Below, in pieces: positions 1 through 64,000 of a stretch of DNA of 64,000 nt (within the stretch, counting starts at the first letter, position 1; each line of letters opens with the position of its first letter). The notes under the pieces were generated by a model that was not told where the DNA came from, made no database searches, and saw nothing but the letters and a program-made list of their open reading frames with translations. The DNA lies in IMG/VR virus record IMGVR_UViG_3300023284_001318, positions 600 to 64,599 of that record. One strand, 5' to 3'. Source of the DNA: a virus. Both the position numbers and the translations under genes were made by a program.

Positions 1-11
1 CCTCAGTTTGC

Positions 12-1976
12 GTGGTGTTTGATAATGAGGTCAAGGATAACCCAGCCTATCCGCTCTATAAGCCCCATTATTGGGATCGATGGGACACCCAGCTCTATGC
101 CTACCTAATGGCGACGAAACTCAGAGAAGATGGATATGAGACCACTATTGGGATCCTACCTGTTGCCTGGATGCAGAATGGCAAGATAGACCTGGACGGC
201 GCTCTTGCCATGGGTAAATCTCGTCAGGACATGGCTATCGAGGTACTACGGGAGCGATACGAGCCGACTAAATACCTTAAGACGTTGCCGCAAGATGCTG
301 CAGGGCTCATTCAGAGGCGATTAATCAAGTCACAAATTGGGACAACTATTAATGATTTTGGATCACGCTATTGGGTGCAACGGCAAAAGAAAGATGGAAC
401 ATTTATCAATACGCCGATAACGAATTTCACAATGGCAATCGAAAATAATATTTTTGATGCTAAGAAGGTTTGTACCCGTGAGATAAATCTTGCCAATAAC
501 GTAGGAGGGGGGATCTCCAGGGCATTGTTTAAAGGGGAGGATCTGAATCACCCTGTCAATTTTAAGAAAAGATGCTTTCAATTGGGCAATTATCAGTTCA
601 AAGGAACGGCCCATGATTTAGAGTCGATAATCGAGTACGAGACAGCTAGGGAAATAGGCAAGGCTGTATATCGACCCGACCATTGCGGGTGGGTCAAAGA
701 AGCTGGCTTGTACTTATTTCGCAACGGGGGGCTGGATCCACAGGGTAATCGTCTTGAATGTGACTCAGAGGGGGTAGTCTGGCGTGGGCTGACGGGCTGG
801 CAGGCTGTCCAATTTCATCAGGGGGATAGTGAGGGTAGTGGGGATATTCCGAGCTTATCTAAGGTGAATATGGACCCATGCGGGCTGATTGATCTGATGG
901 AGGAGAATTACTCGGGTAATATGGAGATTCGCCTAGCGTGTGCGTGGGTAATTGCCTCCTTTTTTGCCCATCATTTGTCGCAAATCTTTAGTAATACATT
1001 TCCTCTGTTATTTATTACCGGCCAACTTCAATCGGGCAAGACGACTCTCTGTGAGTGGCTTTCCGCGATGGCCGGACTCACTACTCGGGGCTACTCGTTC
1101 TCGGTCGGTACTGAGGTTGGCCTGGAGCGTGGGTCCTTCTATTATTCTTCCCTACCCTTCTGGCTAGATGAATATCGTAACTCAGATAAGAATAAGGGCA
1201 AGGAGTCTTTCTTCCGATCCGCCTATGACCGACAAATGGGGCTCAAGGGGGTTAGGCAGGACTTTGGGGTCCGGGGCGGGTCTATCCGGGCAGCTATCAT
1301 GGTATCTGGGCAAGACACCCCGACCGACCTTGCTCTGCAAACGCGGTTTATCACAATTAGACTAAAGAAAAAGCGTAGCGGGGTGAATTTTGATAAGTTG
1401 CAGGCCATGAGGGCTGAGATGAGTGGGATATTGCCGGGGCTAGTTAATAAGTTTTATCGAAAATATCCCGATATAGTCATTGCGGTCAAGAAAATGCGGG
1501 GGCATTTAAGTGGGCAAGGTGTGGATGATAGGACCTCGGTGACTTATGCGATTGTGATGGGCCTATACGATCAAATAGTCAGAGAGAATCACCGGGATTT
1601 TTTTGATTTTGTCGTTGGACACGGAAAAGCTAGTTATGAGGAGAAAGAAGTAGATAAACCAACTCACCAGTTTTTACTCGGACTCCAAGAATTGAAAGAT
1701 AAGATTTATCACACTTCAGTCAGGGCTGTCTCGGGGTGCCTGGCGATTTATTTTCAGGGGGCGTATGGCGCGTATCAAACACTGAAAAGGCAACAGGGGC
1801 AGGAGGTGACCTGGAAGCGGACTACGTTGCTAGAGGAGTTTGCAGAGCAAGACTGTTTTGTTGAAAAAGCCCGGAGCGTTAGAGTGGGTGGCCATAATGT
1901 CAGATGCTTGATACTTGATCCACATCAGGATGAGCTGGTGATGGATATTTATGATGCGGCGAAGGAGGAAGAGTGA
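12..1976 (+). CDS. DNA primase-helicase, C-terminal part (DUF927-like/SF3-type ATPase); probably 5'-truncated by the window
   Basis: Walker A ITGQLQSGKTT and Walker B WLDEY; Toprim-like tail (KIDLDGAL) near the N-terminus. Confidence 0.75.
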   Translation: MVFDNEVKDNPAYPLYKPHYWDRWDTQLYAYLMATKLREDGYETTIGILPVAWMQNGKIDLDGALAMGKSRQDMAIEVLRERYEPTKYLKTLPQDAAGLIQRRLIKSQIGTTINDFGSRYWVQRQKKDGTFINTPITNFTMAIENNIFDAKKVCTREINLANNVGGGISRALFKGEDLNHPVNFKKRCFQLGNYQFKGTAHDLESIIEYETAREIGKAVYRPDHCGWVKEAGLYLFRNGGLDPQGNRLECDSEGVVWRGLTGWQAVQFHQGDSEGSGDIPSLSKVNMDPCGLIDLMEENYSGNMEIRLACAWVIASFFAHHLSQIFSNTFPLLFITGQLQSGKTTLCEWLSAMAGLTTRGYSFSVGTEVGLERGSFYYSSLPFWLDEYRNSDKNKGKESFFRSAYDRQMGLKGVRQDFGVRGGSIRAAIMVSGQDTPTDLALQTRFITIRLKKKRSGVNFDKLQAMRAEMSGILPGLVNKFYRKYPDIVIAVKKMRGHLSGQGVDDRTSVTYAIVMGLYDQIVRENHRDFFDFVVGHGKASYEEKEVDKPTHQFLLGLQELKDKIYHTSVRAVSGCLAIYFQGAYGAYQTLKRQQGQEVTWKRTTLLEEFAEQDCFVEKARSVRVGGHNVRCLILDPHQDELVMDIYDAAKEEE

Positions 1977-2171
1977 AATGAATGTGGACAATTTATTACT
2001 CATTTTTATCATGACTTGTAGCGTAAGTGGGCTAGTACTCGCTTACGCAGCAGCAAACTGGGCCGTATTCTCCTGGATCATAAACTCAATGTTTTGGTGT
2101 ATTGCTTGGTATGTAAAATGACAACAATAATCCTCAAAAATGGATATTTATGATGCGGCGAAGGAGGAAGA
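1941..2171 (+). repeat. 32-bp direct repeat pair
   Basis: ATGGATATTTATGATGCGGCGAAGGAGGAAGA at 1941-1972 and 2140-2171. Confidence 0.95.
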
Positions 2172-2174
2172 ATA

Positions 2175-2396
2175 GTGCGACGCCGAGTGTATATTCCCTT
2201 TCAATCGGAAAAAGTACACTATGAACGAAAATGCAGCGAATGCCGAAAGGTTATTCCAGGAGGAACCGTATCCTTTGCTTCTCGTATTGGACCCAAAGTT
2301 TTAAAGGTTGTTTGTAGCGAAGATTGTAGATTAGATTTCGACCAACGATATTGGGAGAATATAGCCGATGCCCACGATAAAACTCAAAATGGGTGA
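2175..2396 (+). CDS. small Cys-motif hypothetical protein
   Basis: ORF with CSEC...CSEDC, preceded by AAGGAGG. Confidence 0.55.
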   Translation: MRRRVYIPFQSEKVHYERKCSECRKVIPGGTVSFASRIGPKVLKVVCSEDCRLDFDQRYWENIADAHDKTQNG

Positions 2397-2739
2397 TAGT
2401 CAGATAGTATCCCTTGATGCCGTCCATGGCAAAATAGGCGCTGTCCCTTTTAAATGCTGGGACAAGGACGGATCCGAAGCCTTCAGGGCAAAAATTCTCA
2501 AGCGCAATGCCTCAAACGCCTCTTATTATGTCCTTGGTCCTGTGGTTAAAGGCCTTATTGGTCGATTAGAAAGGGGCGGCAAGCACGGTGCTAAAACTAG
2601 GCGACGAATGACTGAAGGTGGTCGGAAAGGTGGGGAGAAAAAGGGTTGGCGGAAGTATTATTCACAGGTGAACATACCTCAGTCACTACAGGGGGCGCAG
2701 TCGCGTAGGGCGGCGAGGTCTCACAGGGCGTCAAAGTGA
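2368..2739 (+). CDS. hypothetical protein
   Basis: ORF only. Confidence 0.4.
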   Translation: MPTIKLKMGDSQIVSLDAVHGKIGAVPFKCWDKDGSEAFRAKILKRNASNASYYVLGPVVKGLIGRLERGGKHGAKTRRRMTEGGRKGGEKKGWRKYYSQVNIPQSLQGAQSRRAARSHRASK

Positions 2740-2876
2740 GACTTTAAGCTCTTGAGGATGAGGGAGAGGAACTATAGTAGGCGTGTGAATGGAGGCGATA
2801 TAGTAGGAGCTAGAAGTACCGTCTTAGGCGGTGGCTCCCGTCGTCTCCTTTGACCCGATAAACTGAGGACATAAAA

Positions 2877-3416
2877 ATGAAGAATCGTTACGAAGTGTTA
2901 GAAAATCGTATTGTAATTTATCTCGGAAAAAGATCCAAAGACATTTTAGAGACTATTATAGACTTACAAGATCTTTCGATTGTTTCAACACTAAAAGGAT
3001 ATTGGTGGGCGCATCCACGGACCACGGGAAACTATTATGTCCGTGGTTTATTTGGTGATATTAGCGTGAGCATTCACCGTTTAGTTATGAATCCACCCAA
3101 TACTATGGAAGTAGATCATCGTGACGGAAACAGTTTGGATAACAGACGATTAAATCTCAGGATTTGTACTCATCAACAAAACGGGTGGAACTCTCCTAAG
3201 AAAGGAAAGCTATGGTCATTACGTGGAGTTAGCTATGACTCTAGAAACAAAAAATGGCAAGCAAGAATTGAACATAACAAGCGATCATATTCACTAGGAA
3301 GTTTTGAGACAGCAGAAGAAGCTGCAAGAGCCTACGATAAAGCTGCCTTAAAATTAAGACCCGATTTTGCAAGACTGAATTTTGAGAATACGGCATGTCA
3401 AGAGATAACCAAATAA
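2877..3416 (+). CDS. HNH homing endonuclease with AP2 DNA-binding domain
   Basis: [18 protein letters not shown] (HNH_3) and [30 protein letters not shown] (AP2). Confidence 0.92.
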
Positions 3417-3429
3417 GTTGATTATATCT

Positions 3430-3538
3430 TGACCCGCTGAAAAAGGTGAGCCGGAACGTCTAAAAACGTCGGTGACGACCGGAATTGATCGGAGGTTCGA
3501 CTCCTCCCGCCTGCCGAGATATCGCGGCCAGCGGGTCA
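3430..3538 (+). ncRNA. structured RNA element, copy 1 (TGACCCGCTG/CAGCGGGTCA closing stem, internal T-loop hairpin)
   Basis: 10-bp closing stem; GGAGG-TTCGACT-CCTCC and GCCG/CGGC hairpins; related copies at 54803 and 55667. Confidence 0.6.
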
Positions 3539-3549
3539 GAATAAATAAT

Positions 3550-3714
3550 ATGAGTGATTATACAGATATGATTGACGAAGGGTGTCTTTGTCAAGTTTGT
3601 GGGGAATACACCGGAGATGAGGATGGACACGGAGAGGGTGTCCGAGTCACTTGCGAGCCTTGTAAGTTTGAATCATCAAGAGGCGACGCAATCCGCAAAG
3701 GGGTGAAGCCATGA
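3550..3714 (+). CDS. small zinc-finger-like hypothetical protein
   Basis: CLCQVC...CEPC; ATG immediately after the RNA element. Confidence 0.55.
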   Translation: MSDYTDMIDEGCLCQVCGEYTGDEDGHGEGVRVTCEPCKFESSRGDAIRKGVKP

Positions 3715-3989
3715 CCGACCTGAGAAACATTGCGAAGAAAACCGCCAGTAATCTATCCTTTAGTGCTGTCCACAACGTAACTGTGTTTCAGGCAGACAAG
3801 GATATCGCCTTCCTCCTCAATGCCGTGGTGGAGGAAAGGGCTAAGCGACTGGAAGTAGAATTTTACCAATTTGACTACCGCGATTCAGATAAATCGGATG
3901 AGCGTTATAAGTGGACTGACAACGACTGGCACACCCAGGCCCTCCGCGAGCTGGACTTGGAGGGCGTGTGGCCGGGGAAGGAGAAATAA
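3711..3989 (+). CDS. hypothetical protein
   Basis: ATGA-coupled ORF. Confidence 0.55.
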   Translation: MTDLRNIAKKTASNLSFSAVHNVTVFQADKDIAFLLNAVVEERAKRLEVEFYQFDYRDSDKSDERYKWTDNDWHTQALRELDLEGVWPGKEK

Positions 3990-3992
3990 GAA

Positions 3993-4076
3993 ATGCTTAC
4001 CTTAGCAATATTTACATTAATTCTAATTCTCATCGGGATTGCTTGGTGGAGTTTGTGGCTAGTATGTGGCCGGTGA
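3993..4076 (+). CDS. 27-aa hydrophobic microprotein
   Basis: MLTLAIFTLILILIGIAWWSLWLVCGR; RBS and stop are supplied by the junction repeats. Confidence 0.45.
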   Translation: MLTLAIFTLILILIGIAWWSLWLVCGR

Positions 4077-4086
4077 AGGAGAAAAC

Positions 4087-4332
4087 ATGAGCAAGAATGA
4101 CAATCAAGATTTATTGGATCTATGTACGTTGAACCAGCTAGAAGAACATTCTGTTGGTACAGAGGAGGATGAAGCGGAATGGAAACAGGCTATCGCGCAT
4201 AGCAAACAACGGGTAATGCACCGGATTAGAGCTGGCTTACCGCCAGTCAATCCGAGTATGGCGCAGGAGCATCGCGAACGGAATCATGTTCCCGATTGCA
4301 CAGACCCGGATTGTATCTGTTGTGGCCGGTGA
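4087..4332 (+). CDS. hypothetical protein
   Basis: AAGGAG RBS; ends CICCGR inside the repeat. Confidence 0.55.
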   Translation: MSKNDNQDLLDLCTLNQLEEHSVGTEEDEAEWKQAIAHSKQRVMHRIRAGLPPVNPSMAQEHRERNHVPDCTDPDCICCGR

Positions 4333-4346
4333 AGGGAAAAAGTTAA

Positions 4347-4424
4347 ATGGATTTTCTGCTTGGCTTTGTTTTAGGTTTCGGTATTTGTTGGATATTAGCT
4401 TGTGTATTGTTTTTGCGGAATTGA
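4347..4424 (+). CDS. 25-aa hydrophobic microprotein
   Basis: MDFLLGFVLGFGICWILACVLFLRN after a junction repeat. Confidence 0.4.
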   Translation: MDFLLGFVLGFGICWILACVLFLRN

Positions 4425-4464
4425 GGTTGGTGAAGTAGGGCGTGTGGTCGGTGAAGGAAGGTGA

Positions 4465-4956
4465 GTGATGACAATATCAGGTGAGCATGAATTGACCAGA
4501 AGATTAGAATTAGAGAGGGAAGTCGAGCGACTTAACGCCCAAATAGAAACCATTGGCAGCGAAGGTGACCCAATGATGATTGAACTTCGCCATCAGAAGG
4601 CCGAAGTGGAGAGGTTGGACGGTCAGCTCAAGGCTAAACACAAACTGCTGGCCGATCATGTTAATGAAGTCGAGCGGCTGAAGGCTGAGAATGAGAAGTT
4701 GCAAGTCCAACTAGCCGGTTGCAGCGTAGCCGCTCTCGGTGGGACAAATAATATCGCTAAACAGGGAGATTTTGGATGGTCGGCATCCTATCAAGATGTG
4801 GTTAATTTATATGCTAGGAAAGACAAACTCTGCGAGGCGTTAGAGAAGGCTCGTACATACTTAGAAGAGCGAGGCATAAGACACAGGGATCAGGTGGGTC
4901 GCCTGGAGGTATTGCCAATGATCGATGAAGCCCTCAAGGATTCAAAAGGAGGATAG
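4465..4956 (+). CDS. coiled-coil phage accessory protein
   Basis: repeated EVERL heptads. Confidence 0.6.
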   Translation: MMTISGEHELTRRLELEREVERLNAQIETIGSEGDPMMIELRHQKAEVERLDGQLKAKHKLLADHVNEVERLKAENEKLQVQLAGCSVAALGGTNNIAKQGDFGWSASYQDVVNLYARKDKLCEALEKARTYLEERGIRHRDQVGRLEVLPMIDEALKDSKGG

Positions 4957-4960
4957 AATA

Positions 4961-5170
4961 ATGAAATCTTTATTTTTGTGGATTGGCCTGTTAATCTTAG
5001 TGGTTTTTTTTCTCTCTGCCTGCTCTCAAGGCTGGTCGAATCGTCATACTAAAATCACGGCTTATGGCATGTATGCCGTTCATCCGATGTATGGCGTATT
5101 AGGGCTGGGGTGGATTGATTACGAGAGAGAACCGGGGGGCGAAGAAGATGAAGTTGATTCGAGTAACTGA
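4961..5170 (+). CDS. putative lipoprotein
   Basis: signal peptide with LSAC lipobox; AGGAGG RBS. Confidence 0.55.
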   Translation: MKSLFLWIGLLILVVFFLSACSQGWSNRHTKITAYGMYAVHPMYGVLGLGWIDYEREPGGEEDEVDSSN

Positions 5171-5846
5171 TACACAGGGCCGGGTGTGGCATATTAACCG
5201 TGATTGGGTCTTGCGTATTTCTAAAGAGAAAAAGGGAACATTGATAGAGTTTGCCCTTCTTGCCAATGGTTGGACAGGCGATTCTGTAATGACTATGTAT
5301 GTTAAAGAATCCGTGGGGTATGTTAAGGCCAGATTAAACGAGAATGATATGCCAATGGGGCGGGAACATTAATGGATTTAGATATCCTCACCTACCCAAA
5401 AGACCTAATCCCCGAGGGCGTCTCCGCTGACCTCTGGCTACGCTATCTCAAGGGCGTTAGAGCTTGGGATGATCTCTACACTCAAGGCCAACGCTGCCCA
5501 GGCAATCCAGACGGTATAAGGTGCCGCTGTCAACTTCCTAAAGAGCAAATCTGCCTCGTATGGGTCAGGATCGCCGAGATAGCCGAGCAGATTGGCGGGT
5601 GGACGGCGACGCATGTGGGGGGGGTGGGTTAGAAAAGTGAAGCTATGAAAAAATGTCCTTTTTGTAGTGAAAAGATAAGATTTTGGCAAACTAACGGCTG
5701 GGGTCCGTGTAGTCCTTCTTCTATTCCTTCTCATATCAAGATGGAAAATCCTGCCAAATACCACTGGGGGTGTTACAAAAAAGTATTTGCATTAACAGGA
5801 TGGACGTGTGAAATTGTAATTAAAGGAACTAAGAGAAGAATTAGTA

Positions 5847-6443
5847 TTAGATGAAAGAATTTATACATTTTGTATACATATCTTGGCATCCCTTGAGTAA
5901 TATTGGTCGATTAATTTCCATGTCCCTACCTATCCACTTATACCACCATACTTTGAATCCAGTTAGTTTATACCAGAAGTTAGGTGCGGTTTGTGGGGGC
6001 ATCCATGTATTTCCTCTCTTCCTATTCTCCATTAAACCGAGAGGACTACATGTATGAATGACTTCAGAATAAATCTTTATCAATCGACGATCACGCTCTT
6101 CAATGCGACGATTAAACTCAGCGGTTTCTTCATCGTCCTTATTTAATTTCCACGGTCCTAGAATCGCTTCATTGGCTTCCCACCAATCCTCTATTTGCTT
6201 ACCATCCAAATAATATTCAACGTTGTTTGGGCATTTACACCCGCAGCACCATAAACAAGACTCTTTTTCGCACCAACAAAAAGGATGAATAAGGAAAATA
6301 TCACTCTCAAAGGTTGCACCATATTTCTCTGTCCATTCTCCCGTCTTTGGACATTTTATAGATATTTCTCTAAGAACTCTATCAAGCGTAGTATCGTGTT
6401 TATTTTTACCAAACATTCCAGTTGGAACAATTATTTTTATCAT
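5847..6443 (-). CDS. hypothetical Cys/Trp-rich protein
   Basis: 198-aa ORF in the minus-strand cluster. Confidence 0.6.
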   Translation of the reverse strand: MIKIIVPTGMFGKNKHDTTLDRVLREISIKCPKTGEWTEKYGATFESDIFLIHPFCWCEKESCLWCCGCKCPNNVEYYLDGKQIEDWWEANEAILGPWKLNKDDEETAEFNRRIEERDRRLIKIYSEVIHTCSPLGLMENRKRGNTWMPPQTAPNFWYKLTGFKVWWYKWIGRDMEINRPILLKGCQDMYTKCINSFI

Positions 6444-6456
6444 TGCTTCCCCTTCT

Positions 6457-6963
6457 TTATTTCTCCTTGACTACTTTAAAAGCAGCACGGCAGATTGCAA
6501 GAGGAGCGGTAGGGGCTCTTCCTACGCCCATGGATTTACCATTTACATAACAAAAACTTACATCCCATTCTTGACTACTCCATTGAATGACTAAAAGATT
6601 GCGATTCCCCATTCTGCGTATTGCTTCTATAATTTCCCAAGCAGCGGAGATGGAGATGGAGTAATACCCTAGCGGTACAAAACAATATCGGTGATGACCG
6701 TGTACCCAATTCCCCTGTCGCCTTCTTTCGAATATTTCACGCTGTTTTATTGATATGCCTAGCTGTTGCTCATCATGTTTATCTCTGAATTCATGTTCCC
6801 GCATACTATCACAGCAACATTTCGAGAACAGAAACAGCTTGTCATGGTAGGCGAATTTATCGCTAGGATGGAGGTCGATTTCTTTAACCATCGAACCAAA
6901 CACTCTTTCAGCCATCAGCTTATCCATCTCTCTGCCTGCTGGTATTTTGTCTATATCAATCAT
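6457..6963 (-). CDS. phage ABA-sandwich-like domain protein
   Basis: AGREMDKLMAERVFG...YSISISAAWEII...APLAICRAAFK. Confidence 0.7.
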   Translation of the reverse strand: MIDIDKIPAGREMDKLMAERVFGSMVKEIDLHPSDKFAYHDKLFLFSKCCCDSMREHEFRDKHDEQQLGISIKQREIFERRRQGNWVHGHHRYCFVPLGYYSISISAAWEIIEAIRRMGNRNLLVIQWSSQEWDVSFCYVNGKSMGVGRAPTAPLAICRAAFKVVKEK

Positions 6964-7277
6964 AATCCCCCCCTCCTCTTCCCCTGATGCGCTTGCCTAG
7001 CACACGGTATGCACAGCAATCTCAACACCCCTGCCCCTTGATACTCGTTAATCTCTACCTCTATATCTCTACTATGAACGTGATATGGCCGGGCGATAAT
7101 CCCGCAGCCTTCACAGATCCCCCTGGTCCTGGCCATGACCTCCTGCACTATGGCCGCCGGCGGCTTGAGAAGCTGGTGGACCCTCTGCCGAGTCACCCCC
7201 AGCCTTTGTCCTATCTCCCCTAACGTGAGGCCCTCTAGGGTGAGCTGGAGGGCTATGAGTCTGTCGTGTGGTGTCAT
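6960..7277 (-). CDS. HTH plus degenerate HNH-like protein
   Basis: LTLGEIGQRLGVTRQRVHQLL HTH; CEGC...H...LCIPC. Confidence 0.6.
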   Translation of the reverse strand: MTPHDRLIALQLTLEGLTLGEIGQRLGVTRQRVHQLLKPPAAIVQEVMARTRGICEGCGIIARPYHVHSRDIEVEINEYQGAGVLRLLCIPCARQAHQGKRRGGL

Positions 7278-7814
7278 TCCTCCCCCCCCACTTGCGGCAG
7301 TTTCCGCTCTTTTGACAAATCAATTTCTACTGATTTCCCCGTCTTTTGGTCAATCACTTCAAAATGATCGGCTGTACTCTCTTCGTGTTGAATATCCCAA
7401 GCTAATTGAGCCGCTTTTCTGGGTGTCTCGGCATACAAATCAATTTCCCATATAACGCGATAGTCGTTCATGTCTTTTCTCCTTCTACCCTTTCGCCTTT
7501 AACCTTGGCAATAAGGGTTTCAATGTCTAACTCAAGATAAACTGCGTTCGGGTCTTCAAACTCTCCAACATGTAGATTCAACATCCTCCCCGCTTTTTCT
7601 AACTTCTCCAGCAACTCCCCCGCCGCCTCGTGGAGGGGGCAGAGTTCAACCGTGTACCTCTCGGACCCAGGTTCAAGATGTAAACCACATTTCTCGCATT
7701 CCATAATCCCCCCTTATCCCTAACGCCTAGCCCACACGACCGGGGGCCGGGAGCGTTGCCCCGGAGGGCGGGCTCGTGAGCTCGCCCCAGGTCCCCGGAG
7801 GTCCGGGAGGGGGG

Positions 7815-8279
7815 TTACTCACCAAAGTAAAAGCATTGAGCATAACGGACAACAATCGCCTCATCTTCTCGGTTGAGAGGGTATTTTGTCCAGGGAGTAC
7901 CCCAATCTTGGTGCTCGATGCTGGCTGTTTCGGGTTGCGCCCATTTGTCAAGCTCCCCCACTATTCGACAAGCAGGTCCGCCGGTACAGAGCAAAATATT
8001 GTATTCTGCGGTCTCAGTATCTCTATCGCCTGGACTATGCCAATCAGACCTTACCTCAACACTGAGGGGATCTTCTTGGATAATTTGATAAGCGTCATCT
8101 CTCGCGTTATCATCCTCACCTGCTAAATCAAGAGCCGCGATCATCTCTTTAATTGATTCAAGCTGTGCCCTTGCCTGATTCTCACTATGAAATTCATCCT
8201 TTTGCTTTGCAATCATCTTTGCCCCCCCCGCCCCCGTGGGCCGTTGGTCGCTGCGCCTATCCCCTTCTCCCCATGTCAT
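7815..8279 (-). CDS. conserved phage hypothetical protein
   Basis: ILLCTGGPACRIVGELD motif. Confidence 0.55.
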   Translation of the reverse strand: MTWGEGDRRSDQRPTGAGGAKMIAKQKDEFHSENQARAQLESIKEMIAALDLAGEDDNARDDAYQIIQEDPLSVEVRSDWHSPGDRDTETAEYNILLCTGGPACRIVGELDKWAQPETASIEHQDWGTPWTKYPLNREDEAIVVRYAQCFYFGE

Positions 8280-8928
8280 CGAATAGCCCCCCTATGATAA
8301 TGCTCACCACCAGCGCCGCCACAAACCACCAGATGAAAACCACAGCCCAGAATGTAATTTCTTGCATGATGCCCCCCCTAAATTAGTGTTTCAATAAATA
8401 AACTTGAGCCATTGATTGATTTAAGAAAAGCGCTGCATTGATTTGTGCAATAGTGAAGTTCGACTTGATTGTTTTCACCTAAACATTTTGGGCATGGCAT
8501 ATAGCGCCACCCTAACGTCGAATACCCATTTTTGATATATTCGAGATATTCTCCTGACACAAAAAACTCAATGCAACACTCGGGGATATTGCTATGCCTC
8601 CCAAATGCCCAAGTATATTCAATCAATTGATATTGAGCAGGGCTCATTTCCCCTTCCTCGCCTTCTTGCTCACTTTATCAATCTCGATTACCTTTCCGCT
8701 TTCCCCGGTCACGGGGAGCGGAACGATCAAATGGAGGCGGTTGTCGATCACCATGAACTTATTAACCGTCGCTCCGAATTGGAGGCGATAGATTCTTGGC
8801 TCAGTGGCCACGGACGCTATCGCCGGCCACCGCTGTAGGATCTCTCCAGCTATCCACCAACATACCGCACCAATAATAATACTAATTAGGATAGAAGCGA
8901 CTACAATTTTAAGTTTGCTCATTTTACC

Positions 8929-9139
8929 CCCTTCCTGTACCCTTGCCCCTTGCCTTATCGTCGATCTTGGGGCAAGTATGACCCTTAATCCGCGATGTTA
9001 TTCGTGAAACATACAGAGAGGCAATTTCCCTTAAGATCTTTTGTTCATCTGACCTGTTCTGATTATTTTCCTCTTCAACCATCTTCTGTTTATTCATTTT
9101 TCCTTCCCCTTCCTATACCCTTGCCCCTTGCCTTATCGT
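8929..9139 (-). repeat. 33-bp direct repeat pair (1 mismatch) containing the RBS of minus-strand genes
   Basis: CCCCTTCCT(G/A)TACCCTTGCCCCTTGCCTTATCGT at about 8929 and 9107. Confidence 0.85.
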
Positions 9140-9167
9140 TAAGCTTGAGCGATCCTCGTGAGCCGTT

Positions 9168-9920
9168 TTATGTCAATTTGCCCTGTGATCCGCCGATCCT
9201 GCCGGTTGACCTGTTTAGTGACACGTCCGCGCCAAACCGGCTTCCTCGGTTGTAACCATTGGACCCCGAGGTCCTGGTGCTCCCTCCGATGCCGCCAGCA
9301 GACCCCTTGCAAGTTGCCTTGATAAAGGCGTCTACCTCCTGCTTGGCAGTCTGAATAATGACCAGGGCTCGTTTGTCCCCGTTTAGCTCGGCCATCTCCT
9401 CTGCCTTCTTGTGGGGAGCCTGAAGGCGATTGGCTAGACTGGCAATGGCCCCATCAATAAACCCCTTCCTGAAGCCGTCGATATTCTCCCCCGCCCTGCC
9501 GGCCCTGGAATACTGCCGGTTCATTTCCGCCGTGATAGTCCTTACGAGGTATCCATATAGGTAGGCACAGACTTGCCGGTCTGAGGTCCGTCTGACAAAC
9601 CAGATATTGTTTGATCCGCTACTAACAAGGGTCCGACAGAAATTAGCCCTTGCTACATATCCCGCAAGGAACTCTTGCCACGGTATGCGGCGGTGAGTCC
9701 GCTTGATACCTAGCTCCCCGAGGTCAATCTTCTCTTTGTCTATCGGCTCCTTGACTTCAAACTCGTAAAACTCAACGTCGGACATCTCAAGTTTGTGGCG
9801 GAGAAGCAACTCGGAAATCTTCTCCGCAAAGGCCTCTGCCTCTTGCATTGATCCGATAGCAGCGGCGCTTTCCTGATGGGATATTAGCTTTTTGAGTTTG
9901 TCCATTATGGGATCAGTCAT
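9168..9920 (-). CDS. DUF2786-domain protein
   Basis: MDKLKKLI..ESA...EAEAFAEKISELLLRHKL N-terminus. Confidence 0.75.
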   Translation of the reverse strand: MTDPIMDKLKKLISHQESAAAIGSMQEAEAFAEKISELLLRHKLEMSDVEFYEFEVKEPIDKEKIDLGELGIKRTHRRIPWQEFLAGYVARANFCRTLVSSGSNNIWFVRRTSDRQVCAYLYGYLVRTITAEMNRQYSRAGRAGENIDGFRKGFIDGAIASLANRLQAPHKKAEEMAELNGDKRALVIIQTAKQEVDAFIKATCKGSAGGIGGSTRTSGSNGYNRGSRFGADVSLNRSTGRIGGSQGKLT

Positions 9921-9943
9921 AAGATTTCTCCTTTCTCCCTATC

Positions 9944-20636: not shown

Positions 20637-21021
20637 ACTACTATTCATCTTTTTAGCTGTACTCATCTTCCTCACCCTCTTCAACACCCTGCGTCTGTGG
20701 GGCAACCACCTATTTTCAAAAGGCCGTGTCGTAGAAGCCTTAGTACTTGAACCCTATAATTATCTCTATCATTTTGCCGCTGGGACCGCCTTGCTGCAAT
20801 CCAAACAAAGCGGTCTGGCTGTGAAGCATTTAGAGAGGGCTGTCAGCCTCAATCCTAGTTATACAGATGCCTTAAACAACCTTGCCGTTGCCCTAATTAT
20901 CGAGAAAAGATACGATGAGGCTCGCAAGGTATTAGCCGCTTTAAAACGCAAGGATGCAAAGGATGGGTATGGTAGGCAGAATTTAGAGGTGTTGGAGAAG
21001 ATGATGAGAAAGGAGCGATAG
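20629..21021 (+). CDS. membrane-anchored TPR protein
   Basis: N-terminal TM; AVKHLERAVSLNPSYTDALNNLAVAL. Confidence 0.8.
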   Translation: MDKLLFIFLAVLIFLTLFNTLRLWGNHLFSKGRVVEALVLEPYNYLYHFAAGTALLQSKQSGLAVKHLERAVSLNPSYTDALNNLAVALIIEKRYDEARKVLAALKRKDAKDGYGRQNLEVLEKMMRKER

Positions 21022-21733
21022 AATGGGAACACTTGGAGATCAATTACCAGAAGAACAAGCTAGGGTCAGAGAGATCCTTGGTCACTATAAAGCTGTTGGG
21101 CCTCCTGGAAAGTTTGGTGCAGCAATAATTGAACAGGTGTTACAGAGGGCCGATAAAGCAGTTATCGGTGGCGATATCGTAGCCATGCTTGCATCATATA
21201 AGGAACTGAAAGAAATCGAGGATTGAGATGTTTGCTGAATGGCTTTGTGGTACCTGCTATCCGAGGATCGTTAAGGGTACCTACGGCAAGGTCATTATCC
21301 ATGGATTGAATTTTCATAAATTAGGATTTAAAGAAGCAAGAAAGAATCTTACTTTAGAAAGTGAGGCGAAGAAATGGCAGGAGAAAAAGATAGCAAAGAG
21401 CCCCGAGACGAGACTGGAGAAGGGCAGCCCCGGGACGACCCCGACACGGGGCAGCCCCGAGACGAGACCGGCGACTGGCGCAAAGGTGGGAACGGAGATG
21501 GGAAAGAAACCGGCGGACCCGTAGGCATGAAGGTAGGGGTAGAGCCCCCTGGGGTAGTGCGGGTTAAGTTTGATCGGCCCATAGAGACCATGATTCTGCA
21601 GCCCTTAGAAGCTTTAATGCTTTGCCAGGTCTTGCTTCAAAATACCATTATGTGTGCTAACGTGAAACCACCTCCAAAGGATAAGGGTAGGATAATATTG
21701 CCTTCTGGATAGGTTTGTAGGACAATACTCCCC

Positions 21734-22090
21734 ATGCCTTGGCCCCCAGATACACCAGCTCCTCAACTTAGTCCGAAGTTACTGACTAGGGAGGATGTAA
21801 GAGAAAGAATCAATTCTGTCTTGGTAAAAGGATTCAGTCTTCAGGAATTGATTTTCTCCGATAAGCCCGAAGATATAGAAAAGCGTCGATGGCTCTTTGA
21901 GAATTATCCTGAAGAAATTCGTACTCAGATAGCTTGGTTTTTTAAGTACCTCGACCGCGCCATGCCGGCTCGTATTATACACGAGTCAGGGGGTAGTTCT
22001 CGTAAACGAATTACACCGGAGGACATCGAAGGGTTAAATTTGACTCCGGAGCAATTAAAGAAGTTGGCGGGGATAAAGGAGATAGAGTGA
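21734..22090 (+). CDS. hypothetical protein (possible terminase small subunit)
   Basis: position upstream of terL only. Confidence 0.3.
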   Translation: MPWPPDTPAPQLSPKLLTREDVRERINSVLVKGFSLQELIFSDKPEDIEKRRWLFENYPEEIRTQIAWFFKYLDRAMPARIIHESGGSSRKRITPEDIEGLNLTPEQLKKLAGIKEIE

Positions 22091-22342
22091 GTGAGCGAGT
22101 AAAAATCAAGGTTAATAATTTGTGTGAGATGAACGAGTTGCTCAATGCATATAATTGGCCTGCTGAGATGTTTCTTCCCAATAAGGTTTTTGAATTAATA
22201 AATTTTCGTTCGCAATCTACTGCTCGTGGACTTGATATGGCAACCGGGGTTCCTTTTGTTTGGTTTTCTGGTACTAAACTTAGGCCCTCTAAGCGTACTA
22301 AGAATATTGGGATTGTTGATCTTTCTGACGCTGAGGTGATAG

Positions 22343-22528
22343 ATGCCCCTCCTTAAAGGTACACGCTTCAGAGTTAAGACCACAAGAAGCGGTAAACGAA
22401 TTCGCCTTGCTTTCAAAGGTGGCAAGGTGATTGAGGCAAAGAACATAGACTCAGGAGCTACTCATACTCCGCGAGAGTTTAGGGCCGACCGTAGGCGGCG
22501 CAAAAGAAAAATCCGATCAAGGAGGTAA
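22343..22528 (+). CDS. small basic Arg/Lys-rich protein
   Basis: composition and GAGG RBS. Confidence 0.5.
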   Translation: MPLLKGTRFRVKTTRSGKRIRLAFKGGKVIEAKNIDSGATHTPREFRADRRRRKRKIRSRR

Positions 22529-22981
22529 TCATGCCGTTTGATAAACACAAAGGCAAAGAGCGAAGACAAAAAATGCGGGAGCATAAGAGAAAACTCAAGA
22601 ACAAAAGAAGGGTGAGATCGGAGCGATAACATGACCCCCGCTATTACCATTATTGTCGCTATCCTTGGTCTTCTCTCTGCGGTCACCCTTCTTGCCTCAG
22701 CCTTCTTGTTTCTGTATGCCGCAAGAGAGTTCAGAAGGATCCTCGACTGGCTCCGTGAGTTTACTAAGATGTATCTTGGGGTGGAGATTGAGGCGGGGAA
22801 AAAAGAACCTGGTGAGGGGTTTGTGAAGTATGAAAAAATGTGGGACGAAGAGAAGGATGGAAGAGGTTAGAGGGTGTGCCGCTGGCTCTTATCGTTTTAG
22901 TGGGTTTATTACTTTGCGGCAATGGGTTGCGGCATATGACCGGACAACGAAAAAGACTTGGGAGAAACGTGATGCTAAGTA

Positions 22982-24751
22982 GTGCCTGAACTTACCGACA
23001 ATATTCTCAATTCTGAAGAGACCCTCTCTGCTGCCAAGCGCCTTTATTATCGTAGTTGGCGTGGCATCGCTGATTTTTTTCAACAACAATTAAAGATAAC
23101 GACTAAGAGTGTTGGGGTTGAAGCTAAAATTCCCTTTATACCAAACCCTGTTCAACTCCCTGTTCTTAAAGATGATATTGAGCAACTTCGGACTCGCGGC
23201 TATATCCGTGATCTGATTGCCAAGTGTAGACAACCAGGTGGATCTACTCATGCTTCGGGCTGGGTTTGGAATCGTGTGTCTTTGTTCGATGGTATCTATG
23301 CCTTTATCGTAGCGCAGGATTTAGGTACCGTTAAGCGGATTTATTCCATGCACGATGTCTTTTGGAAGAACATGGGAGAGGATATTCGACCTCCCCTTAA
23401 GTCTTATTCGACAGGTTCTGAAATGGTTTTAGGGGAACCTGGAGATAGAGATACCGGGCTTGATTCAAGGTTTTTAGTGGGAGAGGCCAAGAATATCCAT
23501 TTAGGGGTTGGGAGAACGATACACTGTCTTCATATGTCGGAAATTTGTCGGTATCCGAGTTCCGATCCAATTAAAGAATCCCTGATACCTGCCTGTTCCG
23601 ATGCTAAAGGAACTGTGAGGATTATCGAATCTACGGCTCATTTTGGGGGTGGTGCCGATTGGTTTCATTATCAATGTGATAAAGCGATAGCCGATAAGAA
23701 GAAGGGGAGGAACAGCGAATATCATTTCCATTTTCTCGAATGGTGGAGACTGCCTGAATATTCAGACCCCTTAGAGAAAGGTGAGAAGTTAAAATTCAAT
23801 GTTGATGAAAGAGCGATTATTAAACAGCATAATCTTACACCGGAAAATATTAAATGGCGAAGAAGGAAACTTGACGAACTTGAGGGAGACATCAATTCAT
23901 TCTATTTAAGTTATCCGATGGATTATGAGGAGATGTGGATTACTAAGGAGAGTTCCGCTTTTTCACAAGAACGTCTCAAGGAACTTCACGCCATGCTCAA
24001 ACCCCCGATTAAAAGATTTCGTATTGAAGAAGGACAGATGTACGAACATGACCAGGGGGAATTAGAGGTCTGGACATTACCTCAACCAGGAAAAATCTAT
24101 GATGTTGGAGCCGATGTTGGGGGTGGGCACAGCGATGGTGATTGGTCAGTTGCGGAAGTTATAGAACGAGGAACGAATATCCAAGTTGCGGAATATAGGG
24201 CGCGTATTCTTCCGTGTGATTTTACACCGATCTTAGCAAAAATTGGACATTTTTATAACAATGCACAACTCGGTCCTGAGGTTAATAATTTCGGATTAGA
24301 AGTGATTGTTGAACTTAATAAGACTTATCCGAATATCTATTTGTGGAGGAAACAGGATAAGTTAGTGCCGAAAATGACTGGGGACCTGGGGTGGGATACT
24401 CAATATCAAAGTAAACTTATTATGGTTGGATTAGCTAATAAAAGGATTTACCATAGACAGGTGCAGATTTTCTCAAAGGTCCTTTGGGACGAACTTCATT
24501 ATTTTGGCCGCGACTATACGGACACAGGTAGAATAACCTACAGAGCTATAACGGGGCACGACGATACGGCGATGGCATGGATGATAGCTTTGAAGATATC
24601 CGATGATGAATGTTTTGGGGAGGCGTCCCAAGATATAGCCCCTGCACCCAAGGTACAATCTAGGGATCCTGCCACCTATGACTCAACTTGGAAAGATGTG
24701 TTGAACGGAAAATCGAATTATGAGAATATTACTGGTTCGTGGTCAGACTGA
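22982..24751 (+). CDS. terL: terminase large subunit
   Basis: AKCRQPGGST (Walker A), IIEST (Walker B), nuclease GADVGGG..D.S and GHDDTAMAWMIA. Confidence 0.92.
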   Translation: MPELTDNILNSEETLSAAKRLYYRSWRGIADFFQQQLKITTKSVGVEAKIPFIPNPVQLPVLKDDIEQLRTRGYIRDLIAKCRQPGGSTHASGWVWNRVSLFDGIYAFIVAQDLGTVKRIYSMHDVFWKNMGEDIRPPLKSYSTGSEMVLGEPGDRDTGLDSRFLVGEAKNIHLGVGRTIHCLHMSEICRYPSSDPIKESLIPACSDAKGTVRIIESTAHFGGGADWFHYQCDKAIADKKKGRNSEYHFHFLEWWRLPEYSDPLEKGEKLKFNVDERAIIKQHNLTPENIKWRRRKLDELEGDINSFYLSYPMDYEEMWITKESSAFSQERLKELHAMLKPPIKRFRIEEGQMYEHDQGELEVWTLPQPGKIYDVGADVGGGHSDGDWSVAEVIERGTNIQVAEYRARILPCDFTPILAKIGHFYNNAQLGPEVNNFGLEVIVELNKTYPNIYLWRKQDKLVPKMTGDLGWDTQYQSKLIMVGLANKRIYHRQVQIFSKVLWDELHYFGRDYTDTGRITYRAITGHDDTAMAWMIALKISDDECFGEASQDIAPAPKVQSRDPATYDSTWKDVLNGKSNYENITGSWSD

Positions 24752-24763
24752 AAAGGAGCAAAT

Positions 24764-25354
24764 ATGGAAGAGAAGAAGAACGAAGTCGGCAGTAAAACTG
24801 CCGGTGGAACAGACACGCCTAATCATGTAACAGAGGAGGAGAAGGGTACTCGCCTCCTCGACCGTGCCTTTGCTGTAATCCGAGAACACATTGATCGTGG
24901 TCATACTTTCACCTACTCTCAAATGGATATAGGCATCGAGATGTCCCTCCCTGTGCTCCCAAAACCAGAACAGGCATTATTTAAGGAAATCGCAAGGACT
25001 CATAGTGTCCCGCTATGGCAGGCAAATTGGGCACAATTCAGAAGGAGCCATGAGCAGGGAATGGCCTTTAACCTCTTTTTAGACCCAGGTTGGCGTTCCG
25101 GGGATCTCTATGGATTATCCCCTGAAGTCTGTGAGGAATGCGGGAAGACCTTTACCCCAGAGCGATTTAAATCTAAGTTATGCTCAAATAAATGTGGGGC
25201 TGAAGTAGAGCGGAAAAGGCTCGGTTTGCCAACGATAGCGGAGCAATTAAAGACGTTGGAGACAGAGAAGAGTCAGGAACAACGGGTGCAAGAGGAAGAT
25301 CAAGCGATGCTAGGGCAGAAGAAAGAAGGGCCGATTGCTTCGCCTGTAGTGTAA
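24764..25354 (+). CDS. hypothetical protein with zinc finger
   Basis: CEECGKTF...CSNKC. Confidence 0.6.
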   Translation: MEEKKNEVGSKTAGGTDTPNHVTEEEKGTRLLDRAFAVIREHIDRGHTFTYSQMDIGIEMSLPVLPKPEQALFKEIARTHSVPLWQANWAQFRRSHEQGMAFNLFLDPGWRSGDLYGLSPEVCEECGKTFTPERFKSKLCSNKCGAEVERKRLGLPTIAEQLKTLETEKSQEQRVQEEDQAMLGQKKEGPIASPVV

Positions 25355-25363
25355 GGAAGAAGG

Positions 25364-27118
25364 ATGCCAGTCCCCTACCAATCGGAAGAACGGCTGATCC
25401 AGTTCCTAGATTCGCTCAAAGAAGAGAGTTCCGGCAAGGCCGACCTCGACAAACGGTTTCCAGCTAATATTGATTTAGACCGTGGAAAAAGCTGGAAAGG
25501 TAACGAGGACCCTCTCTTTTTATTTAATATTATCGAAAGCGCCCTCGAAGATTTCACTGGAAAATTATCAGAATCCCGCCCTAAAATCTCTGTGCTTCCC
25601 AACCGAGATGGTCTCGATGATGCTGCAGAATTACTTGACAGCTCCATATCAAGTATCTGGGATCGCAACGAAGTGGAGTATAAGACTGAGCGGTTAGCTA
25701 AGTTTATGGCAATAGCCGGAGTAGCCTTCGTTGGAACCCCCTTTAATCGGTCTTTAATGAATGGTGTAGGGGACGTTGATTTCGTAGTTAAAGACCCTCG
25801 TATGTGCGGCGTGGATATCGGGGTCATGGAAACCGATAAGGTAGACCGGGGCGAGTATCTTATTATTGAAGACTTTGTGCCTCTTGATTCTCAAAAATTC
25901 TTATATCCAGGCCGAGCTTCCGAAATGAAACCAGATGAGCGAATTTCTGGTTTTGCTACCACTCCTGCTAAAAGTGCCGGACATATCCTTCGTGCAGCCT
26001 ATCAGCGATTTACCAAGGGCCGAGATGCAGAAAAAAGGTCGGCAATTCCGAAAGCGATTATCGAAGAAATTTATGTCCAGGATAGAAGGAAGTCCATGGA
26101 GGATCATGGGGTAGTGCCGATAGTGCAGGGTATTACTAAGCCAGCCAAGAAGGGCTTGCCGTTTCCTGGAGGCCGGCGGATTATTCGCCAAGGGGATTTA
26201 ATCCTTGAAGATTCATTCAATCCTTATTTTGATGGACTCTTTCCAATGGATATGGTTTCGGGAAAGATAGACCTTGAGACAGTCTGGGGTCCCGACGTAG
26301 TGCAGGGGATAAAAAGGCTTCAAGAAGCTATTAATAGGATCGGAGACGCTGTTGTACGAGTGACTGTTTTGAATAGCGTTGTGCGGGTTATCATGGATCA
26401 GGATGCCGTTAGCCCAGGGGAGCGCAACAAAATCTCTAATCAAGTTGGTCAATTCATAGAGAAGCGATTTGGCCGTACCCTTGAGTTCAATGTCCCGGCT
26501 GTGCTGCCGAGGGATGTTTTTGACCTTGTCCATCAATTAATCGCCATGGCTCGTGAGAAAGTAGGGGTGATTAGAAACCCGGCAATGAAGGACTTGCCTT
26601 CAATTGTTACCGGGCCTGCTATTGAGGGGTTGCAGTTAATGGTAGAGACACCAATCAGGACGGCGGCACGTAGAATAGAGGCGCTGTATCAGAGAGTTGG
26701 GCAGAAGTTCATATCCCGCATTTTTCAATTTTATACCTCTGATCGTCTTCTTCAAAGAATTGGGCCAAACAAGAAATGGATAAACTTTGAGTTTGTCAGG
26801 CGTAGCCTTATTATTGATCCGAAAACAGGAGCGCCGCGTACTGAGGAAGATATTCGCAAGGCGTATCAGGATTTTTACTTCGCCGTTGAGCCCGGTAGTT
26901 CGTTGGCCATTACTCGGGTACAAAGGGTAATGAGCGCAGCTTTCTTTGTGGAAAACGGCTGGTTACATCCTCGTGAAGTGCTTAAAGAGGCTGGTTATGC
27001 GAATCCAGATGAGAAATTAAAAGAGGCACAAGAGGCTGTTCAAAGTGGATTAATTAATCTTCGTGACGGCAAGAAGGGTAACGGGGCTGGTGCATCGTTT
27101 CCAGGGGGACAGTTATAA
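25364..27118 (+). CDS. portal protein
   Basis: 584 aa, directly after terL, helical portal-like sequence. Confidence 0.8.
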   Translation: MPVPYQSEERLIQFLDSLKEESSGKADLDKRFPANIDLDRGKSWKGNEDPLFLFNIIESALEDFTGKLSESRPKISVLPNRDGLDDAAELLDSSISSIWDRNEVEYKTERLAKFMAIAGVAFVGTPFNRSLMNGVGDVDFVVKDPRMCGVDIGVMETDKVDRGEYLIIEDFVPLDSQKFLYPGRASEMKPDERISGFATTPAKSAGHILRAAYQRFTKGRDAEKRSAIPKAIIEEIYVQDRRKSMEDHGVVPIVQGITKPAKKGLPFPGGRRIIRQGDLILEDSFNPYFDGLFPMDMVSGKIDLETVWGPDVVQGIKRLQEAINRIGDAVVRVTVLNSVVRVIMDQDAVSPGERNKISNQVGQFIEKRFGRTLEFNVPAVLPRDVFDLVHQLIAMAREKVGVIRNPAMKDLPSIVTGPAIEGLQLMVETPIRTAARRIEALYQRVGQKFISRIFQFYTSDRLLQRIGPNKKWINFEFVRRSLIIDPKTGAPRTEEDIRKAYQDFYFAVEPGSSLAITRVQRVMSAAFFVENGWLHPREVLKEAGYANPDEKLKEAQEAVQSGLINLRDGKKGNGAGASFPGGQL

Positions 27119-27123
27119 TAGTC

Positions 27124-27152
27124 TTGACAAGCGGATTTCAGGTATCTAGGAT
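27124..27152 (+). promoter_or_regulatory. sigma70-like promoter
   Basis: TTGACA-17-TAGGAT. Confidence 0.75.
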
Positions 27153-27211
27153 AGTTTTGAAGAGGTAGATTGCAAGTAGGCTGCGTTTTGCAGAGCGCAG
27201 TCGTGGGAATT

Positions 27212-27253
27212 GGAGCGACTCGGGAAGAAACTCTTGGGTCGCTCCTTTTTTTT
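27212..27253 (+). terminator. intrinsic terminator
   Basis: GGAGCGACTC...GGGTCGCTCC followed by T8. Confidence 0.8.
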
Positions 27254-27305
27254 GGGGACAGGGGGTTCTAATCCCGAGTTAGGGTTCCCTGGCCCTGGAG
27301 ATTGA

Positions 27306-27770
27306 ATGGCAATACCAGGACAACCAGCAGGACCAGGACAACCCGGACAAGCAGGACAACCAGGCCCCGGACAGGGTGGTGATCTTGCGAGCAAAATGAC
27401 TATCCTTGCGGGAACGGGATTTAAAGACTTCTTCGACATTATCATTAAGGCTCAAGCGGCGGGTATTGATATATCTCAGTTCATGTCTCAACCAGGCCTC
27501 CCTAAACTACTCATGGGTGTGGGACTAAAGAACGCTGCGAATAGCGAGAATCTACTCAAGCCATTAATGGAATCTTTCGACCCTCCTCCACAACAAGATC
27601 AAATCGACCCTCAACAAATTCAGGCTGCAATGCAGATGTTAAGCGCAAGGCTTGGGCCTGGGCTTCAAGGCGTACAGCCTCCCACGGGCGGTCCGCCGGC
27701 GTTGGGAGGGCCTCCCGGATTAGGGGCGCCAGGTGGCGGAGCAGGAATTCAACCCCAAGGAATAGTTTAA
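27306..27770 (+). CDS. Pro/Gly/Gln-rich virion-associated hypothetical protein
   Basis: ORF with PGQ repeats. Confidence 0.6.
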   Translation: MAIPGQPAGPGQPGQAGQPGPGQGGDLASKMTILAGTGFKDFFDIIIKAQAAGIDISQFMSQPGLPKLLMGVGLKNAANSENLLKPLMESFDPPPQQDQIDPQQIQAAMQMLSARLGPGLQGVQPPTGGPPALGGPPGLGAPGGGAGIQPQGIV

Positions 27771-27932
27771 AAATCAAGGAGGAAAGAAAATGGCCAAGGA
27801 TCTTTTAGGAAAACGGAGCGGCAAAGTGGCAGGACTCATGCGTCCCGATGGGATTACCAACTTCGTCGGGAGTAAGAAAAGCTCAAGTCATCTTGTGAAG
27901 AAACCCCGTAAGGTTCGTTCCCCGAGGTAGAT

Positions 27933-28301
27933 TTGGCACAACACGGATTTCCAGGATCGCCTGGGTTGCCCTCTGCGGGGCCGCCCATACCCTTTGACCC
28001 TCGGGGAGTAGGGGGTCCGCCCCAAGGGCTTCCGCCTTCGGTCGGTCCGCCCCCTGGTCTGTTTGGTATTATATCTCAACTAGCGGCCAGAGAGAGGCCA
28101 AACACATTGGACAAAATGAGGCAAGTTGTGGACCTGCTTGAAGAGGTCAGAGAACTTGACCCCAAAATAGCTAGTGTAGCGTCCATGATGATCCACCTAG
28201 CGAGGAATGGCCGTAGTGGCCTATCAGACTTTGAGAGCGACTCACCAGGAAAATTCCCTGAAGGAAAACTAGGGGCCGGTGGGGTCGTAGGGGGAGTATG
28301 A
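27933..28301 (+). CDS. Pro/Gly-rich hypothetical protein
   Basis: ORF in the head module. Confidence 0.55.
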   Translation: MAQHGFPGSPGLPSAGPPIPFDPRGVGGPPQGLPPSVGPPPGLFGIISQLAARERPNTLDKMRQVVDLLEEVRELDPKIASVASMMIHLARNGRSGLSDFESDSPGKFPEGKLGAGGVVGGV

Positions 28302-28486
28302 GGATAAGGCGTTCGGGAGCAGTTCAAAGTATGAACCAAGCGGTACCCGAGACAGATGGGCGAGGACCAAGTTTGCTTGCGCCAGTAAGCAGTTCTCAAT
28401 TTTTCAAAAAGGAGTTGAGACCAACTGTTCGGGAGTTTTAAATAGACCAACCTAGAACGGAGTCGAGACCAACCAAGGAGAAAGAT

Positions 28487-29386
28487 ATGCCGCCAGATGC
28501 AATTCAGCCAGGACAAAAAGTAGATACACCGCCTGTAGGGGTGCAGCCCGTAGTCGAGGAGCCAAAATGGCTTGCTGCGATTGGTGATGAGGCTATGCGG
28601 GAAGAGGCTAAAAAAGCGTATATGCTCAACGAAGACTACACCAAGAAGACACAAGGACTAGCCGAGAAAGAAAAGGTTTGGGGCGAGGAGCGTACCAAAT
28701 ACCAGGACATCGAGAAGAACTACAACACGATGAACGCCTGGTACCAGGGCGAATATCTGCCATTTCATTCACGCCTTACGCCCAAGTGGAAAGAGGTAGA
28801 TGCTTATCTCAAGGGAGAGGGGGCTCTACCTGCGAATGGCGCTCCGACTGCTCCTACGAATCCGCAGGACCCCTTTGATGGCTACGATCTTCTTTCTGGA
28901 GCCGAACAAGCTAATAAAATGGCTGAGCATCTGAAAACAACTTATTTCGATCCAAGACTTCAGGAGATAACACAGCAACGAGATCAATTTTATGCACAGA
29001 AGGAACAGGGGTGGGCTGGCTTTGTTCAGCGTTACAACGCTATCAATAACGACGCTATTCAAATAGCTTTGAAGGAACACAAAGCTGGTAGGGATTTTCC
29101 AATTCAGCAATATGTCGAAGAGCAACTCAAGATTTACAACGGGCAAGTAGACGCTCCGGCCCTGGCGTTTCAGAAAGTAACCGGGGATCATCGGCAAAAA
29201 GACTTGGAAAAGCAATGGTACGAGCAGGGAAAGAAAGACAGAGAACAGGAATACTTGAATCAGCAGCAGAATCCCGGCGCTTTATTGAATTCTACTGTTC
29301 CTATTTTTAAACAGCAGCCCAAAACTCGTGATGAGATTAACGCTATTTCTCAAAAGGTAGCTCAGGAAAAGAATATAGCTTGGTGA
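28487..29386 (+). CDS. capsid scaffolding protein (putative)
   Basis: charged helical protein immediately upstream of the capsid gene. Confidence 0.6.
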   Translation: MPPDAIQPGQKVDTPPVGVQPVVEEPKWLAAIGDEAMREEAKKAYMLNEDYTKKTQGLAEKEKVWGEERTKYQDIEKNYNTMNAWYQGEYLPFHSRLTPKWKEVDAYLKGEGALPANGAPTAPTNPQDPFDGYDLLSGAEQANKMAEHLKTTYFDPRLQEITQQRDQFYAQKEQGWAGFVQRYNAINNDAIQIALKEHKAGRDFPIQQYVEEQLKIYNGQVDAPALAFQKVTGDHRQKDLEKQWYEQGKKDREQEYLNQQQNPGALLNSTVPIFKQQPKTRDEINAISQKVAQEKNIAW

Positions 29387-29497
29387 GTGTCAGCGGATAG
29401 GGAAGGCTAACCGACAAGCGGGGTGTCCGCGCCCCGTTTCCGCTGATTGTAAATGCGGTAAACCCTATGCGGGGGGAGTAAGAAATGAGGAAAGACG

Positions 29498-30466
29498 ATG
29501 GCAGGCACTCCTCCGACAATAACGGAAACTTTAAACAATGTTGGTACCTCGACACTTGAAGCGAGACTTCCCGGATTAGTTGATGCGGTCTACAATTCTA
29601 ACCCATTAACTCAAACCTTACTGGCAGAAAATAGAATCACCCTGGATGGTGGACGCGATGTTCGCCAGAGAATCATCTATGCCAAAAAGCCCCACGGTTG
29701 GTACCGGGGGTTCGATACTCTAGGAACAGATCAGAAGCAGACCCGCACTGAGATCATCCTCCAATGGCGTTTGCACGAAACGCATATTTCTCTGTCTGGC
29801 GAAGACCTGATTAAAAACTCAGGGGGTAGGGCTATTTCTGATTTGGTGCATGACGAGATGGACGAGGCCGAGATGACCTCTGCCGATCAGTTGGGTACGG
29901 AGATTTTTAATTCTGGTGGCGATGCAGCAAAAATCATTGGACTTCGGGCGGCGGTTGATAACGGTGATCTGGTTGCGAGCTACGGTGGGATTACTCGGGG
30001 TAGTACGGCAGAGACTCCGGGTCTAGCGGTTAGCGGTAACGTGACTACGACTGCGATTACTTTCAATTTGGCCGATATGAATACCCAGTTTCAAAATGCC
30101 GTGGTGGCTAAGGAAAAGCCTAATCTCATTGTGACTACTCAGGCAATCTGGAACAAATGGTGGGAGCGTGCCCAGCCGGCACAGCGGTTTGGAGAGAAGG
30201 ATGGTAATCGGCCCGTGAAGGTTGGATTTCCGCAGATTGAGTTCAACGGAGCGGGAGTTATGGTGGACTCGCACTGTCCGACTTCTAGCGTGTATTTCCT
30301 GAATACCAAGTGGATCAAGATGGTCATGCACAAAGATCGTATGTTCGCCTTATCGGGGTGGATGTTTCCAAGTAACCAAGATAGTGCTATCCAGAGAATT
30401 TACCTTGCGATGGTTTTGATGGTTACCAACCCGAGACTTCAGAATCTCGCTACGAACGTATCGTAG
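29498..30466 (+). CDS. major capsid protein (HK97 fold)
   Basis: 322 aa; DAVYNSNPL...GGRDVRQRIIY and FNGAGVMVDSHCP; position. Confidence 0.85.
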   Translation: MAGTPPTITETLNNVGTSTLEARLPGLVDAVYNSNPLTQTLLAENRITLDGGRDVRQRIIYAKKPHGWYRGFDTLGTDQKQTRTEIILQWRLHETHISLSGEDLIKNSGGRAISDLVHDEMDEAEMTSADQLGTEIFNSGGDAAKIIGLRAAVDNGDLVASYGGITRGSTAETPGLAVSGNVTTTAITFNLADMNTQFQNAVVAKEKPNLIVTTQAIWNKWWERAQPAQRFGEKDGNRPVKVGFPQIEFNGAGVMVDSHCPTSSVYFLNTKWIKMVMHKDRMFALSGWMFPSNQDSAIQRIYLAMVLMVTNPRLQNLATNVS

Positions 30467-30920
30467 TAACGAAAGGGGAATTTGTTGGTGAACCAACTTC
30501 CCAAGAAAAATAATCAGCTCCCTCCTTCTCTTCAATGGCTTATGCCCAAGAAAGGGAAGGAGGGAATGAAGCGTGTTGCGAATGATTCAACATTGTTTGT
30601 TCAGATTGAGCATCAAATAGACAGGCGAGTTCCGTGTTTGGCGATTGCTCGAATGTGTATTCATGCAGCACAAGACGGGAGGTTTGGCAATATTTGTGTT
30701 TTGAGGGGCGTTACTCATAGGCATAATTTTAGAGTAATGGATCTTATGAAACGCTATAAAGTATGGAGCGGTCAGTCGCTAACTGGCTTCAAGATGCGAC
30801 CTGACTGTTGGTTTGATACTAGGAAAAAATTCTGGGTCGTTGGAGCGAAGCCTAACCCACAAGCAAAAGTTCTCACTGCCGTAAACCAATGAGCGGTTGT
30901 TTTGAGAAAGGAGAAATGAA

Positions 30921-31691
30921 ATGGCTCTAAGAACAGTTGATGCAGTTTTGAGTTTGGGTCATCTTTTGCCCCTCGCACAGGAGGACCTCAAGACTACTAC
31001 TGATTCTCCCTCAATTAAGTTGGGAACTATTAGTATGGTTTCTGATGCTTTTGGTATGTTGAGGATTTTCCGTTATGTTCGACTCCTACAGTCTGGAGGC
31101 ATGACAGAAGGGCAACTTTGTGCCCGTGTGGGTATTGTGACCGATACGATCACAGCGGCTTCGGGAGAAGTCAATGATACTACCAATGCGGCTGCGACTG
31201 GTATTTTTACCTCCGGTGATGAGGTGGGTAAAATCTTCCAGGTTAACGTCGCTGGTGCGGCTGCCCCGGAGGGTGAGAGCGCCCTGATTGTCAGCAACGA
31301 TGCCGATCAGTTGACCTTTCATGCAGACTATCCTCTGTCTACCGCAGTGGCCTCCGGTGATACTTTCAGCGATTGGTCGATTGCCCAATATGATGACGCT
31401 GTTGCTGGAGACGAACGGAGTGATATCGGCGGGATTGTTATGGGTAATTTTTCCGCCAAGGACTATGGATGGGCGCAACAGTATGGGTTCCATCCGTCTG
31501 CTGAGATTGCTGCCGCTAGTGATGCTCCTACCGCTAGTGCGGCGGGTGTGCCTGATGCTGCCAGTTTACAGGTCCGAGGGTCTGAGACCAACGAAGAGTT
31601 TCTTGGTTATTTTCCGATGGCTACATCGACTACTGCAGTAGCGGCGGCATTCGTTATTGACGTTTGGCATCAGAGTGAAATAATCGACTAG
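30921..31691 (+). CDS. capsid decoration/minor capsid protein (putative)
   Basis: Ala/Gly/Thr-rich, follows the MCP; YGWAQQYG. Confidence 0.5.
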   Translation: MALRTVDAVLSLGHLLPLAQEDLKTTTDSPSIKLGTISMVSDAFGMLRIFRYVRLLQSGGMTEGQLCARVGIVTDTITAASGEVNDTTNAAATGIFTSGDEVGKIFQVNVAGAAAPEGESALIVSNDADQLTFHADYPLSTAVASGDTFSDWSIAQYDDAVAGDERSDIGGIVMGNFSAKDYGWAQQYGFHPSAEIAAASDAPTASAAGVPDAASLQVRGSETNEEFLGYFPMATSTTAVAAAFVIDVWHQSEIID

Positions 31692-31701
31692 AGGAGACCT
31701 A

Positions 31702-32052
31702 ATGAAACGATTTCTAAAATTCATCTTACCGCTAGTCTTTATTGCAGTCATGGCTGTTCCCGCCTGGCCGGCGGCCCTGACATTATCGGAGATTAATCGG
31801 GGTACGTTGGGGCCGCTACGAGTGCAGACGGGCTTTGCGACTACGGCCTCTGCGGATACATTGGCGTTCCCATTTAAGAATGTTCTTTATGTGGGAATGG
31901 TTCCGAGGGTAGCTGCATCAACGGATGATATCCCGTTGGTTTGGTATAGCATTAGTGGTACCACTATTACTATTTATGTCAGTGGTGATGTTAGTGATGG
32001 TGATGCTACGGATGTCAGTGTTCGGATAGATTATTTTATCATCGGGTTCTAA
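31702..32052 (+). CDS. small beta-rich virion protein
   Basis: ORF before the terminator. Confidence 0.5.
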   Translation: MKRFLKFILPLVFIAVMAVPAWPAALTLSEINRGTLGPLRVQTGFATTASADTLAFPFKNVLYVGMVPRVAASTDDIPLVWYSISGTTITIYVSGDVSDGDATDVSVRIDYFIIGF

Positions 32053-32077
32053 CGCCAAGATTGCCCGAGGTCACATA

Positions 32078-32116
32078 AGGGGCGGGGTAAGGGAATCCTT
32101 GCCACGCCCCTTTTTT
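32078..32116 (+). terminator. intrinsic terminator
   Basis: AGGGGCGGGGTAAGG-GAAT-CCTTGCCACGCCCCT followed by a T run. Confidence 0.8.
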
Positions 32117-32385
32117 ATTAGGAGGAGAAAATGGAAGAGAATGTTGAAAGGATTGTTGTATCTTATAACTTAGTTCCCGGAACTCGCAGAGCTAATAACT
32201 GTACTTTCTGTGGTCGTTCGGGAATGGTGTCTAATTATGTAGCTGGTGTATATGTAGTTCAGCTTTGTGAACGATGTACCCAGAATCCTCCCGGAGCGGT
32301 CAAAGTTACCGAAGAAAAACCAGAGACTAAGAAGAAGAAATAATTCAGTCGGTAGTCGAAAGGTTTAAATTAGCGGAGGTATAAA

Positions 32386-32925
32386 GTGGCGAAAACAGAT
32401 ATTTCTCTAAAGGAAGCGCATAATGTTGCCGGGGAATTAGCGCGGCAAACTCGACTATATCTAAAGCTCGAAGAGATCCTTGGGATAGCTTTGCAGGCCG
32501 AATCTGATAAAGAATCTCTTTTAAAAGAGATTGAAACATTACGGACTAATAGAAATAAGGTTAAGGTTGAGTCCGAAAAGTATGTTGGTGAAATTAAAAC
32601 TGAGATAAGAAAGATTGAGGCAGAGTTGGGTGATCTTAAAGCGGTAGGTGAGGTACACAGGAAAGAACGTTTAGAGGTTGCCGCTAAGGATAATAAGTTC
32701 CTAACTGATAAAGCAGGGTCTATGCGCAGAGAAGTTGACGGACTTGTTAAGGAGCGTGACGATATTTTTGCGGAACTTCCTGTAGTCAGAACGGAGGTTG
32801 ATGCTGAAATCAGGAAACATAGGACTTTAGCAGAGCGTGAAAAGAAGAAACTTGATGATGAATTGTCTGATTCTCAGAATAAACTCAGGGTGTTTAAGAC
32901 AAATATTGCAGGGGTGCATGATTAG
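32386..32925 (+). CDS. coiled-coil protein
   Basis: heptad pattern. Confidence 0.6.
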   Translation: MAKTDISLKEAHNVAGELARQTRLYLKLEEILGIALQAESDKESLLKEIETLRTNRNKVKVESEKYVGEIKTEIRKIEAELGDLKAVGEVHRKERLEVAAKDNKFLTDKAGSMRREVDGLVKERDDIFAELPVVRTEVDAEIRKHRTLAEREKKKLDDELSDSQNKLRVFKTNIAGVHD

Positions 32926-32939
32926 GAGAAGGAAAGAAA

Positions 32940-33263
32940 GTGGTTATAAGGACAATGAAAATATCAACATTGATTCTAGCGTTTTTGTTGCTGGCTATCC
33001 CCGCCTGGGGTGCGCCACCCGTTCTTACTTGGACAGATGTCTCGACACTAGAGGACGGCTTTGCAATTGAGCAAAACGGTCCTGGAGGATGGGTAGAGAT
33101 AGGTAGGGTTGGGCCTAATGCTGAGACCTATACTGATAACGCCTCTCCAGATGAGGGCTGTTACCGAGTCGGGTCATTCATAACTCTTAGCGGAGTGGAT
33201 GTGTTTAGCGTATATAGCAACAAAGCCTGCAAGATTAACGGGGTTGTTCTTTTGGTGCAGTAA
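32940..33263 (+). CDS. secreted/virion FN3-like small protein
   Basis: signal peptide; LTWTD....EDGF.IE...W.EIG.V....TYTD....G.YRV. Confidence 0.55.
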   Translation: MVIRTMKISTLILAFLLLAIPAWGAPPVLTWTDVSTLEDGFAIEQNGPGGWVEIGRVGPNAETYTDNASPDEGCYRVGSFITLSGVDVFSVYSNKACKINGVVLLVQ

Positions 33264-33272
33264 GGAAGAGAG

Positions 33273-33677
33273 ATGGCCCTTGCCCTTCGCAAAGCAACGA
33301 TAATGGGATTCCACAGTGTGGCTTATTTTACAACCCCCGATGGGATTGGTGATCGGGTAGTTGTCTCGTCAGAACAATATAAAAGGGTTCAACAAGTTGC
33401 CTCTTCTATTCGCCCTAGAGGAAATTCTAGGATAATTGGAGCAGCAACATTAGCCTTTTACGATACTTCTGACGGGTTTCTCCAACCTGGCGATTATACT
33501 CTTGCCGGTGATTCTTTAGTAATACAACGAGAGTTTACGCCAAGAAGTAGGGGCCGAATGTTTTGGTTAGATAGGAGTGAATGGAGCGGTAATCCAGATA
33601 ATCCAAGGACGCTTAGAGCCAACACGATAACGGTGAATGGAGAACCTATTGTAGTTAAGAACGGAGTGCTTCAGTAA
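33273..33677 (+). CDS. hypothetical protein
   Basis: ORF. Confidence 0.55.
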   Translation: MALALRKATIMGFHSVAYFTTPDGIGDRVVVSSEQYKRVQQVASSIRPRGNSRIIGAATLAFYDTSDGFLQPGDYTLAGDSLVIQREFTPRSRGRMFWLDRSEWSGNPDNPRTLRANTITVNGEPIVVKNGVLQ

Positions 33678-34408
33678 TGGCTTTCTCTTTTGATGTAGGG
33701 CCACATTTCAATATTGCCGGCCCTAATATTACTTCTGTAGCCGTTACAAGCGTGGTGGTGTCAGCTGGCGCAAGTGCTGTATTCGCCGGTCTTGATTGGA
33801 ATAACCCTACTGAGCTTACCCCTTCGTCTGTTCAATGGGATGTTGCAGGTGTAGATGAAGCACTTGCACCACAGATTACGTCGGCCTTTGAAGGAACATC
33901 AGACTATCAAACTGCGATCTATGGTCGCCTGGCTCCTAAGTCTGGTACTCTAACTATGACGGCCACTTGGAGCTCACAGATTGCTAGAGCATTTATGGGC
34001 GTGATGGGAGTGTCTGGAGGATCAACTTCTTCGCTGTCTAAGACGACAAGCGAAAACGATGGTCAAAGCGAGGGTCAAAACGAACCCAAGATTGACATTA
34101 CAACTCAGGTAAATGCCTCTGTGATTCTCGCCAATTTTGGTCATAGACACGATGCTCTAAGTTCGCCGGATGTAGGAACAGAGTTTTACGACCACGATGC
34201 AACCGATAACGATGCTCATGCGGGATCATACCTAGAGAAAGCAACATTAGGAGCGCAGACAATGGCCTGGACGCTAGGGACTGCACCGAGTGATGCTAGA
34301 TGGGTGGCCACGGCTATTGAGTATGAGATTCTTGTTCCCATTCAGACATTAGCACCAACACAATCACAGATGAACTCAGGCGGCATGGTTGGAAGGGTTT
34401 ATATATAA
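33677..34408 (+). CDS. beta-sandwich virion protein
   Basis: Ser/Thr/Ala-rich beta-strand pattern. Confidence 0.55.
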   Translation: MAFSFDVGPHFNIAGPNITSVAVTSVVVSAGASAVFAGLDWNNPTELTPSSVQWDVAGVDEALAPQITSAFEGTSDYQTAIYGRLAPKSGTLTMTATWSSQIARAFMGVMGVSGGSTSSLSKTTSENDGQSEGQNEPKIDITTQVNASVILANFGHRHDALSSPDVGTEFYDHDATDNDAHAGSYLEKATLGAQTMAWTLGTAPSDARWVATAIEYEILVPIQTLAPTQSQMNSGGMVGRVYI

Positions 34409-36108
34409 TGGCAGCAACCCTACCCACAAGTGACGTAGATGTATCCCTACCGTGGACTCTAGGAAGTCCACCGGGGTCGGTCATCAACGTAGATGCCGAC
34501 CATGGAGCTAATTTTCAGACTGCTATTAATAACGTCAGTCCTGGGGATGAGATTGAGTTGACTGCGGGTCAGACGTACACGGGGACATTTGCTATCGAAG
34601 ACACCACAGCAGACGGAACAGACTGGATCATTATTCGCACCAGTGCCCACGCTTCTCTGCCGGCTTTGGGAGACTCAAGGGTCCATCCGTCTGATGCCTC
34701 AAACATGGCAAAGATTGAAACCAACTCTATTGGGAGTACCCCGCTTTTTAGAGTTGATCTTGCCGCAAAAAAGGTTCGCTTTGTTGGAATAGAGTTTTCA
34801 AACACCAACACAGGTACTACTGATCGTGGGAGCCAACTGCTGATAGTTGGTAGAAATAGTGGCGGCGGTAGTCCAACTCTGGAGAGCGACTTGGCTGATG
34901 GGATTATCGTTGATCGGTGTTACATGCACGGAACTACCGTGGGAAGTCAACGAGAAGGGATACTTGTCAACGCTAAAAACTTTGCCGTTATTCACTCTTA
35001 CATTGACGACATACACGACAACAAAGGAGTTGGAAATGACGTTCAATGTGTGTTCCTGAACTTGGGCAGTGGCCCTCATCTAATTGATAACAACGAACTA
35101 CGGGGCAGTGATGAGCCAATTATGATGGGTGACAATCCCGTGTTAAGTGGTACAGCGTGGAAGATTCCTTCTAATGCGACCATAACCAGAAACTATATAC
35201 ACATTCCCACGGATGCTTATTTTGATACATTTCGCGCCAAGAATCTTATGGAGTTCAAAGACTGCTTTCAGGTTTTAGTCGAAGGAAACTGGTTTGAGCG
35301 AATGAGTGATGTTGCCGCTCAAGACGGTTCTATTGTATTGCCTGGTAGTACGCGGGGTGATGGGGATAGAACCGACGATATTACTATTCGATATAATGTT
35401 TTTGAGAACGCCCATAAGGGGCCAAAATTCAATCCAGCAGACTCCAACACTTCAATCCTTCGTATGGATTTTCACGATAATTTACTTATCGGAATACGAG
35501 ATTATCACTTCTCGATTAGTGCTGGAGGGACTGGAAGCGTAAACGAGGACTACAATATTACTCATAACACCTGCATGGGGGTAGGTGCTGGTGACATGCT
35601 TAATCGTGTTCTCTTTTGGCTCTCTTTAGTTGCTGCAAACGATGGTTTCATTTTCATGGATAATATTTGTCAAGATAAGTCAACGGCTGGTGCAAACGAA
35701 GGAATGTGGATGAGTGGTAAACAGTCCGGCTTTGACTCATTTAGCAACGCTACAAGCGGAACAAGCGAAGTGAACAATAACATCATAATAGATAGTCGCG
35801 GCGCTGTTGTGTGGGAGAACAACACAAACTTTGGCGACAGGGCAGATTTTGGTCATAGGCTTATTCAGATTGCTGCGGTCAATTTCGCAGGTGGCTCCAC
35901 GCCTGCCACCGTAGCAGACCATGCACTCACAGCAGGAAGTCAATACTCATCTACCGGAGCAGATCCAGCCACAGATGGCAAAGACATGGGCGCGGACATT
36001 GCGACTCTACTTACAAAGATAGACGGAGCAAAGAGCGGCGTGTGGGCGGCTACTATTGTTGTCCTCACCGAAGCAGACCTGGAGCCTTTGAGAGGGGTAA
36101 TAGGGTAG
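34408..36108 (+). CDS. right-handed beta-helix (pectin-lyase-like) tailspike/depolymerase
   Basis: repeating I.IDRCY.H, V.HSYI.DI, LIDNNEL, ITRNYI, VLVEGNWF strands. Confidence 0.75.
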   Translation: MAATLPTSDVDVSLPWTLGSPPGSVINVDADHGANFQTAINNVSPGDEIELTAGQTYTGTFAIEDTTADGTDWIIIRTSAHASLPALGDSRVHPSDASNMAKIETNSIGSTPLFRVDLAAKKVRFVGIEFSNTNTGTTDRGSQLLIVGRNSGGGSPTLESDLADGIIVDRCYMHGTTVGSQREGILVNAKNFAVIHSYIDDIHDNKGVGNDVQCVFLNLGSGPHLIDNNELRGSDEPIMMGDNPVLSGTAWKIPSNATITRNYIHIPTDAYFDTFRAKNLMEFKDCFQVLVEGNWFERMSDVAAQDGSIVLPGSTRGDGDRTDDITIRYNVFENAHKGPKFNPADSNTSILRMDFHDNLLIGIRDYHFSISAGGTGSVNEDYNITHNTCMGVGAGDMLNRVLFWLSLVAANDGFIFMDNICQDKSTAGANEGMWMSGKQSGFDSFSNATSGTSEVNNNIIIDSRGAVVWENNTNFGDRADFGHRLIQIAAVNFAGGSTPATVADHALTAGSQYSSTGADPATDGKDMGADIATLLTKIDGAKSGVWAATIVVLTEADLEPLRGVIG

Positions 36109-36761
36109 TCAATGAGTTATGTGAGGCCCACTGATCCGATCTTAGATGGCTGGTATATAATACGTGAAGAGATAGGCAAGTTAAACTTATATCAGATGCC
36201 ATGTAAGTGTGGCGGACCAATCGAGTTGACTAGAGAACAGGTAACAAAACTAAGAGATATTTTCACTGAATATTTAGAGGATTCTCAAAACATAGAGCAA
36301 TTGAAACATGGCAATTGAACACAGCTTAATGACACACGTTCACAATATTGTAATAATATTAGCATCTCTCGTCTTGACGGGGATTCTTTTTAGTCTAGTA
36401 CGAGATATAATTCAATCATTAAGACAACAATGGAAATGGAAACATGGCGAGTGAACACAATTTAATCAATCACCGCCCTTGGTGGCACAGGACTAATAGG
36501 GTACAACGTAATCCCTTTGATCCAGTTGAGCTAACTCAACATCTGGAATGGTGTAGAACTTGTAAGATGGACGTGGATGTCCAGGTTGAAGCTGCAAATG
36601 CTGGAGGCGTAGATGTTTATAGGAAGCGGTGTAAGAGATGTGGGGGTGTGATGCAGCATGGAATAGCTAGAAGATTCGTAACGGCAGAAAATAAAAAACC
36701 GTTACCAAGAAAAGCGTGGGAATTTATTAAACAATTAGGAAGAGATAGGAGGTAAGGTCAA

Positions 36762-37229
36762 ATGGGTAAATATTCGTTGGATGCAAAGGATCACACAACA
36801 CATGCTTCAAGTATTTTTCCTGCATGTGCAATAGTAATGGCAGCGGGTGAAGCTGCAGAGATAGTAGAGATGATAATGAGCGGATCTGGAGTTACGGCGG
36901 CGGCTGATACTCAGCATGACGCTAGAGGCACGCACTCTACCAATGCGGGTGCTGGTACAAGCACGGCTCAGACAGCTAATCTGTGGGATGACAGATCGGC
37001 GGCATCAAACGCAGTAGGCTCTGTGTTGTATACCGCAGTGCCTACAACTGTTGACACCGTTCATGATGTGACCTTTGGGTTTAACCAGCGTGGTGGCATG
37101 AGATGGGCTGTTCCTCGCGGAGAGGGAATCAGGGTCAACGGTGATGACGCGAAACTTGCCTACCGCTGGTCGGTTCTATCGGTCGCCGCCGGTAAGGTGA
37201 ACGGAAATATACATTGGTGGGAACCGTGA
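36762..37229 (+). CDS. virion structural protein (putative)
   Basis: Ala/Thr-rich ORF in the structural module. Confidence 0.5.
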   Translation: MGKYSLDAKDHTTHASSIFPACAIVMAAGEAAEIVEMIMSGSGVTAAADTQHDARGTHSTNAGAGTSTAQTANLWDDRSAASNAVGSVLYTAVPTTVDTVHDVTFGFNQRGGMRWAVPRGEGIRVNGDDAKLAYRWSVLSVAAGKVNGNIHWWEP

Positions 37230-37262
37230 TTTAGCTGTAGCTATTGCTATTGGTGGGGGTAT

Positions 37263-37805
37263 GTGTTATATTATACTGAAATTCATAGGAGGTGTAATAT
37301 GGCACGAGTTCCTGTTGGTCAAAAAGAGTGGGTTTTTAAAGAGTGGGTTTATGTTGATGAGAGAGATCTTTCACTATTATCAAGATTCAAATGGTATCTG
37401 ATGAAAGGGCCGTGGGCTTCATATGCTACAACAAAAATTAAGGGCAAAACGATTTATATGCACCGCTTTTTGCTTAAAGCCCCAAAAAGAAAGCAGGTAG
37501 ATCACATTAATGGTAATGGTCTAGATAACCGACGGTCTAATTTAAGACTTGCGACCGTGTCTGAACAGGCCGCTAATTCCAAGTCCAAAAAGAAAAGGGC
37601 GCCGGTTTGTTCCTCATATAAGGGAGTTAGTTGGCACAACACAAAGACTGGCGGTTGCTGGCGGGCTGAACTGGAACAGAAAACAAAGGGCAAGCGTAAG
37701 CGATATATCAAGTATGCTTCCACACAGGAACAAGCAGCCTTGCTATACAACGCGCTGGCCCTAGAACACTTTGGTGTATTTGCTAAGGTAAACGAGATAA
37801 CATAG
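37263..37805 (+). CDS. HNH homing endonuclease with AP2-like domain
   Basis: QVDHINGNGLDNRRSNLR and SSYKGVSW...QAALLYNALA. Confidence 0.9.
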   Translation: MLYYTEIHRRCNMARVPVGQKEWVFKEWVYVDERDLSLLSRFKWYLMKGPWASYATTKIKGKTIYMHRFLLKAPKRKQVDHINGNGLDNRRSNLRLATVSEQAANSKSKKKRAPVCSSYKGVSWHNTKTGGCWRAELEQKTKGKRKRYIKYASTQEQAALLYNALALEHFGVFAKVNEIT

Positions 37806-37806
37806 T

Positions 37807-38475
37807 GTGGCTGATCTTATTAAAAGGGTGCCATTTGAGCGCCCATCGTTACCGCAAACCGCGCCTCTGGGCAAAGTTCCTCTTGGTCTACTTGAGGTCT
37901 CTGGTTTCTATGCAGCCTGGTCTTCACAAGCTCAATCATTCGTTGCAACACAAAGATATAGAGGTTTTAGTGAGTGGCTTACACAACCTGATAATACTCC
38001 AATTGAGTGGTGGGGGTTCCTTATTAAGGAGGCTCTTTCTGCCCGCCATGTTTCTATCAAGCAACTTGCTAATTCGTTTAGGAGCAGAGATAGAGACAAG
38101 CTATCGTTATATCAACATCTTACTCAACCTGATTTTGCTTGGGTCTCAGAAGCACTCGGCCTCAACTTTGATGTCACTATTGCAGTTGGAGCACGTCAAC
38201 AGTTACTTGACTCGGTTAGGGCTCAAGATAAAAAGCCGGATTATAACCAGCTACTCTATCATCACAAAAGTTTTGCAGTATTATTTACTAAACCCGCAGA
38301 CATCGTTGGCGCGCTTCAACAACTTACTGGTTCATTCAGGACAACCCTGGAGGGTGTTAAATTAGATGTGCGAGGTTATCAATGGGGGCAGGAAATATCA
38401 TATATTGTACCATTAGAGCTTACAGGGAACTTATTCCAGGGCATGACTCAATATCGAGATTCAAGACGAAGATAA
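37807..38475 (+). CDS. virion hypothetical protein
   Basis: 222-aa ORF. Confidence 0.55.
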   Translation: MADLIKRVPFERPSLPQTAPLGKVPLGLLEVSGFYAAWSSQAQSFVATQRYRGFSEWLTQPDNTPIEWWGFLIKEALSARHVSIKQLANSFRSRDRDKLSLYQHLTQPDFAWVSEALGLNFDVTIAVGARQQLLDSVRAQDKKPDYNQLLYHHKSFAVLFTKPADIVGALQQLTGSFRTTLEGVKLDVRGYQWGQEISYIVPLELTGNLFQGMTQYRDSRRR

Positions 38476-38502
38476 CAAGGCGAAGATAATAAGGAGAAAT
38501 CT

Positions 38503-38853
38503 ATGAAATACTTTAAGTGCTTACTATTAATCCTCTTCCTGCTCACCCCACTCGGAGTCCTTGCTGAAGAGTCAGGGACACTTGCAACTGCTAAACTTGG
38601 GACAGGAACCGATAGTGCGAGCACGAATTGCTGTGATATTACAAGGATTATTGCCCATATCATCATAGACGATACGGCAACCGTGCAGATGGGCTGTAGT
38701 CTTGCTTCCCATGGCGGTAATTATGTTGACTTTGGTAGCGGTGAAACATCAACTACCATTGTTGAGACAACTTTTCCCTGCACTAATATTCAAAGTGATG
38801 TAACTGCTCATACGGCGGGGGAAGTAAACGTACACTTTAAGGTCATTCATTAG
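38503..38853 (+). CDS. small virion protein with N-terminal hydrophobic leader
   Basis: ORF with AGGAG RBS. Confidence 0.55.
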   Translation: MKYFKCLLLILFLLTPLGVLAEESGTLATAKLGTGTDSASTNCCDITRIIAHIIIDDTATVQMGCSLASHGGNYVDFGSGETSTTIVETTFPCTNIQSDVTAHTAGEVNVHFKVIH

Positions 38854-38861
38854 GGGGGATT

Positions 38862-39224
38862 ATGGCGCATTGGATAGACTATCTCATAGACCTCGTAAAA
38901 AATTCTCAGGTTGATACCAACCAATCGTCGGTGAACACGGCCCTTACTGTGACCCGTGCTGCTGTGGCAGGTAGGCATCATGTGGTTGTTACGTGTGATG
39001 CTTCTTATTCTTCTAGCTCTGCTTCGGGAGAACTTACAATTCTTTTTGGCACGACTATTATAGCGAGGAAAGACATACATGGGGCGGGAGCTATCTCATT
39101 CGGGATTTTTGGTCATCAAAATCCGACCGTGAACCAACTGGTTGAAGCTCAACTTGCTGCGGGCGGATCTGGAGTAACGGGAAGTATCACGTTCACAACA
39201 TATTCAACGGGGCCTTCGGCGTGA
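38862..39224 (+). CDS. small virion protein
   Basis: ORF. Confidence 0.55.
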   Translation: MAHWIDYLIDLVKNSQVDTNQSSVNTALTVTRAAVAGRHHVVVTCDASYSSSSASGELTILFGTTIIARKDIHGAGAISFGIFGHQNPTVNQLVEAQLAAGGSGVTGSITFTTYSTGPSA

Positions 39225-39871
39225 GTATTCCGTTTATGTGGACAGATTTTATAATATGCTTTTGCAGCATTGCAATTATGACAAAGGACCTGAAGACCTG
39301 GAGGATATTCGTTTGCTTTTAACCAAACATAAAGACGAAATCCTCCGCGATGTGGGGAGAATACCATTGCTTGCTTACGTCCGCCGCCATTTATATGATC
39401 TAAACAGAGGAATTCGTGCGTTGTTTCATTGCAGCAATTACATCTCCATCCTCCGTAAGCTAAAATTGCAGCTTCGCGTAGTCGTAATCGTTGTTCTCTG
39501 TTTCTTTGTTTTTCGTAATCTGGATTTTTTAAAAGAAATCGTACGCGAGCCTTTCTTCTTTGTGTTTTTATACGGTCTGGGTTGTTTTTTCTCCATTCTT
39601 TGGTCATTAGTTTACCTCGTTCAGATTCTCTATAAATTTTCGCTTTCTGGGGATATCGTTCTCTATATCTTTTTGATGCTTCTCGCATCCATTGTTTTAC
39701 TTTTTCGGGATGTCTTTTCTGATATCGTTTTACTTTCTCTCGCATCTTTTCTGGATATTTTAACCAATGTTTACGGTCAGATTCACGTACTCGTTCAGGA
39801 TGTTTTTGACGGTATCTTCGGGTTCTTTCCCGTTGGCTTTCTCTTGCTTTTATTGGGTCTTTGTATGGCAT
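39149..39871 (-). CDS. HNH endonuclease with Arg/Lys-rich helical N-terminus, antisense to the structural operon
   Basis: CNCC...LCLDHINGGG...LQVLCHNCNAAK. Confidence 0.85.
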   Translation of the reverse strand: MPYKDPIKARESQRERTRRYRQKHPERVRESDRKHWLKYPEKMREKVKRYQKRHPEKVKQWMREASKRYRERYPQKAKIYRESERGKLMTKEWRKNNPDRIKTQRRKARVRFLLKNPDYEKQRNREQRLRLREAAILAYGGWRCNCCNETTHEFLCLDHINGGGRKQAMVFSPHRGGFRLYVWLKANEYPPGLQVLCHNCNAAKAYYKICPHKRNTHAEGPVEYVVNVILPVTPDPPAAS

Positions 39872-40042
39872 TATTTTCTTTTCTTATTCCACCACGCACT
39901 CTTGCACCTCGGACATATTCGTACCTCCGGTTGTTTAGGATACCATCTGTGATTACAGCGAAGACATTTAAGATAAGGGATATTAATTCTCATATACTTT
40001 GCAGTATACCGCAAAGTATATTAGTTTGTCAAGGAGCCTAAA

Positions 40043-40969
40043 TTGTCAAATTTCGATGATTCTGTGACTCGAATCCAGGATTTGCTTGGGAACTTCGCGA
40101 GCGCAACCGATGCAGTTGTGGGCCGTTTATATAATAGTAGGCACCGGAATTTATTAGAAAGCCACGAATGGTCTCGTAAAAAGGGCGAGATTATCCTTGC
40201 CCTAGTGGCAGAGGAAAATAGCGGGACGTTCTTGGTAACTAATGCCAGTTCCACGGCCACTATCACGGGTGGAAGTCTTGGGGATGCCGATGTTGGGAAA
40301 TACATTCGTTTTGGTAGTGATAACGATATGTATGTGGTGAAGAGCCGGTCTGGGAGTGATGTGACTCTAGGTGATTTCAACGGGACTACCATAAATTATC
40401 AGGGAACTACAGCTACCGCCGCGACCTATGTGATGTTTACCAGATGGTATTCTTTGGGGACGGCCATTGAATCTATCGTAAGCGTTTTTCACACAAACAA
40501 AATCCACGAAAGAGACCTTGAATTCCTAGATGGACTTGACCCCAGGCGACAATCAACGAGCGATACGCCATTGTATTTTGCTCGTGGTCCTAGGGATCAG
40601 AGTGGCACTAACGACCTTGTGCAGATTGAGTTCTGGCCGAGGGCTAGTTCAACGATTGCCGTGACTGTGGGAATACTCAAGGGGCATACAGATCTGTCCG
40701 GGACTTCGAACCCCATTGTGCCTTCTGGAATCGTAGAGTGGGCGGCGGCGGTCGATGGGTGCTATTTTCTTTTTAGTAAGACGAAGGAACAGAAATGGCT
40801 TCAACTAGCTGGTACTTATAACGGGGAATTGGCAAAGACTAGAGAGCAAGAAATTGCTCTCGATAATAAAAAGTTCGGTCAGTCCTCAGCCATAAAAGAT
40901 ATACATGGCGGTGTAGGATTGGCACACACTGATTTTGCTGTGGACCATGATGTTGGTTTTCATCATTAA
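40043..40969 (+). CDS. head-tail adaptor / tail tubular protein A-like
   Basis: size and position; IEFWPRASSTIAV. Confidence 0.55.
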   Translation: MSNFDDSVTRIQDLLGNFASATDAVVGRLYNSRHRNLLESHEWSRKKGEIILALVAEENSGTFLVTNASSTATITGGSLGDADVGKYIRFGSDNDMYVVKSRSGSDVTLGDFNGTTINYQGTTATAATYVMFTRWYSLGTAIESIVSVFHTNKIHERDLEFLDGLDPRRQSTSDTPLYFARGPRDQSGTNDLVQIEFWPRASSTIAVTVGILKGHTDLSGTSNPIVPSGIVEWAAAVDGCYFLFSKTKEQKWLQLAGTYNGELAKTREQEIALDNKKFGQSSAIKDIHGGVGLAHTDFAVDHDVGFHH

Positions 40970-40980
40970 ACGAGGCACCT

Positions 40981-42264
40981 ATGGCAGCATTTGCAGGCAT
41001 AGATAAAGCAGTCCCCGCCGCCGGCGACGCACTAGGTCTCGGGGATGACGAGATAAGGGCATTAAAGCTCTTTTGGCAGGAAGTGTTCGGCATTCCTGAC
41101 GCCACAACCATTACCAACGAGGCCATGAATATCGCCGCTGATGGCGGTATTGTAATCAACGATACCGCTGCGGATATTGATTTCCGCGTCGAGGGCGATA
41201 ATAACGCCAATATGATTGTGGTGGATGCGGGGCAAGATGCTATCTCATTCGGCGGGGCCAATGTGGATGGGGCGGCGCATACGTTTAATAACTTGCAGCA
41301 AAGGACCTTTATTACTTCGGTTGGTGCTCAGATCCATATTCCAGCATCACAAACAACTGACTTCGACAACGCCAATGGAACTATTGCCATAGGGGCTAAT
41401 GTATTCTTTGGTATCCCAACCACGACCAATGCTAATGCGACCTTAACGATAACCGCTCATGCCAATGTTTATATCGAGGGCATTCCCTTGGATAGTACCA
41501 ACGTCACGGCCACCACGGGGTACGCCCTGTTTATTGACGCAGGACCATCGAGGATAGATGGCGTGTTGTTCATGGATGAAAATGCCAATGCCAACATGGC
41601 TACGGTGGGTATCACCATGCACAACGGCACTGCCACCGATGAGTTCTTTGCCGTCAAGGGCACCAATGTAGCTCACGGCGTTACCGGAACAACCGAGACC
41701 GACACGTTCTTCCTTATGAAACCAATTAACGCTAATGGCGGAATAAGGGTTTTGGGGTTTGAAGACGCTGGGGTCAGCGGCATGATACTAAACGGGGACG
41801 CAGCGGCTCCTGTGACAACTACCGCTACTACCACGGCTGGGGTCATTCGAATAATTGCGGGAACGGGGGGCTCGGGGCTCGGGGACACAGATGCCGGTAT
41901 AACCCTTGAGGACATAGATGGTACGCTTTTTATGATTAGGGGCAACGGCGATCTGCATGGTGTAGATACGTCTATCTCGGCCTTTGATGAATATGATGAC
42001 GTTATGCTTTGTCGTGCTTATGACCTGAGGCGTAGCACCGAGGGTCTTATTAAGGATAAATGGGATGAGTGGGTGACCTATAATGAGGAAACCCTACAAG
42101 AGGCGGGTATCATTGGTCATTATGAGAAAGGCAAAGAAAGGCCGTTGATAAACTTTTCTCAACTTACCCGCCTACACACTGGCGCAATCTGGCAGCTTGG
42201 TAAAAAGATGATGGCTATGGAACAAAAACTACTAGCACTAGAAACTGGTGCACAGGTGCTATAG
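40981..42264 (+). CDS. tail fibre with possible C-terminal intramolecular chaperone
   Basis: Thr/Ala/Asn-rich beta repeats; C-terminal INFSQLT.L..AIWQL coiled coil. Confidence 0.6.
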   Translation: MAAFAGIDKAVPAAGDALGLGDDEIRALKLFWQEVFGIPDATTITNEAMNIAADGGIVINDTAADIDFRVEGDNNANMIVVDAGQDAISFGGANVDGAAHTFNNLQQRTFITSVGAQIHIPASQTTDFDNANGTIAIGANVFFGIPTTTNANATLTITAHANVYIEGIPLDSTNVTATTGYALFIDAGPSRIDGVLFMDENANANMATVGITMHNGTATDEFFAVKGTNVAHGVTGTTETDTFFLMKPINANGGIRVLGFEDAGVSGMILNGDAAAPVTTTATTTAGVIRIIAGTGGSGLGDTDAGITLEDIDGTLFMIRGNGDLHGVDTSISAFDEYDDVMLCRAYDLRRSTEGLIKDKWDEWVTYNEETLQEAGIIGHYEKGKERPLINFSQLTRLHTGAIWQLGKKMMAMEQKLLALETGAQVL

Positions 42265-42641
42265 GAGGCCAAGTAAATGGCAAAGAAAATTGTACTTACT
42301 AATTCCCACGCAACGATTCCGGCTGCAACCGAATACACGCTGGTGGGGTTGTCGATTAATTACGAGTCGGGCACATCGGTAGTTATCTTAAAGGATGACA
42401 ATCTAAGGGGATTCTCGGTAAAGATAAACTCTGTACCCGCTACTACACAGGAGCAAGCCATCTTAGCCCTTATTAACAACGGGGTACTGGCCGGCACAAT
42501 AGGGAACGCATGATTTCAGTAGAGGAATATTCCAACTTGATTTTTACCTTGACTCTAAGGGCTATGAAAGCGGAGGCCAGAGTTAAGGAATTAGAAGAGG
42601 AAAAGAAAGCGCAACAGGAAGCTAAGAAAGATCCAAAGTAA

Positions 42642-44207
42642 ATGGCCACCGGCGACATAATCATACCCGTCAATGTACCGATGGGCGGAGAGCGGGGGGA
42701 CATTCCTGAGCATCAATTAGATGCTAATTTCTTCCGATTCCTTCAGAACTTCCATCTTGATACTAAGGGCCTCCTGACCCTCAGGGATGGCTATGAGCCT
42801 TTAGCTGCCACGGGACCCGCCGAAAGAGTGCAGGGGCTTGCCCATTTTATTAATGAAAACGGAGCCAATAGGACCGTAGCATCCGGGCCAACAAAACTAC
42901 AGACTTACGATGGTACATCTTGGACTGACAGAACGGGTCCTACGGTGATGACAGCATCAACACTACAGTTATCGCGTTTTCAGGTATTTGCAGAGGCGGG
43001 TGCTTACACAATTATTCATGTGAACGAGAAAGATGTAGTTCAAACAGGTGATGGCAGTGGCGTTTTTGCCAATCTGGGGGGAACTCCTCCTACGTTATCA
43101 GTTGATGTAGCTGCAGCGGCAAATAGGGTCCTTTTATTAAAGGGGCCGGATAATATCAGAATTAGCGATTTTAATAATTCTGCAGTTTGGCCAACTCTAT
43201 TGTCTGTTAGGTTAGTAGATACGGGAGATGTCAAGTTTGGCATGAAGAGGCTGGGCAAGCTCAATGCCGTAGTGATTTACGGTGATAGTTCTCAGACTCT
43301 AGCCAGGGCTCAGAGCGGCAGCTTCCCGTTTCGGTTCGATACTATCGACGAGAAGCCTGGGCCTATATCCAAAATGGTGGTGGTTGGTGACGGCAATATT
43401 CACTACTATTTAGGTGTTGACGGTATTGTATATAAATTCGATGGAGTAAATGTCGTGGCTTGGCATCGTGGTATGCAGGATTTTGTCAGCAGTAACCTTA
43501 ACTTTGATAATCGTAGAATGAGTCACGGGGTTTTGATTCGTCGATACCGCCTTATCTTTTGGTTCTTTCCCAGGGGGGCAGCTACGGCACCCAATGCCGG
43601 GGTGTATTTGGATATTGATCGAAGGTCTATGGGTAGGCTGGTGTTTGGAGAAATAACCGCTTCCTCACAATGGCAGACTGTATCTCTCATCACTTGGGCT
43701 AACGCACAGGGTAGTTGGGCGAGTAACCCGTACTCCACATGGGATTCACTTGGGGGGCCTGCTAATCAGAACGAGATGCTTGGGGATTCGGCTGGTCAGG
43801 TCCATGCCCTTGGGTCCGGCACAGGTGGGGATGACGGAGCGGAGATAGAAGGAATATTCGAGTTTCCATTAAGACCATGGGCTGGTCCAGACAAGAATTT
43901 TATTCCACTAGAGTTCGAGAGTTACTTCGGCAAGACAGTCAACTCGACCACCATTACTCCGGCTACCAGGGTGGGAGATACCCTGATGGCGACACCCTCT
44001 TTGGTGAATCAAAGCACCTTTGATATTACGACCGATCAGAGAAACTCAATAGATTTGGCAAGCGCCACGGGTGGTGAGGGCAAGAGATTCATGTCGCTCA
44101 GACATACCGTTACGACCTTGAATGAAGGCGGGAACGTGAAGTTCAAAGGCGGGATATTGTCGGGAACTGGCACGGAGGTTTCGGGTGGGCCTACGGGGGT
44201 GAATTAA
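42642..44207 (+). CDS. tail nozzle / tubular protein B-like (P22 gp10-like)
   Basis: 521 aa beta-propeller-like; QNF.LDTKG.L..R.GY. Confidence 0.65.
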   Translation: MATGDIIIPVNVPMGGERGDIPEHQLDANFFRFLQNFHLDTKGLLTLRDGYEPLAATGPAERVQGLAHFINENGANRTVASGPTKLQTYDGTSWTDRTGPTVMTASTLQLSRFQVFAEAGAYTIIHVNEKDVVQTGDGSGVFANLGGTPPTLSVDVAAAANRVLLLKGPDNIRISDFNNSAVWPTLLSVRLVDTGDVKFGMKRLGKLNAVVIYGDSSQTLARAQSGSFPFRFDTIDEKPGPISKMVVVGDGNIHYYLGVDGIVYKFDGVNVVAWHRGMQDFVSSNLNFDNRRMSHGVLIRRYRLIFWFFPRGAATAPNAGVYLDIDRRSMGRLVFGEITASSQWQTVSLITWANAQGSWASNPYSTWDSLGGPANQNEMLGDSAGQVHALGSGTGGDDGAEIEGIFEFPLRPWAGPDKNFIPLEFESYFGKTVNSTTITPATRVGDTLMATPSLVNQSTFDITTDQRNSIDLASATGGEGKRFMSLRHTVTTLNEGGNVKFKGGILSGTGTEVSGGPTGVN

Positions 44208-44208
44208 C

Positions 44209-44730
44209 GTGCCTGACCAAAGGGGAATTGTTAGAGTCCTCGTGCAACCTTCGTTGCCCGACTTCGACATCATCCCGCCGATGCTGAACGGGTTATCGGA
44301 GCGGGAGATGCTGCAGTCAAGGATCGTTCAGTTAGAGCAAAAGATTGACCAGATTATGTCGTATCTGGCATTGCAGCAACAAACGGCGGATTATGGATAC
44401 GATGTACTCGGTAAAAGAATCAACGAATTTGATGTAACGGCTGGTATCAGGGATTTCGTAACGGTGACTACTACAGCTCACACCGCCGATGATGATGGTG
44501 TGATCCTGGTAGACGACGATACTGCGGCGGCAACCGTAACCGTTACACTACCGGCGGCGGAGTTTGCCAGGGGGTTTATTTATCACATTAAGAAACTCGG
44601 CACGACCGCCAATGTGGTTGTAGACGGTAACGGCTCAGAGACTATTGATGATGCGACAACGGCAACTTTAACGGCCCAGTATGAATCAATAATGATTGTT
44701 TGCGACGGCTCAAACTGGCACATAATCTGA
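44209..44730 (+). CDS. virion tail protein
   Basis: VTLPAA...G.IY.IKK...V.VDGNGSETIDD motif typical of tail proteins. Confidence 0.6.
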   Translation: MPDQRGIVRVLVQPSLPDFDIIPPMLNGLSEREMLQSRIVQLEQKIDQIMSYLALQQQTADYGYDVLGKRINEFDVTAGIRDFVTVTTTAHTADDDGVILVDDDTAAATVTVTLPAAEFARGFIYHIKKLGTTANVVVDGNGSETIDDATTATLTAQYESIMIVCDGSNWHII

Positions 44731-45287
44731 TGGCCTATAAACCAAGCGGCGATACTCTAACTATTCATGGGCGAACCTCGCAGTATGTGGTCGGAGGATT
44801 CGCAGAGACGTTTTCTGTCTCGGGTGATTTTTCGGCCATTGCACTTACCACGGGGTTTATGTTGGTTGATCTTTCAGACACTACCAATTGGCCTCATACA
44901 AATACGGGTCATATAGTCATCGACTATATAATACTAGAGGCCGAGCCAACCACTACCTTTCGCGGATCAATTGAGCTTGGGTATCTGAAAAATGTTGACG
45001 GCACAGACGGCGATTTTGTTGAAATTAATGGATTTGATTTTACGCAGAAATCAGACGTATTGCTTGAGGCGATTGATTTTGGGTCTCATGGTCTGCATTG
45101 TATCGACGCTCATCACTTTGGTCTGACTACCGTCAATAGCACTATCTTTCAGACGGACGTAGACATAGAAGGAGTAGACGGTAATACCAGTTATTCATCG
45201 GGGGCTGGCGATTTGGTGTTGTTGGTTACTCGAACGGCAGGGACCGTGGACGTGGAAGTTACTATTGGATATGAGACGGTAGCATGA
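44700..45287 (+). CDS. virion protein
   Basis: ORF. Confidence 0.5.
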   Translation: MRRLKLAHNLMAYKPSGDTLTIHGRTSQYVVGGFAETFSVSGDFSAIALTTGFMLVDLSDTTNWPHTNTGHIVIDYIILEAEPTTTFRGSIELGYLKNVDGTDGDFVEINGFDFTQKSDVLLEAIDFGSHGLHCIDAHHFGLTTVNSTIFQTDVDIEGVDGNTSYSSGAGDLVLLVTRTAGTVDVEVTIGYETVA

Positions 45288-45299
45288 GGACGTAGATAA

Positions 45300-45863
45300 A
45301 TGCCCGAAGGACCCCCACTCTTAGACCAAGCCGTTACTCCTGCGCAGCCCCTTAATGGGCATGACACAGAGCCCGTTGAGGCTTATCCGGCGGGGGATTA
45401 TTCCGTGGTGAAGCTGATGAATACGGATGACCTTTGCCGAAGTCTGTTTCCCAAGTTTGTGGAAAGAGCCACCGGATTCATAGACAGGATGGGTGTCACA
45501 ACGGATAAGGTCTGGTTGGGCCAGGTCCTTTATAATGCTTTTGCTACGCGGTCGCCGCATGTATTGATGCTGGTGGCGTTAGATAAAGACAGCAAGATGG
45601 TGGCACACGCGATTGTGCTGCCTGAGATTCAGGGTACGGAAGGATGGATCGCGCAGGTCTTGCAGCTAGAGAAAGACCACGACATACACGATGATGAGAT
45701 ATTTAAAGTAGGGCATGAAGTTATGGAAAAATGGACCAAGGATCTAGGGATGTCCAAGATGTTTAATCAGACAAATAAGGTTGCGAGGGCAAGATATTTT
45801 GAGAGATTCGGGTATGAAATCAAACGCTGGATCAGCGTGAAGGATTTGAATAAGGAGGAATAG
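45300..45863 (+). CDS. GNAT-fold-like protein preceding the ejection proteins
   Basis: position; ARARYFERFGY C-terminal motif. Confidence 0.45.
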   Translation: MPEGPPLLDQAVTPAQPLNGHDTEPVEAYPAGDYSVVKLMNTDDLCRSLFPKFVERATGFIDRMGVTTDKVWLGQVLYNAFATRSPHVLMLVALDKDSKMVAHAIVLPEIQGTEGWIAQVLQLEKDHDIHDDEIFKVGHEVMEKWTKDLGMSKMFNQTNKVARARYFERFGYEIKRWISVKDLNKEE

Positions 45864-45866
45864 CCA

Positions 45867-47189
45867 ATGAGTCTTGGTGGAGGAAGTAGCGGAAGTAGTC
45901 AGAGCACAACCCAACAGACAATTGCGCCCGAATTAGCTCCGTTGTTCGCTCAGACAGGAAGCCAGCTCCAGCGCCTTCAGGGCTTCTCCCCGTTTAACTT
46001 CCAAGGCCCCTTTCCCGGCTTCTTCCCACAGGCGGGAGGGCAACAACCCGGTGGTCAGCCCCAGGTAGCTCAAATCCCCGGCCTTGGTACCCCGACCTTT
46101 GTGCCGGCTGGGTTGGGCACGCAGATTCCTGGTTTAGCGGCCCCTGCTGTTTTCACTGATGATGATCTACGCAGGCTAAGTGCCTTAACCAGTACAGGAT
46201 CGCTCGGTGAAGGTGAGCCTGACGCTCTAACTCCAACTCAAAGAGCAGAACGCGATGCTCTGTTGGCGAAACAGCAACAAAGCCAGGCCGGCGGAGGAGG
46301 TGGTGGTGCTGGTGCAGCAGGTTTTGGAGGAGTTGGTACTGGAGGCTTGGGGGGAGTTGGTACTGGAGGCTTGGGGGGAGGTGGAGCAAGCGGTCTTCCC
46401 GGCACTCCGCTCGATGAGTTCCTCTTTCCACGACCACAGCAAATTCCTGGCTTTACCCCTAGTCAATTCGATGTTCTTGGTCAGCAACAACAAAGGGCTT
46501 TTGGGCCACAGATAACACCTCAGGAGCAACAAGCTCAGAATCTAGCCGGCGGATTTGGACAATTGCGCTTCCCGGAAGCCTCCGCCCTTGGTCTTTCTCA
46601 GAATTTTGGCGGCCTAAGGTTTCCAGAACTCTTAGGCTTAGGACAAATTGGGCAATTTGCCGGTGGAGAGATTGGACAATCGCCCGCAACTCTTGCCGCT
46701 ATGGCGGCGGTTCGAGGGCCTGTTCTAAACGATTTAGCTCTAGCTGGTCTAGGCAACTCAGGTGCCGTGGGAACGGAGCTGGCGGGCGCGTTCGCGCCCA
46801 TTCTAGCCCAAGAGTTGCAAATCAGAGCGGGAGTCATCCCGCAACTCTTAGGTCTTGGTCAGCAACTCCGAGGAGGGGATGTTAGTGCGGCAAACCTACA
46901 GTCTCAGATTGGTGAGAGACTAAGAGCGGGGGATGTGGCAGGGGCTAATCTCCTTGCCCAGCAGGGGCAGGTCCTGGACCTGAGAGAGAGTAGGCGGCTC
47001 GGGGAGCTTGGGGCCACAGCGGAGCAGCAGCGGACGCTACAGCAACAACAGCAAGAAGCTATTTTTAACGATTTCTTGAGAAGACAGGGGATCGGATCGT
47101 CTTTAACGACGGGTCTTTTGGGCGGATTTCCTGCAGGACTCGGTGCTGGGGCAGTGACAACGACCGAGGGTGGAGGAGCGAGTAAATAA
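45867..47189 (+). CDS. internal virion / DNA ejection protein
   Basis: Gly/Gln-rich; GGGSSGSSQSTTQQT start; tandem GGVGTGGL. Confidence 0.6.
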   Translation: MSLGGGSSGSSQSTTQQTIAPELAPLFAQTGSQLQRLQGFSPFNFQGPFPGFFPQAGGQQPGGQPQVAQIPGLGTPTFVPAGLGTQIPGLAAPAVFTDDDLRRLSALTSTGSLGEGEPDALTPTQRAERDALLAKQQQSQAGGGGGGAGAAGFGGVGTGGLGGVGTGGLGGGGASGLPGTPLDEFLFPRPQQIPGFTPSQFDVLGQQQQRAFGPQITPQEQQAQNLAGGFGQLRFPEASALGLSQNFGGLRFPELLGLGQIGQFAGGEIGQSPATLAAMAAVRGPVLNDLALAGLGNSGAVGTELAGAFAPILAQELQIRAGVIPQLLGLGQQLRGGDVSAANLQSQIGERLRAGDVAGANLLAQQGQVLDLRESRRLGELGATAEQQRTLQQQQQEAIFNDFLRRQGIGSSLTTGLLGGFPAGLGAGAVTTTEGGGASK

Positions 47190-47926
47190 TGAGCGAAAGA
47201 TTACTTCCGATATTGGGGACCGTCTTAGGAACTGCTGCTGGGACGGCAATTGGACAGCCGCAGCTTGGGGCTGTTGCTGGTGGTGCACTCGGAGGTTTGG
47301 GGGGAGGAGCTATTAAGGGTAACCCTCTGCAGGGCCTAGCGAGCGGGGCCATTGGTGGTGCTGGAAGCGCCATAGGGTCTCAGTTCTTAGGGCCGTTGCT
47401 CGGTAAGGGGTTGGGGAAGGTGTTGCCGGAGTTGTCTGATGAGGCTATAGGGCAGGCTGTGTTCGCCGGAGAAGAAGGGGTGGGGGATATCTTCTCAGCA
47501 GGATTGCCCCCCCGTTTGAGCGGCTTTGACGCAACGTCCGCCTTAACTCAGAGTCCATTTGCCGAAGGAATAGGAGCAGGAGTCGGGATAAAGACTGGGC
47601 AGATAACAGGAGCAACGGGACTACCTGGGCTTGCTGGCCCACTTGTGGAAGAAAGATTAGCTCTTGGTCCCGCTCAAGGCACCGGATTGTTAGGCTTTTC
47701 TAGCAATCAGATTGGTCGTGGGGTCGGAGGTTTAATTGGCGGCGGCCTTGCTGGTACCGTAGCGAGTCAATTAATTCAAGGTGGCGGTCCTCAGCCCGTG
47801 GCGCCCCCCAGCCTACCGGCCAATATAGGACCTCGCCCAGCGGCACCCCCTAATTTACAACAATTTGTGGTTAGAACAGGTGGCGGACTTCCCCAGACCT
47901 TAGAAGAATTGCTTCGGAGACGCTAG
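47189..47926 (+). CDS. Gly-rich ejection (pilot) protein
   Basis: GxxxG-rich hydrophobic segments. Confidence 0.55.
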   Translation: MSERLLPILGTVLGTAAGTAIGQPQLGAVAGGALGGLGGGAIKGNPLQGLASGAIGGAGSAIGSQFLGPLLGKGLGKVLPELSDEAIGQAVFAGEEGVGDIFSAGLPPRLSGFDATSALTQSPFAEGIGAGVGIKTGQITGATGLPGLAGPLVEERLALGPAQGTGLLGFSSNQIGRGVGGLIGGGLAGTVASQLIQGGGPQPVAPPSLPANIGPRPAAPPNLQQFVVRTGGGLPQTLEELLRRR

Positions 47927-49186
47927 ATGGACCAGATTGCACAGGCCTTTAGTTCAACGGCTCAAGGAGTCCCAGGCACTGCGCAGCCCATAACAGGCCA
48001 GGAGCTGCTTTTAAGGGCTTTAGGGGCCATAACTAACCCCCAGAGAGCCATAAACGTCCCTGATACGACCCTGGGGCGGCTATCCGGTCTTTTGTCCAGG
48101 GGGGTAGGCGGGATAGCTGGTGCCAAGGCCGAGGACCTACAGAGGCTGAGATTGGATCCGGTGGCTAGGCAACAGGGGTTGCAGCAATCTGCTATTGAGG
48201 CTTTTAGGGCCATACCGACCACACAGCAAGCCCCAATTCAGGGGGGCGAGGGGATTCTTGCTCAAACCACTCCCCGTGGGGTTAAAACCTTAGAGCCTGG
48301 ACCCGTTACGGGGACTATTCCGAAACCTATTAGAAGTGTTGCTGGTGCTTTGAGAAGGTCCGGTGATCCGAATGCTCTATTAGGTGGGGGGCTTCCTTTA
48401 ATAAAGGCCCTTGTGGGTGAGCCACCGGAGCAATTTACACTAGGAAAAGAAGGCAGGCGGTTCGAGGTCGGTCCCGATGGTCAACCCGTGGTGATAGCAG
48501 AGGGGGCACCAGGGGAACCGAAGAAACTCGGGGGTGTGGGGGAAAAGATTGAAGCGATTCTTCAAGCAAGAGGGTTCAAGCGTTTTTCGGATGTACCGAC
48601 AAATAAAGAGCGTGAAGAAATAAGAGTCCAGGCACGAAATGAAGTTCGTGCTGACCGACTTGCAGAAGCTAGAGAAAAGGGGTTGGCTGAGGCAGGATTA
48701 GGGATTCTTACAGAAGCTCAGACAGGAAGATTCCTTGCTAAAGAGCAAGTTATTGGGCGTATTGATAAAGTTATCGAGATATTGCGAGTAGACTTCGCTG
48801 GAGGAGGGACATTCTCAAATGCTGTCCGTGAGGCAATTATCAGGAATAATACGGTTGCTTCAGTTCTCGATGCTCAATTAATTCCTCTTTCGGCAGTTAC
48901 TCCTGGGGAAGAAAAACGAGTTGCTGCTTACAATTTAGCATTAACGGAACTTCGAAGTTTAGTAAACGAATCTCGACCTAGTGACTTTGATGCGAAACGA
49001 GCACTTAGGGCTTTGGGTGAAGGAGGGTTGCTTACAAATCCAAAGAGAAGACTCACCCAGCTCCTTACAACGAGAAAAGCACTTGCACAAGAATTCAACA
49101 GAAGCTTGAAAGCGTTTCGTAATCGAACCGTCGAAAGTTTTACATCTATACCCTTGTTAAAGAATCCAGATTTAATTATAGAGTAA
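47927..49186 (+). CDS. internal virion / ejection protein
   Basis: helical; position. Confidence 0.55.
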   Translation: MDQIAQAFSSTAQGVPGTAQPITGQELLLRALGAITNPQRAINVPDTTLGRLSGLLSRGVGGIAGAKAEDLQRLRLDPVARQQGLQQSAIEAFRAIPTTQQAPIQGGEGILAQTTPRGVKTLEPGPVTGTIPKPIRSVAGALRRSGDPNALLGGGLPLIKALVGEPPEQFTLGKEGRRFEVGPDGQPVVIAEGAPGEPKKLGGVGEKIEAILQARGFKRFSDVPTNKEREEIRVQARNEVRADRLAEAREKGLAEAGLGILTEAQTGRFLAKEQVIGRIDKVIEILRVDFAGGGTFSNAVREAIIRNNTVASVLDAQLIPLSAVTPGEEKRVAAYNLALTELRSLVNESRPSDFDAKRALRALGEGGLLTNPKRRLTQLLTTRKALAQEFNRSLKAFRNRTVESFTSIPLLKNPDLIIE

Positions 49187-49187
49187 A

Positions 49188-51248
49188 ATGCCGACATTTA
49201 AGAACAGAAAAACTGGACGGTCCATTGAGATTTCAGAAGCTGAACGTCCATTATTACAGAAAATGATTGATTCAGGCGAGATCCAAACAGTTGATGATTA
49301 TGTTATAAGCCGACAACTTCAGGCTGGGCAGCCACGCACTGACCCTGCAGTAGAAAAAGAACAGATTCAGGGGTTTGTTAATGCTTTGCCGGGTCTTATC
49401 GGCGGCATTAGTGGGCCTGCACTTTTAGGTCGTGGTATCGGGGCTGCAGCTAGTTTTTTGCCGAAAGTTCTACAAAAGATAGGCACTGGGCTTTCACAAA
49501 GAGTTATTGCTTCTGGTATCGGTGGCGCTATCGGCGAAGAAGTAGGTGCCAGGTTTCAAGGCAGAGAACCAGAGACTAAAAGAGTTATCGGTGAACAGGT
49601 AACGGGGGAGTTGGTGGGGGCAGGATTGGTTGGGCTTGCGAAAAAGTCCCTTGGTCCTTTTGCCGGATCAGCAAAGGTCGAAGACCTTCCATTTATTAAA
49701 GGGGCACGAGAAGCTGGAATCACTGTACGACCAGCGCAAGTATCACGTTCGTTCATACTTCAGGTACTTGATAATATCGCAGAAGGAGCGCCCTCTTCTG
49801 GAAGAATAATAATAGAGAGCCAACAAGCACAGCAATCTTTTATCAATAGAATTGGCGGTGAGTTTGCTGAACAGTTTGGGAAGAAAGTAGATCCAGATAT
49901 TGCGGGTAATGTTATTCAAGGGGCAATTCAAGGTCGGGCAGATACTTTTCAATCAGTGATATCCGGTTTGTATAAACGGGTAGACAATGAAATGATGAGA
50001 GCAGCTAGAGAGAAGGTTGCAAAGGAAGGTCCTGGTGCATTTAAACCTGGTGTTGCAGAAACAATCGAGACCACAGCTAGGGATTTAGGCACTGAAGGGA
50101 TCGCAGCGGGTATTCAGCCGCCTGTTTCTCCTCCCGTATTGTTTACCGCCGCTGGTCAACCAATGCAACAATCTACCGCGTTATCGAATTTAATAAGGCG
50201 TATTGGCGCAGGGGAAGCGAACGCCGAAGAGATTGCTTCAGCGGGGTTTGGGGTTGACTTGAGACCGGCAAAACAGATTGCATTACAGAGCCTACGAAGA
50301 AGACCTGTTTCTTTAACACCCTCTAAGACAGGAACAGATATTGCTTCTCAGATTTTAGATGAAGCAGACTTCGTTACTTTTTCTCAGGGAGCAGCGTTGA
50401 GATCAGATTTACTTGCTCTAACGCGAGGAAGAGAGGGATTAACGTCCAGTTCGCTTTCAGGGAGAATTGCCAGTTCTGTTGATAATTCGTTAGAAGAGGC
50501 TGGCAAATCCTTAAATCCAGAGGCCTTTCAATTATGGAGAACGGCTAATGCTCTACATAGAAATGGAGTTGAAGGATTTAGGAATCCATTTATTCGTGGG
50601 ATTCTGCAGAAAAATCCTGAAGTAGTTGCTAGGGCAACCTTCAAGCCTGGAAACATTACTGACATCCGACGACTAAGAAGAGCTGCAGGAGCCGAGGCGT
50701 TTCAAAGCTATAGTGGTCCTGCTATGGATATACTTTTCAAAAGAGCATCAGATGCAAATCAGAATATTAGTGGGAAGGGCTTATTAAAAGCAATCAATGT
50801 TTTCGGAGACCCGACATTGAGAGAATCGTTTGGACATGGGACGCTATCTGAACTCAAAAAATTTGCTAGAACGGCAACAATCCTTCAAGAAGGAAAAGAA
50901 ACGAATATCGGGAAAGTATTGGTGCAACTTAAAACTGCTGGATTGATAGTAAATTTAGCCAGACGTGGACAAAGGCTTGTTTCATCAACTTTTCTGATTG
51001 CACCACGAGTATTAGCAAAGATGTTTACTAATCCAAAAACAGCTAAGTTTTTAACAGAAGGATTCGGTATAGACGCCAACACTCCCAAAGGAATTAAGTT
51101 TGCTGCCAAATTAATCGATGAGGCAACTCGTGCAGGGGCCAAGATTGCTGTTACGGGGACAGTAGAAGGAGGAAGGCAGTTACTACAAGCAGGGAGACAA
51201 AAAATCGAAGAGACTTTCAGCGAAGGGCTGCCTGCGTTCTCTCGCTAA
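49188..51248 (+). CDS. large DNA ejection protein
   Basis: 686 aa helical, last gene of the virion module. Confidence 0.6.
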   Translation: MPTFKNRKTGRSIEISEAERPLLQKMIDSGEIQTVDDYVISRQLQAGQPRTDPAVEKEQIQGFVNALPGLIGGISGPALLGRGIGAAASFLPKVLQKIGTGLSQRVIASGIGGAIGEEVGARFQGREPETKRVIGEQVTGELVGAGLVGLAKKSLGPFAGSAKVEDLPFIKGAREAGITVRPAQVSRSFILQVLDNIAEGAPSSGRIIIESQQAQQSFINRIGGEFAEQFGKKVDPDIAGNVIQGAIQGRADTFQSVISGLYKRVDNEMMRAAREKVAKEGPGAFKPGVAETIETTARDLGTEGIAAGIQPPVSPPVLFTAAGQPMQQSTALSNLIRRIGAGEANAEEIASAGFGVDLRPAKQIALQSLRRRPVSLTPSKTGTDIASQILDEADFVTFSQGAALRSDLLALTRGREGLTSSSLSGRIASSVDNSLEEAGKSLNPEAFQLWRTANALHRNGVEGFRNPFIRGILQKNPEVVARATFKPGNITDIRRLRRAAGAEAFQSYSGPAMDILFKRASDANQNISGKGLLKAINVFGDPTLRESFGHGTLSELKKFARTATILQEGKETNIGKVLVQLKTAGLIVNLARRGQRLVSSTFLIAPRVLAKMFTNPKTAKFLTEGFGIDANTPKGIKFAAKLIDEATRAGAKIAVTGTVEGGRQLLQAGRQKIEETFSEGLPAFSR

Positions 51249-51260
51249 CTCAGTGAACAT

Positions 51261-51404
51261 CTACACCAGGGCATATACTAGGACTACCGCTAGTATGACG
51301 ATAAAAATCAAAAATATAGCTGAAAATATAAAGGCTATGATCTCTTGCCCGAGTTCAGTACCTAAGACCAAGATCAAAAGCAATATTATGATTAGCCATT
51401 CCAT
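51261..51404 (-). CDS. 47-aa two-TM membrane protein
   Basis: MEWLIIILLLILVLGTELGQEIIAFIFSAIFLIFIVILAVVLVYALV; AGAGGG RBS. Confidence 0.6.
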   Translation of the reverse strand: MEWLIIILLLILVLGTELGQEIIAFIFSAIFLIFIVILAVVLVYALV

Positions 51405-51453
51405 GATTCAACCCTCTATTCTCGCTGTACCACTGAAGTGGAGGTAGTGCAAC

Positions 51454-51876
51454 ATGGCGATAAAAAATGTTGAGGAGATGCTGATCCGAGATGAAGGATT
51501 TAGGGCTAGGCCCTACAGAGATCATCTTGGCCATTGGACTGTAGGGTATGGTTATTCACTTGAAACTGGGCCACCCCTTAGTGAAGAGACCGCAAGAATT
51601 ATCCTGAGAGAGCATGTCGGTATGTTCGTAAACGATTTACATAGTCGCTTGCCCTGGACGAAACAACTATCTCAACCCCGATTTGGCGTACTTGTCAACA
51701 TGGCTTTTAACCTCGGGATCCATGGTCTTATGAGCTTCAGGAGGATGCTAAGAGCAGCAGAAGCCGGAGACCACGATAGGGTTGGAGATGAGATGCTTAA
51801 TTCCCGTTGGGCTCAACAGGTAGGGGATAGGGCGGAGAGGCTTGTTAGACAATGGCGAACTAACGAATGGGTTTAG
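51454..51876 (+). CDS. endolysin, T4-like lysozyme (GH24)
   Basis: LIRDEGFRARPYRDHLGHWTVGYG...LVNMAFNLG...SRWAQQVGDRAERL. Confidence 0.92.
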   Translation: MAIKNVEEMLIRDEGFRARPYRDHLGHWTVGYGYSLETGPPLSEETARIILREHVGMFVNDLHSRLPWTKQLSQPRFGVLVNMAFNLGIHGLMSFRRMLRAAEAGDHDRVGDEMLNSRWAQQVGDRAERLVRQWRTNEWV

Positions 51877-51888
51877 GAGGACAACACC

Positions 51889-52239
51889 ATGATAGCACCC
51901 AACAACAACACAATGCTTATTCGCTGGCTCCTTGCCGGCATAATGCTGGCCTTTCTGGGAGTCTTGGGCTTCCTTGGTACCTCTATGTCTGGGGAGTTAA
52001 GGGAACTGCGTAAGGGTGCGATTGACTCAAGGGCCAGGGTGTCTGTTGTCGAGACCATGGTAGACAATATCCGAGACGACACGCAAGAAATTAAGCAGGA
52101 CGTTAAGGATACCCAAGAGGATGTGCGAACGATAGACAAGAATATCTCCGATATCAAACAGATGATTATGGAGCAGGAGTTGAGAAGAATGAGGGAGGCG
52201 AGGAGCAAGGGGCTCAGGCCGGGCGCCCTTGTGCCCTAG
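51889..52239 (+). CDS. TM plus coiled-coil lysis-module protein
   Basis: one TM followed by heptads. Confidence 0.5.
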   Translation: MIAPNNNTMLIRWLLAGIMLAFLGVLGFLGTSMSGELRELRKGAIDSRARVSVVETMVDNIRDDTQEIKQDVKDTQEDVRTIDKNISDIKQMIMEQELRRMREARSKGLRPGALVP

Positions 52240-52250
52240 ATAGGGAGGCT

Positions 52251-52427
52251 ATGATGTATATAGAAATTTTCCGCTCTCTCGTCAGGCCCGTTGCTACCCT
52301 AGCAATCGTGGCTGCTATAATTGCCGGGTTTTTCATGGGGCTAGTAGCTCCCGAGGCATTTATGGGCGTAGCTATTTTGATTGTTAAATATTGGTTCGAT
52401 GCACCGGACGAAGTTAAGAAACAATGA
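52251..52427 (+). CDS. putative holin (58 aa, 2 TM)
   Basis: MMYIEIFRSLVRPVATLAIVAAIIAGFFMGLVAPEAFMGVAILIVKYWFD..; GGGAGG RBS. Confidence 0.55.
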   Translation: MMYIEIFRSLVRPVATLAIVAAIIAGFFMGLVAPEAFMGVAILIVKYWFDAPDEVKKQ

Positions 52428-52611
52428 CCCAAAACAAAGCCCACCTACTCAAGACCGCTGAGGATGAGATGATGGCCTGGGCCGACACTCTGCCAATATG
52501 GAAGCGAGCCGTGCTGTACCGCTACCTGAATGGGTCGGGCATTACCCTGGACCGCTGTCCTAAGATTATAGAAGATGGGCTCAAAGCGGAGGCGAGCAAA
52601 GAGTTCTTTCC

Positions 52612-52980
52612 GTGAAAACCTCCATCCTGATTCTTGCCCTCTTTCTTTTTGCCTGTACCCCGCCAATTATTAACCGAGCAACACTCATTGAGAATCTTGA
52701 CCTGATTTTACAGCTTGAGGAAAAAACAGACATTCTCAAACAGAGAGTTAATTTATTGATTTATTTCGGGGTTTACCCCGTAGAGATTGCTTTAGAAATC
52801 AAGCAGCACCGTGATGTTTACTATCCTTATTATCTAATTGCCAATTACTACCTTGCTCATGGGCAATTAGAAAAATACGAAGAAGCCTTTCGCCTCGCAG
52901 AGGCCGAGCTAATCGCTATGGAAGAATTAATTAACGAATCAATTAAGAGCAACGCCCCTGATAGAGGGTCTGTTTTCTAA
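52612..52980 (+). CDS. lipoprotein (possible o-spanin)
   Basis: LFAC lipobox, within the lysis module. Confidence 0.5.
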   Translation: MKTSILILALFLFACTPPIINRATLIENLDLILQLEEKTDILKQRVNLLIYFGVYPVEIALEIKQHRDVYYPYYLIANYYLAHGQLEKYEEAFRLAEAELIAMEELINESIKSNAPDRGSVF

Positions 52981-53089
52981 CCAAACCTACCACTAATAGG
53001 GGTCAATAAGCTCTTTGCCTCTATTCCTAGTAGCCCGTCCCCTGGCACCCTCCTCCTTAAAATAAATTGAAAATAATTGATAAAGGGGG

Positions 53090-53118
53090 TTGACAAGTGT
53101 CGGCAAGTGTCATAAATT
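53090..53118 (+). promoter_or_regulatory. sigma70-like promoter
   Basis: TTGACA-17-TAAATT. Confidence 0.75.
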
Positions 53119-53157
53119 GAGCGGCATGATAGAAATCAATTTTAACAGGAGGTAGTT

Positions 53158-53892
53158 ATGCCGAAGCTCAATCAAGTGATAGCTATCGAAAAGGGGGTCA
53201 AGAGTCGGGCCTATGCCGAACTCACCGAGACCTATAAAGTCATTCAGAAACCCGATCTTTTTCAGGGGTTTGCCAAGACCTATAGGCCCAAGGACGAAGT
53301 TGGAGAAACCTACCCGCCAGAGCACAAGAAGGTTCAGTTTAACGTCGAGTCTATTCTCAAGAAGATCGCGGGGTCCCTTGGGGATGCTATGGACGTTGCA
53401 GTTCAGAAAGATTCTGCGAACATGGGGGCACACGGGGACCTGAGTGTAGAAGAGGGCGATCTAAAGATTGAGGAACTACCCGTGACGTTCCTCTTGTCTC
53501 TGGAAAAGCAGCTTGTCGATCTTAGGACCTTTGTTACCAAGTTGCCAGTGCTGGATGAAGTGGAAGATTGGTTTTCGGATCCGAACACGGATCTTTACAA
53601 GACCAATGCCATCTCCACTCACCGCACTAAAAAGACACAGACTCCGATTGTTCTCTACGATGCTACCAAGGAACATCCTGCTCAGACTCAAATAATTACT
53701 GAAGATATCTTGGTGGGGTATTGGGAGACCATCAAGCACAGTGGCGCAATGCCAGCTCCCAGACAAGGAATCATCTTGGGTCGTCTGGGTGCCTTGCTAA
53801 AGGCAGTGAAGTTTGCGAGAGAGAAGGCGAACGAGGTGGAAGCTCCCAGGGTATCTGTTGGGGACCGAATTTTTAACTATCTATTTGCTTAA
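53158..53892 (+). CDS. conserved protein resembling the DUF7873 family
   Basis: KLNQVIAIEKGVKS, YRPKDE.GE.YPPE, TFLL.LEKQL.DL, TKK, HPAQ, VKFAREKAN (recognised from memory). Confidence 0.75.
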   Translation: MPKLNQVIAIEKGVKSRAYAELTETYKVIQKPDLFQGFAKTYRPKDEVGETYPPEHKKVQFNVESILKKIAGSLGDAMDVAVQKDSANMGAHGDLSVEEGDLKIEELPVTFLLSLEKQLVDLRTFVTKLPVLDEVEDWFSDPNTDLYKTNAISTHRTKKTQTPIVLYDATKEHPAQTQIITEDILVGYWETIKHSGAMPAPRQGIILGRLGALLKAVKFAREKANEVEAPRVSVGDRIFNYLFA

Positions 53893-53940
53893 ATAGCTTG
53901 GGGAAGCTGAATCTCATGGTCAAACTGAACAAACGGACGT

Positions 53941-53998
53941 GTAGGTTCGAATCCTACCCCCGGCTTATATATGCCGGGGTGGCGGAATTGGCAGACGC
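53941..53998 (+). ncRNA. circularly permuted tRNA-like module 1 (T arm, closed acceptor stem, D arm)
   Basis: GTAGG-TTCGAAT-CCTAC, CCCCGGC-ttatatat-GCCGGGG, TG, GCGGAATTGGCAGACGC. Confidence 0.85.
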
Positions 53999-54089
53999 TT
54001 TAAGTCCGATCAAATTTAGATTATTCCCAAGAGACTCAGCATTGTTGCGGTTGTCGAATCGAGTTCCGTTGACAACTCTTGCGGTAGAC

Positions 54090-54144
54090 GTGGGTTCAAA
54101 TCCCTCTCGGGCCTCTATATGGCCCGATAGCTTAGAGGTAGAGC
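54090..54144 (+). ncRNA. circularly permuted tRNA-like module 2
   Basis: GTGGG-TTCAAAT-CCCTC, TCGGGCC-tctatat-GGCCCGA, TA, GCTTAGAGGTAGAGC. Confidence 0.85.
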
Positions 54145-54228
54145 GACTGCAATTAGATTTATGCAACGGATTAAATGTCATCGACAACTCAAATCGCAAC
54201 AGTATCGCGGAAGGCGGTACACCATGCG

Positions 54229-54268
54229 GGTAGGGGGGAATGGATACTCCCCCCTACCTATTTTTTTT
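54229..54268 (+). terminator. intrinsic terminator
   Basis: GGTAGGGGGGA/TCCCCCCTACC stem followed by a T run. Confidence 0.9.
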
Positions 54269-54273
54269 GATTT

Positions 54274-54453
54274 ATGGAAAACATCACAAAATATCTAATC
54301 GAGACGCTCGGCTTTAAAAAGGAAATCCTTGCTCTGCGGCTCAAGGCTAGTGTGCGAAGCATAGAGAGATGGCGGGATGGTGGAGCCCCTTTCCATTTTT
54401 ATCAGAGACAGCTTGAGCAGATATTAGAGAGGGAGAAGGGGAAGAGGGCATGA
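54274..54453 (+). CDS. small XRE-like HTH protein
   Basis: KEILALRLKASVRSIERWRDG. Confidence 0.55.
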   Translation: MENITKYLIETLGFKKEILALRLKASVRSIERWRDGGAPFHFYQRQLEQILEREKGKRA

Positions 54454-54802
54454 AGATAAAGGTTCGTTATAGTTTCAGTGTAGGTTCTGATCTTTTTAAA
54501 TATCGGGCAGCCTGTTGGGTTTGGTTCCCGCTGGAAGAATTATCTGGGTTTGGTACAGATAGTTTTGAAGAAGCGAAAACGGATCTTATTCGATTAGTCA
54601 AATTATGGATGCTCAAACCCAAGAATCCGCGACCAGAGAAAGTGATAGTGCTGTTATGATCGTCTCCGACCCCGGCTGGCACTACCACAAATGCCAATGC
54701 GACTACGAGTGTGATGTGACCAAGGGACCATGTACTTGCCGGGATACGGTTTGGACCTGTGAATATTGTACGGAAGGGAAGTGTCAAGAAAAATGAAGGA
54801 CT

Positions 54803-54922
54803 TGGCCCGCTGCGGCGTTCCAGCGTTGGGTAGCCCTCGCATAGGCTCAGACTACCTTCTGGAGTAGCAAGGTCGGGGTCTATGGCTGTTGGAGCCGGGT
54901 GGGGAATCCGGCCAGCGGGTCA
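54803..54922 (+). ncRNA. structured RNA element, copy 2
   Basis: TGGCCCGCTG...CAGCGGGTCA followed by GGATAA and an RBS. Confidence 0.6.
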
Positions 54923-54943
54923 GGATAATTAAAGGAGGTAGCT

Positions 54944-55660
54944 ATGTCAGAAGTAATAACGGCTAACATTGAGGATTTACTAGCTAGGTTACGAAATGAG
55001 AATCAGTCTTGCGAAGAAGCAAGTCCACGATCCAAAGAAACTTTTATCCCATGTGGCGCTCCTGCAGTCGCACTCGTAGACAATGGGGATTCCCGTCCTT
55101 ACTTCATGTGTTTTGGCTGTGCTGACCACAACGAGAAGAATCGGGGGGCAAAAATTCTAGGAACAAAGGACGCTATGTATCAAGTAAGAGGTGGCCAAAC
55201 AGTTTATAGTGAAACATTGGCCAGACCCTCTACCGACACCACCCTCAACCAACTCTTCTCTCAGTACGCCATTCTGAGTACGGACAAGGACCAGAAAGAA
55301 ATGGAGTTAGATGCCATAGATGCAGCTATTACTGATCTTAATGCTCAGATTATTCCACTTATGGTAGAGCTGGAATTTCAATCTATTGATTATAATGGCG
55401 AGAAGTATTATCTGGCTGTGCCAGAGAGGCCCTCTATAATTCCGGAAACTCGGGACGATTTTATGGTGTGGCTCGAAGCAAACGGTGAATACGGTATTGT
55501 GCAGACGACTTACGTCAACAGTAATACCTTGTGGTCCTGGCGAAATAATTTGGACGAAGTCAAGAAAGAGGCATTGGCAGCATTGGGATATTTGAAAATC
55601 AGTGAAGATATTCAACTGCGTAGGTCGAAGGGGTACAAGAGGACTAGGAAGAAGAAATAA
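54944..55660 (+). CDS. phage recombination-module protein (N-terminal Cys motif, coiled coil)
   Basis: coiled coil then WLEANGE.GIV...VN.NTL..W. Confidence 0.5.
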   Translation: MSEVITANIEDLLARLRNENQSCEEASPRSKETFIPCGAPAVALVDNGDSRPYFMCFGCADHNEKNRGAKILGTKDAMYQVRGGQTVYSETLARPSTDTTLNQLFSQYAILSTDKDQKEMELDAIDAAITDLNAQIIPLMVELEFQSIDYNGEKYYLAVPERPSIIPETRDDFMVWLEANGEYGIVQTTYVNSNTLWSWRNNLDEVKKEALAALGYLKISEDIQLRRSKGYKRTRKKK

Positions 55661-55666
55661 CCAACT

Positions 55667-55734
55667 TGACCCGCTGCGCTGGTGCTGGTCTGAGGATTGA
55701 AAAGACTGGAATGAGGCCACTGGCCGGCGGGTCA
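55667..55734 (+). ncRNA. structured RNA element, copy 3
   Basis: TGACCCGCTG...CGGCGGGTCA followed by GGATAA and an RBS. Confidence 0.6.
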
Positions 55735-55759
55735 GGATAACAAAGGGAGGGACTCGGGG

Positions 55760-56323
55760 ATGGCTGAAATAAAGATACCGTTTGAATTAGGTTCTACTTT
55801 GTGGTGGACCGGAAGTGGTTACAGGGAAGAATGGATCGAATGCTCCGAATGTGTGGGAAGTAAGGCAATTACGATGATTCAAGGGAACGGAACGGAGGTT
55901 TCCATTGCCTGTGCGTGTTGCTCCCATGGGATGGAGCGTCCGTCTGGTTCTGTTAAGCGTATATTTTATGAACACAGCCCGATGCTTTTTGTACCTAAAC
56001 GTGTCCGTGTTGACGGAGGAGAGATTATGTATTCCTCTGCATCACCGGGGGCTAATGCTTACAGTTCCATTGATGCCACTGCCCTTTTTGCCTCAAAAGA
56101 AGAATGCGAAGCTCGGTGCAAGGAATTAAACCTAGAGCGCACTAAATATGAGGAGGAACGTGCGGTTGCTAACCTAGCACCAAAGCGACGTGACATGGCA
56201 TGGTCGGCGCACTATTGGGGGAGGCAAGTCAAGCGACTAGAGGAAGAGTTGATAACGTGCCGAGCGCGACTCGCTGTGTGCAAAACAAGAGATGAGAAGA
56301 AAAAAGAAAGTGTTGACATATGA
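55760..56323 (+). CDS. zinc-finger hypothetical protein
   Basis: CSECVG...CACC. Confidence 0.6.
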   Translation: MAEIKIPFELGSTLWWTGSGYREEWIECSECVGSKAITMIQGNGTEVSIACACCSHGMERPSGSVKRIFYEHSPMLFVPKRVRVDGGEIMYSSASPGANAYSSIDATALFASKEECEARCKELNLERTKYEEERAVANLAPKRRDMAWSAHYWGRQVKRLEEELITCRARLAVCKTRDEKKKESVDI

Positions 56324-57337
56324 GTGCCTGCGGCTGCACATGCCACACAGATGAGTACCCGAGATATGCCGATACTTGCGGAGTGGTCGTGTGCCTCGAT
56401 TGCAAGACCGAGCCTTGCGAGACGGTGTTGGAGGAGCAGAGGATGGAGAATGATAAGGAGGACTAATGGGCTACTTCATTTTATACCTTATTTTTCATTT
56501 AAGCTGCGCTGTGCTTAGTGCTGGGATGGTATTTGCCTATGTTCAAAAAGAATGGTCTTCATTGGCCAAAGAAGAGTACCGACAAGATTTATCAAAATCT
56601 TGGGGAATAAGTTTAATCGGTGGACCGATATCCCTGGCTGTTGCTTTCTTTATGACTGGTTTTGTGGAACATGGTTTTAAATGGCGGTAACGGATAAGAA
56701 GGAGGGGTGATTATGATTAAAAATGTCGTTCTTACTGTTATTGCTATCGGCAGTATTCTATTCGGTGTAGCAGTGCTGTTGAGTCCTATTAGCTACGGAG
56801 AATATTATTGGAGTTATAAAAACGGATGGTATCCTAAGCAAACGAAATTTGAACAGGGAATGACTTTATACCCGCATCAATCAGCAGGGATACCAATGAT
56901 TTTTCAAATTCCAAAGGGTTCGACATTGTGTTTTGAGCCAGATCCCAATGTATCACGAGAACTATGGTGTAAGGAGGACTAATCATGGTCTGGCCTTGCT
57001 GGCATAGATGGGCAAAGTGGGAGGTATATGAAAAACGGTATGACTACTATCCTGGTACGAGTGCTCCTCTGAATATACAAGGCAAACAATTAGCGTGTTC
57101 GGATTTAAGACAGAAGCGTAATTGTGAGAAATGTGGTAGAAGGCAAGACGAATTAATCACGGAAGGAGCATAATCATGGACTGCGTTCAGTGTCATAGAC
57201 GGCCAGCTCCGTTGGGGCAAGCAGCGTGTAGCTTTTGTTGGGGATGTGCGATTGCCATGGCTTATACTCCGGTAATGGCTTTGCTTATTTTTGGCGTTTT
57301 ATATCTACTTGGAGTCTTCTAAGAAAGGAGCCTAACC

Positions 57338-58240
57338 ATGGCAACTAAAGACAAAGAATTAACTACGCAGCAACACCCATTGTCAGTACCAGGCAATGAA
57401 GCCCCCCAACTTCCGGTGATCCCGGATCCGAAAGAGTTTGAGACGATGATTAGGGATGCCCTAGAGGGATTCGTGCCATCGTTTGAGGTTATCAAGATAC
57501 CTACTGGAGGTAGTCTTGTGTGGTCTATTCCTGGAAGTGAAGAGCCAATAATGGCAAAAGAGTTCCAGGGGGTAATCATAGATCATTTCCCAACCCGTGT
57601 ATACTGGCCCGGGGATTATGAGGGGGGTAATAGTCCACCGGATTGCTCTAGTCTCGATGCGAGGACAGGCACTAAATATGGGCAATGTAAAGAGTGTGAG
57701 TTTTCACAGTGGGGATCAGGCAAGGAAGAGAGGGGGCAAGCCTGTAAGTTAGTTCATAGGGTATATGTGTTATTAGCAAACAGCGAATCGATTTTCCCGT
57801 TTCTCATCCCATTCCCACCTACCTCTGCTCCCGAAAGAGGTGGCTATGAGGGCTGTCTGCCTACTTACTTAGTAAACAAAATATTAGGTAGACTTAAAAA
57901 GCCCTCTGAGGTTTGGACAAAGTTTAGGCTTATTGAGGGTATTAATCCTAAAAAGATTAAATACTCTAAGGTGGCCTGTTTTTTAGGAGCTGACTTAACG
58001 GAAACGGAAAAAAAGACAGCAGCCTTTCTTAAACAGCACCTCAAGACGGCTATGCGAGAAAAATCGTTCGAGACTGCTGAATATGAGACAGGGAAGAATG
58101 GGGAAGAGACTCGGGGCGCTGAGCACCGAGAGCCGCAGGTAGCGAGAGAGAGTCAGTTGCGTGCTGACATGAGAGAGGCGGATAGACAAGAGGCGGCAGG
58201 GACGTTGGGGCAGGGAGGGAAGGATCCATGGGACAAATAA
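57338..58240 (+). CDS. phage single-stranded DNA-binding protein (putative)
   Basis: FQGVII....RVYW...Y...NSPPDCSS.D...G....C..C..SQWGS...GQACK. Confidence 0.6.
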   Translation: MATKDKELTTQQHPLSVPGNEAPQLPVIPDPKEFETMIRDALEGFVPSFEVIKIPTGGSLVWSIPGSEEPIMAKEFQGVIIDHFPTRVYWPGDYEGGNSPPDCSSLDARTGTKYGQCKECEFSQWGSGKEERGQACKLVHRVYVLLANSESIFPFLIPFPPTSAPERGGYEGCLPTYLVNKILGRLKKPSEVWTKFRLIEGINPKKIKYSKVACFLGADLTETEKKTAAFLKQHLKTAMREKSFETAEYETGKNGEETRGAEHREPQVARESQLRADMREADRQEAAGTLGQGGKDPWDK

Positions 58241-59587
58241 TTTGGTGCGCCCGATGAACAAACATCTTGAACTAAAGCCTCGGCGTTTTAAAGACAACGA
58301 TGCTTGGTGGTACGAGGAATCAAAAGGAATATGTATTGTTCTAGGGGATAAAATAGAAAAACACAAGTTTTTAAACATACGATGGTCAACCATTCGAGCT
58401 GCGTTGGCAAGAAAAGACAGGAGCCTATGATGCAAAGGCGCTGCGATTGTGACGAAGGTGTTTTTACGAAGGATGGTAAGGAGATTATTATTGGATTAAA
58501 TGTTCACGATTGTCAATATATTGCTCAACGCAACGCATTGATTCCTGAAGCGATGAGTGCAGCCAATAATAAGCACAAAATCAGAGACTCGAAAACAGAG
58601 CCGTCGTGGTGGGATGGTAAGCCTGTAAAAATCAATCTGTGGTCACGGGAATTCTTGGCTCAGATGGATAAGATGGCACGTAACTTGGAATAGATAGCTA
58701 TGGATGGGATTGATATATCTTTCACGATCTTAGCGATCACTATTATGATATTTCTCTTTATGGGCGAGCCAGATATTTTTGATTTGCTTCATGCGTATCT
58801 CGTTAGGGTCTTGAGTGAAGGAATACCATGACCTGTCGCGCCCACTACCTTATCTCATGCCTCTTGGACGAGATGGATGATGAGGAGAGGTTCACGGACT
58901 GGGAGCGCGGTTTTATAGAAAGCATAGCGAAGCAGATTGAGAGGAAGACAGAGGCTACGCTGAGCGAGCTGCAGGAAGAGAAACTAGAAGATATATGGAG
59001 GAAGTAACCATGCCCCCTAAACTCACTTTGTACACCCTCTGTGCCGCTATAATGATACTGGCCTTTGTAGTCGGATGGAATGCCAACACTATCAATCGGT
59101 TGACGGATCTACTCATTCAGCAGAGTACAATTAATAAAGAGGTAGTTGGTACGCTGGTTGATCAAGGGGTGTTGAACCAAGATCAGGATGAATTCAACGG
59201 CAAGGTACTCAAGACGTTTGGGGTGATATTAAGATGAAGAAGCCGCTGAATGAAATGACCATTGAAGAGCTAGATGAACATTGGCAAAAAGAGATTGAGG
59301 AGGGCGCTAGCCAACAATCTGAGATAAATCGTCGTCTTTTAACTCGCACAAGAGAGACTGTTCTTCTCTTGAAAAGAATATGCCAACACTTAGGGCTCAG
59401 CGAAGATACTACGGATATCAGGCATGAAACATAGAGCCATAATTCTTCTATTCTGGTATTTCCTTGCTTACGATGGTGGTTGGTATGCTGGATTTTTAGA
59501 AACAGTTGGACCTTTCCAGCAGAAATCACAATGCGAGACAATGAAATCTAAGGTAGCTTCATTGTTTAGGGTAGAGTGGGTAAGTGA

Positions 59588-61009
59588 TTGTTGGCGAGCG
59601 GAATAATGCCCACCCCCTTTGAACATCAAAAAGAGATGCTGGCCTTCCATGCCGCGTCTCCTAATACCCTGGATAACTCGGAGGTGGGTACAGGGAAAAC
59701 TGCGCCAGTAGTGACTTGGCTAAGAAAAAAAGCAACAGTTGATAATCCTGCTCTTGTCGTTTGCCCTAACTCAATACTCGATAATTGGGTTAAGGAAATT
59801 GAAACTTGGTCTTATTTACACTGTACTGTCCTTCGTGGCACAAAACAAAGACGGCTTGATTTGCTTGCACAGCCCACTCAGGTCTATCTAATCAACTACG
59901 AAGGTGTCCGTGTTATCCACAAAGAGCTAATGGCCAAGGGCTTCGATGCCGTCATAGCGGACGAAATCCATCACGTCAAGGCTTACAAGGGCAGCTACTC
60001 TAAGCCAACTCAATCCTTCCTAGTTAGAGAGCTAGGCCGTACTGCTACCTACACCAAGGGCATGACTGGAACCTTAATTACTAATGGCCTGGAAGATGCT
60101 TGGGCTATCGGAAGATTTATCGACCCAATGATTTTCCAGCAAAACGGTAAACCCTTGAATTTCTGGGGCTACCGTAATAAATATCTTCATGATGCCAACG
60201 CTGGCAAGTCCTGGATGAAATGGCCAGACATGAAGCCAAGACCAGGGGCCGTTGAGGAAATCAAAAAACTCCTTGCACCTTATACGATCCGCTTTGAGAA
60301 AAAGGATGTCCTCAAGTGGCTTCCCCCTGTGTTGTTTCAAAAGCGAATGGTCGAGCTAACGGATGAGCAAAAAAGAGCACTCCGCGATCTTAAGCACCAT
60401 TATCTGACTGAACTTAATGATGGCCACATTCTGACTGCCGCTCATATCGGACCACGAATTCAGAAAATGCTAGAGATAGAGAATGGGTTTGTGTATCGAG
60501 AGGGGGAAGAGACCTATAGGTTTAAACAGAATCCTAAGCTCAAAGAATTGAAAATCTTACTTGAGGAAATAGGGGATCAGAGAGTAGTTATCTGGGCGAC
60601 GTTTAAGGAAGAAGTTGAGATGATTTGGAACTTTCTTTCCATGTTAGTTCAATCTTCTGTAATAGCAAAGCTAGTTGGAGATACACCATTTGACGAGAGA
60701 CAGGATATTGTTAATATTTTCAACGCCAATAATTACCGATATCTCATCACCAACGCCGCTGTCGGCGGTGAGGGCATCACCTTGCTTTGCCCTTATGCCA
60801 TTTATTACAGCCGAGGCTGGAAGCTAATCCACCGACTTCAATCTCTTGGCCGGCATGACAGGCCAGGTGCAGAAATATTCGATAACTTGACAATGATTGA
60901 TATTGTGGCTCAGGGCGAGTGGGATGAGAAGGTGTGGACTAGCTTGGAGAATAAAGAGGACTTGTTGAAGAGTATCACGCCCGAAGTTTTCAGAAAGATG
61001 ATTCAATGA
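59588..61009 (+). CDS. SNF2-family helicase
   Basis: EVGTGKT, DEIHH, TGT, GGEGITL, QSLGRHDRPG. Confidence 0.9.
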   Translation: MLASGIMPTPFEHQKEMLAFHAASPNTLDNSEVGTGKTAPVVTWLRKKATVDNPALVVCPNSILDNWVKEIETWSYLHCTVLRGTKQRRLDLLAQPTQVYLINYEGVRVIHKELMAKGFDAVIADEIHHVKAYKGSYSKPTQSFLVRELGRTATYTKGMTGTLITNGLEDAWAIGRFIDPMIFQQNGKPLNFWGYRNKYLHDANAGKSWMKWPDMKPRPGAVEEIKKLLAPYTIRFEKKDVLKWLPPVLFQKRMVELTDEQKRALRDLKHHYLTELNDGHILTAAHIGPRIQKMLEIENGFVYREGEETYRFKQNPKLKELKILLEEIGDQRVVIWATFKEEVEMIWNFLSMLVQSSVIAKLVGDTPFDERQDIVNIFNANNYRYLITNAAVGGEGITLLCPYAIYYSRGWKLIHRLQSLGRHDRPGAEIFDNLTMIDIVAQGEWDEKVWTSLENKEDLLKSITPEVFRKMIQ

Positions 61010-62203
61010 TTATCGGTCGGCGTTTATCGAACAAAGCCCACTTATTAGAAGACAGTAGCAGTGGGCAATATCGAAGTCTTTGCGGGAAAGATGTTGCGCA
61101 TAAAGGTGGATTCAAATTAGAACGGCAAACCTGTGGTGCAGAGTTTACTCTTTGTCGGCTTTGCCTGAAATTACATAAAACGTTGTACAAGATGGGCATC
61201 TATGAATAGTGACACCCGCGAATATAGATTGGAGAATGATTCAATGATTTGCTTGAAATGCGGTGCTATGGCCGTCCCACGCTCTGATATGTGCCATGCT
61301 CACGGTGGAAAACCGAACGATTGGGATAAAGAATGCGAATTTGGGGAGATCCACGAAAACGGTGAGCCATGCAGGTGGTGCGACAATTCGGAGGGAGGGT
61401 ATTGACCAATATCCGCAAAGGAGAAACTATGAGCGAACACACCCATTGCTGGCACATTTATAGGGGACCATTTATGATGGTCCTTTCCGATGGCCACATT
61501 CTTCAAAAATGTTGTAGTTGTGAAGAAACAAGAACCATTCATGCTGATCATGCCGCAAGATAGAGAAGTAGACTGGCGCACCTGCCCGACCTGCGGAGAA
61601 GAACATCCATGGCGGATGGATTCGCCTAAAGTTTTTGTTGTGTGTCGCGTTTGTGCTGTGAAAGATGCTGCAAAGACAGCCGTAGCCCTTGCTAACGCCG
61701 GTCATGGTACAGGGTTTGGGAATCAAGGGGGGAAGAGATGAACATGATAACTATACCTCATGTGTTTGATCGGTATATTCTTAATCGCGAACCAGCAAGT
61801 CCCACCTGCACCCGCTGCCTTGAGCCCAACAGGATAACCCATCGGGCCATATCCGATGAAATGGATATGAGGATCTGCTTTAACTGTGCCTTGGAGGCCT
61901 GGAAGTGCATGGGGCCTCTCGGGCGGATTACGTTGGAGGTGGTGGAGTGATGCGCTGTTGGATGACCTGTCTTTGGATATTTCTCATTCTTATTAAGGTC
62001 TATGAAATTGGAGACGGTAGATGTGCTGCTGGTATTACTGAATTCAGTAATTGCGGATCACGGATAGAGAAGGCCGATTTCTCAAAGCCCTACGACTACA
62101 TTAGATATGGAGCATACCAGACTCAATATTGGATAGAGGTCTGGACAAACTATCCCGAGAAGAACGGCGAATTAATAACAAGAATGACATGGAGGCCGTG
62201 TTT

Positions 62204-62551
62204 ATGACCCACGACGAGATAGACAAGCTAGAAGCTGGCCCTGAGATGGATGTTCTTGTAGCGGAGAGGGTGATGAGATGGGAGCAAAGCATGGTAAGCC
62301 CTTGTAACTTTTTAGGGGAAACGGGAGTTATTCTAGGATTTAAGCCATCAAAGGATATCTCCTCCGCATGGGAGGTCCTACTCAAGATGCACGCTAACGG
62401 CTACGACTGGGGCATAGACGCAGACGAGGTTTACTTTCAAAAGGGCGACAACACCGCACCTGACTTTCGTTGTGGCACAGCGTTGAACTTTGGGATTGAG
62501 AAGATGCCTTTTGCGATCTGCAAGGCGGCATTGAAGGCAGTATCAGCATGA
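62204..62551 (+). CDS. phage ABA-sandwich-like protein (paralogue of 6457-6963)
   Basis: AGPEMDVLVAERVM...PSKDISSAWEVL...AICKAALK. Confidence 0.7.
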   Translation: MTHDEIDKLEAGPEMDVLVAERVMRWEQSMVSPCNFLGETGVILGFKPSKDISSAWEVLLKMHANGYDWGIDADEVYFQKGDNTAPDFRCGTALNFGIEKMPFAICKAALKAVSA

Positions 62552-62725
62552 TCGCCCTTCGCAAACATGACCGTGTGCCTGGCCGCTGGAAAAGCTTCTG
62601 GCGCCGTATATGGCGACCGAAGCCCAAGGAGTTGACACCTATGCAGGCGTTTATTCGTAACTCGATATTGACATGGCAGGAGAGGAAGGATAGTGGCAGA
62701 TAAGATAACTTTATAGGAGGATTGT

Positions 62726-63421
62726 ATGGACGGATTATGGACGGAATATGATGTAGTATGGACCTTTGTAAGAAAATTATGTGGGTCTGTACCTGGAAAT
62801 CCAGATTTATTAGAAACGGTTTTGAAGGCCCGAGCACCAAAGGTAAGACCCCCTGGCGGAAAAAGCATTCCTGAAATTCAGGAAGAAATAATCGCTACCT
62901 TAGAAGAAGGCGAAGAAGAGCCTGCCGTTAATGTTTTCCAAAAAGTAAACGGTTCTGTGGTCATGCGATCAGATAGCGTTAGGGCGCATATTAAAGAATG
63001 TGCCCGAATTGTTACTTGGCATTATGTGGGGTATGTTCAAGGCGAAAAGTCCCTGACAGCCCGAACAAAAAACTGTGTGTATGTAGGCGATTCTGACAAT
63101 TACTTCATACCGATTTTGCGGCCAGACGGTAAATTAGTCTCAGACCATGATGGGCGAATAACTAAACCCATGCACAGTACGGATCAAAGGGGTCGGCCAG
63201 TTAATGCTATTAAGACATTCGAGTGGGTAGAACCAGCAAGGCTCGATTTTCATCTTAAAGTATTTGGTGGAGCGGTTAAACTGGATGATCTTAAAACTAT
63301 CATGGAATATGGTAGCGTTCATGGATTTGGCGGTGAGAGGTCGGCAGGGGAGGGGAAATATATCTTTAAAATCATTGAAAGGAGAAATGACCATGGCAGA
63401 AAAACAGCGAAAAAGGCTTAG
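62726..63421 (+). CDS. solitary Cas7-like RAMP (RRM-fold) protein
   Basis: N-terminal strand YDVVWTFVRKLCGS.P, helix SDSVRAHIKECAR, thumb-like hairpin, C-terminal G-rich loop YGSVHGFGGERSAGEGKY. Confidence 0.8.
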   Translation: MDGLWTEYDVVWTFVRKLCGSVPGNPDLLETVLKARAPKVRPPGGKSIPEIQEEIIATLEEGEEEPAVNVFQKVNGSVVMRSDSVRAHIKECARIVTWHYVGYVQGEKSLTARTKNCVYVGDSDNYFIPILRPDGKLVSDHDGRITKPMHSTDQRGRPVNAIKTFEWVEPARLDFHLKVFGGAVKLDDLKTIMEYGSVHGFGGERSAGEGKYIFKIIERRNDHGRKTAKKA

Positions 63422-63635
63422 GACTATTTCAGAGATTAGTGAGGCTTATGAGGATCTCTACAATAAACAAATGGTTGGCGACATTGACTCTAAAGCGGTC
63501 GACGGCATCAACACAACACTTAAAGGTGTTACCTACCTGAATGCAAAATTGAAGATGGACGCTGCTAAGTTGGTGCTTCAGGCTAGGATTAAAAAAATCA
63601 GCTTGCCGGACAATTTGCTGCCAGATATCAGTTGA
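63393..63635 (+). CDS. 80-aa helical protein between the RAMP gene and the array
   Basis: AGGAGA RBS; overlaps the 3' end of the RAMP gene. Confidence 0.65.
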   Translation: MAEKQRKRLRTISEISEAYEDLYNKQMVGDIDSKAVDGINTTLKGVTYLNAKLKMDAAKLVLQARIKKISLPDNLLPDIS

Positions 63636-63637
63636 GT

Positions 63638-64000
63638 TGTAGTCGAGGTGTGTGTTGTTAGTGAATTGACCCGTGATGAAGTCGAGGATTGCTCCGACGT
63701 GCCGGGGGGTGCTTTGACCTGTAGTGAAGTCGAGTCACGAGGTGCCGTGGACTTTCTTGTTGTGGCCTGAAGTCGAGTTGCGTTCTGTCCTGTTGTGAAT
63801 TGTTATGTAAGGAAGTCGAGGGTTGAGTTGGGGTGTCATTGTTTGTGATGATTTGAAGTCGAGGCATGGGTTGCCCTGTGATGGCATGGGATGGGGTGAA
63901 GTCGAGCTATGGGGTGTCGTGCACTTCTGTGAAGTGAAGTCGAGGATTGTGGTGGGCTGTTACGGAATGTTGTGAAATGAAGTCGAGTAATGGGGCGAAA
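63638..64000 (+). repeat. array of TGAAGTCGAG delimiters with 5-nt-periodic (YG-NNN)n interiors; truncated by the window end
   Basis: delimiters at 63638, 63677, 63725, 63768, 63811, 63854, 63897, 63935 and 63978; periods 39, 48, 43, 43, 43, 43, 38, 43. Confidence 0.92.

Follow-up and report, generated by a model that had tools for sequence, protein, structure and literature searches.

Three gene junctions of a metagenomic phage share a conserved 12-bp closing helix around unrelated interiors, very probably as sense-strand RNA structures

The window, i.e. the entire stretch of 64,000 nt that was analysed, comprises bases 600-64599 of a complete 65,083-bp IMG/VR phage record with terminal repeats. 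Its genes are densely packed and lie for the most part on the + strand, and Pfam/PHROG-type searches identified among them a primase-helicase, a SNF2 helicase, a DNA methylase, a terminase and a P22-type portal protein. No close isolated phage was found, and searches for the nearest isolated phage or host gave nothing useful. The list of open reading frames in the window contains none of the size of a phage RNA polymerase, hence the host polymerase should transcribe this phage. A search of the phage for an RNase III gene did not find one, and together with the missing polymerase-size ORF this means that host enzymes must act. The phage also carries a tRNA-mimic RNA, a TIGR array and a VIPR array.

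Exactly three copies of an intergenic element exist in the window, all on the + strand, at 3428-3540 (W1), 54801-54924 (W2) and 55665-55736 (W3). A preceding sequence-only reading had reported three copies of a shared closing stem; all were recovered where it had placed them, and the stem can be extended by two bases per side to 12 bp with the consensus CUUGRCCCGCUG / CRGCGGGUCAGR. No further copies occur in the whole 65,083-bp record, even when up to two mismatches per arm are permitted. The elements and their neighbouring genes are arranged as follows.

3428-3540, + strand: element W1, a stem of 11 pairs plus a terminal C-A, enclosing an 89-nt interior with two branches, one a helix with a variable hairpin and the T-arm, the other the GC hairpin
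3428-3439, + strand: 5' arm of W1, CTTGACCCGCTG, beginning 11 nt past the stop codon (3414-3416) of the HNH-AP2 endonuclease gene
3491-3507, + strand: tRNA-type T-arm of W1, GGAGG-TTCGACT-CCTCC
3513-3528, + strand: 3'-terminal GC hairpin of W1, with 0 unpaired bases before the 3' arm
3529-3540, + strand: 3' arm of W1, CAGCGGGTCAGA
3550-3714, + strand: gene 3' of W1, encoding a 54-aa CxxC...CxxC protein, start codon 10 nt past the stem
54605-54796, + strand: gene 5' of W2, encoding a 63-aa Cys-rich protein, stop codon 4 nt before W2
54801-54924, + strand: element W2 (A-type), a 12-bp stem with a branched 100-nt interior, arms CTTGGCCCGCTG (54801-54812) and CAGCGGGTCAGG (54913-54924)
54925-54943, + strand: tail of W2, ATAATTAAAGGAGG, with a Shine-Dalgarno site, followed by the DUF7307 start codon at 54944
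54944-55660, + strand: DUF7307 (Pam3 gp33-like) gene between W2 and W3, its product with a basic C-terminal tail (KRxRKKK)
55665-55736, + strand: element W3 (B-type), a long imperfect hairpin with a 48-nt interior, beginning 4 nt past the DUF7307 stop, arms CTTGACCCGCTG (55665-55676) and CGGCGGGTCAGG (55725-55736)
55737-55759, + strand: tail of W3, ATAACAAAGGGAGGG, with a Shine-Dalgarno site, followed by a start codon at 55760
55760-56323, + strand: gene 3' of W3, variable, 187 aa, absent or replaced in relatives

The interiors of 48-100 nt are structured, and the statement that they are unrelated in sequence holds across all three window copies. The closing stem is present in the unconstrained minimum-energy fold of each copy, with folding z-scores of -3.8 (W1), -1.9 (W2) and -5.2 (W3). 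Read from its base, W3 consists of the 12-bp stem, a 1-nt bulge, 7 bp, an 8-nt one-sided internal loop, another 7 bp and an 11-nt apical loop. The hairpin ending in GGC that had been described just before the 3' strand abuts it without any unpaired base in 3/3 window copies, and the tRNA T-loop claimed for the first copy is indeed part of a canonical T-arm. Each window element starts 4-11 nt past a stop codon and ends 10-23 nt ahead of the next start codon. The Shine-Dalgarno sites after W2 and W3 are strong and W1 has none; likewise, the tail motif is present at W2 and W3 only. The tail of W3 has been kept along with the element in the related contig L009 despite a different downstream gene. 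The 54-aa protein encoded after W1 has no Pfam or PHROG match, and no family match was obtained for the 187-aa protein encoded after W3. The 10-mer arm motif with at most one mismatch was found 11 times, compared to 5.4 expected, and this count by itself is weak support. What lifts the feature above chance is that the arms are paired, that they lie between genes and that relatives conserve them with covariation. The T-arm motif GGTTCRANTCC occurs three times in the window versus 0.33 expected, and the other two copies belong to the tRNA-mimic RNA at 53.9-54.1 kb.

Several other features lie close to the elements. The gene for the free-standing HNH-AP2 homing endonuclease (2877-3416) has its own promoter-like site at 2850, and no link to W1 was found. 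A second kind of conserved linker, a junction repeat (GTGGCCGGTGAAGGAGAAA and variants), occupies 3967-4459 just downstream of W1 and provides the stop codon and the ribosome-binding site for several micro-ORFs. The tRNA-mimic RNA (53896-54270) is non-coding and contains two tRNA-type T-arms, each followed by a closed acceptor-like hairpin and by a second hairpin that resembles a D-arm, which corresponds to a permuted tRNA mimic. A strong intrinsic terminator (54228-54270) forms its end, and upstream of it lies a DUF7873 gene (53158-53892) that has a promoter-like site at 53090.

Searches with the DUF7307 gene and with two-arm DNA patterns identified relatives, in which eight further elements are found at syntenic sites of five related metagenomic phage contigs, giving 11 elements in six contigs. 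A-type elements upstream of DUF7307 (W2, L008A, L009A, L041A and L044A) have interiors of 100-185 nt, and B-type elements downstream of DUF7307 (W3, L008B, L009B and two copies in L045) have interiors of 46-48 nt. The A-type elements have the closing stem and one hairpin each on the 5' and 3' side in common, with a centre that varies freely in length; L008A contains two T-arm hairpins. The presence of the elements varies singly among the relatives, since L045 is devoid of the A-type and L044 of the B-type. For the W1 region, protein searches revealed no relatives. Two-arm scans of IMG/VR (inner distances of 40-70 and 75-105 nt) returned just two known relatives and chance matches in GC-rich contigs, a 16-mer scan gave matches at chance level, and a metagenome scan gave none. 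Among 185,579 species genomes, 44 matches were obtained, all of them in GC-rich coding sequence or in REP pairs of the GTAGGGCGGGTCTTGACCCGCC type and none related. Such inverted pairs of REP-like palindromes (GTAGGGCGGGTCTTGACCCGCC or CATCGGCGGGCTTGACCCGCC) are abundant in Xanthomonadales-type and Aestuariivirga MAGs (bacterial contigs L050, L052, L056, L058, L063, L066, L067, L069, L071, L073, L075, L079, L083 and L084); their agreement with the arm pattern is fortuitous, and they have no relationship to the phage elements. The element family is rare, being found in six contigs, real and conserved, and it is so far undescribed.

The anatomy of the junctions is common to the 11 elements. A stop codon is situated 3-11 nt before the stem and a start codon 10-23 nt after it. 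The distance from stop codon to stem amounts to 3-5 nt in 8/11 elements, 7 nt in L008A and 11 nt in W1, whichever gene lies upstream. A purine-rich, Shine-Dalgarno-like run precedes the start codon in every copy except W1, 4-9 nt past the helix, and the predicted folds leave the Shine-Dalgarno region unpaired. Between the last inner helix and the 3' strand there are 0-1 unpaired nt in each of the 11 elements, hence coaxial stacking of this helix on the closing stem is possible. The resulting duplex length is approximately 25 bp in the B-type, including bulge and internal loop, and 16-20 bp in the A-type and in W1, where this length is reached only with stacking.

The comparison of the 11 closing stems allows a distinction between pairing on the RNA and on the DNA level. 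On the sense strand they form 111 Watson-Crick pairs, 20 G-U pairs and one mismatch; the same stems read on the antisense strand contain 20 C-A mismatches. Four stem positions are fully compensated, and the changes pass through wobble intermediates: position 5 is found as A-U, G-U, G-C and C-G, position 7 as C-G, U-G and U-A, position 11 as U-A, U-G and C-G, and position 12 as G-C, G-U and A-U. The alignment of the B-type elements describes one long hairpin, in which 98.3% of the cells are paired versus 23-50% with slid partners; ten of its pairs show double changes, and its covariation score was reached by 0/500 shuffles. Without exception, the 11 elements are on the sense strand relative to their genes, and this holds even for the two L045 copies that point in opposite directions. 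The two deviations from which the sequence-only reading had argued for RNA-level pairing are both G-U pairs on the + strand, and this argument is now strongly supported by the wobbles and compensated pairs of the sense strand as opposed to the 20 mismatches of the antisense strand, by the inner helices of the B-type that are kept through double changes, and generally by the covariation that is present among the homologues. Its counterpart, a DNA-binding protein recognising the inverted repeat regardless of pairing, is disfavoured because pairing is preserved on one strand only. Hence, the conserved feature is an RNA structure on the sense strand and not a DNA palindrome, and we regard it as very probable that the elements are part of polycistronic mRNA in this form. 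A role as single-stranded DNA would be less economical than an RNA role. As a further observation, a U-G wobble occupies the second stem pair from the helix base in 9/11 elements and the third position in L041A; wobbles that are conserved close to the end of a helix often serve in recognition.

The stem sequence is conserved beyond the needs of pairing. Seven of the 12 closing pairs are essentially invariant over the 11 elements from six contigs, whereas the flanking proteins are just 50-80% identical, and in the inner B-type helix 0/8 pairs are invariant. Moreover, one stem is common to three unrelated interiors within one genome. Between the window and the L009 contig, element plus tail are 91% identical compared to 74% for the neighbouring genes. 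The contig L045 harbours two diverged module copies of opposite orientation at 2900-4300 (-) and 6800-7900 (+), consisting of a Cys-rich gene, a small ORF, a gene for the DUF7307 C-domain and a B-type element, and the interiors of the two B-type elements are identical. The elements of these paralogous modules are 93% identical and the genes 75%, which suggests gene conversion or strong selection on the element. Collectively, the constraint on the stem and the fact that the elements outconserve the genes indicate that the helix is recognised by some factor, or homogenised by recombination, or both. Structure, covariation, stem constraint and the order of stop codon, stem, Shine-Dalgarno site and start codon are direct observations on these elements.

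In this phage lineage, the elements mark precise joints of gene exchange. Homology relative to the window stops exactly at the start codon that follows the B-type element: the 187-aa gene comes next in the window and a different gene in L008 and L009, while in L045 one copy runs directly into a homologue of window 56320-56466 and the other copy into yet another gene. A direct repeat of 3' arm, tail and Shine-Dalgarno site borders a small ORF of L008 on both sides; the true arm is located near 2790, and the copy near 2976 is degenerate and supplies the final codons of this ORF. The DUF7307 region is generally split in several relatives into such a small ORF (MxxK...GQFIQIAAAG...EQPAGKDN) and a following C-domain gene (L008 2820-3010; L045 7005-7200 and 3800-3610 (-)), the last codons of the small ORF being a degenerate copy of the 3' arm and tail of the element. 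The DUF7307 protein of the window has a different, Cys-rich N-terminal domain fused in place of the separate small ORF. A search for a partner of the pseudo-3'-arm in the small ORF of L045 gave a best pairing of 10/12, which is chance level.

Several known identities were rejected. Searching the whole window with Rfam release 15 at gathering scores gave no match, and at E values up to 10 the three element regions yielded chance-level fragments only, with 7.7-14.8 bits versus cut-offs of 40-68, so the elements do not correspond to a known family that an Rfam scan might have revealed. ARAGORN finds no tRNA or tmRNA gene in the window, L008 and L009; W1 and L008A contain isolated T-arms only. The idea of RNase P-, C4- or tRNA-like elements can be retained at most for the first copy and L008A, on account of their T-arms; ARAGORN, Rfam and the covariance model of YrlA (RF02553) are all empty at the elements. 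The elements match no described RNA family tested here, and their function can only be inferred. The proposal that the interiors represent variable antisense cargo is not supported, because a short-word BLAST against the whole window returned matches of 11-13 nt only, as expected by chance, and no longer complement exists in the phage genome. A sigma-70 promoter split by the stem would comprise TTGAC in the 5' arm and GATAA after the 3' arm, approximately 60-115 nt apart and thus far over a workable spacer; a promoter consensus scan with a hexamer spacer of 16-18 also detected no promoter-like site at the elements. An intrinsic terminator was dismissed since a U-tract is absent at the elements, and a retron msr-msd since no reverse transcriptase gene is adjacent and RVT_1 has 0 matches in the genome.

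The earlier description as a family of processing or leader elements appears still to be the best reading of these sequences. The likeliest role, which we put forward tentatively, may be processing or insulation between cistrons, carried out by a factor specific for double strands, for example the RNase III of the host. The 12-bp helix would join the end of one cistron to the ribosome-binding site of the next, and together with the stacked inner helix it would form about 17-25 bp of near-continuous duplex, a size that could be read by a double-strand-specific factor, most likely the RNase III of the host. Cleavage or binding at this duplex would separate the cistrons, leaving the upstream message with a structure that protects its 3' end and the downstream ribosome-binding site in a fixed, unpaired context. 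The conserved linker of 70-100 nt might double as recombination joint for gene swaps as a side effect. Transcription, the identity of the factor, cleavage and the effect on expression are what we infer here. However, the closing stem of 12 bp alone is short for RNase III, the branched interiors of the A-type and W1 are unlike classical phage RNase III sites, and W1 without a Shine-Dalgarno site speaks against a processing role. The element is found at only 3 of approximately 100 gene junctions, hence it is not a general punctuation system. The conserved stem sequence would fit a dedicated phage RNA-binding protein equally well. In this regard it might be possible, albeit doubtful, that the 12-bp helix is a sequence-specific 'socket' for a dedicated protein, into which evolution has plugged unrelated structured RNAs that the factor excises or displays. 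Candidate proteins would be the Cys-rich protein, DUF7307 or a factor that is partner of the tRNA-mimic RNA, and the plugged RNAs would be the long hairpin, the branched RNAs and the T-arm or tRNA-like modules.

Other explanations assign the conserved helix to translation or to an RNA product. A small phage RNA-binding protein sitting on the closing helix could tune translation of the downstream gene up or down, as the Com protein of phage Mu acts on translation of the mom mRNA. Candidates for such an operator-binding protein are the 63-aa Cys-rich protein encoded upstream of the A-type, the 54-aa CxxC protein encoded after W1 and DUF7307 with its KRxRKKK tail. This explanation would account for a stem sequence that is kept beyond pairing, for the helix end located 4-9 nt before the Shine-Dalgarno site, and for a small Cys-rich gene and DUF7307 that accompany the elements in 6/6 contigs, with DUF7307 between two elements in three phages. 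However, the six contigs are syntenic relatives, hence this co-occurrence is not independent, no RNA-binding family was detected by Pfam/PHROG, a Foldseek search of the PDB with a DUF7307 model of medium quality (pLDDT 69) returned no usable match, and none of the predicted folds sequesters the Shine-Dalgarno site, which altogether makes an operator rather unlikely. Similarly unlikely in our view is that the enclosed RNAs, some of them tRNA-like, are the product, i.e. stable non-coding RNAs for which the stem acts as handle or excision signal and which would be kin in kind to YrlA/Y-RNA-like mimics, of which the tRNA-mimic RNA of this phage is an example. The order stem, variable hairpin, T-arm, hairpin, stem in W1 matches the V-T-AS order of YrlA (PMC4201824), L008A has two T-arm hairpins, the other T-arm motifs are confined to the tRNA-mimic RNA, and the inner structure of the B-type is held by compensatory changes. 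Nevertheless, 9/11 elements have no T-arm, the YrlA model matches the window at 53915-54173 only, i.e. the mimic RNA (33.2 and 17.5 bits, cut-off 69) and none of the three elements, a TROVE/Ro60 gene has 0 matches in the complete phage record, and the elements have neither promoter nor terminator of their own and are placed exactly between stop codon and ribosome-binding site.

The constant spacing at these junctions could alternatively point to structure-bridged translational coupling, in which the helix loops out 46-185 nt and sets the terminating ribosome beside the next Shine-Dalgarno site and start codon for re-initiation, a logic that resembles the ribosomal shunt of plant pararetroviruses, where a stem is bypassed. 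The distances from stop codon to stem (3-11 nt) and from stem to start codon (10-23 nt) are kept though the upstream genes differ, but a bacterial ribosome that terminates there would itself open several pairs at the foot of the stem, genome compaction and shared flank sequence may suffice to explain the short spacing, and downstream genes have strong Shine-Dalgarno sites of their own, so that we consider such coupling quite improbable. It is very unlikely that the element acts at the DNA level, be it solely as a PeSL-like recombination linker, as an attC-like site in single-stranded DNA or as a priming signal. The gene content after the B-type, which differs in 4/5 cases with homology ending at the start codon, would suit such a role, as would the small ORF of L008 within its direct repeat of 3' arm, tail and Shine-Dalgarno site, and G-T pairs are tolerated in DNA hairpins. 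However, a stem would be superfluous in a pure recombination linker, and its pairing would not be held via compensated changes, the phage has no tyrosine recombinase (Phage_integrase family, 0 matches in the complete genome) and no reverse transcriptase, a promoter cannot fit between stem and start codon, and in either orientation it is the strand in the direction of transcription that folds. A mobile element of the MITE or REP kind was also rejected, because target-site duplications are missing at the flanks and the three interiors are unrelated within one genome; the bacterial look-alikes are the unrelated REP pairs mentioned above. Finally, a palindromic operator in double-stranded DNA for a dimeric repressor would explain a sequence-conserved inverted repeat upstream of genes, but the half-sites are 46-185 bp apart with variable spacing, and substitutions that preserve pairing on one strand only are meaningless for duplex DNA; hence, this explanation has a negligible probability.

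The annotation of phage gene expression is usually restricted to promoters and terminators, and conserved intercistronic RNA structures have rarely been recognised outside T7. The evidence at the RNA level is unusually clean for so small a family, given the strand-specific wobbles and stepwise compensated changes, and the design, with a closing helix conserved in sequence and replaceable contents, some of them with tRNA-type T-arms, is uncommon. If the helix is a processing or binding site, it would represent a compact, portable part for the separation of cistrons and a handle for finding its reader. If it serves as a socket for a dedicated protein, the phage would possess a modular RNA-cassette system, in which mRNA punctuation and the production of small structured RNAs are one event, and a release of the enclosed RNAs would be a new route to phage small RNAs.

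Among known systems, the ESAS of Cluster K mycobacteriophages have inverted repeats of 17 bp that are separated by 4-13 bp and precede the 13-bp SAS motif GGGATAGGAGCCC at the start codon, and a role in translation has been suggested for them (PMC3203893). The present elements resemble ESAS/SAS as imperfect, conserved inverted repeats with a variable spacer, located just upstream of the starts of a subset of non-structural genes in one orientation. They differ by arms of 12 nt and a spacer of 46-185 nt, by the lack of any SAS counterpart, no shared 13-mer of this kind being found, and by the RNA-level covariation observed here, hence this identity was rejected. The PeSL of T4-type phages combine a stem-loop terminator with an early promoter (PMC2839356, PMC4122927) and are similar as conserved intergenic stem-loop motifs that border variable genes and act as modular exchange points. 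However, our elements contain no U-tract and leave no room for a promoter in the 10-23 nt from stem to start codon, neither promoter- nor terminator-like sites were found at them, which excluded a PeSL cassette, and it is the interior that varies while the stem is kept. With YrlA they share the long stem of 5' and 3' ends around stem-loops and, in W1 and L008A, the tRNA-type T-arms (PMC4201824), and the tRNA-mimic RNA of the phage is located 0.5 kb upstream of W2. Unlike YrlA, they are not matched by the covariance model, they lack a D-arm and an accompanying Ro60 gene, most copies have no T-arm, and they occupy the gap from a stop codon to a ribosome-binding site. Integron attC sites likewise flank genes and fold in a strand-specific manner from imperfect inverted repeats, of which the ends are conserved and the centre varies; they were rejected since the complete phage genome has no integrase match and the arms do not fit the R/L-box consensus RYYYAAC/GTTRRRY, and in our elements it is the sense strand that folds, immediately before a ribosome-binding site. 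The RNase III sites of phage T7 (R0.3 ... R18.5) are found in early and late mRNAs and form an imperfect duplex of about two helical turns. The closing helix of the present elements measures only 12 bp, and two of the three types have large branched interiors of up to 185 nt, some with T-arms, in both of which they are unlike the T7 sites. In common with these, they are intercistronic and would lie on the sense strand of long phage transcripts with no obvious local promoter. By analogy, the few copies, the common stem sequence and the imperfect B-type hairpin of approximately 25 bp with bulge and internal loop would also be reminiscent of the T7 sites.

What the first reader, a model, noticed from the sequence alone, without database searches (positions are those of the whole stretch)
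62726..64000. Orphan Cas7/RAMP gene plus a pentamer-coded guide-like array (VIPR-like system with a YG-NNN code)
Seen: a 231-aa ORF with RAMP hallmarks, including the C-terminal G-rich loop GSVHGFGGERSAGEG, and no cas1/2/3/5/6/8 in the window. About 215 nt after its stop is an array of nine TGAAGTCGAG delimiters. Each interior parses as NNN plus 5-7 pentamers that mostly start with TG or CG, e.g. gca|tgggt|tgccc|tgtga|tggca|tggga|tgggg and ttg|cgttc|tgtcc|tgttg|tgaat|tgtta|tgtaa. Unit lengths change in steps of 5 (38, 43, 48; the first unit, 39, has one hexamer). Known: Cas7-family proteins polymerise along guide RNA in a fixed nucleotide register. As I recall (not verified here), viral VIPR systems pair a Cas7-like protein with GGY/NN pentamer RNAs that read gapped DNA targets. 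Inference: each unit is a processed guide in which YG anchors one RAMP subunit and the variable NNN triplets specify a non-contiguous target. A 2-fixed/3-variable code with a 10-nt delimiter would be a distinct variant.
Basis: partly seen in the sequence, partly recalled or inferred. Interest (0 to 1): 0.95.

Follow-up and report, generated by a model that had tools for sequence, protein, structure and literature searches.

The report
Phage VIPR guide-RNA system, NYG variant
This 65-kb phage carries a real VIPR system (a lone Cas7-like protein, a small partner gene and an array of short guide RNAs written in five-base units). VIPR is a CRISPR-related kind first described in 2026; this copy has an unusual constant motif and very short guides, but relatives' guides appear to read DNA by the published rule.

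Summary
ORF 62726-63421 encodes a RAMP-fold protein. Its five best AlphaFold-DB cluster matches are exactly the five founding Vipr proteins named in the VIPR discovery preprint.

It is conserved next to vipr in at least 34 related loci.

The array starts 4 nt after that ORF. It has 12 delimiters and 11 units in the full genome and runs past the window end. Each unit parses as (N N N Y G)x5-8 plus an 8-nt tail ending in CGAG. In-phase YG occupies 55 of 62 pentamers, about 12.7 sd above shuffles. The same grammar follows vipr in 53 of 56 related loci: 390 units on the vipr strand, 0 on the other.

Three guides of a relative's array match one phage replication module at target period 3. N1N2 match 26/26 while N3, opposite the codon wobble base, matches only 5-9/13. 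An equally strict period-4 pattern found nothing.

So the reading rule looks like the published one (two bases read, one target base skipped), with constant N-Y-G instead of G-G-Y.

Targets of this window's own guides remain unknown. Other VIPR loci were found before in this scan.

The parts
62726..63421 (+). vipr: 231-aa stand-alone RAMP (Cas7-like) protein. It has an RRM core, a beta-hairpin thumb (about residues 143-168) and a G-loop (about residues 196-211).
   Evidence: ORF. No Pfam or PHROG match. 39 homologues with invariant G200/G203/E204/R205. AF2 model pLDDT 82.8. The top 5 AFDB clusters are the five founding Vipr entries of the preprint. PDB matches are Cas7/Csm3 of types VII and III.
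63393..63635 (+). vap-like accessory gene: 80-aa two-helix hairpin protein. Its start overlaps the end of vipr by 29 nt.
   Evidence: ORF and AGGAG before the ATG. Homologues lie beside vipr or just after the array in at least 34 related loci. Model pLDDT 83.9, helices 12-28 and 33-66. No Pfam match or PDB fold match. Vipr+vap complex prediction gave weak support: 0.60 against best control 0.00.
63639..64000 (+). vrRNA array, the part inside the window. It continues to window-equivalent 64107 (genome 64706), giving 12 CGAG-terminated delimiters and 11 units in all.
   Evidence: No Rfam family. No excess RNA structure, z = +0.88. No inverted repeats.
63639..63647 (+). Leading delimiter GTAGTCGAG, 4 nt after the vap stop codon.
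63648..63686 (+). Unit 1, 39 nt, irregular (one extra base), tail AAGTCGAG.
63687..63734 (+). Unit 2, 48 nt, 8 pentamers plus tail. Its N1N2 pattern at period 3 has two in-frame matches (peptide DLTPGLTY) in long ORFs of viral contigs. This is a weak lead.
63735..63777 (+). Unit 3, 43 nt, 7 pentamers plus tail.
63778..63820 (+). Unit 4, 43 nt, 7 pentamers plus tail.
63821..63863 (+). Unit 5, 43 nt, 7 pentamers plus tail.
63864..63906 (+). Unit 6, 43 nt, 7 perfect NNNTG pentamers plus tail.
63907..63944 (+). Unit 7, 38 nt, 6 pentamers plus tail. Its orthologue in the closest relative (L003) differs by one read base.
63945..63987 (+). Unit 8, 43 nt, 7 pentamers plus tail.
63988..64000 (+). Start of unit 9 (39 nt, irregular), cut by the window end. 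Units 10 and 11 lie beyond it.

Best explanation
This is a phage-borne VIPR system (Viral Interference Programmable Repeat; bioRxiv 10.64898/2026.04.26.720920 and .720927). It is an operon of vipr, a small vap-like gene and an array of 11 short vrRNA units.

Proposed mechanism (inferred by analogy with the published system, not shown here):
1. The operon transcript is cut at or near each invariant CGAG into RNAs of about 38-48 nt.
2. Vipr protomers polymerise along each RNA, one per pentamer.
3. Each protomer holds the constant N3-Y4-G5 and presents the dinucleotide N1N2.
4. The filament binds double-stranded DNA in which the N1N2 dinucleotides recur every third base. The third base, usually a codon wobble position, is skipped.
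5. Binding silences transcription of genes of competing phages and possibly of host defence genes.

Shown here:
- the fold and its closest relatives;
- the grammar of the array and its strict, strand-specific association with vipr across the family;
- period-3, N1N2-only matching of a relative's guides.

Not shown here: RNA processing, the one-protomer-per-pentamer assembly, silencing, and the targets of this window's own guides.
For: Fold:
- AF2 model pLDDT 82.8, with an RRM core, a G-loop between the last helix and strand, and a long beta-hairpin.
- Foldseek against AFDB clusters ranks A0A1F4YLN4 (E 1.8e-13, TM 0.68), A0A2D6XG06, X1U2U4, A0A0F9A1L0 and A0A661D0E2 first, ahead of all CRISPR RAMPs.
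- These are exactly the five founding Vipr hits listed in the preprint's methods.
- PDB matches are Cas7/Csm3.

Context:
- The record is a complete virus record with 144-bp terminal repeats.
- There is no Cas1.

Array:
- In-phase YG in 55/62 pentamers, about 12.7 sd above shuffles.
- 390 clean units on the vipr strand and 0 on the other strand over 324 kb of 56 loci.
- In this genome only the array scores.
- Family logo: N, N, g (49% G), Y (T 80%, C 15%), G (98%); tail N-M-G-Y-CGAG.

Accessory gene: conserved in at least 34 loci.

Information lies in the variable bases. A guide shared by five diverged phages keeps its triplets while its YG linkers drift.

Reading rule:
- The composite of guides 1+2 of relative L060, as NNx with 26 specified bases, hits 8 places in 5 of 401 genomes of the host's phylum. 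Four of these have 0 mismatches. The reversed control gives 0.
- Guide 6 of the same array hits the adjacent helicase gene at 15/16.
- The period-4 equivalent gives 0.
- The published mechanism gives the same geometry.
Against: - No RNA data. No sequencing run could be listed for this locus, so expression, processing sites and Vipr binding are untested.
- The constant motif is N-Y-G, not the published G-G-Y.
- The tail is 8 nt with no predicted structure, unlike the pseudoknot tail of type II.
- The rule was tested on relatives (about 38% identical Vipr for L060), not on this phage's own guides. Those gave no significant match.
- One guide of other relatives has an exact 21/21 match at period 4 in a terminase gene. 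From the calibration this is expected only about 0.002-0.007 times per pattern, and it remains unexplained.
Confidence: 0.88

Rival explanations
1. One reading: all three variable bases are read, either contiguously (NNN, no skipped target base) or with one skipped base (NNNx, target period 4). On this reading the family has a new 3-read / 2-fixed code.
For: - N3 is variable.
- N3 is fully conserved in the guide shared by five phages, while the YG linkers drift.
- That guide read contiguously matches 8 metagenome contigs exactly, all 7 N3 bases included.
- Read as NNNx, it matches a terminase gene 21/21.
Against: - L060 guides match their targets 26/26 and 15/16 at N1N2, but only 5-9/13 and 2-7/8 at N3.
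- Period 4 gives 0 hits at equal stringency.
- The exact contiguous hits were selected to match N3, so they cannot test it.
- Window unit 2 ends in TAG, an impossible in-frame codon in the frame of its two in-frame matches.
- The N3 G-bias (49%) suggests a partly constant base.
- No other guide converged on the terminase contig.
Confidence: 0.15
2. A degenerate or miniature CRISPR-Cas module: an orphan Cas7 of a type III, IV or VII system with a decayed CRISPR array.
For: The PDB fold matches are Cas7/Csm3 proteins. The locus is repeat-plus-variable in layout.
Against: - The 'repeat' is only 8-10 nt with no hairpin.
- The 'spacers' are themselves 5-nt periodic.
- There is no Cas1 in the genome.
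- The protein is closer to the Vipr clusters than to any CRISPR RAMP.
- The two-gene-plus-array layout is conserved in about 50 phage loci.
Confidence: 0.03
3. The periodic tract is not a guide array. It would be a DNA-level signal at the genome end (for example packaging or terminase-binding repeats) or a G/T-rich tandem repeat that happens to lie beside the gene.
For: The array lies about 230 nt from the terminal repeat of the genome. In some relatives it lies just upstream of the terminase genes.
Against: - In other loci the array sits before or after vap, or upstream of vipr, but always on the vipr strand.
- The variable bases differ between close relatives while the frame is kept.
- Relatives' units match foreign genes under the published code.
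Confidence: 0.02

Closest known systems
VIPR systems: Vipr + vap + vrRNA. The type II exemplars are Escherichia phage SUSP1 and a Pseudomonas fulva prophage (bioRxiv 10.64898/2026.04.26.720920, .720927 and 2026.10.15.759431).
   Same: - A stand-alone minimal RAMP, encoded by a virus.
- A two-gene operon with a small accessory gene.
- Guide RNAs built of tandem pentamers, with a constant part and a variable part.
- In relatives, targets in coding sequences read as two bases plus one skipped wobble base, on either strand.
- No self-targets.
   Different: - The constant trinucleotide is N-Y-G (weak G, then T/C, then G) instead of G-G-Y.
- Units have 5-8 repeats (38-48 nt) instead of 9-16 repeats (about 100 nt).
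- The tail is 8 nt ending in CGAG, with no predicted fold, instead of a pseudoknot tail.
- Units abut without spacers.
- The accessory protein is an 80-aa helical hairpin with no detectable family.
Staggered vrRNA arrays and the alternative repeat consensuses (NNNGG, YNNNG, NNNNG) mentioned for other VIPR types in the same preprint (fig. S17, S18; methods).
   Same: - Back-to-back vrRNAs in which the end of one marks the start of the next.
- Pentamers with fewer than three strongly conserved positions.
   Different: NNNYG is not one of the consensuses listed, although NNNNG could include it. The figures and tables that assign types are not held, so it could not be decided whether this clade is one of the seven types.
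Class 1 CRISPR Cas7 backbones (Csm3, Cmr4, type VII Cas7).
   Same: The RRM, G-loop and thumb fold. One protomer per fixed number of guide nucleotides.
   Different: - No cas1/2, no large or small subunit genes and no hairpin repeats.
- A 5-nt rather than 6-nt register.
- Gapped rather than near-contiguous pairing.

Membership tests
VIPR | Vipr protein: a minimal RAMP (RRM core, G-loop, thumb) that groups with Vipr proteins rather than with CRISPR RAMPs. | tested here: met
   AF2 model. The top five AFDB clusters are the five founding Vipr entries. Cas7/Csm3 matches are weaker.
VIPR | Locus without CRISPR array or cas genes, mostly viral. | tested here: met
   Complete virus record with terminal repeats. 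No Cas1 in the genome. No hairpin repeats. Other cas families were not searched individually.
VIPR | Adjacent accessory gene (vap). | tested here: met
   An 80-aa ORF overlaps the vipr stop and is conserved in at least 34 loci. Homology to the published vap1-6 could not be tested, because their sequences are not held.
VIPR | vrRNA made of tandem pentamers alternating GGY and NN. | tested here: not met
   The pentamer rhythm is present, but the constant part is N-Y-G, not G-G-Y. The preprint allows 'a related consensus', and that looser criterion is met.
VIPR | Invariable structured 3' tail after the repeat tract (type II). | tested here: not met
   The tail is only 8 nt (N-M-G-Y-CGAG). The array is no more structured than shuffles. 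No Rfam family, including hammerhead.
VIPR | Targets read as NN plus one skipped base (period 3), the skipped base at the wobble position. | tested here: inconclusive
   Met for relatives (supportive: 87-91). For this window's own guides there are only two weak in-frame matches, and no hit otherwise.
VIPR | vrRNAs are expressed, processed and bound by Vipr, and the complex silences transcription. | not testable with these tools
   No sequencing run was listed.
CRISPR-Cas class 1 | Adaptation genes and an array of 23-50-nt repeats separated by contiguous spacers. | tested here: not met

The most novel reading that the evidence does not exclude
Phages of this Vipr clade may use VIPR guides against host immunity as well as against rival mobile elements.

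One guide is kept in five diverged phages. It spells, antisense and base for base, the invariant ENFADKW motif of the CD-NTase cyclase of bona fide CBASS operons (capP, cyclase, E2, phospholipase). That would be RNA-guided silencing of a defence gene.

In addition, the clade's N-Y-G constant motif and 8-nt CGAG tail would define a distinct vrRNA grammar and processing route.
Probability: 0.3. Interest if true: 0.85.

Novelty: new variant of a known kind. Interest (0 to 1): 0.55.

Why it matters
VIPR was described only in 2026, and its code has been tested experimentally on GGY/NN guides of type II alone.

This locus and about 50 relatives show a second, compact grammar: an N-Y-G constant, 5-8 repeats and an 8-nt tail. 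In relatives' guide-target matches this grammar appears to obey the same two-read, one-skip rule. That supports the view that target geometry is set by the Vipr filament rather than by the identity of the constant bases.

Guides of 38-48 nt with no structured tail would be the smallest natural format for this kind of programmable DNA binder.

The CBASS-cyclase match in relatives, if real, would widen the biology from phage-against-phage conflict to phage-against-host defence.

Tried and rejected
- Pfam and PHROGs on Vipr and vap: nothing. A PDB sequence search gave only a marginal Csm4 match. tblastn against isolated phages gave no match.
- vap fold against PDB: no match at E 0.001 or better.
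- Vipr+vap complex: weak support only. Score 0.60, best control 0.00. In the calibration the mark was reached by 58 of 80 solved complexes and 2 of 110 mismatched pairs. The runs agree in at least 62% of contacts, and the partner's pLDDT is at least 67.
- RNA evidence: no run was listed.
- All 267 guides against about 0.8-1 Mb of fetched loci and the phage's own genome, under periods 2-6: no excess over reversed-guide controls and no self-targets.
- Period-4 reading: one exact terminase hit. No convergence of other guides on that contig, the variant guide found nothing, two window guides found nothing, and the strict test on L060 gave 0.
- Period-5 reading: it finds only the arrays themselves.
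- Codon-phase GC test and stop-codon frame counts on decoded guides: no power.
- L060 guides against their own host genome: no hit.
- Other guides against the CBASS loci: nothing above noise, except one 19/21 match at period 4 that was not followed up.
- Host prediction from the SNF2 helicase: no close relative. Relatives cannot be drawn for a virus record.
- Sigma-70 promoter scan: none in the locus.
- One search folded the wrong stretch by my error. One search is the correct one.
- The preprint's type assignment could not be read, because figures and data tables are not held.

Full report
**What is in the sequence**

The window is bases 600-64599 of a 65,083-bp IMG/VR virus record with 144-bp direct terminal repeats. 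Three features follow one another on the + strand.
- ORF 62726-63421 encodes 231 aa behind an AGGAGG.
- A second ORF, 63393-63635 (80 aa), starts 29 nt before the first one stops.
- Four bases after its stop comes GTAGTCGAG, followed by eight exact GAAGTCGAG in the window.

Reading the whole genome shows that the array goes on past the window end to genome position 64706. It has 12 delimiters and 11 units of 39, 48, 43, 43, 43, 43, 38, 43, 39, 38 and 43 nt.

**Is the rhythm real?**

Each unit parses as (N N N Y G) repeated 5-8 times, then AAGTC, then GAG.
- Of 62 pentamers in the nine regular units, 55 carry Y-G at positions 4-5.
- Position 4 is T in 54 and C in 4. Position 5 is G in 59.
- Positions 1-3 are close to uniform.
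- The best-phase YG count is 62, against 33.1 +/- 2.3 (maximum 42) in 2000 dinucleotide-preserving shuffles.

The array has no inverted repeats, no Rfam match and no more predicted RNA structure than shuffles, z = +0.88. The two other exact GAAGTCGAG copies in the window (4519, 4666) lie in a coiled-coil coding region and are chance.

**The protein**

It has no Pfam or PHROG family. It does have 39 close and 247 more distant homologues, almost all unnamed metagenomic proteins. They share an invariant G-loop, consensus YGGVHGYAGERSxGEGKY.

The AlphaFold2 model (pLDDT 82.8) shows:
- an RRM-type core;
- a long beta-hairpin at about residues 143-168;
- the glycine-rich loop between the last helix and the last strand.

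Against solved structures it matches Cas7/Csm3 subunits of type VII and type III complexes (E down to 3.6e-7). Against AlphaFold-DB clusters the five best matches are A0A1F4YLN4 (E 1.8e-13, TM 0.68), A0A2D6XG06, X1U2U4, A0A0F9A1L0 and A0A661D0E2. The methods of the VIPR discovery preprint name exactly these five entries as the founding Vipr proteins. The genome has no Cas1.

**Does the array travel with the protein?**

Fifty-three viral contigs and one Elusimicrobia metagenome-assembled genome (MAG) encode relatives of the protein. A simple parser looked for units that end in CGAG, have length 5n+8, and carry at least 70% in-phase YG.
- It finds 390 units on the vipr strand and none on the opposite strand over 324 kb.
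- 53 of 56 loci have at least two units.
- In the window's own 65-kb genome it finds only this array.

The family-wide pentamer is N, N, g (49% G), Y (T 80%, C 15%), G (98%). The tail is N-M-G-Y-C-G-A-G, in which only CGAG is invariant. Repeat number peaks at 6-8.

The 80-aa ORF has homologues next to vipr, or just behind the array, in at least 34 loci. It folds as a two-helix hairpin with no recognisable relatives. A Vipr+vap complex prediction gave only weak support. The score was 0.60 and the best control 0.00. The calibration mark was reached by 58 of 80 solved complexes and 2 of 110 mismatched pairs.

**Which bases carry the information, and how are targets read?**

The published system reads the NN of GGY/NN against targets in which every third base is skipped, usually the codon wobble base. 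I tested target periods 3, 4 and 5.

1. A guide shared by five diverged phages (L023, L026, L029, L032, L058) keeps its seven triplets while its YG linkers drift. So the variable bases are under selection.

2. The prophage array in the Elusimicrobia MAG (L060) has two guides that overlap by four triplets. I wrote their composite as N1N2-x (26 specified bases, up to 3 mismatches).
   - It hits 8 places in 5 of 401 genomes of that phylum, four of them with no mismatch. The reversed control gave 0.
   - The hits lie antisense on the motif PYDGSLDFDTDEY of a 160-aa DUF669-like gene.
   - A third guide of the same array hits the neighbouring helicase gene at 15/16.
   - The genes sit in a helicase / DUF669-like / predicted ATPase / predicted nuclease module. 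The last two were judged by eye from ORF translations, not by a family search. The module occurs four times in one genome.
   - N1N2 pair with codon positions 2 and 1. N3 faces the wobble base and agrees in only 5-9 of 13 and 2-7 of 8 positions.

3. The same composite written at period 4, with the same number of specified bases and mismatches, hits nothing in the same 401 genomes.

4. Period 5 finds only the arrays themselves.

I conclude that this clade uses the published two-read, one-skip geometry. N3 is a variable but at most weakly read first base of an N-Y-G constant block. The possibility that N3 contributes is kept as a rival at 0.15.

**A guide that points at host defence (in relatives, not in this window)**

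The shared guide, read contiguously, has no match in the viral collection. It has 8 exact matches in metagenome contigs.
- All 8 lie antisense on one heptapeptide, ENFADKW, in otherwise diverged homologues.
- The protein is a CD-NTase: PADLOC oligonucleotide cyclase at E 1e-105, and Pfam SMODS.
- In 120 homologues the motif is ENFA[D/E]KW in 112.
- One contig shows the full CBASS operon: capP, cyclase, E2 and a phospholipase effector.

These hits were selected for exact identity, so they count as one event rather than eight. No other guide converged on these loci. An earlier claim of this kind in the scan partly fell on later checks (note e1-5205340). I therefore give the anti-defence reading about 0.3.

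**The window's own guides**

No self-targets and no significant match appeared in about 1 Mb of fetched sequence. Two guides at period 4 found no viral match.

Unit 2, written as N1N2-x (16 specified bases), has two matches in the viral collection. Both are in frame on the sense strand and encode DLTPGLTY in long ORFs, one of 917 aa. The ORFs look to me, untested, like beta-sandwich domains of tail proteins, and the contigs look much more GC-rich than this phage. This is only a lead. It does show that N3 of the last triplet (TAG) cannot be read in that frame.

**Unexplained**

The shared guide also has one exact 21/21 match at period 4 in a large-terminase gene. Going by the two hits obtained for a 16-base pattern, the chance expectation for a 21-base pattern is roughly 0.002-0.007. 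I ran four such patterns. Nothing else supports it.

**Comparison and novelty**

The locus meets these VIPR criteria:
- a Vipr-type RAMP;
- no CRISPR context;
- a viral genome;
- an accessory gene;
- a pentamer guide array.

In relatives it also meets the skip rule. It does not meet the literal GGY/NN consensus or the structured tail of type II.

The preprint states that other types use "a related consensus" (NNNGG, YNNNG, NNNNG) and that staggered back-to-back arrays exist. The figures and tables that would show whether this clade is among them are not held. This scan has already reported VIPR loci in at least 73 other genomes, none with this protein. I file it as a new variant of a known kind, with moderate interest.

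Noticed in passing
L069-L076 (metagenome contigs); guide at L023:4718-4760, L029:4151-4193, L032:4914-4956, L026:2729-2771, and an unparsed copy at L058:874-906: A guide shared by five diverged phages of this Vipr clade spells, antisense, the invariant ENFADKW motif of a CBASS CD-NTase. One contig (L070) carries capP, cyclase, E2 and a phospholipase effector. This suggests possible RNA-guided silencing of a host defence gene.
   Followed up: partly
L061:2342-2368 (IMG/VR contig, large-terminase gene 2130-3422): The same guide read as NNNx (period 4) matches 21/21 in a terminase gene. The expected chance count is roughly 0.002-0.007 per pattern, and no other evidence supports period 4. Unexplained.
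   Followed up: partly
L077-L084 (genomes of the Elusimicrobia MAG's phylum); guides at L060:4114-4256 and 4714-4761: Three guides of a prophage array converge on adjacent helicase and DUF669-like genes of a replication module. The module is present in four copies in one genome. N1N2 match perfectly and N3 lies on the wobble positions.
   Followed up: yes
window 63687-63734 (unit 2); L085:476-498, L086:2657-2679: The N1N2 pattern of unit 2 has two viral matches. Both are in frame and encode DLTPGLTY in what look like beta-sandwich domains of long tail-like proteins from contigs that appear GC-rich. Possibly chance.
   Followed up: partly
genome 64708-64992, just beyond the window end (L001:2210-2494): The ORF directly after the last array unit is weakly VRR-NUC-like (Pfam E 3.9e-4, below the curated cut-off) and runs into the 144-bp terminal repeat. 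A similar-looking ORF follows the array in the closest relative L003 (judged by eye).
   Followed up: partly
L070:602-628: A second guide of L023 (4250-4292) matches 19/21 at period 4 about 2.8 kb upstream of the CBASS cyclase. Not examined further.
   Followed up: no
L011-L014, L037, L041: Some relatives carry a second array upstream of vipr, or have vap placed after the array. The module order is therefore flexible, but the strand is not.
   Followed up: partly
window 62129-62551 and 59588-61009: The genes upstream of vipr include a Phage_ABA_S (ABA sandwich) domain protein and an SNF2-type helicase. The helicase is syntenic in the closest relative L003.
   Followed up: partly

What the first reader, a model, noticed from the sequence alone, without database searches (positions are those of the whole stretch)
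63638..63987. Two-level periodicity in the terminal array: the delimiter is itself two pentamers
TGAAG|TCGAG fits the same 5-nt register and is followed by a constant 3-nt offset. The interior triplets are almost all different, so this is not slippage satellite DNA and not protein-coding (the period is not 3). Whole-pentamer gains and losses suggest register-preserving recombination or selection for an integer number of protein subunits per RNA.
Basis: partly seen in the sequence, partly recalled or inferred. Interest (0 to 1): 0.7.

Follow-up and report, generated by a model that had tools for sequence, protein, structure and literature searches.

The report
Punctuated VIPR guide-RNA array in phage
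The two-level repeat is the guide-RNA gene array of a phage VIPR system (a CRISPR-like RNA-guided DNA silencer first described in 2026): each 5-base step probably seats one Cas7-like protein subunit, and a short in-step mark (YG-NMG-YC-GAG) followed by a 3-base jump of phase separates the short guides.

Summary
The array has 12 delimiters and 11 units of 38-48 nt, and runs about 107 nt past the window end. Its periods are 5 (z 7.6) and 43 (z 11).

The 231-aa gene just upstream is a Cas7-like RAMP. A broad profile of its family aligns with the published SUSP1 Vipr family (hhalign 94%, E 1e-7). This makes the locus a VIPR system: vipr, a small accessory gene, and a vrRNA array.

It differs from the published type in two ways. 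The fixed part of each pentamer is YG and three letters are free, instead of GGY/NN. There is no structured 3' tail.

In 53 related phage loci and one MAG locus:
- the arrays lie on the vipr strand;
- the interiors are hypervariable;
- 66% of 466 distinct units have length 3 mod 5;
- 213 of 271 phase breaks are a 13-nt gap holding N-M-G-Y-CGAG.

One guide shared by three relatives, read as contiguous triplets, spells the antisense of the E[ND]FADKW motif of CBASS cyclase genes. No target was found for this window's own guides.

The scan has met VIPR variants on other DNA before. Verdict: a new variant of a known kind.

The parts
62726..63421 (+). vipr: 231-aa single-RRM RAMP (Cas7-like) with the C-terminal G-loop HGFGGERSAGEGKY
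   Evidence: AlphaFold2 model with pLDDT 82.8. Foldseek top PDB hits are the type VII Cas7, Csm3 and Cas7-11 (E 4e-7). A family profile against the SUSP1 Vipr family gives hhalign 94.3%, E 9.8e-8. No Pfam or PHROG hit.
63393..63635 (+). vap-like accessory gene: 80-aa ORF of unknown function; its start overlaps the vipr 3' end by 29 nt, and its stop lies 4 nt before the first delimiter
   Evidence: ORF and ribosome-binding site read from sequence. A homolog lies beside vipr in at least 17 related loci by tblastn. No Pfam family. No similarity to SUSP1 vap1.
63640..64000 (+). vrRNA array: 8 complete units plus the start of the ninth. It continues for 107 nt beyond the window, for 11 units in all.
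63640..63647 (+). First delimiter, the variant GTAGTCGAG (its last base falls on 63647-63648), directly after the vap stop codon
63648..63686 (+). Unit 1, 39 nt (one extra base in one step)
63687..63734 (+). Unit 2, 48 nt; homologous to unit V1 of the related phage L003
63735..63777 (+). Unit 3, 43 nt
63778..63820 (+). Unit 4, 43 nt
63821..63863 (+). Unit 5, 43 nt
63864..63906 (+). Unit 6, 43 nt; every step is TG
63907..63944 (+). Unit 7, 38 nt; homologous to unit V5 of L003
63945..63987 (+). Unit 8, 43 nt
63988..64000 (+). Start of unit 9 (39 nt), cut by the window end. Units 10 and 11 (38 and 43 nt) follow in the record. A VRR-NUC-like ORF starts inside unit 11.

Best explanation
The array is the guide-RNA (vrRNA) gene array of a VIPR system carried by an uncultured 65-kb phage.

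Shown here:
- The upstream 231-aa protein is a Cas7-like RAMP homologous to Vipr.
- The protein, a small accessory gene and a same-strand array with a 5-nt period travel together in dozens of phages.
- The pentamer has two fixed letters (Y, G) and three free ones.
- Units are separated by an in-register mark TG-NMG-YC-GAG, followed by a +3 jump of phase.
- Unit lengths are quantised in steps of 5.

Inferred from the published SUSP1 structures:
- The array is transcribed with vipr-vap.
- Vipr protomers line up on the RNA, one per pentamer. They hold the YG and present the free letters to DNA.
- Unit length therefore changes by whole subunits.

Inferred from anatomy only:
- The delimiter replaces the structured 3' tail of published vrRNAs. 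The G anchor is lost (YC), and the next YG lies 8 nt on instead of 5, so a filament cannot run across it.
- Each 38-48-nt unit would then become its own short filament of about 6-9 protomers.
- The exposed CGAG is the likely cutting or capping site.

Target reading (partly shown, in relatives only): three DNA bases per pentamer, the same 5:3 ratio as canonical VIPR. The third free letter (n3) sits opposite the codon wobble base that the canonical system skips, and is probably paired with it.
For: - Periodicity and register.
- RAMP fold.
- Homology to the SUSP1 Vipr family: hhalign 94.3%, E 9.8e-8, over 127 columns from helix 1 through the thumb to the G-loop.
- Family size: 1,207 clusters at 50% identity with E<=1e-3.
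- Strand: a strict TG test finds arrays on the vipr strand in 40 of 60 loci and none on the opposite strand.
- Hypervariable interiors and turnover of whole units with order kept: U2=V1, U7=V5, U11=V7.
- No selected RNA structure: MFE z +0.88. No Rfam family.
- Published mechanism: one protomer per repeat; non-canonical units NNNGG, YNNNG, NNNNG, TGH/NN.
- G-loop alignment: SUSP1 D177 and W178, the readers of G1 and G2, align with Gly203 and Glu204 here, while R179 aligns with the invariant R205.
- Guide function in relatives: a guide conserved in L025, L028 and L034, read contiguously, has 14 exact 21-nt hits, and 9 of the 13 metagenome hits lie in CBASS cyclase genes at one motif.
- Codon-phase signals: the G+C of n3 tracks locus G+C with slope 1.69, against 0.57 for n2 and 0.01 for n1. 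Codon-usage score in frames r1 and f2 exceeds permuted triplets by z 2.95 and 3.6.
Against: - No RNA data: transcription, processing sites and binding are all inferred.
- No promoter-like site was found by the simple scan.
- The fixed motif (YG) and the missing tail depart from the characterised type II system.
- The first two homology tests were weak.
- Two of the 11 units break the x5 rule by +1.
- No target was found for any guide of this window.
- Whether n3 pairs is unsettled: permuting n3 gives z 1.5.
- A skip-1 reading of the same conserved guide also gave one exact hit, in a terminase gene.
Confidence: 0.85

Rival explanations
1. This is a VIPR array, but it is read by the published rule. 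Only n1 and n2 pair, one DNA base per pentamer is skipped, and n3 belongs to a sequestered trinucleotide (N-Y-G) without taking part in recognition.
For: - n3 is G-biased across the family (0.48), unlike n1 and n2, as expected for a relic of the canonical G1.
- The target period of 3 and the wobble alignment fit this rule as well as they fit contiguous reading.
- Permuting n3 does not significantly lower the coding score (z 1.5).
Against: - With a median of 7 steps, NN-only guides would specify only about 14 nt, and 10 nt for 33-nt units. Published guides specify 18-32 nt.
- The conserved guide matches its cyclase targets at all 7 n3 positions, including the two that are not G. These hits were selected by an exact search, so this point is weak.
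- Between homologous units, n3 changes no faster than n1 or n2 (read).
- In this window n3 is not G-rich (0.30).
Confidence: 0.35
2. This is a CRISPR-like mini-array. The RAMP is a Cas6-type endoribonuclease that cuts at the short repeat, and the interiors are ordinary spacers used by some other effector.
For: The C-terminal motif GhG-x5-GxG and the size of about 230 aa resemble Cas6. A conserved His88/Lys90 pair lies on helix 1.
Against: - The best structural matches are Cas7, Csm3 and Cas7-11 backbone subunits, not Cas6.
- The family profile is homologous to Vipr.
- Ordinary spacers would not carry a fixed YG every 5 nt.
- No other cas genes were seen in the gene lists.
- The repeats are only 9-10 nt long and form no hairpin.
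Confidence: 0.06
3. This is a DNA-level element: iterons of a replication origin, or a packaging site that binds a ring-shaped protein, with TG/CA steps every half turn of the helix.
For: - In this phage the array lies between replication genes: an SNF2 helicase upstream, then a VRR-NUC-like ORF and a primase-like gene.
- In L004 and L006 it lies near terminase genes.
Against: - Its position relative to replication and packaging genes varies. The only constant neighbours are vipr and vap.
- It is always on the vipr coding strand, with strong G+T strand bias.
- The interiors are hypervariable between close relatives.
- One guide spells a conserved motif of a host gene.
Confidence: 0.03
4. This is a decoy or sponge RNA. 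A long UG-periodic transcript titrates a host or rival RNA-binding protein, for example a rival phage's Vipr or a TRAP-like ring, without guiding anything.
For: The October 2026 VIPR preprint reports satellite-encoded solo vrRNAs that redirect a phage's VIPR to decoy sites (its section heading is shown). TRAP is a known precedent for 5-nt-periodic RNA binding (my own knowledge).
Against: - The array sits beside its own vipr in every locus examined.
- A sponge has no need for hypervariable interiors, quantised units or delimiters.
- There is a conserved guide-target match.
Confidence: 0.03

Closest known systems
VIPR systems, type II of Escherichia phage SUSP1 and the Pseudomonas fulva prophage (bioRxiv 10.64898/2026.04.26.720920 and .720927)
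   Same: - Phage-borne minimal locus: a single RAMP gene, a small accessory gene and same-strand arrays with a 5-nt period.
- Fixed letters alternate with hypervariable ones.
- The G/T-rich RNA strand.
- The protein families are homologous.
- The published structure has one protomer per pentamer, which explains the length steps of 5.
   Different: - The fixed part is YG (T 0.80, C 0.14; G 0.98) with three free letters, instead of GGY with two.
- Units have 5-11 steps instead of 9-16.
- There is no tail of about 40-60 nt and no pseudoknot; a 10-nt in-register mark plus a +3 phase jump takes its place.
- The accessory protein is unrelated to vap1.
- The SUSP1 residues that read the guanines (D177, W178) are replaced by Gly and Glu.
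Non-canonical VIPR repeat units (NNNGG, YNNNG, NNNNG in 10.64898/2026.04.26.720920; GAC/NN, CAC/NN, WGT/NN, TGH/NN in 10.64898/2026.10.21.760802) and 'staggered' tail-less arrays (fig. S18 of the first paper)
   Same: These papers say in print that some VIPR clades use other pentamers, and that some arrays have vrRNAs abutting one another. This family may be one of them; TGH/NN and NNNNG are the nearest descriptions.
   Different: The figures and tables are not held, so identity cannot be checked. The texts at hand do not mention a YG-NNN unit with a free first letter, a CGAG mark, a +3 phase jump or quantised unit lengths. The second paper says its non-canonical motifs repeat 10 times; here the run is 4-9 before each mark.
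Class 1 CRISPR effector backbones (Cas7, Csm3, Cmr4) on crRNA
   Same: The RAMP fold, G-loop and thumb are shared, and these are the top structural matches. One subunit binds per fixed RNA step, and a base is flipped out at each step. Type III crRNAs are known to differ in length by whole steps of 6 nt (my own knowledge).
   Different: - The step is 5 nt, not 6.
- The anchor letters are written into the guide itself.
- There are no long repeats, no Cas6 hairpin, no cas1/cas2 and no other cas genes.
- The array is encoded by a phage.
VIPR variants noted earlier in this scan on other genomes (for example a GA-NNN array said to read without a skipped base, and guides spelling motifs of restriction genes)
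   Same: Same kind of system. The same idea applies: three free letters may be read contiguously, and guides spell conserved motifs of host defence genes.
   Different: Those are different protein clades and different fixed letters. They are unchecked AI notes and were used here only as leads.

Membership tests
VIPR system | Vipr protein: a single-RRM RAMP with G-loop and thumb, lacking the second RRM of CRISPR RAMPs | tested here: met
   AlphaFold2 model of 231 aa with pLDDT 82.8. Foldseek probability 1.0 to the type VII Cas7, Csm3 and Cas7-11. BFVD hit named 'RAMP superfamily protein' from a siphovirus. The G-loop HG[YF]xGER..G.G[KR]Y is invariant.
VIPR system | Sequence homology to an experimentally characterised Vipr (SUSP1 YP_009199429.1) | tested here: met
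   Narrow profile against the single sequence: E 0.07. Narrow profile against the SUSP1-family profile: E 0.021, probability 2%. Broad profile of 56 sequences against the SUSP1-family profile: probability 94.3%, E 9.8e-8, 127 columns.
VIPR system | Tandem 5-nt repeats with fixed and hypervariable positions, flanking vipr on its own strand | tested here: met
   The same holds in 53 IMG/VR loci and one MAG locus.
VIPR system | Canonical repeat GGY/NN | tested here: not met
   The repeat is YG plus NNN. Published papers allow 'a related consensus', so this places the array as a variant, not outside the class.
VIPR system | Adjacent vipr-accessory (vap) gene | tested here: met
   An 80-aa ORF is conserved beside vipr in at least 17 loci. 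It is unrelated in sequence to SUSP1 vap1, and its function was not tested.
VIPR system | Invariable structured 3' tail (a pseudoknot in the SUSP1 clade) capping each vrRNA | tested here: not met
   Only a 9-10-nt delimiter lies between units. The array folds no better than shuffles (z +0.88). No Rfam match. Tail-less 'staggered' arrays are mentioned in print.
VIPR system | Mostly viral or proviral location | tested here: met
   The window is a 65-kb IMG/VR record with terminal repeats. 53 relatives lie on viral contigs.
VIPR system | vrRNAs are expressed and co-purify with Vipr | not testable with these tools
   This needs small-RNA sequencing and a pull-down.
VIPR system | Non-contiguous target reading: two paired bases, then one skipped (three DNA bases per pentamer) | tested here: inconclusive
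   Three DNA bases per pentamer is supported in relatives. Whether the third base is skipped or paired by n3 is open. No target was found for this window's guides.
CRISPR array | Direct repeats of about 23-50 nt separating unrelated spacers, with cas1/cas2 or effector cas genes nearby | tested here: not met
   The delimiter is 9-10 nt. The interiors carry a fixed dinucleotide every 5 nt. No other cas-family hits were seen among the neighbouring genes scanned.

The most novel reading that the evidence does not exclude
This large Vipr clade (about 1,200 protein clusters) may use a gap-free version of the VIPR code. It keeps five RNA letters per three DNA letters. The first letter of the sequestered trinucleotide has been freed (the SUSP1 G1 reader Asp177 aligns with Gly here), and it pairs with the base that canonical VIPR skips. 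Each pentamer would then read a full triplet. This would be a step between the gapped VIPR code and the near-contiguous pairing of CRISPR Cas7 backbones. On this reading, guides are punctuated by a loss of anchor plus a phase jump (YC-GAG, +3) instead of a folded tail, and at least some guides silence host anti-phage genes such as CBASS cyclases instead of rival phages.
Probability: 0.35. Interest if true: 0.75.

Novelty: new variant of a known kind. Interest (0 to 1): 0.55.

Why it matters
VIPR has been in print only since April 2026, and only the GGY/NN, tail-capped type has been characterised.

This clade gives a simple, checkable grammar for finding guide boundaries from sequence alone: YG steps, then the TG-NMG-YC-GAG mark, then a +3 jump. 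It covers a family of more than a thousand protein clusters. The grammar suggests that a phase break can do the job of a folded cap.

If the third free letter pairs, the clade would show how a gapped code could become contiguous while the filament geometry stays the same. That bears on the proposed VIPR-to-CRISPR path and on engineering: 21-24 informative bases would fit in a 43-nt guide.

The cyclase-matching guide, if real, would extend the natural targets of VIPR from rival mobile elements to host immunity genes. No paper in the held library links VIPR with CBASS.

Tried and rejected
- Tandem Repeats Finder does not see the array.
- Rfam at permissive thresholds finds nothing.
- Pfam, PHROGs and a tblastn of cultured phages find nothing for the RAMP.
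- Single-sequence and narrow-profile comparisons with SUSP1 Vipr were too weak to use. Only the broadened profile worked.
- BLASTP of the accessory protein against SUSP1 vap1 gave nothing.
- Target searches for this window's guides all failed:
  - Unit 6, as contiguous triplets and with one skipped base: no IMG/VR hit.
  - Unit 8, contiguous: none.
  - Unit 3, contiguous 18-mer: two hits that do not extend to the first triplet, consistent with chance.
- All about 290 family guides were tested against 40 related loci, the window's genome and five complete carrier genomes under eight reading rules. Nothing rose above shuffled controls, including phages from the same metagenome.
- The skip-1 reading of the conserved guide hit one terminase gene. 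No other guide hit that contig, and it has no homology to the carriers. I treat it as probable chance.
- No second guide matches the cyclase loci.
- Stop-codon depletion in frame r0 turned out to be a general shortage of Y-A at n2n3, not a coding signal.
- Iteron, packaging-site, Cas6 mini-array and sponge readings were considered and ranked low (see the rival explanations).
- The host could not be inferred: the best cultured relative of the helicase is only 30% identical.

Full report
**The observation**

The last 360 nt of the window hold nine copies of (T)GAAGTCGAG. The window is bases 600-64599 of a 65,083-bp IMG/VR virus record with 144-bp terminal repeats.

In the full record the array has 12 delimiters and 11 units of 39, 48, 43, 43, 43, 43, 38, 43, 39, 38 and 43 nt. 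It ends 107 nt beyond the window, where a small VRR-NUC-like ORF begins inside the last unit.

Autocorrelation against shuffles peaks at lag 5 (z 7.6), 10, 33, 38, 43 (z 11) and 48. Written out, each unit is NNN (YG NNN)k TG-AAG TC-GAG. The delimiter is two more steps of the same 5-nt register, the second with YC instead of YG. The next unit begins without a YG, which shifts the phase by +3.

Two units are 39 nt and carry one extra base. The window cuts the array.

**The neighbouring genes**

Directly upstream lie a 231-aa ORF (62726-63421) and an overlapping 80-aa ORF (63393-63635). Neither has a significant Pfam or PHROG match.

The 231-aa protein has 39 close relatives in metagenomes. They share invariant His88, Lys90 and a C-terminal glycine-rich loop. 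Its AlphaFold2 model (pLDDT 82.8) matches Cas7-type backbone subunits of type VII, III-A and III-E CRISPR effectors (Foldseek E about 4e-7). It also matches phage proteins named RAMP.

**What is in print**

VIPR systems (bioRxiv 10.64898/2026.04.26.720920, read) consist of:
- a phage-encoded minimal RAMP (Vipr);
- an accessory gene (vap);
- vrRNAs built of GGY/NN pentamers followed by a structured tail.

The companion cryo-EM paper (10.64898/2026.04.26.720927) shows one Vipr protomer per pentamer. The GGY is sequestered, the NN pairs with DNA, and every third DNA base is skipped.

The papers also mention other units (NNNGG, YNNNG, NNNNG) and tail-less "staggered" arrays. A later preprint lists GAC/NN, CAC/NN, WGT/NN and TGH/NN (10.64898/2026.10.21.760802). 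Their figures and tables are not held.

**Membership**

I located the SUSP1 locus by its GGYNN runs and took Vipr (YP_009199429.1) from the record.
- The narrow family profile against that one sequence was weak (E 0.07).
- It was also weak against a 31-sequence profile of the SUSP1 clade (E 0.021).
- An exhaustive profile search then found 1,207 clusters. A 56-sequence profile that includes distant members aligned with the SUSP1 clade at 94.3% probability, E 9.8e-8, over 127 columns running from helix 1 through the thumb to the G-loop.

In that alignment SUSP1 Arg179 matches the invariant Arg205. The two residues that read the guanines, Asp177 and Trp178, match Gly203 and Glu204. This fits a changed fixed motif, but it is an inference from one alignment.

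The locus meets the defining features of a VIPR system except for the canonical GGY/NN unit and the structured tail.

**The family rule**

A profile scan of IMG/VR gave 53 loci, and a scan of genomes gave one MAG. Further contigs came from exact look-ups.
- A strict TG-every-5 test found arrays on the vipr strand in 40 of 60 loci and none on the other strand.
- Over 466 distinct units, the interior pentamer is Y (T 0.80, C 0.14), G (0.98), then n1 and n2 with flat composition, then n3 with G at 0.48.
- The last ten bases of a unit are T-G-N-(C/A)-G-Y-C-G-A-G.
- Unit length is 3 mod 5 in 307 units (66%) and 4 mod 5 in 66.
- Without using the delimiter at all, 213 of 271 breaks between in-phase YG runs are 13-nt gaps. 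The bases between the runs are N-M-G-Y-CGAG-NNN, with CGAG at 98-100%.

The letters before CGAG differ by clade: AAGT/C, ACGC/T, CCGT, CCTT/ACTT, ACGG. That pattern would be expected if a co-evolving protein reads the mark.

The array RNA has no selected fold (z +0.88) and no Rfam match.

**Turnover**

The nearest relative, L003, has a Vipr that is 84% identical and uses the same delimiter. It shares only three units with the window (U2=V1, U7=V5, U11=V7). These are in the same order, with unrelated units between and after them.

Across the family, homologous units are rare outside near-identical contigs. Their length differences were 0, 5, 5 and 10, plus one 1-nt indel; a 7-nt difference for one window-L003 pair reflects an internal CGAG that split the L003 unit in that parse.

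I saw no clear polarity of unit gain. Differences occur at the vap-proximal end, in the middle and at the far end.

**How it probably works**

By homology with the solved complex, each YG is the anchor for one protomer and the free letters face the target. A guide can therefore only grow or shrink by whole subunits.

The delimiter is my inference. The anchor G is replaced by C, and the next anchor is 8 nt away instead of 5. A filament should stop there, leaving CGAG exposed for cutting or capping. In this way a 10-nt mark could do the work of the 40-60-nt tail of type II vrRNAs.

The +1 class of units (14%) suggests that one 6-nt step can be tolerated.

**The reading rule**

Local tests found no targets above shuffled controls. 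These covered all guides against all held loci and six complete phage genomes under eight rules. Four IMG/VR scans with this window's guides also failed.

One guide is conserved in three otherwise different arrays (L025, L028, L034).
- Read as contiguous triplets, it has one exact 21-nt hit in IMG/VR and 13 in metagenome contigs.
- Nine of the 13 lie in CD-NTase (CBASS cyclase) genes: PADLOC Cyclase down to E 1e-118, with Pfam SMODS, DncV-like NTase and AGS_C.
- All nine are antisense, at the conserved motif E[ND]FADKW, in at least seven different sequence contexts.
- All eight hits of the TTT variant are cyclases.
- The same guide read with one skipped base hit a terminase gene once. Nothing else supports that hit.

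In the cyclase match n1 and n2 face codon positions 2 and 1, and n3 faces the wobble base of the neighbouring codon.

Family statistics agree with three DNA bases per pentamer in that phase:
- The G+C of n3 follows locus G+C with slope 1.69 (r 0.78), against 0.57 for n2 and 0.01 for n1.
- Codon-usage scores of the two frames that share those codon boundaries exceed triplet-permuted controls (r1 z 2.95, f2 z 3.6). The other two cross-triplet frames do not.
- Cross-triplet stop codons are fewer than in permuted controls (231 against 263, z -2.4).

Whether n3 truly pairs is not settled (z 1.5 on n3 permutation).
- For pairing: the short guides would otherwise specify only 10-14 nt, and n3 changes no faster than n1 or n2 between homologous units.
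- Against pairing: the G bias of n3 could be a relic of the canonical first G.

**Novelty and verdict**

The class is known, and the scan has met other VIPR variants on other DNA. The following are not described in the texts I could read:
- the YG-NNN unit with a fully free first letter;
- the family-wide CGAG mark with its +3 phase jump;
- the quantised short guides.

The published figures may already cover this clade, and I could not check them. No held paper links VIPR to CBASS.

I rate this a new variant of a known kind.

Noticed in passing
L025:4218-4260, L028:2729-2771, L034:4414-4456 (guides); L095-L107 and L087 (hits): A guide conserved in three related phage arrays (CAC TTG TCG GCG AAG TYT TCG), read as contiguous triplets, matches 14 contigs exactly. 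Nine of the 13 metagenome hits are CBASS CD-NTase cyclase genes, antisense, at the motif E[ND]FADKW. This suggests a phage VIPR guide aimed at a host defence gene.
   Followed up: yes
L088:2342-2368 (IMGVR_UViG_3300031867_000639): The same guide read with one skipped base per triplet matches a terminase large-subunit gene exactly (27-nt span), just after the Walker A motif. It is a single hit with no support from other guides, and is probably chance.
   Followed up: partly
L008:2015-2640 and L008:3355-3700: The most distant relative fetched (37% identity) has arrays on both sides of vipr. Downstream, very short units of 18 and 20 nt alternate, and the mark is CCGGG instead of CGAG.
   Followed up: no
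G005 (contig of L017) 35331-37133: One 44-kb phage carries about 1.8 kb of array in five abutting blocks with more than 40 units, far more guides than the four of SUSP1.
   Followed up: no
window-equivalent 64067-64393 (L001:2268-2594): A 98-108-aa ORF with a weak VRR-NUC match (E 3.5e-4, below the Pfam cut-off) starts inside the last array unit. The array is therefore packed tightly between vap and the next gene, and no terminator-like site follows it.
   Followed up: partly
L109:3493-3510 (IMGVR_UViG_3300012943_000009): Window unit 3, read contiguously, matches 18 of 21 letters near the 3' end of an open frame on the opposite strand (...AAAKESGLARREI...). The first triplet does not match, so the hit cannot be told from chance.
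   Followed up: partly
family-wide (units of 39, 44, 49, 54, 59 nt); window units 1 and 9: The second commonest length class is 4 mod 5 (66 of 466 units), caused by one extra base inside a single step. An occasional 6-nt step seems to be tolerated.
   Followed up: partly
L013-L016:1107-1344 and L043:1966-2453: Some relatives carry an additional array upstream of vipr, like the single upstream vrRNA of SUSP1.
   Followed up: no
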